The translations under genes and the position numbers were made by a program. The notes beneath the pieces are model-generated. The model worked only from the letters and a program-made list of their open reading frames with translations, did no database searches and was not told the DNA's origin. From contig JAPETS010000038.1 of NCBI GenBank assembly GCA_026023565.1, forward strand, positions 244,686-264,685: 20,000 nucleotides of DNA, written 5' to 3'. The stretch comes from Cirrosporium novae-zelandiae. Lineage: Eukaryota. Positions 1 through 20,000 of the stretch are shown here, in pieces. Numbering within the stretch: the first letter of the stretch is position 1; the number at the start of each line of letters is the position of its first letter.

Positions 1-1247
1 ATACTTACCGGCTTGTTAATAAAACTTTCCACATAAATATGCTAGGAAAGTATCAAAACCGGTTTTTTTGCTCTCTTATCTGGGATACTTGCTGGTGATA
101 ATTTGCAGATCGACAAATGTTTGGCGTGCCACTTGATCAAATGCGGAGTACGCATACCTTTACTGAATGTCTGTCAAACACAACAAGCTGGAGCCTGGCG
201 ATATTTGGGAGTTGGTGTTGAGCTTCAGAAGCACGTCAAGGCACCAGAATCACATAGATACACATGATGTTATTTGCTTGTTCCGAGTCAGAGTACGGGT
301 TTCGGAAAAGTTTCTGGAAGAAAGGTAAGTCACTATAATGGTTCGCCGAAGTTAACCACAACCTCGAGGACAGATGTCGAGCACACGCCAGGAACCCGAT
401 GCGCATGAGTATGGAATTCTCATGCTGCCTCTTGGCATTGGTAGCTGGCGCAAATGAAAACAGAAGTTCGAAGTTGTTTTAGAAATGGGATCGATGAAGT
501 GGACAGCATTGCAGAACTTGTCGTCTTTTGAAAGATTTTGATCCTTCTTAACACGCCGTCCCATTCAGGCCTTAATACTCTCATGATGACCGCGCCTAGA
601 CTGAAGGCCGGTGGTACATGTTTCTGGAGTCCAGACTCTCATTTCAAACTAAAGATGGTGGCTGCATTACCGTTGAGAAGACGCGGGCGCCTGGCCCCTC
701 ATGCATATGATTCAAAAAGTCCTCGTGAAATCTAGAAACCGTTGTATGCCGCTTTTTAAGCCTGGGCATAAGGTCAGAAACCTGTTCTCCTTACATTCCC
801 GTGACATATCTTGGTGAGTCTCGTCTTTCCTGTAGACTATTTCGGGATTCTCCAGAATTTCGAATAGTCTAATTAGGAAATGGAATGCTACCCACCCCCA
901 ATCTGTGCAATCCTCAAACGACCTCTGGAGATCTAGTTTCTTGTCGAGCACACGAGCTCATATGAAATCTTGTAAGAAATATACGAAGGGTTTATTTTCT
1001 ATTTTGAACATATCAACTATAAAAAGGCATAAGCTTCCACTTGAAATCATCACCATCAACAGCATCTTCTCAGCGATCAATCAATCAGTCAATCAATCCA
1101 TTGAACACAAAAGGCCTCAAAGCGACCAAAGTATCTTCAGCTTCGAATTCTGTTTCATCATATCCATCAAGCTCCTTAGCTATCAATCCTAGCCAATCAG
1201 CACATCTTCCACTTCTCTAATATCTTCAAACAAACAACGTCATCAAA

Positions 1248-1683
1248 ATGCAATTCTCCATCATCGCCGTCATCGCCCTCGCTACCCAAGCCTTTGCTGG
1301 TAAGCCCTAGCCCCCACCTCCCTAATTAACACTCACACTAACACTCACTCACCCCCTTAGCCGCCATTCCCCCAACCACCTACAGCCTCTACATCCGGGA
1401 CCTCCTAACAACCACCAACACCAACGCCGCCACCGCCTGCAGCATCTGCACAACCGCCGCCCAATACAGTCTCGCAGTAAAAGACGCCATCGATACAAAG
1501 GAGGTCCTCAGCGACAACGCCAGCCAGGCCTTCGCGCTCCTGAACGTGTGCACTGAGGATCTGCTCAAGAATGAACCGTCCTGCCCCACACTTATGAGCG
1601 GAGTTTTTATGAAGATGTTTAGTGAGATGAAACAAGAGCATGATCCGGTGGCTATCTGTAAGGCTGTGAGCCTTTGTGGGTGA
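1248..1683 (+). CDS. Small secreted saposin-like (SAPLIP / saposin B-type fold) protein, 124 aa; exons 1248-1299 and 1361-1683
   Basis: ATG in a strong context (catcaaaATG). Exon 1 encodes the signal peptide MQFSIIAVIALATQAFA. The 61-nt intron has GTAAGC (1300), branch ACTAAC (1337-1342) and TTAG (1360). The spliced frame reads AAIPPTTYSLYIRDLLTTTNTNAATACSICTTAAQYSLAVKDAIDTKEVLSDNASQAFALLNVCTEDLLKNEPSCPTLMSGVFMKMFSEMKQEHDPVAICKAVSLCG*. The Cys pattern C-x2-C-x33-C-x10-C-x24-C-x5-C, with P-x2-IC-x4-LC at the end, is the saposin signature. Confidence 0.88.
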
Positions 1684-1729
1684 GTGGGTGTGTGGTGGGT
1701 GGTAGGATGGGACGGGATGGGAGAAATTA

Positions 1730-1820
1730 TGTGCTTTGCTTTGCTATTTTATGCTTTGCTTTGCTTTACTATGCTATGCATGGGGGTGGAGTTTTCTCGT
1801 TCAGTTTTTTTTTTTTTTCT
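1730..1820 (+). repeat. Degenerate (TGCTT)n pentanucleotide repeat plus poly-T downstream of the saposin-like gene
   Basis: gtgctttgctttgctattttatgctttgctttgctttactatgctatgc, followed by a T run at 1805-1818. Confidence 0.65.
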
Positions 1821-2040
1821 GTATTACTACAGCATGCATGGCCCGGCGATTTTTTGCTTAGTTATAGGGGACGGGAAAAAAAAGGAACGGGGGATGAGGG
1901 GCCATCACTCCAGGTCATCCAGAACTGAGATGGATGATTTATTCAGGTTTTTTTTATTTCCATCTTATTTTTATTTTTGATGTTTCTCTCGAACGAATTG
2001 AAACGATCAAAATGAATGAAATCCATTACCTGTACTTCCT

Positions 2041-2480
2041 TTCTCTCTCACTCACTCACTCACTCATACAAACTACAGAAATTCAAAATCACCCCCTGCC
2101 TACCTAACCATCTTAACCATCTTAACCAACCAATTTAACGAATAAAATCACCCCAAATCAACTCAAATTAATCCAAAACCAAATAAGATCAATTAATTGG
2201 ATGGCTTATCCGGTTTTCCTATTTCAATTCAGCTTTCCATCCCTAATTATTTCTATTTTGTTCTTTAGTCTAACTCGAAACGAAATTTTTTTTTTGGATA
2301 AATAAAATGAATGAAAACGTTTATTTATTTTTTTTTGTTTGTATTATTATTATTATTATTATTTAAGTAAAACTATAAATTAATAAGATAAGTGATAGAT
2401 AAACATGGGCATGGTTTTTTTTTTTTTTTTTCGTATGTTATTATATCCTATATCCTACTATATCCTACTATACCCCTAAC
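2041..2480. repeat. Cluster of microsatellites and low-complexity tracts in the convergent intergenic region
   Basis: (CTCA)5 at 2047-2066, TAACCATCT tandem near 2105-2130, (TAT)7 at 2342-2362, several poly-T runs, and TATCCTACTA tandem near 2445-2475. Confidence 0.8.
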
Positions 2481-2954
2481 ACCAGGCAATATCAAAGGTA
2501 TCAAACCCATCTCAAGTAGCGGTAGCGGATAGCGAATATGTATGTATCTCACGCCCCCCCCTCTTTTAGCTTAAATGGCTAGGTAAATAAATAAAAGTAT
2601 TTGTTGGGGCTTGATATCTAACACAATATCTAAGCATTTCAAAATGATTATTTTTTGTTTCGTTGCGTTCCGGTTCTTGTCCTGTCCTGTCCCTTTTTTT
2701 TTTTAATGATAATCCCCACGCCAACGCCGGGGTGACGGGTATAGATGGCTATGCATGCATGCATGTGTATTATGCATGTAAGTAAAGAGAAAAAAAGAAG
2801 GAGAAGGATTTTCTCCCTTCTCATCTCCCTTCCCATATCCCTCTCTCTCTTTTTCCACCCCTCTAACACCTCAATTCTTCCACCTACCACTGCACACACA
2901 TCAACCAAGCAGAGGTAAAAACAACAAATATCCAACACCCCATCCATACACCCC

Positions 2955-5435
2955 TCACAACCTCCTAAAAACATTCCCACTCGCACTCCTCCTATCCCCC
3001 CCACCCTCACCCCCCACCCACCTCGGCCGTTTCCTCCCCGTATCCCCCCCTTCTCCTCCCTCCCCATCACTCCGTCCCTTAGCCTTAGCCGCCAAAAACG
3101 TAATTTCCTGATCCCCAACAACAGCAGCAGCATGTCCCTGCCCCTGCCCCTGTTGTTGAAAAGATCTAGAATTCGATTTCGACTTCGAAATCCGGGATCC
3201 GAAGGTTTGGTTTGAGTTGTTGGTCCAGTGGAGATGTTTATTGTTGGTGTTGGTGTTGGTGGCGTTTTTGGAGGAGGAAGCGGAGATTTGCATTTTGAGG
3301 GGTCGAGATTGGGATTGGGATTGGGATTTGTTTTGGTGATTGGAGCGCTTGTAGGAGGTGCTTGAGATGCGGTTTTTGTTGTTAGTGTCGGGTTCTGAGT
3401 CTGAGGTGTGATTGCGGGCATTTCTTCTGCTTTGTTGCTGGTTTTGATGGTGTTGGCGGGTGCGACGGTCGTCTTCGCTGTCGGATTCGGATCCGGATTC
3501 GGAGGAGCTGGATCCGGAGACAGAGTCCAGTTCTTCTTGTTCCACGGCCGTGAGGCCGCGTTCCCTACGGGAGTGAGGATTGAGGTTTGTAGAGTTGTCC
3601 GCGGTAGCGGTGTTGGTGCTGGGGTTGAGTTGGCGGAACTCGTGGGAAGTTTCGTCGATGGCAAAGTTTTCGTCTTGGAAGAGCTTGGAGAATCGGGAGT
3701 CGGTGAGGAGGGTGCGTGGGCCGGTTTTTTCTTGGGTGGGTTGGTCATTTGCTTCGGCTTCGGCTTCGGGTGCTGGGGCTTCGACATCTGCTTGCAGAGC
3801 AGTTTCGGCATCCACCATGTCGTCGTCTCCGCCTTTCTTGAGGACCCTCCGTGCCCTCCTCCGCTCGTTCCTCTCCTCGCGCTCGAGGAGCCGCTCCGCT
3901 AGTCGTCTGTTGACCTTGGCCGTGACCTTCTTCCCGCCACGGATTCTGCTCTCCCTCTCGGCATCGATCTTGGCCTTTACCTTCTTCGCCCGCTCCTCTT
4001 CCCACGTGAATGGGTCGCTTATCAATCTCGCCTCCTCGTACAGTTTCTGTGCCACAAAGTATCCATGCATGTATGGACGCAGCAGCGACGTCGTTCCGAT
4101 AAGGTGGTCGAGGTTCAAGGACGCGAGCTGCGGTTTCGTCAAAAATTTGTAGTTGTCGTATACCGCGCCGGTGCCGCTAGTAGCAGAGTTTGCGCTGAAG
4201 GCATTAGGATCTGTAGGATCGTCCGCCATTTCTTCGACTAGGTTGTCGAGGAATGAACACCATTTCGGTGCGGGGCCGAGCTGCGGGATAAAAAATGCAT
4301 GTTGCTGGCGTCCCTCGTTGGCTGTAAGGAGCATGCCGCTGTCCGGATACCATGCCACGTCGTTGAGATCTACAGCGGGCTCGACGGCCGTCCAGGGTGC
4401 GCCATTGTGCTGAGACCATATTTTTATGATGCGTTTATCCGAGGAAAGGATTTTGGGGTCGTCGGGGGAGAATGTGGATGCGGAAGCGAATGTTGTGGAG
4501 GACGGCGTCAGAAATTTTAGCGTCTGGATTGGATAGCCATAGCCTTGATCCTTTTTTAGAAGAGGTTTCGGAGAACGGAGGTCATAGAGGTATATTAGAC
4601 CGGTTGAAGTGCCGGTTGCGATGGTGAGGCCGCCACGGTGGAATTGTAAAGCTGTGATTTCAGGTCGAGGAGTAGATTCAGATGAGACAAAAGATGATTG
4701 GGGGGTCTGCAGGATACCGGCGCGGTTCTTGGACCGTGGATCAAAGAATTCAACAGTCCCTAATGAGGTTCCAAAGGCATAGAGGTTATGCGATTCTTCT
4801 GCAATGGAGGCGACGTTCACGCTCCCTGTATTAATACCACCCTGTAGCGCACCTCCACCGAGTGAATTTAGATCATCCCCACCAACATCAACCTCATAGC
4901 TGCGCATATAGCGGCCCACTTCGAGATTGAGGCGAAAGACCTCGCCAGACCCATCTTCGTTGACACCGACAGAAGGAACAAGAGCTTCGGCGGAGCGTTT
5001 ATCATACTGCAAATCACGACCATAGCGAGGCAGCCGGGTCTTATAATGGCAAGCTCCAGAAGTATGAAATTCCAACGACCGATCGCTCTGAAGATGTATC
5101 GATTTCGTATAATCAGACGAAAGAAGCTGGAACTTTATATTGAGGACTTCAGTGTGTCTCGCGAACGAGAGAGACAGCTGGGGGAGATAGTGGGTGTGTA
5201 TTTGTGGCTTGTAGGTCCCGGTGCTCATGATCCAGTCGCCATCTTCGCTAATACGGATGCATTGAGAAGCTTCTTCGAATTCGAAATCCTGCAGCAGTTC
5301 CACCCTGTTTGCATACTCGGGATCGGCTTTCAAGCTTCGTTTTCGTTTTCTTGCTAGCCATTCGGGGAGTGGGCGAGCGGTGGAAGATCCTGAGATGGTG
5401 TAGACTGGTACACCAGAGTGGGTTGTGAGCTTCAT
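2955..5435 (-). CDS. ENP2: Ribosome biogenesis protein ENP2 / nucleolar protein 10 (WD40 N-terminus, NUC153 motif), about 826 aa, intronless
   Basis: ORF 2955..5522. The first ATG, at 5435, gives MKLTTHSGVPVYTISG. Family motifs present: LPEWLARKRKRSLK, RVELLQDFEFEEAS, STGTYKPQ, IPQLGPAPKWCSFLDNLVEEM, YDNYKFLT, LLRPYMHGYF and the NUC153-like DSRFSKLFQDENFAIDETSHEFRQLNP. Confidence 0.95.
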   Translation of the reverse strand: MKLTTHSGVPVYTISGSSTARPLPEWLARKRKRSLKADPEYANRVELLQDFEFEEASQCIRISEDGDWIMSTGTYKPQIHTHYLPQLSLSFARHTEVLNIKFQLLSSDYTKSIHLQSDRSLEFHTSGACHYKTRLPRYGRDLQYDKRSAEALVPSVGVNEDGSGEVFRLNLEVGRYMRSYEVDVGGDDLNSLGGGALQGGINTGSVNVASIAEESHNLYAFGTSLGTVEFFDPRSKNRAGILQTPQSSFVSSESTPRPEITALQFHRGGLTIATGTSTGLIYLYDLRSPKPLLKKDQGYGYPIQTLKFLTPSSTTFASASTFSPDDPKILSSDKRIIKIWSQHNGAPWTAVEPAVDLNDVAWYPDSGMLLTANEGRQQHAFFIPQLGPAPKWCSFLDNLVEEMADDPTDPNAFSANSATSGTGAVYDNYKFLTKPQLASLNLDHLIGTTSLLRPYMHGYFVAQKLYEEARLISDPFTWEEERAKKVKAKIDAERESRIRGGKKVTAKVNRRLAERLLEREERNERRRARRVLKKGGDDDMVDAETALQADVEAPAPEAEAEANDQPTQEKTGPRTLLTDSRFSKLFQDENFAIDETSHEFRQLNPSTNTATADNSTNLNPHSRRERGLTAVEQEELDSVSGSSSSESGSESDSEDDRRTRQHHQNQQQSRRNARNHTSDSEPDTNNKNRISSTSYKRSNHQNKSQSQSQSRPLKMQISASSSKNATNTNTNNKHLHWTNNSNQTFGSRISKSKSNSRSFQQQGQGQGHAAAVVGDQEITFLAAKAKGRSDGEGGEGGDTGRKRPRWVGGEGGGDRRSASGNVFRRL

Positions 5436-5769
5436 GGCGACGAGGAAATGGCCACTTCTTGGCCTACCGAACTTCCCCAAATATTTTATAGTGGAAATGT
5501 AAAATATACAAAACGAAAGCACAAGTCAGAAATCTGAAAAGTCAACAACTTTTTTTTTGCCAAGATTTTGTAGGTAAATTAAGCTTAACTCGTTTATCCG
5601 ATAGGGCTGACTCCCCTCCATCAATCAACATAAAAATAAAACTTGCTATTACTTTTACTACAGTTTACGATATTTACTTTTCATGATCCACAGGCCCATC
5701 CGGCCTTTCCATTTCTCAAACACCAGTTTCTCTAGGTCTATAACACTCGTTCGATCCAAAAGAAGAAGA
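5436..5769. promoter_or_regulatory. Short bidirectional promoter region shared by divergent ENP2 and MEU1
   Basis: Head-to-head starts only 334 bp apart (247 bp if the ATG at 5683 is used). AT-rich, with a poly-T tract near 5550-5558 and a GATA-containing near-palindrome TTATCCGATAG near 5595-5605. Confidence 0.6.
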
Positions 5770-6886
5770 ATGGCAGACCTCCCAACCACCTACGCTGGTG
5801 AGAGAATCCAGCAACCCCTCCCCCTCCCCCGCTTCCATCCATCACAGCCTCCAAAACTCATTCTCACCCACAATCCCCAGATCCGGTTCACATCGCCGTC
5901 ATCGGTGGCACAGGCCTGAAATCACTCCCCCATTTCACGCAAGTCGCAACCCTGAACCCCACAACCCCTTGGGGCGCCCCCTCCTCTCCAATTTCCATCC
6001 TGCACCACCCGTCACCAACAACCGGTGCCCCAATCCCCATCGCCTTCATCAGCAGACACGGCCTGCACCATGAACTGGCCCCGCATGAGATTCCCTCGCG
6101 CGCAAACATCTCCGCGCTTCGCTCCATAGGCGTGCGTACCATCATCGCCTTCTCCGCCGTCGGGAGCCTACAGGAGGAAATTAGACCTAGGGATTTCGTC
6201 GTCCCGGATCAAATTATCGATCGCACAAAGGGCGTGAGGCCATGGACGTTTTTTGAAAATGGCATGGTCGGACATGTCGGGTTTGCGGATCCGTTCGACG
6301 GGGCTCTGGCTAAGGTGGTGAGGACCTGCGGACACAGTCTGGAGGGTGATGGCGTCAAGCTGCACGATCAGGGCACACTAGTCTGCATGGGTAAGCAAGC
6401 TCCCAATCTACCGTACACCCATACACCCTTCACCTCAGATTACTCTTACCCAGAAATTCTAACCCCGCCCTCTCAAACTAAACAGAAGGCCCCCAATTCA
6501 GCACCCGCGCCGAATCAAACCTCTACCGCCAATGGGGCGGCTCCGTAATAAACATGTCCGCCCTGCCCGAAGCCAAACTCGCGCGCGAAGCTGAAATCGC
6601 CTACCAAATGATCTGCATGTCCACAGACTACGACTGCTGGCACGCCACCACCGAAGACGTAACCGTCGAAATGGTCATGGGACACATGAAGGCTAATGCG
6701 GATAATGCGAGAAGGTTTGTGGGCGCCGTTTTGGATGAGCTGAGTAAGGAAGAACATAAGGAGTTGGTATGCGCGAAGCATTTGGAGGGGCAGGCGAGGT
6801 TTGCGACGGGGATGACGGGGAGGGAGGGGAGGGGGGAGGAGACGGTGAAGAGGTTGAGGTACTTGTTTCCGGGGTATTATGACTAA
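5770..6886 (+). CDS. MEU1: S-methyl-5'-thioadenosine phosphorylase (MTAP, PNP/MTAP family), about 312 aa; exons 5770-5797, 5881-6390, 6486-6886; optional in-frame upstream ATG at 5683
   Basis: Introns GTGAGA (5798) to CCCAG (5880) and GTAAGC (6391), CTAAC, to AACAG (6485) join MADLPTTYA/DPVHIAVIGGTGL, TPWGAPSSPI, AFISRHG, PSRANISAL, SAVGSLQEEIRPRDFVVPDQIIDRTKG, CM/EGPQFSTRAESNLYR and INMSALPEAKLAREAEIAYQMICMSTDYDCW. These are characteristic MTAP motifs. Confidence 0.95.
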
Positions 6887-7614
6887 GGGGGTGGGTACGT
6901 TGTTGGGAAGGGGGGGGGCTGCAGCTGGGATGCTTCAACACCATCCCATCCAGTTAACTAGTATTATCAAACCAAATATCCTCAACGGCTTGGGGTTGGT
7001 TGTTCAAGTTTAACTTATAAGTAGATAGATGGATGATAAATAAATACGCGACCAATGAAATGAAGCAAAAAAAAGGGACGGGTGTGATATAGAAACAGGT
7101 TGATAGAATATGATTTCCTAGACCGGAAAAAAATAACAAAAAAAGAGATTATTTCCATCCAAATCTCACATCTACAGCATCCCTCCCCGCAAATCAAAGT
7201 CATATTAGAATATCAAATTCTATTGTTTACATGTTTTCGATATCTCCAACTAGGCTAGGCCGTTTTTCATTAAAAATAAAAATAAATAAGAGCATAAGAG
7301 CAAGGGGCCCTTTATTTACATGTTCCGGCACGTATAGTAGCTCTTTAAGAAGAATCATCATCCAAGAAAATAAATCCCGTCCCTTAGGGAATCCACCCAC
7401 ACACATACCGCCCTAGGCCTTGCCAGAGAAAAAACACTTCCCTCTAGAAGAAAAAATAATTGTGTGAATTTTTAGACCCTCACAATAAAATAAAACGTCC
7501 ATCGCTAGCACAGTTATGCATATCAGAAAATTCATAAACATACATCTTATCACATGTCATGTGCCCCCTCCCTTCCAAACCTTCTAGAGGGTATCATCAT
7601 CGTCATCATCAACA

Positions 7615-10426
7615 TCAGAGAAGAGCAGACGATCCTTTACTACTTAATTTCTGGTATGCGTCTGCCACTGGACTCCCTTCTATTTCCATGGTGCTAGTCC
7701 GACTATTCAATCCGCCTTTGATTTTCCCTTTTCTGAATCGCTTTGCCCACCCTACTGGCTCCTCTCCGCTTTCAATATACAGGTGGTCTTCCTCCATCTT
7801 CACGAACCACGCAACCTCAAACTGGTGGTTTTCTGGCCCGGCTCCACAGGCTCCAGCCATTAGGTTTGAAGGGGGAGAGTTGACGGAAATGGAAAAGAGG
7901 TTTTGGGGTTCTGTGTAGTCGGTTACGTAGGAACGGTTTTTGATGAGATAGCCGAAGCAGAAGACGTTGAAGAGGAAGACGGGGAAGAGGACTAGGAAGA
8001 ATACGTTTTGCCACTGTTTTTGGCTGCCGGAAGCGTAATCGATTTGTTGGAAGCTGGCGTTAAAGGCCTCGTAGGTGGGAGACGCGAGAGGGTTTGTGGG
8101 GTAGTTTTGGTCTGCCCAAGAATGGGAAAAGGTGGCATCCTGAGAGGATAGAAGGAGAGTGCAGCCTGCGAGAACGGCGAGAGCTTCCGCAATTGAGGGG
8201 AGAGAAGAGGAAAGCTGGTACTTGGTCGGGATGAGTTGTGTGAGGAGACGAGCATTGGCGGCTGCTCCGTCAGATATACCGGCTCCGAGAGAGAGTGAAT
8301 TGGCCCATTCCGAAGCAACATTTTTCCAGTCTGGCTCTGGGACCCCTTGTGGTGCGTCTGGAACTGAGCGAGAGTAGGCATCTTTATCATTCGGATCATT
8401 GCAATGCGCCGCAATTGTTCCTCCAGAGTAGGAAGCGTTGAAGCGCGTCGAGCAGTTTGGAGATAATGTCGCTTTGAGAGAGCAAAGGACGTAAGGGGGG
8501 TCCATATCAGGCGTTACAGAGCCTTCCTTGGCAGGTGAGGCTGCAAGAATATAGATCGCATTTGAAATATAATTCCCTCTGTTTAAACCTGTGCCGTTGA
8601 CGAGCGTATTAAATGGGAGAGGAACTTTTGGAAATATTGGAGGATTTTGGCCTCCTTTGCTAATATTCCCAAAGCCAAATAGATCGTCGACAACAGTTGA
8701 ATTAAACCAATGGCCTAGAGAAGGTAAGTTGGAAGGTGGCGAACTAACCCAAGTGGTATCATTAAAGGTATGATTGGTCCCATTCCAGGCGGTATAGATT
8801 AGCGGTGCTAGTTCATCTGCAGTCATTCCAGCACAAAGGACGTTGACAGAAGGCGATGGAACGGAAGCGATAAGATGATACTCGCCAGCTCCACCTAAAT
8901 CATCTGGTTGCATAATTCCATTGCGTTCGTTCTGAGCAGCAGTGTACACGTTGCTGTGAGGCATTGCTAATGTGACATTATTTATTAGTCTTCCATGCTT
9001 CTGTGATACTTCAGTAATGTTCACAACGTCAATCCAACTTCCTTTGACCGTCGTGTTGTCATACATAAGTCCAACAGCGTTAGGACGTTTGGTAAGGTCT
9101 ATAGATGTATCATTGCCGCTGTTGATCTGATCAGTCCAAACGGATAGGAAGGCTTGGTAATTGTGATACGCTTGTCCTGCATGCTCGATCTGTAAACATG
9201 TGGTACCTCCGTATAGCGGATCGGCTGATTTTTGAATAGGGGTTGGACAAGTATCCGATAAGTACTGAGGGTTGGCAAAGCTCGTCATCACTAGGCCATG
9301 CATGACCCTTGATTTGAGATTTCCGAATCTCAGACTTGGGCTGACAAGTGTTTCTGCGGCGGTGGTGTAAAACATTGCCATAAGAGTGGCTAGCAGTGTT
9401 GTTATCCCAATAAAAGAAAGAGCCGCATATCGTAATGTCGACCAATGCGTAATAAGTGTTCCTGGCTGCATAATCCATCCCCTCATCATCATTTGTGCGA
9501 TTGTCACTCCTTTTCCACCTGTCACGAAAGCTTCCCGGCTCAATACTTGCCCTAGAACAGCTACAAAAACCGTCACAAACGACAATTCAATGGTTTTTGC
9601 GAAGAGAGCGCTTAAAGTCTGTGCCGTGTCTGGTGAGAGACCCCCCGATTCTTTGATGCGTTGACCATAGTGAGGCCGTATGAAAGCTAGCAGGAGAAAT
9701 ATCCCAGAGAAGATCATAGAATATATGGATAGGATCATAATGGTCACTGAAAGCCACGACAGACCTCTTTGTTCTATAGGGCGATTTGATTTGCATCCTA
9801 GGTTGAGCGGCCGGCCTATTGGGTATGTTTAGCCAACCACGACGCTGGTACGGTATACGGGTATTCTCACCTCCATAACCCCCATAAGCTAGCCCGAGAG
9901 TAGAAGACGAAGCTCGGGGATATAAACGCCTAGTATCTGAGATAATTGAATATGAGTCGTAAAGAGATGATGGTTTTGATTTGTAAGCGGTATCTTCGTC
10001 ATCAGATGCATCAATGTCATGAAATTCCTCGGATTTTGGAGTTGGCTCGGGTCCAAAAGAAGAGCCAGTTAATAATGGATCCCCAGATCCTGGGGTTTGG
10101 AATGGAGGAGTCACGCCGGACTCTTGCCTTTGACCTCCGGATTTGGTATCCTCGTTACCGGTGGCAATACCCAAGCCATGTTTGTTTCGTATGTGGTGAT
10201 TGACGCTCTGCGAAAGGTCTCCTTCTTCGTCATCGTCAATTGGAGGTAGGTGTCCATATTTTTGAGATCGTCTGCTTGCTGTCGAAGGGTTCCGTCGAAA
10301 AATGTGTCGAGAATGAACAGTTGGAGAGGTGACGGTGATAACAGGGCTCGGTGGAGACTCGTCGGTCAGATCAGCAGTTTGTCTGTTTGTAAGACGACGC
10401 TGATCATTCTCAGATGTCGACGACAT
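7615..10426 (-). CDS. Uncharacterised fungal multi-pass membrane protein, about 918 aa; exons 10426-9871 and 9815-7615
   Basis: ORFs 9587..10426 and 7615..9747 are joined by a 55-nt phase-1 intron (minus-strand GTGAGA at 9870, GCTAAAC, AATAG ending 9816), giving GYG/GRPLNLGCKSNRPIEQRGLSWLSVTIMILS. The product has a disordered S/P/D-rich N-terminus, about 3 hydrophobic helices, a long Cys- and N-x-S/T-rich region, and a C-terminal TM helix (VFFLVLFPVFLFNVFCFGYLI). Confidence 0.85.
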
Positions 10427-11434
10427 GAGGAAGCATCCAACTCCTGTCTCGGGTGAATTGGAGTTTGCCTTTTCTTATTTCTAAAACGGAAGGTCGATAT
10501 GAGGTCAAAAGCATAGGGATGGAAGGCCAAGATTCTTGTTTTTAAGATGACGACGGTAGTTAACCTTTACCCTGGAATGGGGGGTCGTAAGGCTGGCTTA
10601 TGGAAATCAAGAAAGGCAATATCTTCACTAATCAGTGATTCCTTCACCAACCACAAGAGTAATTAATGATCAACACACCTTTTCGGAGTCTTGGCTGCAC
10701 AACGGTCAAGGCGAGAACAACAAGCGTGGCAATCAACGACAATGATGAAAGACGTGTAACGTATGTATCAATTCTGTCAGAATTGAGAGAAAATATCCAC
10801 CTGCTGGTCTTTGCTTCCTAAGTGTGCCTCCTTATCCCGGGGTACTTTTTCCTTCCCGATTCCCATGTGTCATGCTTGTGCCATGTTTGTGCCTTAACTC
10901 TGTTCGACATTTTTCAGCTGTGGAAGTATCAACAAAGTATGGCCCCCATTCTCTTTCCATTGCTCCAAAAGGTCCGCCAAGAGAATGTGGCTCTCGGGGC
11001 TGAAGGATCAACTGAGTTCTCACCACCCATTCTCTTATCAAGCTGCTATTCGTAGAAGTCCTGGGTTAATTTCGATACCAATAGTGTATTTGGTGGCAAT
11101 TATTCTGTTTGCATCTTTCTCGGTGTTGAAGCTGACACATTGTAGTAATATTTGTTTTATTGCTGGGAGCTGAGAGGTTTCAACCGAGTTGATATGCTTC
11201 TTTCTATCTATAGTTAGATTAGGCTGCGTTAGATTGTTAAAATGCGACAACAACAAAAAGTATTCGTCGTTGTTTCATGAACCGTCATCATCATCCTTCC
11301 GTATATAATCATTAACATACATAGAAATCCTGGGTAAGAGCTTTTGATGATAATATAATAATAGGTTGACAAAGTTTTCACTTCGTTAGGGTACCATCCA
11401 GGAATATACCTCATTCTCGTTCATTCCTTCACAA

Positions 11435-12175
11435 TCATTTCCCCCACCATTTTTTCTGTCCCTTCGTATTGACTTGCTTGTCTCCATCTACACTCTCATT
11501 CTGAATTTCAAACGTACTTGAAATCTTTGTCGTCGTTCCAAATCCCTTTTCTACATCTGATCCTCGCCTATCTTCCCGTAGCAATGCTGGCGATGGTTCC
11601 TGGATCCGCTCCAGTCCTGGTTCTCTTCTCGCATGCCTTGGAAACCTTGGTGTCAAGGGTGTCATAATACCCTCCTTCACCTTTCTGGCCGACTTTCTAA
11701 TTGTTTCTTTAATCTCCCATTGCCGTTTCTTTACACCAAACCAGAGTACTGTAGCGACAACTACAATCGTTCAGATCAGATTAGCTAAACACTCCAAAAT
11801 CACGAAAGATGATTGTTATGGGGACTCACTTCCAACAATGGCAACTACACCAACAACAACGCAAATGGCAATCATTGCTCCTTTGGGGAGATTGAATCCA
11901 CTACCCCCTTCACCCCCAGATGCGCCGGCCGCATTCTGCTCGCTTGAAGATGACTGGTCCGCGCCGACATCACCAGGCTGCAACCCTGAGTCTCCGGTCC
12001 CTGGATGAGCAGAAGCAATGGCAGAAAACACGTTGTAGTCGCTTGTCGATGTGGATGATGGTGACGAACTCGTAGATGTTGCTGCTTCAACAAAGGCTGA
12101 ATGAAGAATGGTGAGCGAGAAGATGAGAAGTTGGAAATAAAAGGGCCGGAGCGGAGTAGTTGAGGTGGACGCCAT
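11435..12175 (-). CDS. Uncharacterised type I single-pass membrane protein, 223 aa; exons 12175-11830 and 11760-11435
   Basis: ORFs 11816..12175 and 11435..11680 are joined by a 69-nt intron (minus-strand GTGAGT at 11829, branch GCTAAT, TGTAG ending 11761). The product has a signal-like N-terminus, an S/T/G-rich stalk, a TM segment AMIAICVVVGVVAIVG/IVATVLWFGV, and a basic cytosolic tail KKRQWEIKETIRKSARKVKEGIMTPLTPRFP. Confidence 0.85.
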
Positions 12176-14392
12176 GCTTGCTCTTGAGATTCAAGGAAAG
12201 ATGAAGCCGAAGAGATCGAAGCTGATAAGCCGCGTGGGTTTAAAAAAGCAATAAGAAATAGCCTGCGCCGAGCCGCAGGTCACTAGGACCTGGGTGGTGG
12301 TGAAGGGTGAATCGGCTTCTGCTGATATCTCAGGCAGAAATTATTTGAGCGACCAGAGTATATACAATCAATTGATATCAAAATTATAGTGATGCATTTT
12401 CTCCCCATGCGAACCTTGGTCCACCTATATATCCTTTTGTTACCAGCCCCACCCCTCAACCTCAGCACAAGGTTCTCCAGCATCTTCACATAAAGCCTGT
12501 CTGGGATAGCTACACGCCAAGCGCAAATAGAACCTCCCAAACACAATGCCAATGTTCAAACATCCATGCAGCGCTTACTTCGCACACCAAACAGAAATCT
12601 CTACGGTGATACATGTTTCGAGTGTGACCGCCAAGCAACCACAATCAATATGATTGGATGTGGGGAGGGGATCCACAGACTTGCATTTTGCCTAGCCGCC
12701 TTGCACATAGGACCCAAGGTCGGCGGCTACCAGGTTGGCAACTTTGACAGGTTGAAGAGGACCAAAAATATTTAAGCTGCGGGTTTTAAGATTAAAATAG
12801 ATCCTTGCAGTAGTTAAGGATAGTTAATCTGCTCCACATGAGCAAAGAAGCATAATTTGCATTCATTTTTCATCAGACGTCATTGGATCTCTGAAGATTT
12901 CTAGTATTGATTCAGCTGGCACCTTTACCGCCAATTATCCCGTGTTTTTTTTTATCAAATCTACAGTCTGTTGTTAAAATTATGGATTAGCATTGCACCA
13001 GTAAATATATAGCACGTTGCCCTCCACCATTATTCTGCGACAAATTTATCATCGTAGACCAAACCTGGGATGTCTTACTGGCATCTATTTAGCGACGTGG
13101 ATTTAAGGGTAGCTGTTAGAAGGAGAGTCAGCCCTTCGAGATATAATTATGGATGAGACGAATTTGAAATGCTAGTCCATTAGTTCTGGAGAAATCACTA
13201 TAAACCCACGTAGTATTTTCCGCAGAGATGTTTGGAACTATCTTGTCGTCCACGGGATCTAGTTAATAATCCATGTCAATTCTAAAGTACTAATCAGGCA
13301 TCTCCTTCAGAAAGCTATCTCAAGATGCAATTTGCGAATATTGCAAAATACTTCTTCAGGCATTTCCAAAACACAATATTCCCCAAAGAGAATGAATCAG
13401 ATCGAACAAACCTGTAGATGCCAAGTAACTTTATGCTAGTTGTAATTACTTTAGCAAGAGTATGTAGTTGACGCTGCCACGTCACTATAGCATTCACCCA
13501 AATCACCCCGAAGCAAACGGCGTTGGCTCGAATGTTTCGTTTAGGACTTCACTTTAGTAGCAGGTTTTGAGCCTGGCGGATATTAGGAGTTTCGGCTGCG
13601 GAAAGCGACGTATGGCTGATTGGATAGCTTTCAAATTGTTTCCTTAGTAAAAATTCTTCTTGGGCTCCCGAGAAAGCATTAGAAGCGTCTTTATTTTGTA
13701 GCCAAGGTCAAGGTTCTCTTTTTATTCAGCCAAGTCATCAAGAAAGTAGAAGTTGATCCCCCCTCGTACGAGGACAGTGACTCGATATGATGAACTATGA
13801 TGGAAAGAGGGCCAGATATTCTTTGGATTGTTGTCAGGTTCGTTGTTCTCAGGATAAGGCCATTGATAGAGTAGTAGCTCAAGCTAGTGCAAAGTCACTG
13901 GAGAAAGGCAGATGATTGTTGATAGACAGGGTAGATTGATAGAAAGATAGAAATATAAATGATTAGACTAGCTGTACTCGTAGGTTAAAAAACCAGCACG
14001 GGACTCTCAGCGATCAGTGTGATTGGTTTTAAAACAAAACTAGTCCTCGCTAGGATTAGCACAATACGGGCATCGAGGAGGAGTTCACAGCAACGGCCAG
14101 CCACCAGCTACTTTAAATCTAACAAAGCCAAAGCAGCTATCCATTTCATCCATTCACTCTCTCTTACAATAACTACAATCTGGGTTTTAACAACCTATCT
14201 TACATATATGACTCTACAAAAATAAAGAAAGTGTTTCGTGAAGATATGGTGAATCACCTGTGCTCCAAGTGCTGAAAGTGGAAGCTCTGTCGCATTGACT
14301 TGGAAAGCTCCGCTTTGATGCATATACATTGGTTGATCACGTACAATCCCGCCCTCCATTTCGAACACGTTACGGCGACCTCAGCTTCAAAA

Positions 14393-16975
14393 ATGAATGA
14401 AGAGAAGTTGCTACAAACATCGAGTTCTATCACAGAAGAACTCTTAGAAGGCAAATCAGAATCCGATATCGAGTCACAAGCTTCTGAAAGCTCGCCTCAA
14501 ACTCCCGTCCCCTCCGGTTCAAGCCACGCAATACAAGACATTTCCAAACAACTTGATAATGCTCGCGATGCCCTTTCATCCAAGGAACATCATCCCATGA
14601 GACTCTTAGATCTCCCTGTTGATGTTCTCAAAGAGATTGTGAAAGAACTCACACATACAAATGATCTTGCCGCTCTCGCTTTGACCCATTCCGCTCTACA
14701 CAAATTGGCTGTGCCTCACATATACTCTCGATTTGATATCGTTTGGCCTGATACACATGCAACTGCAGATCCACGTACGGGTGTAGATGCTCTTACATAT
14801 GGCCTCGCTACTTTGGTTATGGGGGAGGAGATGTTCACTGATCGACATACACATATCCAAACTTCGAGCCATAAATGCAGTCAATGTGGTCATGTAGACA
14901 ATGCTGATCCTACATCTTTGCAGGTGCCTTTTCAGCCTACACGACGTTATGGGAATAATTTTGCTCAGTTCACTCGCAAATTCTCACTTGGAAATGGTCC
15001 TCCGGATTGGGTATCCGAATACATGATCAACAAAGAAAGTGGAAAAATGCTGGGTACACTTGTGGCTCTTGCAATTGCCCGGATGCCATTCCTTGAGACG
15101 TTTGTTTGGGATATGCCTACTGGAGTGCTCCGGGATGTCTGGCTTGCTCTTGCCTCTATCGCGGAACGTCACGGGGGGCAGAATTGCCGACTTGAGAGGG
15201 TATGGGTCAGGTGGCACGATAACAGAGACAGTCTCCATCTTGTGTCTCAAACTCCTCTAGCGCCTGGAAATCAAGGGTTTACAGCTGCATCTGCCGCGCT
15301 ATTCTCCAACTCTACCCAGACTGGAATACCCACGGTTGTGCCCCCAGGAGTTCCCGCCGTGGCACCAACGACAATTCCTACAGGGCCGCACATAATCATT
15401 TCTCCTTCCGTGCCCCACTTACAAGTTCAAAGTCGTGTTGAATACCCCACTTTTTCTGTTCTGCCTCCTTTGAAGAGTTTGAGCGTTCTGGATATCGACG
15501 AACTTGCATATATCAAAGAGATGAGCATACTTATTGGACGATCAAAAAATAAATTGCGAGAGCTGCGAGTAGGAATTGCTAAACATGCAGTTGATACTGT
15601 TTGGGCAAAAGCATCAGAACCCGTTCAAATGGGAGTTCTAGGGCTCTTGACTAGCGAACTCGACTTTCCTGGGGGGATAAATATTTCTTCTGGCCACAGA
15701 GAACGAAATAATCAGTCAGTTCAGAAAGATATGGTCGAGGCAGTAGAAAAGCCCTCAGTATCCGAGTCCATATCGACAGAATCCGGAACGGACGTCAATT
15801 CCTTGCATCAGATGCCGTCTACGGTCCTACGCACTCTGCCAGTGCATAACCGAACCCCCAAAGAAAAGTTACGCCTCGAAATCTTGGAACTCGAACGAAC
15901 CACTCTATCCGTGCCGGTGCTACAAAGGGTTATCGACTGGTCACTTCTAACAACCTTAACTATCCTCCATTGTCCCAACCATGAACATCTGTGGAAGGCA
16001 CTCCGCCATACTTTTGCACCACGGTCTTCTGCTAGTCAGAAGCCACCGTCTCTACAAGACTCCCCAGCCCGACTAGGTTATTCCATATTCAACCGTTCTC
16101 GACCTCCCAGGCCGATGAGAAGTGAATATAAACTGAACCTGAAGCGCATACATACAAACATGGTCTCCAATTCCCTCATAACATTCCTTAAAGATGCTCT
16201 TGCGCCGGATAGCCTGGAGTGGTTGTTCTTGCAGGAGTCTCGCCTTTATCCATCCCCAGTTACCATTGACGCAATCTTCAAAGGGGCCATCAAAAAGCAC
16301 CGAGGAAGCCTCAAAAGGCTGATGGTTGATAGCTCAGAACGGATGGACAATGGTCAACTTGCTGCTAACGAAAAATGGAAGAAGTGGATGTTCCCCCGAG
16401 ATCTGCTAAAATTTATCACGAGTGGAAGTATGGGCAATCTTCGGGAACTTGGGATGGCCTTAGATTACCGGGACTGGCACTTTTTTTTGCAGAGCCTTCC
16501 ACGGATCAAACATATTCGCTCATTATACATTCCCTTCCTATCAAGCCATGTCGGGAACATGGATGCACGAGAATTGGCAATGCAGGTTCTAGATACTGTT
16601 TCATTGCGTCCTGAGATTGAACTGTGCTATGTTGGTCTCCGAACCAAATGCTTTGAGATCCTCGAAGGGAAACCAGGCGATGGACGAGACGGCTATGATG
16701 ATCCTATGAATTTGGATCATGGGTCTACAGGCGCTGGGGATTCAGATGGAGAGAGTGACGATGAGGAAACAGACGATGATGATGATGGTGATACGGGGAC
16801 TGTGCCTGCTGGTGATCCATTTGACTCACAATCAGATACATCTTCGAATCCATATGCATCATCGGAAGATGGAAGTGTACTTGATGAAAGGTTTGAGCCA
16901 AAACTTAGGTTGAGGGAGATTCTTTTCTACGATGATAAGGTTTCGGTGTTCAAGGTGCGGCATGGAAGATTATGA
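14393..16975 (+). CDS. F-box domain protein with LRR/RNI-like repeats, about 860 aa, intronless (in-frame upstream ATG at 14318 also possible)
   Basis: Long uninterrupted ORF 14300..16975. The ATG at 14393 has a good context (tcaaaaATG). F-box motif LLDLPVDVLKEIVKELTHTNDLAALALTHSALHKLA; repeated LxxLxL-like units (LKSLSV, LRELRV, LTTLTI, LEWLFL, LKRLMV, LRELGM, IRSLYI); acidic stretch before the C-terminal LRLREILFYDDKVSVFKVRHGRL. Confidence 0.88.
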   Translation: MNEEKLLQTSSSITEELLEGKSESDIESQASESSPQTPVPSGSSHAIQDISKQLDNARDALSSKEHHPMRLLDLPVDVLKEIVKELTHTNDLAALALTHSALHKLAVPHIYSRFDIVWPDTHATADPRTGVDALTYGLATLVMGEEMFTDRHTHIQTSSHKCSQCGHVDNADPTSLQVPFQPTRRYGNNFAQFTRKFSLGNGPPDWVSEYMINKESGKMLGTLVALAIARMPFLETFVWDMPTGVLRDVWLALASIAERHGGQNCRLERVWVRWHDNRDSLHLVSQTPLAPGNQGFTAASAALFSNSTQTGIPTVVPPGVPAVAPTTIPTGPHIIISPSVPHLQVQSRVEYPTFSVLPPLKSLSVLDIDELAYIKEMSILIGRSKNKLRELRVGIAKHAVDTVWAKASEPVQMGVLGLLTSELDFPGGINISSGHRERNNQSVQKDMVEAVEKPSVSESISTESGTDVNSLHQMPSTVLRTLPVHNRTPKEKLRLEILELERTTLSVPVLQRVIDWSLLTTLTILHCPNHEHLWKALRHTFAPRSSASQKPPSLQDSPARLGYSIFNRSRPPRPMRSEYKLNLKRIHTNMVSNSLITFLKDALAPDSLEWLFLQESRLYPSPVTIDAIFKGAIKKHRGSLKRLMVDSSERMDNGQLAANEKWKKWMFPRDLLKFITSGSMGNLRELGMALDYRDWHFFLQSLPRIKHIRSLYIPFLSSHVGNMDARELAMQVLDTVSLRPEIELCYVGLRTKCFEILEGKPGDGRDGYDDPMNLDHGSTGAGDSDGESDDEETDDDDDGDTGTVPAGDPFDSQSDTSSNPYASSEDGSVLDERFEPKLRLREILFYDDKVSVFKVRHGRL

Positions 16976-17585
16976 AGAGGAGGATACAGGTGAATATATG
17001 ACGGGTGGGTTTCGGTTATTTCTACGGGTTAGGGATCATACGGTAAGGAAACCGAGCTTGTGGGTTATGATTCGACATGAATAACTTGGGCAGGTCAAAG
17101 GGAATGGCATCGATCATGGAGATCAAGTCTGGATCTAAACTCATTGAAGTGGAGCAATTCGAGCGAGGCGTTTGTGAGCATTTACAAGTTACTTAATATT
17201 CCAAAATACAGTTCTTGATCAATGGATGAAAGTCTATCTATTAGATTTAGTGATAAAAAAAAAGGGGGGGGGGGGTGGCTAGATGGTGCGTGGATGCTTC
17301 GTATTTGATCTATGAATAATTAAAGTATTTTTTAGTGATGTTTGGTTGATACACACAGTACATCTAAAGGGAGTAATGTTTGAGACAAGGTCAATACAAA
17401 AGTAGTATTTTTTACGAAAGGACTTAGTAGTTAGTACACGTATAAGATAGGGAGTTGTTAGTGGCTCGGTACTTCTAGGGCTGAATCCGGGGGGTCGTTT
17501 CCCCGACGGTCCCTGAACGAATGGCTTGGCCTTGCCCGACGGAGGTGCCATAACTTGTATAATTAATATGTTATATATCCATTCA

Positions 17586-17609
17586 ACTTGGTCACTTGGT
17601 CACTTGGTC
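17586..17609 (+). repeat. Perfect 8-bp tandem triplicate (ACTTGGTC)x3 upstream of GUP1
   Basis: acttggtc acttggtc acttggtc read directly, ending about 50 nt before the GUP1 ATG. Confidence 0.85.
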
Positions 17610-17658
17610 TCTTTTGATTATTTTCAATTTACTTCTTTCCTTTTAAGATCATGCCACG

Positions 17659-19812
17659 ATGAGAATTCTTTATGCCATTCGGAGACTCTTCTCCCTCAAT
17701 ACCCTAGACACTCGCTTTACCACTTCTTCATCCACTCCACCAAGAGACCGCGACAGAGTTAGCAATACAAATCAGAATGAAAGAGATAGACAAAAGAACC
17801 GGCTAGGGGTGAAGCCGCCATTATGGAAGACGCCCGAATTTTGTGTATATATTGTCCTTGTCGTGGCTGCTGTGCTTTCGATGGTGAAAACAGGGATGGA
17901 TATTTCGAAAGGTCAGCAGTATAAGATGGGAATTGCAAAAGAAGTCCATGAAGCTCGGATACTTGCGACTGATGCTCAGCGGCTGACTTGAAGATCTTTC
18001 AGAATCCCATCCGAATTATGAAAAATATCAGTACCTTCTTTCTCCTGGTTGGATTCCTGGTAGGAAAGTGGTATGTTCAGAACAGCGCTCAATTAGTATC
18101 CTTTACCATCTCGAGATAGAATGAATGCTAACAATCTATTTTCTTTTCCTTTTTAGGATAACTCTGATCGCCAATATGCTTCGTTTCGAAATAATATACC
18201 CTACTTACTCGTTCTTCTTATCTTACACCCTTTACTTCGCCGATTGTATGAATACATTGCTGGTGTGATTGACGGCGACAGTCTAACCAGCCTCCGCCCC
18301 TCGTCCCCTGCACGCGCATTTATAAACCCAACCAGACTAAGGCGGCGGATTCGATTTGACCTTTTCTGGAGCGCTATATTTCTCGTCGCGTTGCATGGAA
18401 TTTCAGCGTTCAAGATTCTCATGATATTATACATCAATTTCACCATTGTAACAAACCTTCCTCGGTCGCAGATCCCGGCATTTACATGGATCTTCAACAT
18501 AGGCACATTATTTGCAAACGAGCTTTCCACCGGCTATCGGTTTGCTCGCATCGCATCCGTGACCGCTCCTTATGCAAGACTCGAGGAGGCCATCAATTGG
18601 GGTGCTTGGCTTGATAGCTTTGGGGGTTTGATTCCCCGGTGGGAGGTTCTGTTCAACATCACCGTTCTGCGACTTATCAGTTTTAATTTGGATTACTATT
18701 GGAGCCTCGACCATGGTTCATCCAGTCCCCTCGAGGTGCTTAGCTAAAGAACCCTTTTGTTCCTCTTTCATTGAACCAACCTGCTAATCCGTTTCCTCAA
18801 GAAGAAACAACTCGACCCCTCCAACCTTTCGGAGCGTGATCGCATCTCCATCCCGCCGCCTCCATCCGTATTCGCATTCTCCTCCTACCTCTCATACGCC
18901 CTCTACTCACCCCTCTACCTAGCCGGCCCCATCTTAACCTTTAACGACTATATCTCGCAACTTTCATACCCACTCCCTACCATCTCAGTGCGCCGAAACT
19001 TGATGTACGGCATACGCTTCCTTTTCTGCCTACTCACCATGGAGCTAATGCTACACTACATTTACGCGGTAGCGATCTCCAAAGCGCAACCAGCATGGGA
19101 AGTCTACACGCCATTCCAGCTAAGCATGGTAGGTTACTTCAACCTCCACATCATCTGGCTCAAGCTGCTCCTCCCATGGCGATTTTTCCGCCTCTGGTCC
19201 CTATGCGACGGGATCGACCCACCCGAAAACATGGTGCGCTGCATGTCCAACAACTACAGCGCAATGGCCTTCTGGCGCGGATGGCATCGCTCCTTCAACC
19301 GGTGGATAACTCGCTACATCTACATCCCCCTAGGTGGCTCTCGCCCACCGCCATCTTCCACACCCCAACGCCAAACCACGCTCACCCTCGTCAAAACCAA
19401 AACCCGCACCATCCTAAACTTCCTCCTCGTATTCACCTTCGTCGCCCTCTGGCACGACATAAACCTCCGCCTCCTCATGTGGGGCTGGCTAATAACCCTC
19501 TTCGTTCTTCCCGAAATCCTCGCCCACCTCCTCTTCCCCGCCCGCAGATTCAAAACTCCGCGCCAGCAAACCATCTACCGCGTCCTGTGCGGTATCGGCG
19601 CCACCTTCAATATCCTCATGATGATGGTGGCGAATTTGGTGGGGTTTGCACTGGGTACGGAGGGGGTTAAGGGACTTATGGGCGGGATTGTGGGAAGTTG
19701 GGCTGGGTGGGGGTTTGTGGCGGCCGCTTTTGTGGTTTTGTATGTTGGGGCCCAGATGATGTTTGAGATAAGGGAGGAGGAAGGGAGACATGGGATTTTT
19801 ATGAAGTGTTGA
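17659..19812 (+). CDS. GUP1: Glycerol uptake protein 1 / membrane-bound O-acyltransferase (MBOAT, Gup1/HHAT family), about 636 aa; exons 17659-17911, 18003-18070, 18157-18735, 18802-19812
   Basis: Introns GTCAGC to TTCAG (17912-18002, branch CTGAC), GTATGT to TTTAG (18071-18156, branch CTAAC) and GTGCTT to CAAG (18736-18801, branch CTAAT) give SLNTLDTRF, LLSPGWIPGRKV/DNSDRQYASFR, RWEVLFNITVLRLISFNLDYYWS, KKQLDPSNLSERDR, YSPLYLAGPILTFNDY, WRFFRLW, DGIDPPENMVRCMSNNYS, FWRGWHRSFNRW, and the MBOAT His in FTFVALWHD. Confidence 0.95.
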
Positions 19813-19818
19813 TTGATT

Positions 19819-19920
19819 GGAGGGTTGGGTGGTGGGGACGGGGGACGGGGGACGGGGGACGGGGAGGGGGGGGGGGGGGGGGGGGGGAAGGGGGGAAGGG
19901 GTAGAGGGTGGGGAGGAGGA
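19819..19920 (+). repeat. G-rich low-complexity tract: (GGGGGAC)n plus G22 homopolymer, G-quadruplex-prone
   Basis: GGGGAC/GGGGGAC units at 19834-19860, a 22-G run at 19866-19887 and further G3+ tracts, all immediately after the GUP1 stop codon. Confidence 0.85.
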
Positions 19921-20000
19921 TGAATGGATAGATGGATTGATGGATGGTATAGGCGTATAGTAACCAACTAATTAGATAAGTAAGTAACTGAATGGTATGG

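Follow-up and report, generated by a model that had tools for sequence, protein, structure and literature searches.

A candidate free-standing saposin-like protein encoded by a predicted two-exon gene of the ascomycete Cirrosporium novae-zelandiae

Saposin-like proteins and their fungal precedents

Saposin-like proteins (SAPLIPs) of animals, amoebae and nematodes are versatile lipid handlers that serve as cofactors in the lysosome, as surfactant proteins or as antimicrobials that form pores, and solved examples include saposins (2dob, 1m12, 2gtg, 3bqp), amoebapore A (1of9), NK-lysin (1nkl) and caenopore-5 (2js9). NK-lysin is cationic, and amoebapores are said to be acidic. As free proteins, SAPLIPs are barely documented in Dikarya. 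InterPro lists some fungal SapB-domain proteins, and a literature search by title and the start of the abstract, conducted mostly outside subscription journals, returned no paper on a filamentous ascomycete in which a free SapB-type protein had been characterised.

The fungal cases that have been described are of several kinds. In Mortierello-, Zoopago-, Glomero- and Mucoromycota, a SapB domain lies at the N-terminus of acid sphingomyelinases and is thus part of a large enzyme, which the accessible text of that report does not extend to Dikarya, whereas the protein considered here stands alone in an ascomycete (PMC13161914). Cbp1 of Histoplasma capsulatum was once reported to be structurally related to saposins (PMC5463121); in later crystal structures its fold is 'binocular' and differs from that of the earlier NMR model, and the available part of the same account confines the family to Ajellomycetaceae (PMC9255746). 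Like our protein in its predicted form, Cbp1 is small, secreted, negatively charged and helical, and it is described in the accessible portions of both papers as abundant and as holding three intramolecular disulfides (PMC5463121, PMC9255746). Fold recognition paired the 88-aa secreted candidate effector SS1G_12769 of Sclerotinia sclerotiorum with hookworm Na-SLP-1 (PMC4039746); as presented in the available text, its saposin likeness comes from threading only, and our comparison with it is by description. SapA of Drechmeria coniospora, likewise a small secreted protein, carries Saposin A-type (PF02199) domains and, in the part of the paper that could be consulted, no SapB domain (PMC4859500). 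The preliminary description of the present locus had taken fungal saposin domains to be known mainly as parts of larger enzymes; the view that free ones are unknown has to be qualified in the light of Cbp1, itself disputed (PMC9255746), and of the Sclerotinia candidate (PMC4039746), at least in the accessible portions of those papers.

Against these systems, the protein from C. novae-zelandiae compares as follows. Like amoebapore A, NK-lysin and caenopore-5, it appears to consist of a signal peptide and a single SAPLIP domain of about 80 residues, but phmmer against PDB gave no direct sequence match between it and any of the three. With saposins A-D and prosaposin it shares the C-terminal motif, the hydrophobic core (19 of 21 columns), an acidic pI and predicted secretory entry, and prosaposin-type SapB domains are its only detectable sequence relatives. 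It differs from saposins in being a single domain that is not cut from a polyprotein, in its N-terminal extension, in its Pezizomycotina host and in being missed by Pfam models and by a single-sequence PDB search. The gaps between successive Cys residues are 2, 26-27, 9-10, 24 and 5 in 14 reference domains of the prosaposin type and 2, 33, 10, 24 and 5 in the query, so that only the Cys2-Cys3 gap is longer than in the SapB reference, by 6-7 residues; the HMM places these additional residues in helix 1 and the helix 1-2 loop.

Gene structure and predicted product

The window, by which we mean the whole stretch of 20,000 nucleotides that was analysed, comes from C. novae-zelandiae, a member of the small class Xylobotryomycetes within Pezizomycotina. 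The start codon, ATG at 1248-1250, was read directly from the sequence, and joining the two exons listed in Table 1 yields a 124-aa protein ending DPVAICKAVSLCG, with the coding part of exon 2 at 1361-1680. If left unspliced, the exon 1 frame would meet a stop after 20 codons. No usable start is present in the exon 2 frame, 1342-1683, and the default list of start-codon ORFs (at least 60 aa) does not include it, in keeping with the absence of the gene from the ORF track. The earlier claim of a spliced 124-aa gene that this track does not contain is thus borne out by the translation, by the ORF list and by a public protein: the NCBI entry 'MAG: hypothetical protein M1834_006124 [Cirrosporium novae-zelandiae]' is identical to the spliced product, an independent public annotation having picked the identical gene model.

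Third-position GC is 0.71 in exon 1 and 0.69 in exon 2, similar to that of the neighbouring MBOAT gene (0.71), while the total GC of the flanks is 0.38-0.41. Judged by its canonical splice signals, its GC3, the leader, the complete Cys domain and the same model in the public annotation, the segment 1248-1683 looks like a real intron-containing fungal gene, predicted here from sequence features. The TATA-like box upstream of the ATG is a possible core promoter of this gene. Downstream, a G-rich stretch directly follows the TGA stop, and the 3' flank contains simple repeats of short length at 1733-1780, 1805-1820 and 2045-2070, namely tgctt-type units, a T run and cactcact units; the repeats and the G-rich stretch may represent 3' UTR or intergenic low-complexity sequence.

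Table 1. Coordinates of the saposin-like gene, of segments of its predicted product and of neighbouring genes and frames in the window
Feature	Position	Strand	Description
TATA-like box TATAAAAA	1018..1025	+	about 225 nt upstream of ATG; read from the sequence
Exon 1	1248..1299	+	52 nt, phase 1; ATG, 17-residue signal peptide MQFSIIAVIALATQAFA, first base of Ala18
Spliceosomal intron, predicted	1300..1360	+	61 nt; 5' GTAAGC, branch site ACTAAC 1337-1342, AG 1359-1360
Exon 2	1361..1683	+	residues 18-124; TGA stop 1681-1683
N-terminal extension of mature protein	1363..1428	+	residues 19-40; Pro/Thr/Asn-rich; short predicted helix
Saposin-like (SAPLIP) domain, putative	1429..1680	+	residues 41-124; six Cys at 44, 47, 81, 92, 117, 123
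N-glycosylation sequon N70-A-S	1516..1524	+	sole sequon; 11 residues ahead of Cys3, where predicted helix 2 starts
NOL10-like nucleolar WD40 protein	2958-5525	-	Pfam; ordinary neighbour
PNP_UDP_1 phosphorylase-superfamily protein	5802-6545	+	Pfam; ordinary neighbour
737 plus 295 aa open frames	7618-10474	-	no Pfam family at E<=0.001
899-aa open frame	14276-16972	+	no Pfam family at E<=0.001
MBOAT acyltransferase	18775-19809	+	Pfam; ordinary neighbour

The signal peptide, with cleavage before Ala18, was predicted by eye and from hydropathy, which is 2.1-2.3 over residues 1-16; the residues at -3 and -1 of the predicted cleavage site are small (A-F-A), and with them this value supports the reading of the segment as a secretory leader that had been put forward earlier. 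The N-terminal extension that follows, 22-25 residues in length and without a dibasic processing site, is left unaligned in all comparisons with saposin domains and has no counterpart in the canonical ones; a low-confidence AlphaFold model places a helix within it, at residues 4-17 of P0001. On re-reading, the positions of the six Cys proved identical to those first given, as did their spacing, C-x2-C-x33-C-x10-C-x24-C-x5-C, and when the mature sequence was shuffled 200000 times, a relaxed form of this pattern arose once. The preliminary description was equally right that there is a single sequon, N70-A-S, and that the mature part is net acidic, with 11 D/E vs 7 K/R, and its picture of a stand-alone single domain is supported as well. 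The net charge is -4 and the pI 4.68. Among the 14 reference saposin domains, 3 have a sequon, located 14 residues before Cys3.

Remote similarity to saposin B-type domains

Family models do not recognise the protein. Pfam hmmscan of the mature sequence, for which a SapB_1/SapB_2 match had been proposed as a check, returned no family even at E<=10, leaving SapB_1 (PF05184), SapB_2 (PF03489) and Saposin (PF20825) all unmatched, and phmmer against all PDB chain sequences, again at E<=10, found no saposin and only a spurious match to the RNF4 RING. An exhaustive phmmer/HMMER scan over 1,835,955,588 representative proteins with a cut-off of E<=0.001 retrieved three proteins. Besides the query, these were P0003 (E 1.5e-7, matched in 6 stretches) and P0004 (E 2.4e-5, matched in 7 stretches), both unnamed and of metagenome origin, with lengths of 678 and 692 aa. 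Pfam assigns 6-7 tandem SapB_1/SapB_2 domains to these two proteins, with E values from 1e-55 to 1e-81, and the profile of such prosaposin-like tandem domains finds its best matches in saposins A, C and D. When the query was aligned with residues 592-672 of P0004 by BLASTP, all six Cys fell in register, and its C-terminal motif, D-P-x-x-[IV]-C-K-x-[IVL]-x-L-C, aligned with every repeat. Single-domain identity to these nearest relatives is weak, at 23-34%, and database-level significance came only from targets with 6-7 repeats. As a lead only, language-model features put SapB or ARMET_N as the nearest named clusters (best 0.88, with 197 of 256 features in common).

Each of the two tandem proteins is almost wholly made up of 7 tandem saposin domains in about 680-690 aa; vertebrate prosaposin has four, fewer than either, according to the accessible part of the source (PMC4859500).

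The hydrophobic core is largely retained: 21 columns are hydrophobic in at least 12 of the 14 reference domains, and the query has a hydrophobic residue in 19 of them, a count that includes Cys3, which is offset by one column. The placement of Cys3 differs by aligner, being shifted in MAFFT and in the top BLASTP segment and in six-Cys register in the HMM and in the P0004 alignment. MAFFT alignments that combined the query and the complete tandem proteins were visibly out of register and were kept out of the folding.

Because repeats can inflate chance likeness, four kinds of control were run. Against an HMM built from the 14 repeat domains of P0003 and P0004, the query scored 22.7 bits, a value reached by none of 2000 full shuffles of the query (maximum 10.9) and by none of 2000 shuffles in which the Cys residues were held fixed (maximum 20.3). 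Cys-fixed shuffles of the two targets scored at most 9.2 and 10.5 bits, compared with 47.7 and 40.6 for the real sequences (0 of 500 each). In the repeat-preserving decoys, the same column permutation was applied to every repeat, so that Cys, composition and repetition were all kept; their maxima were 14.3 and 16.0 bits, and 0 of 1000 each reached the real scores. The fourth control, hhalign, gave a probability of 93% for the C-terminal half. Applied to the six-frame translation of the window, the 14-domain HMM matched only the SAPLIP segment, at 22.3 bits with the next best at 5.5, and this profile scan found no second copy of the gene within the window. We interpret these data as supporting a real but very remote, statistically robust homology to true saposin B-type domains, as far as sequence comparison can carry it, and conclude that residues 41-124, the last 84 of the protein, probably constitute a true but highly diverged domain of this type.

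AlphaFold2, run twice without an alignment, produced models with pLDDT of 55.9 and 53.9, both all-helical, and in both low-pLDDT models helices start at Cys1/2, contain Cys3, follow Cys4 and contain Cys5, the expected placement around the Cys. Searches with these low-confidence models, by Foldseek vs PDB (twice) and by VIA-align wide (once), returned generic helical matches and no SAPLIP. The saposin fold is thus unconfirmed, given that both predictions are of low confidence and that no saposin emerged from the fold searches; models of this quality weigh neither for nor against it. Of the original saposin reading, then, the Cys framework and the remote homology (phmmer and decoys) have stood.

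Possible roles and what they would mean

Relatives of the protein are scarce. Word-indexed searches of 5.8 billion proteins returned the query itself only, the exhaustive scan of 1.84 billion proteins contained no orthologue or paralogue, and scans of viral contigs and of prokaryote genome contigs found no relative. Two metagenome loci suggested by tblastn were rejected as chance matches, one (L001) overlapping an opposite-strand ORF of 451 aa that resembles a membrane protein and the other (L002) lying inside an unrelated 180-aa frame. The word orphan is used here for a protein without a relative in these protein, viral, prokaryote and metagenome sets; the class is sparsely sequenced. Horizontal transfer was considered and set aside, the nearest relatives being only 23-34% identical, the intron being of fungal type and GC3 being like that of the neighbouring MBOAT gene.

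In the window, the Pfam assignments of the neighbours reveal no gene cluster, no linked hydrolase near the saposin-like gene and no hint of recent transfer. Functionally the neighbours are unconnected with it; the one conceivable exception, a lipid enzyme (the MBOAT acyltransferase) at a distance of 17 kb, is probably a coincidence. The long Pfam-negative frames could represent fungal genes from an unknown family or genes split by introns.

Cumulatively, our findings make it probable that the gene encodes an acidic secretory-pathway protein with a highly diverged C-terminal SAPLIP domain, most likely lipid-binding or membrane-perturbing. In the mechanism that we propose, a small acidic protein (pI about 4.7) would enter the secretory pathway by means of its 17-residue signal peptide, its 22-25-residue Thr/Pro-rich extension being followed by an 84-residue SAPLIP domain. 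By homology, this domain would form a four- to five-helix bundle locked by C44-C123, C47-C117 and C81-C92, with a hydrophobic interior that could be exposed to lipids as in other SAPLIPs. Membrane lipids would be bound, extracted or solubilised, probably best at acidic pH, with the space outside the hypha and the vacuole as the two possible sites of action. Fold, disulfide pairing, secretion, lipid binding and pH preference are features that we infer for this protein.

Two more specific functions can be considered, both of which appear rather unlikely at present and to a like degree. The protein might be a stand-alone pore-forming or antimicrobial SAPLIP that acts against bacteria, fungi or amoebae and oligomerises in target membranes at low pH. 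Its architecture would fit this role, being that of amoebapore A, NK-lysin and caenopore-5, as would the acidity that it shares with amoebapores and the lack of a linked hydrolase or gene cluster around it. However, with a net charge of -4 and a pI of 4.68 the protein has neither the net positive charge of the NK-lysin/granulysin type nor an NK-lysin-like cationic face, which speaks against a cationic mechanism of the NK-lysin type. Moreover, its sequence is not specifically closer to pore formers, its only detectable relatives being prosaposin-like tandem proteins, and the orphan, which is single-copy within the window, does not belong, as far as the window shows, to an expanded defence family.

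Alternatively, the protein could be a vacuolar activator of sphingolipid or glycolipid breakdown and thus a true saposin analogue, in which vacuolar hydrolases would receive their lipids from the domain and the extension would be a pro-segment or serve in sorting. The prosaposin type of its closest detectable relatives, the acidic pI, the presence of an extension after the signal peptide and a sequon near the position used in some saposin domains are all in keeping with such a role, but no recognised vacuolar sorting motif was identified in the protein and no partner hydrolase was found nearby. A housekeeping cofactor would also be expected to have fungal orthologues, and none was found in the protein searches.

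We consider it quite improbable that the protein is an unrelated orphan, secreted, Cys-rich and helical, which mimics the Cys spacing of saposins through convergence. The failure of Pfam and of PDB sequence searches to produce any match other than the spurious RNF4 hit, the absence of a saposin from all fold searches (with poor models), the orphan status in the databases searched and the precedent of Cbp1, whose likeness to saposins was later disputed in the accessible text of the structural report (PMC9255746), would each be compatible with convergence. Nevertheless, the observed similarity lies far above decoys that keep the Cys framework, composition and repeat structure, the hydrophobic core is kept in 19 of 21 columns, and the C-terminal motif is common to the saposin repeats, all of which favours homology. 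That the gene is an ab initio annotation artefact or an unexpressed decaying relic is very hard to credit, for although the database record is a singleton from a metagenome-assembled genome, the frame is intact, splice and branch signals are canonical, third-position GC bias is strong, and after the leader comes a complete six-Cys domain whose hydrophobic core is preserved.

The importance of the finding is modest for now, since it concerns a single orphan gene from one metagenome-assembled genome. On a broader and decidedly speculative view, which we think doubtful, Pezizomycotina would have kept, or re-invented from an ancient SapB domain, free secreted SAPLIPs that have drifted too far for family models to recognise; these would form a hidden class of membrane-active proteins, first seen here, that might act as antimicrobial or lipid-scavenging effectors on wood or in microbial communities. 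If the lipid-binding or membrane-perturbing SAPLIP that we propose is true, it would supply lipid-nanodisc or antimicrobial work with a candidate that is small and can be expressed. It would also indicate that Pfam-negative Cys-framework proteins of fungal secretomes can conceal known folds, and a stand-alone fungal SAPLIP would widen the range of the family.
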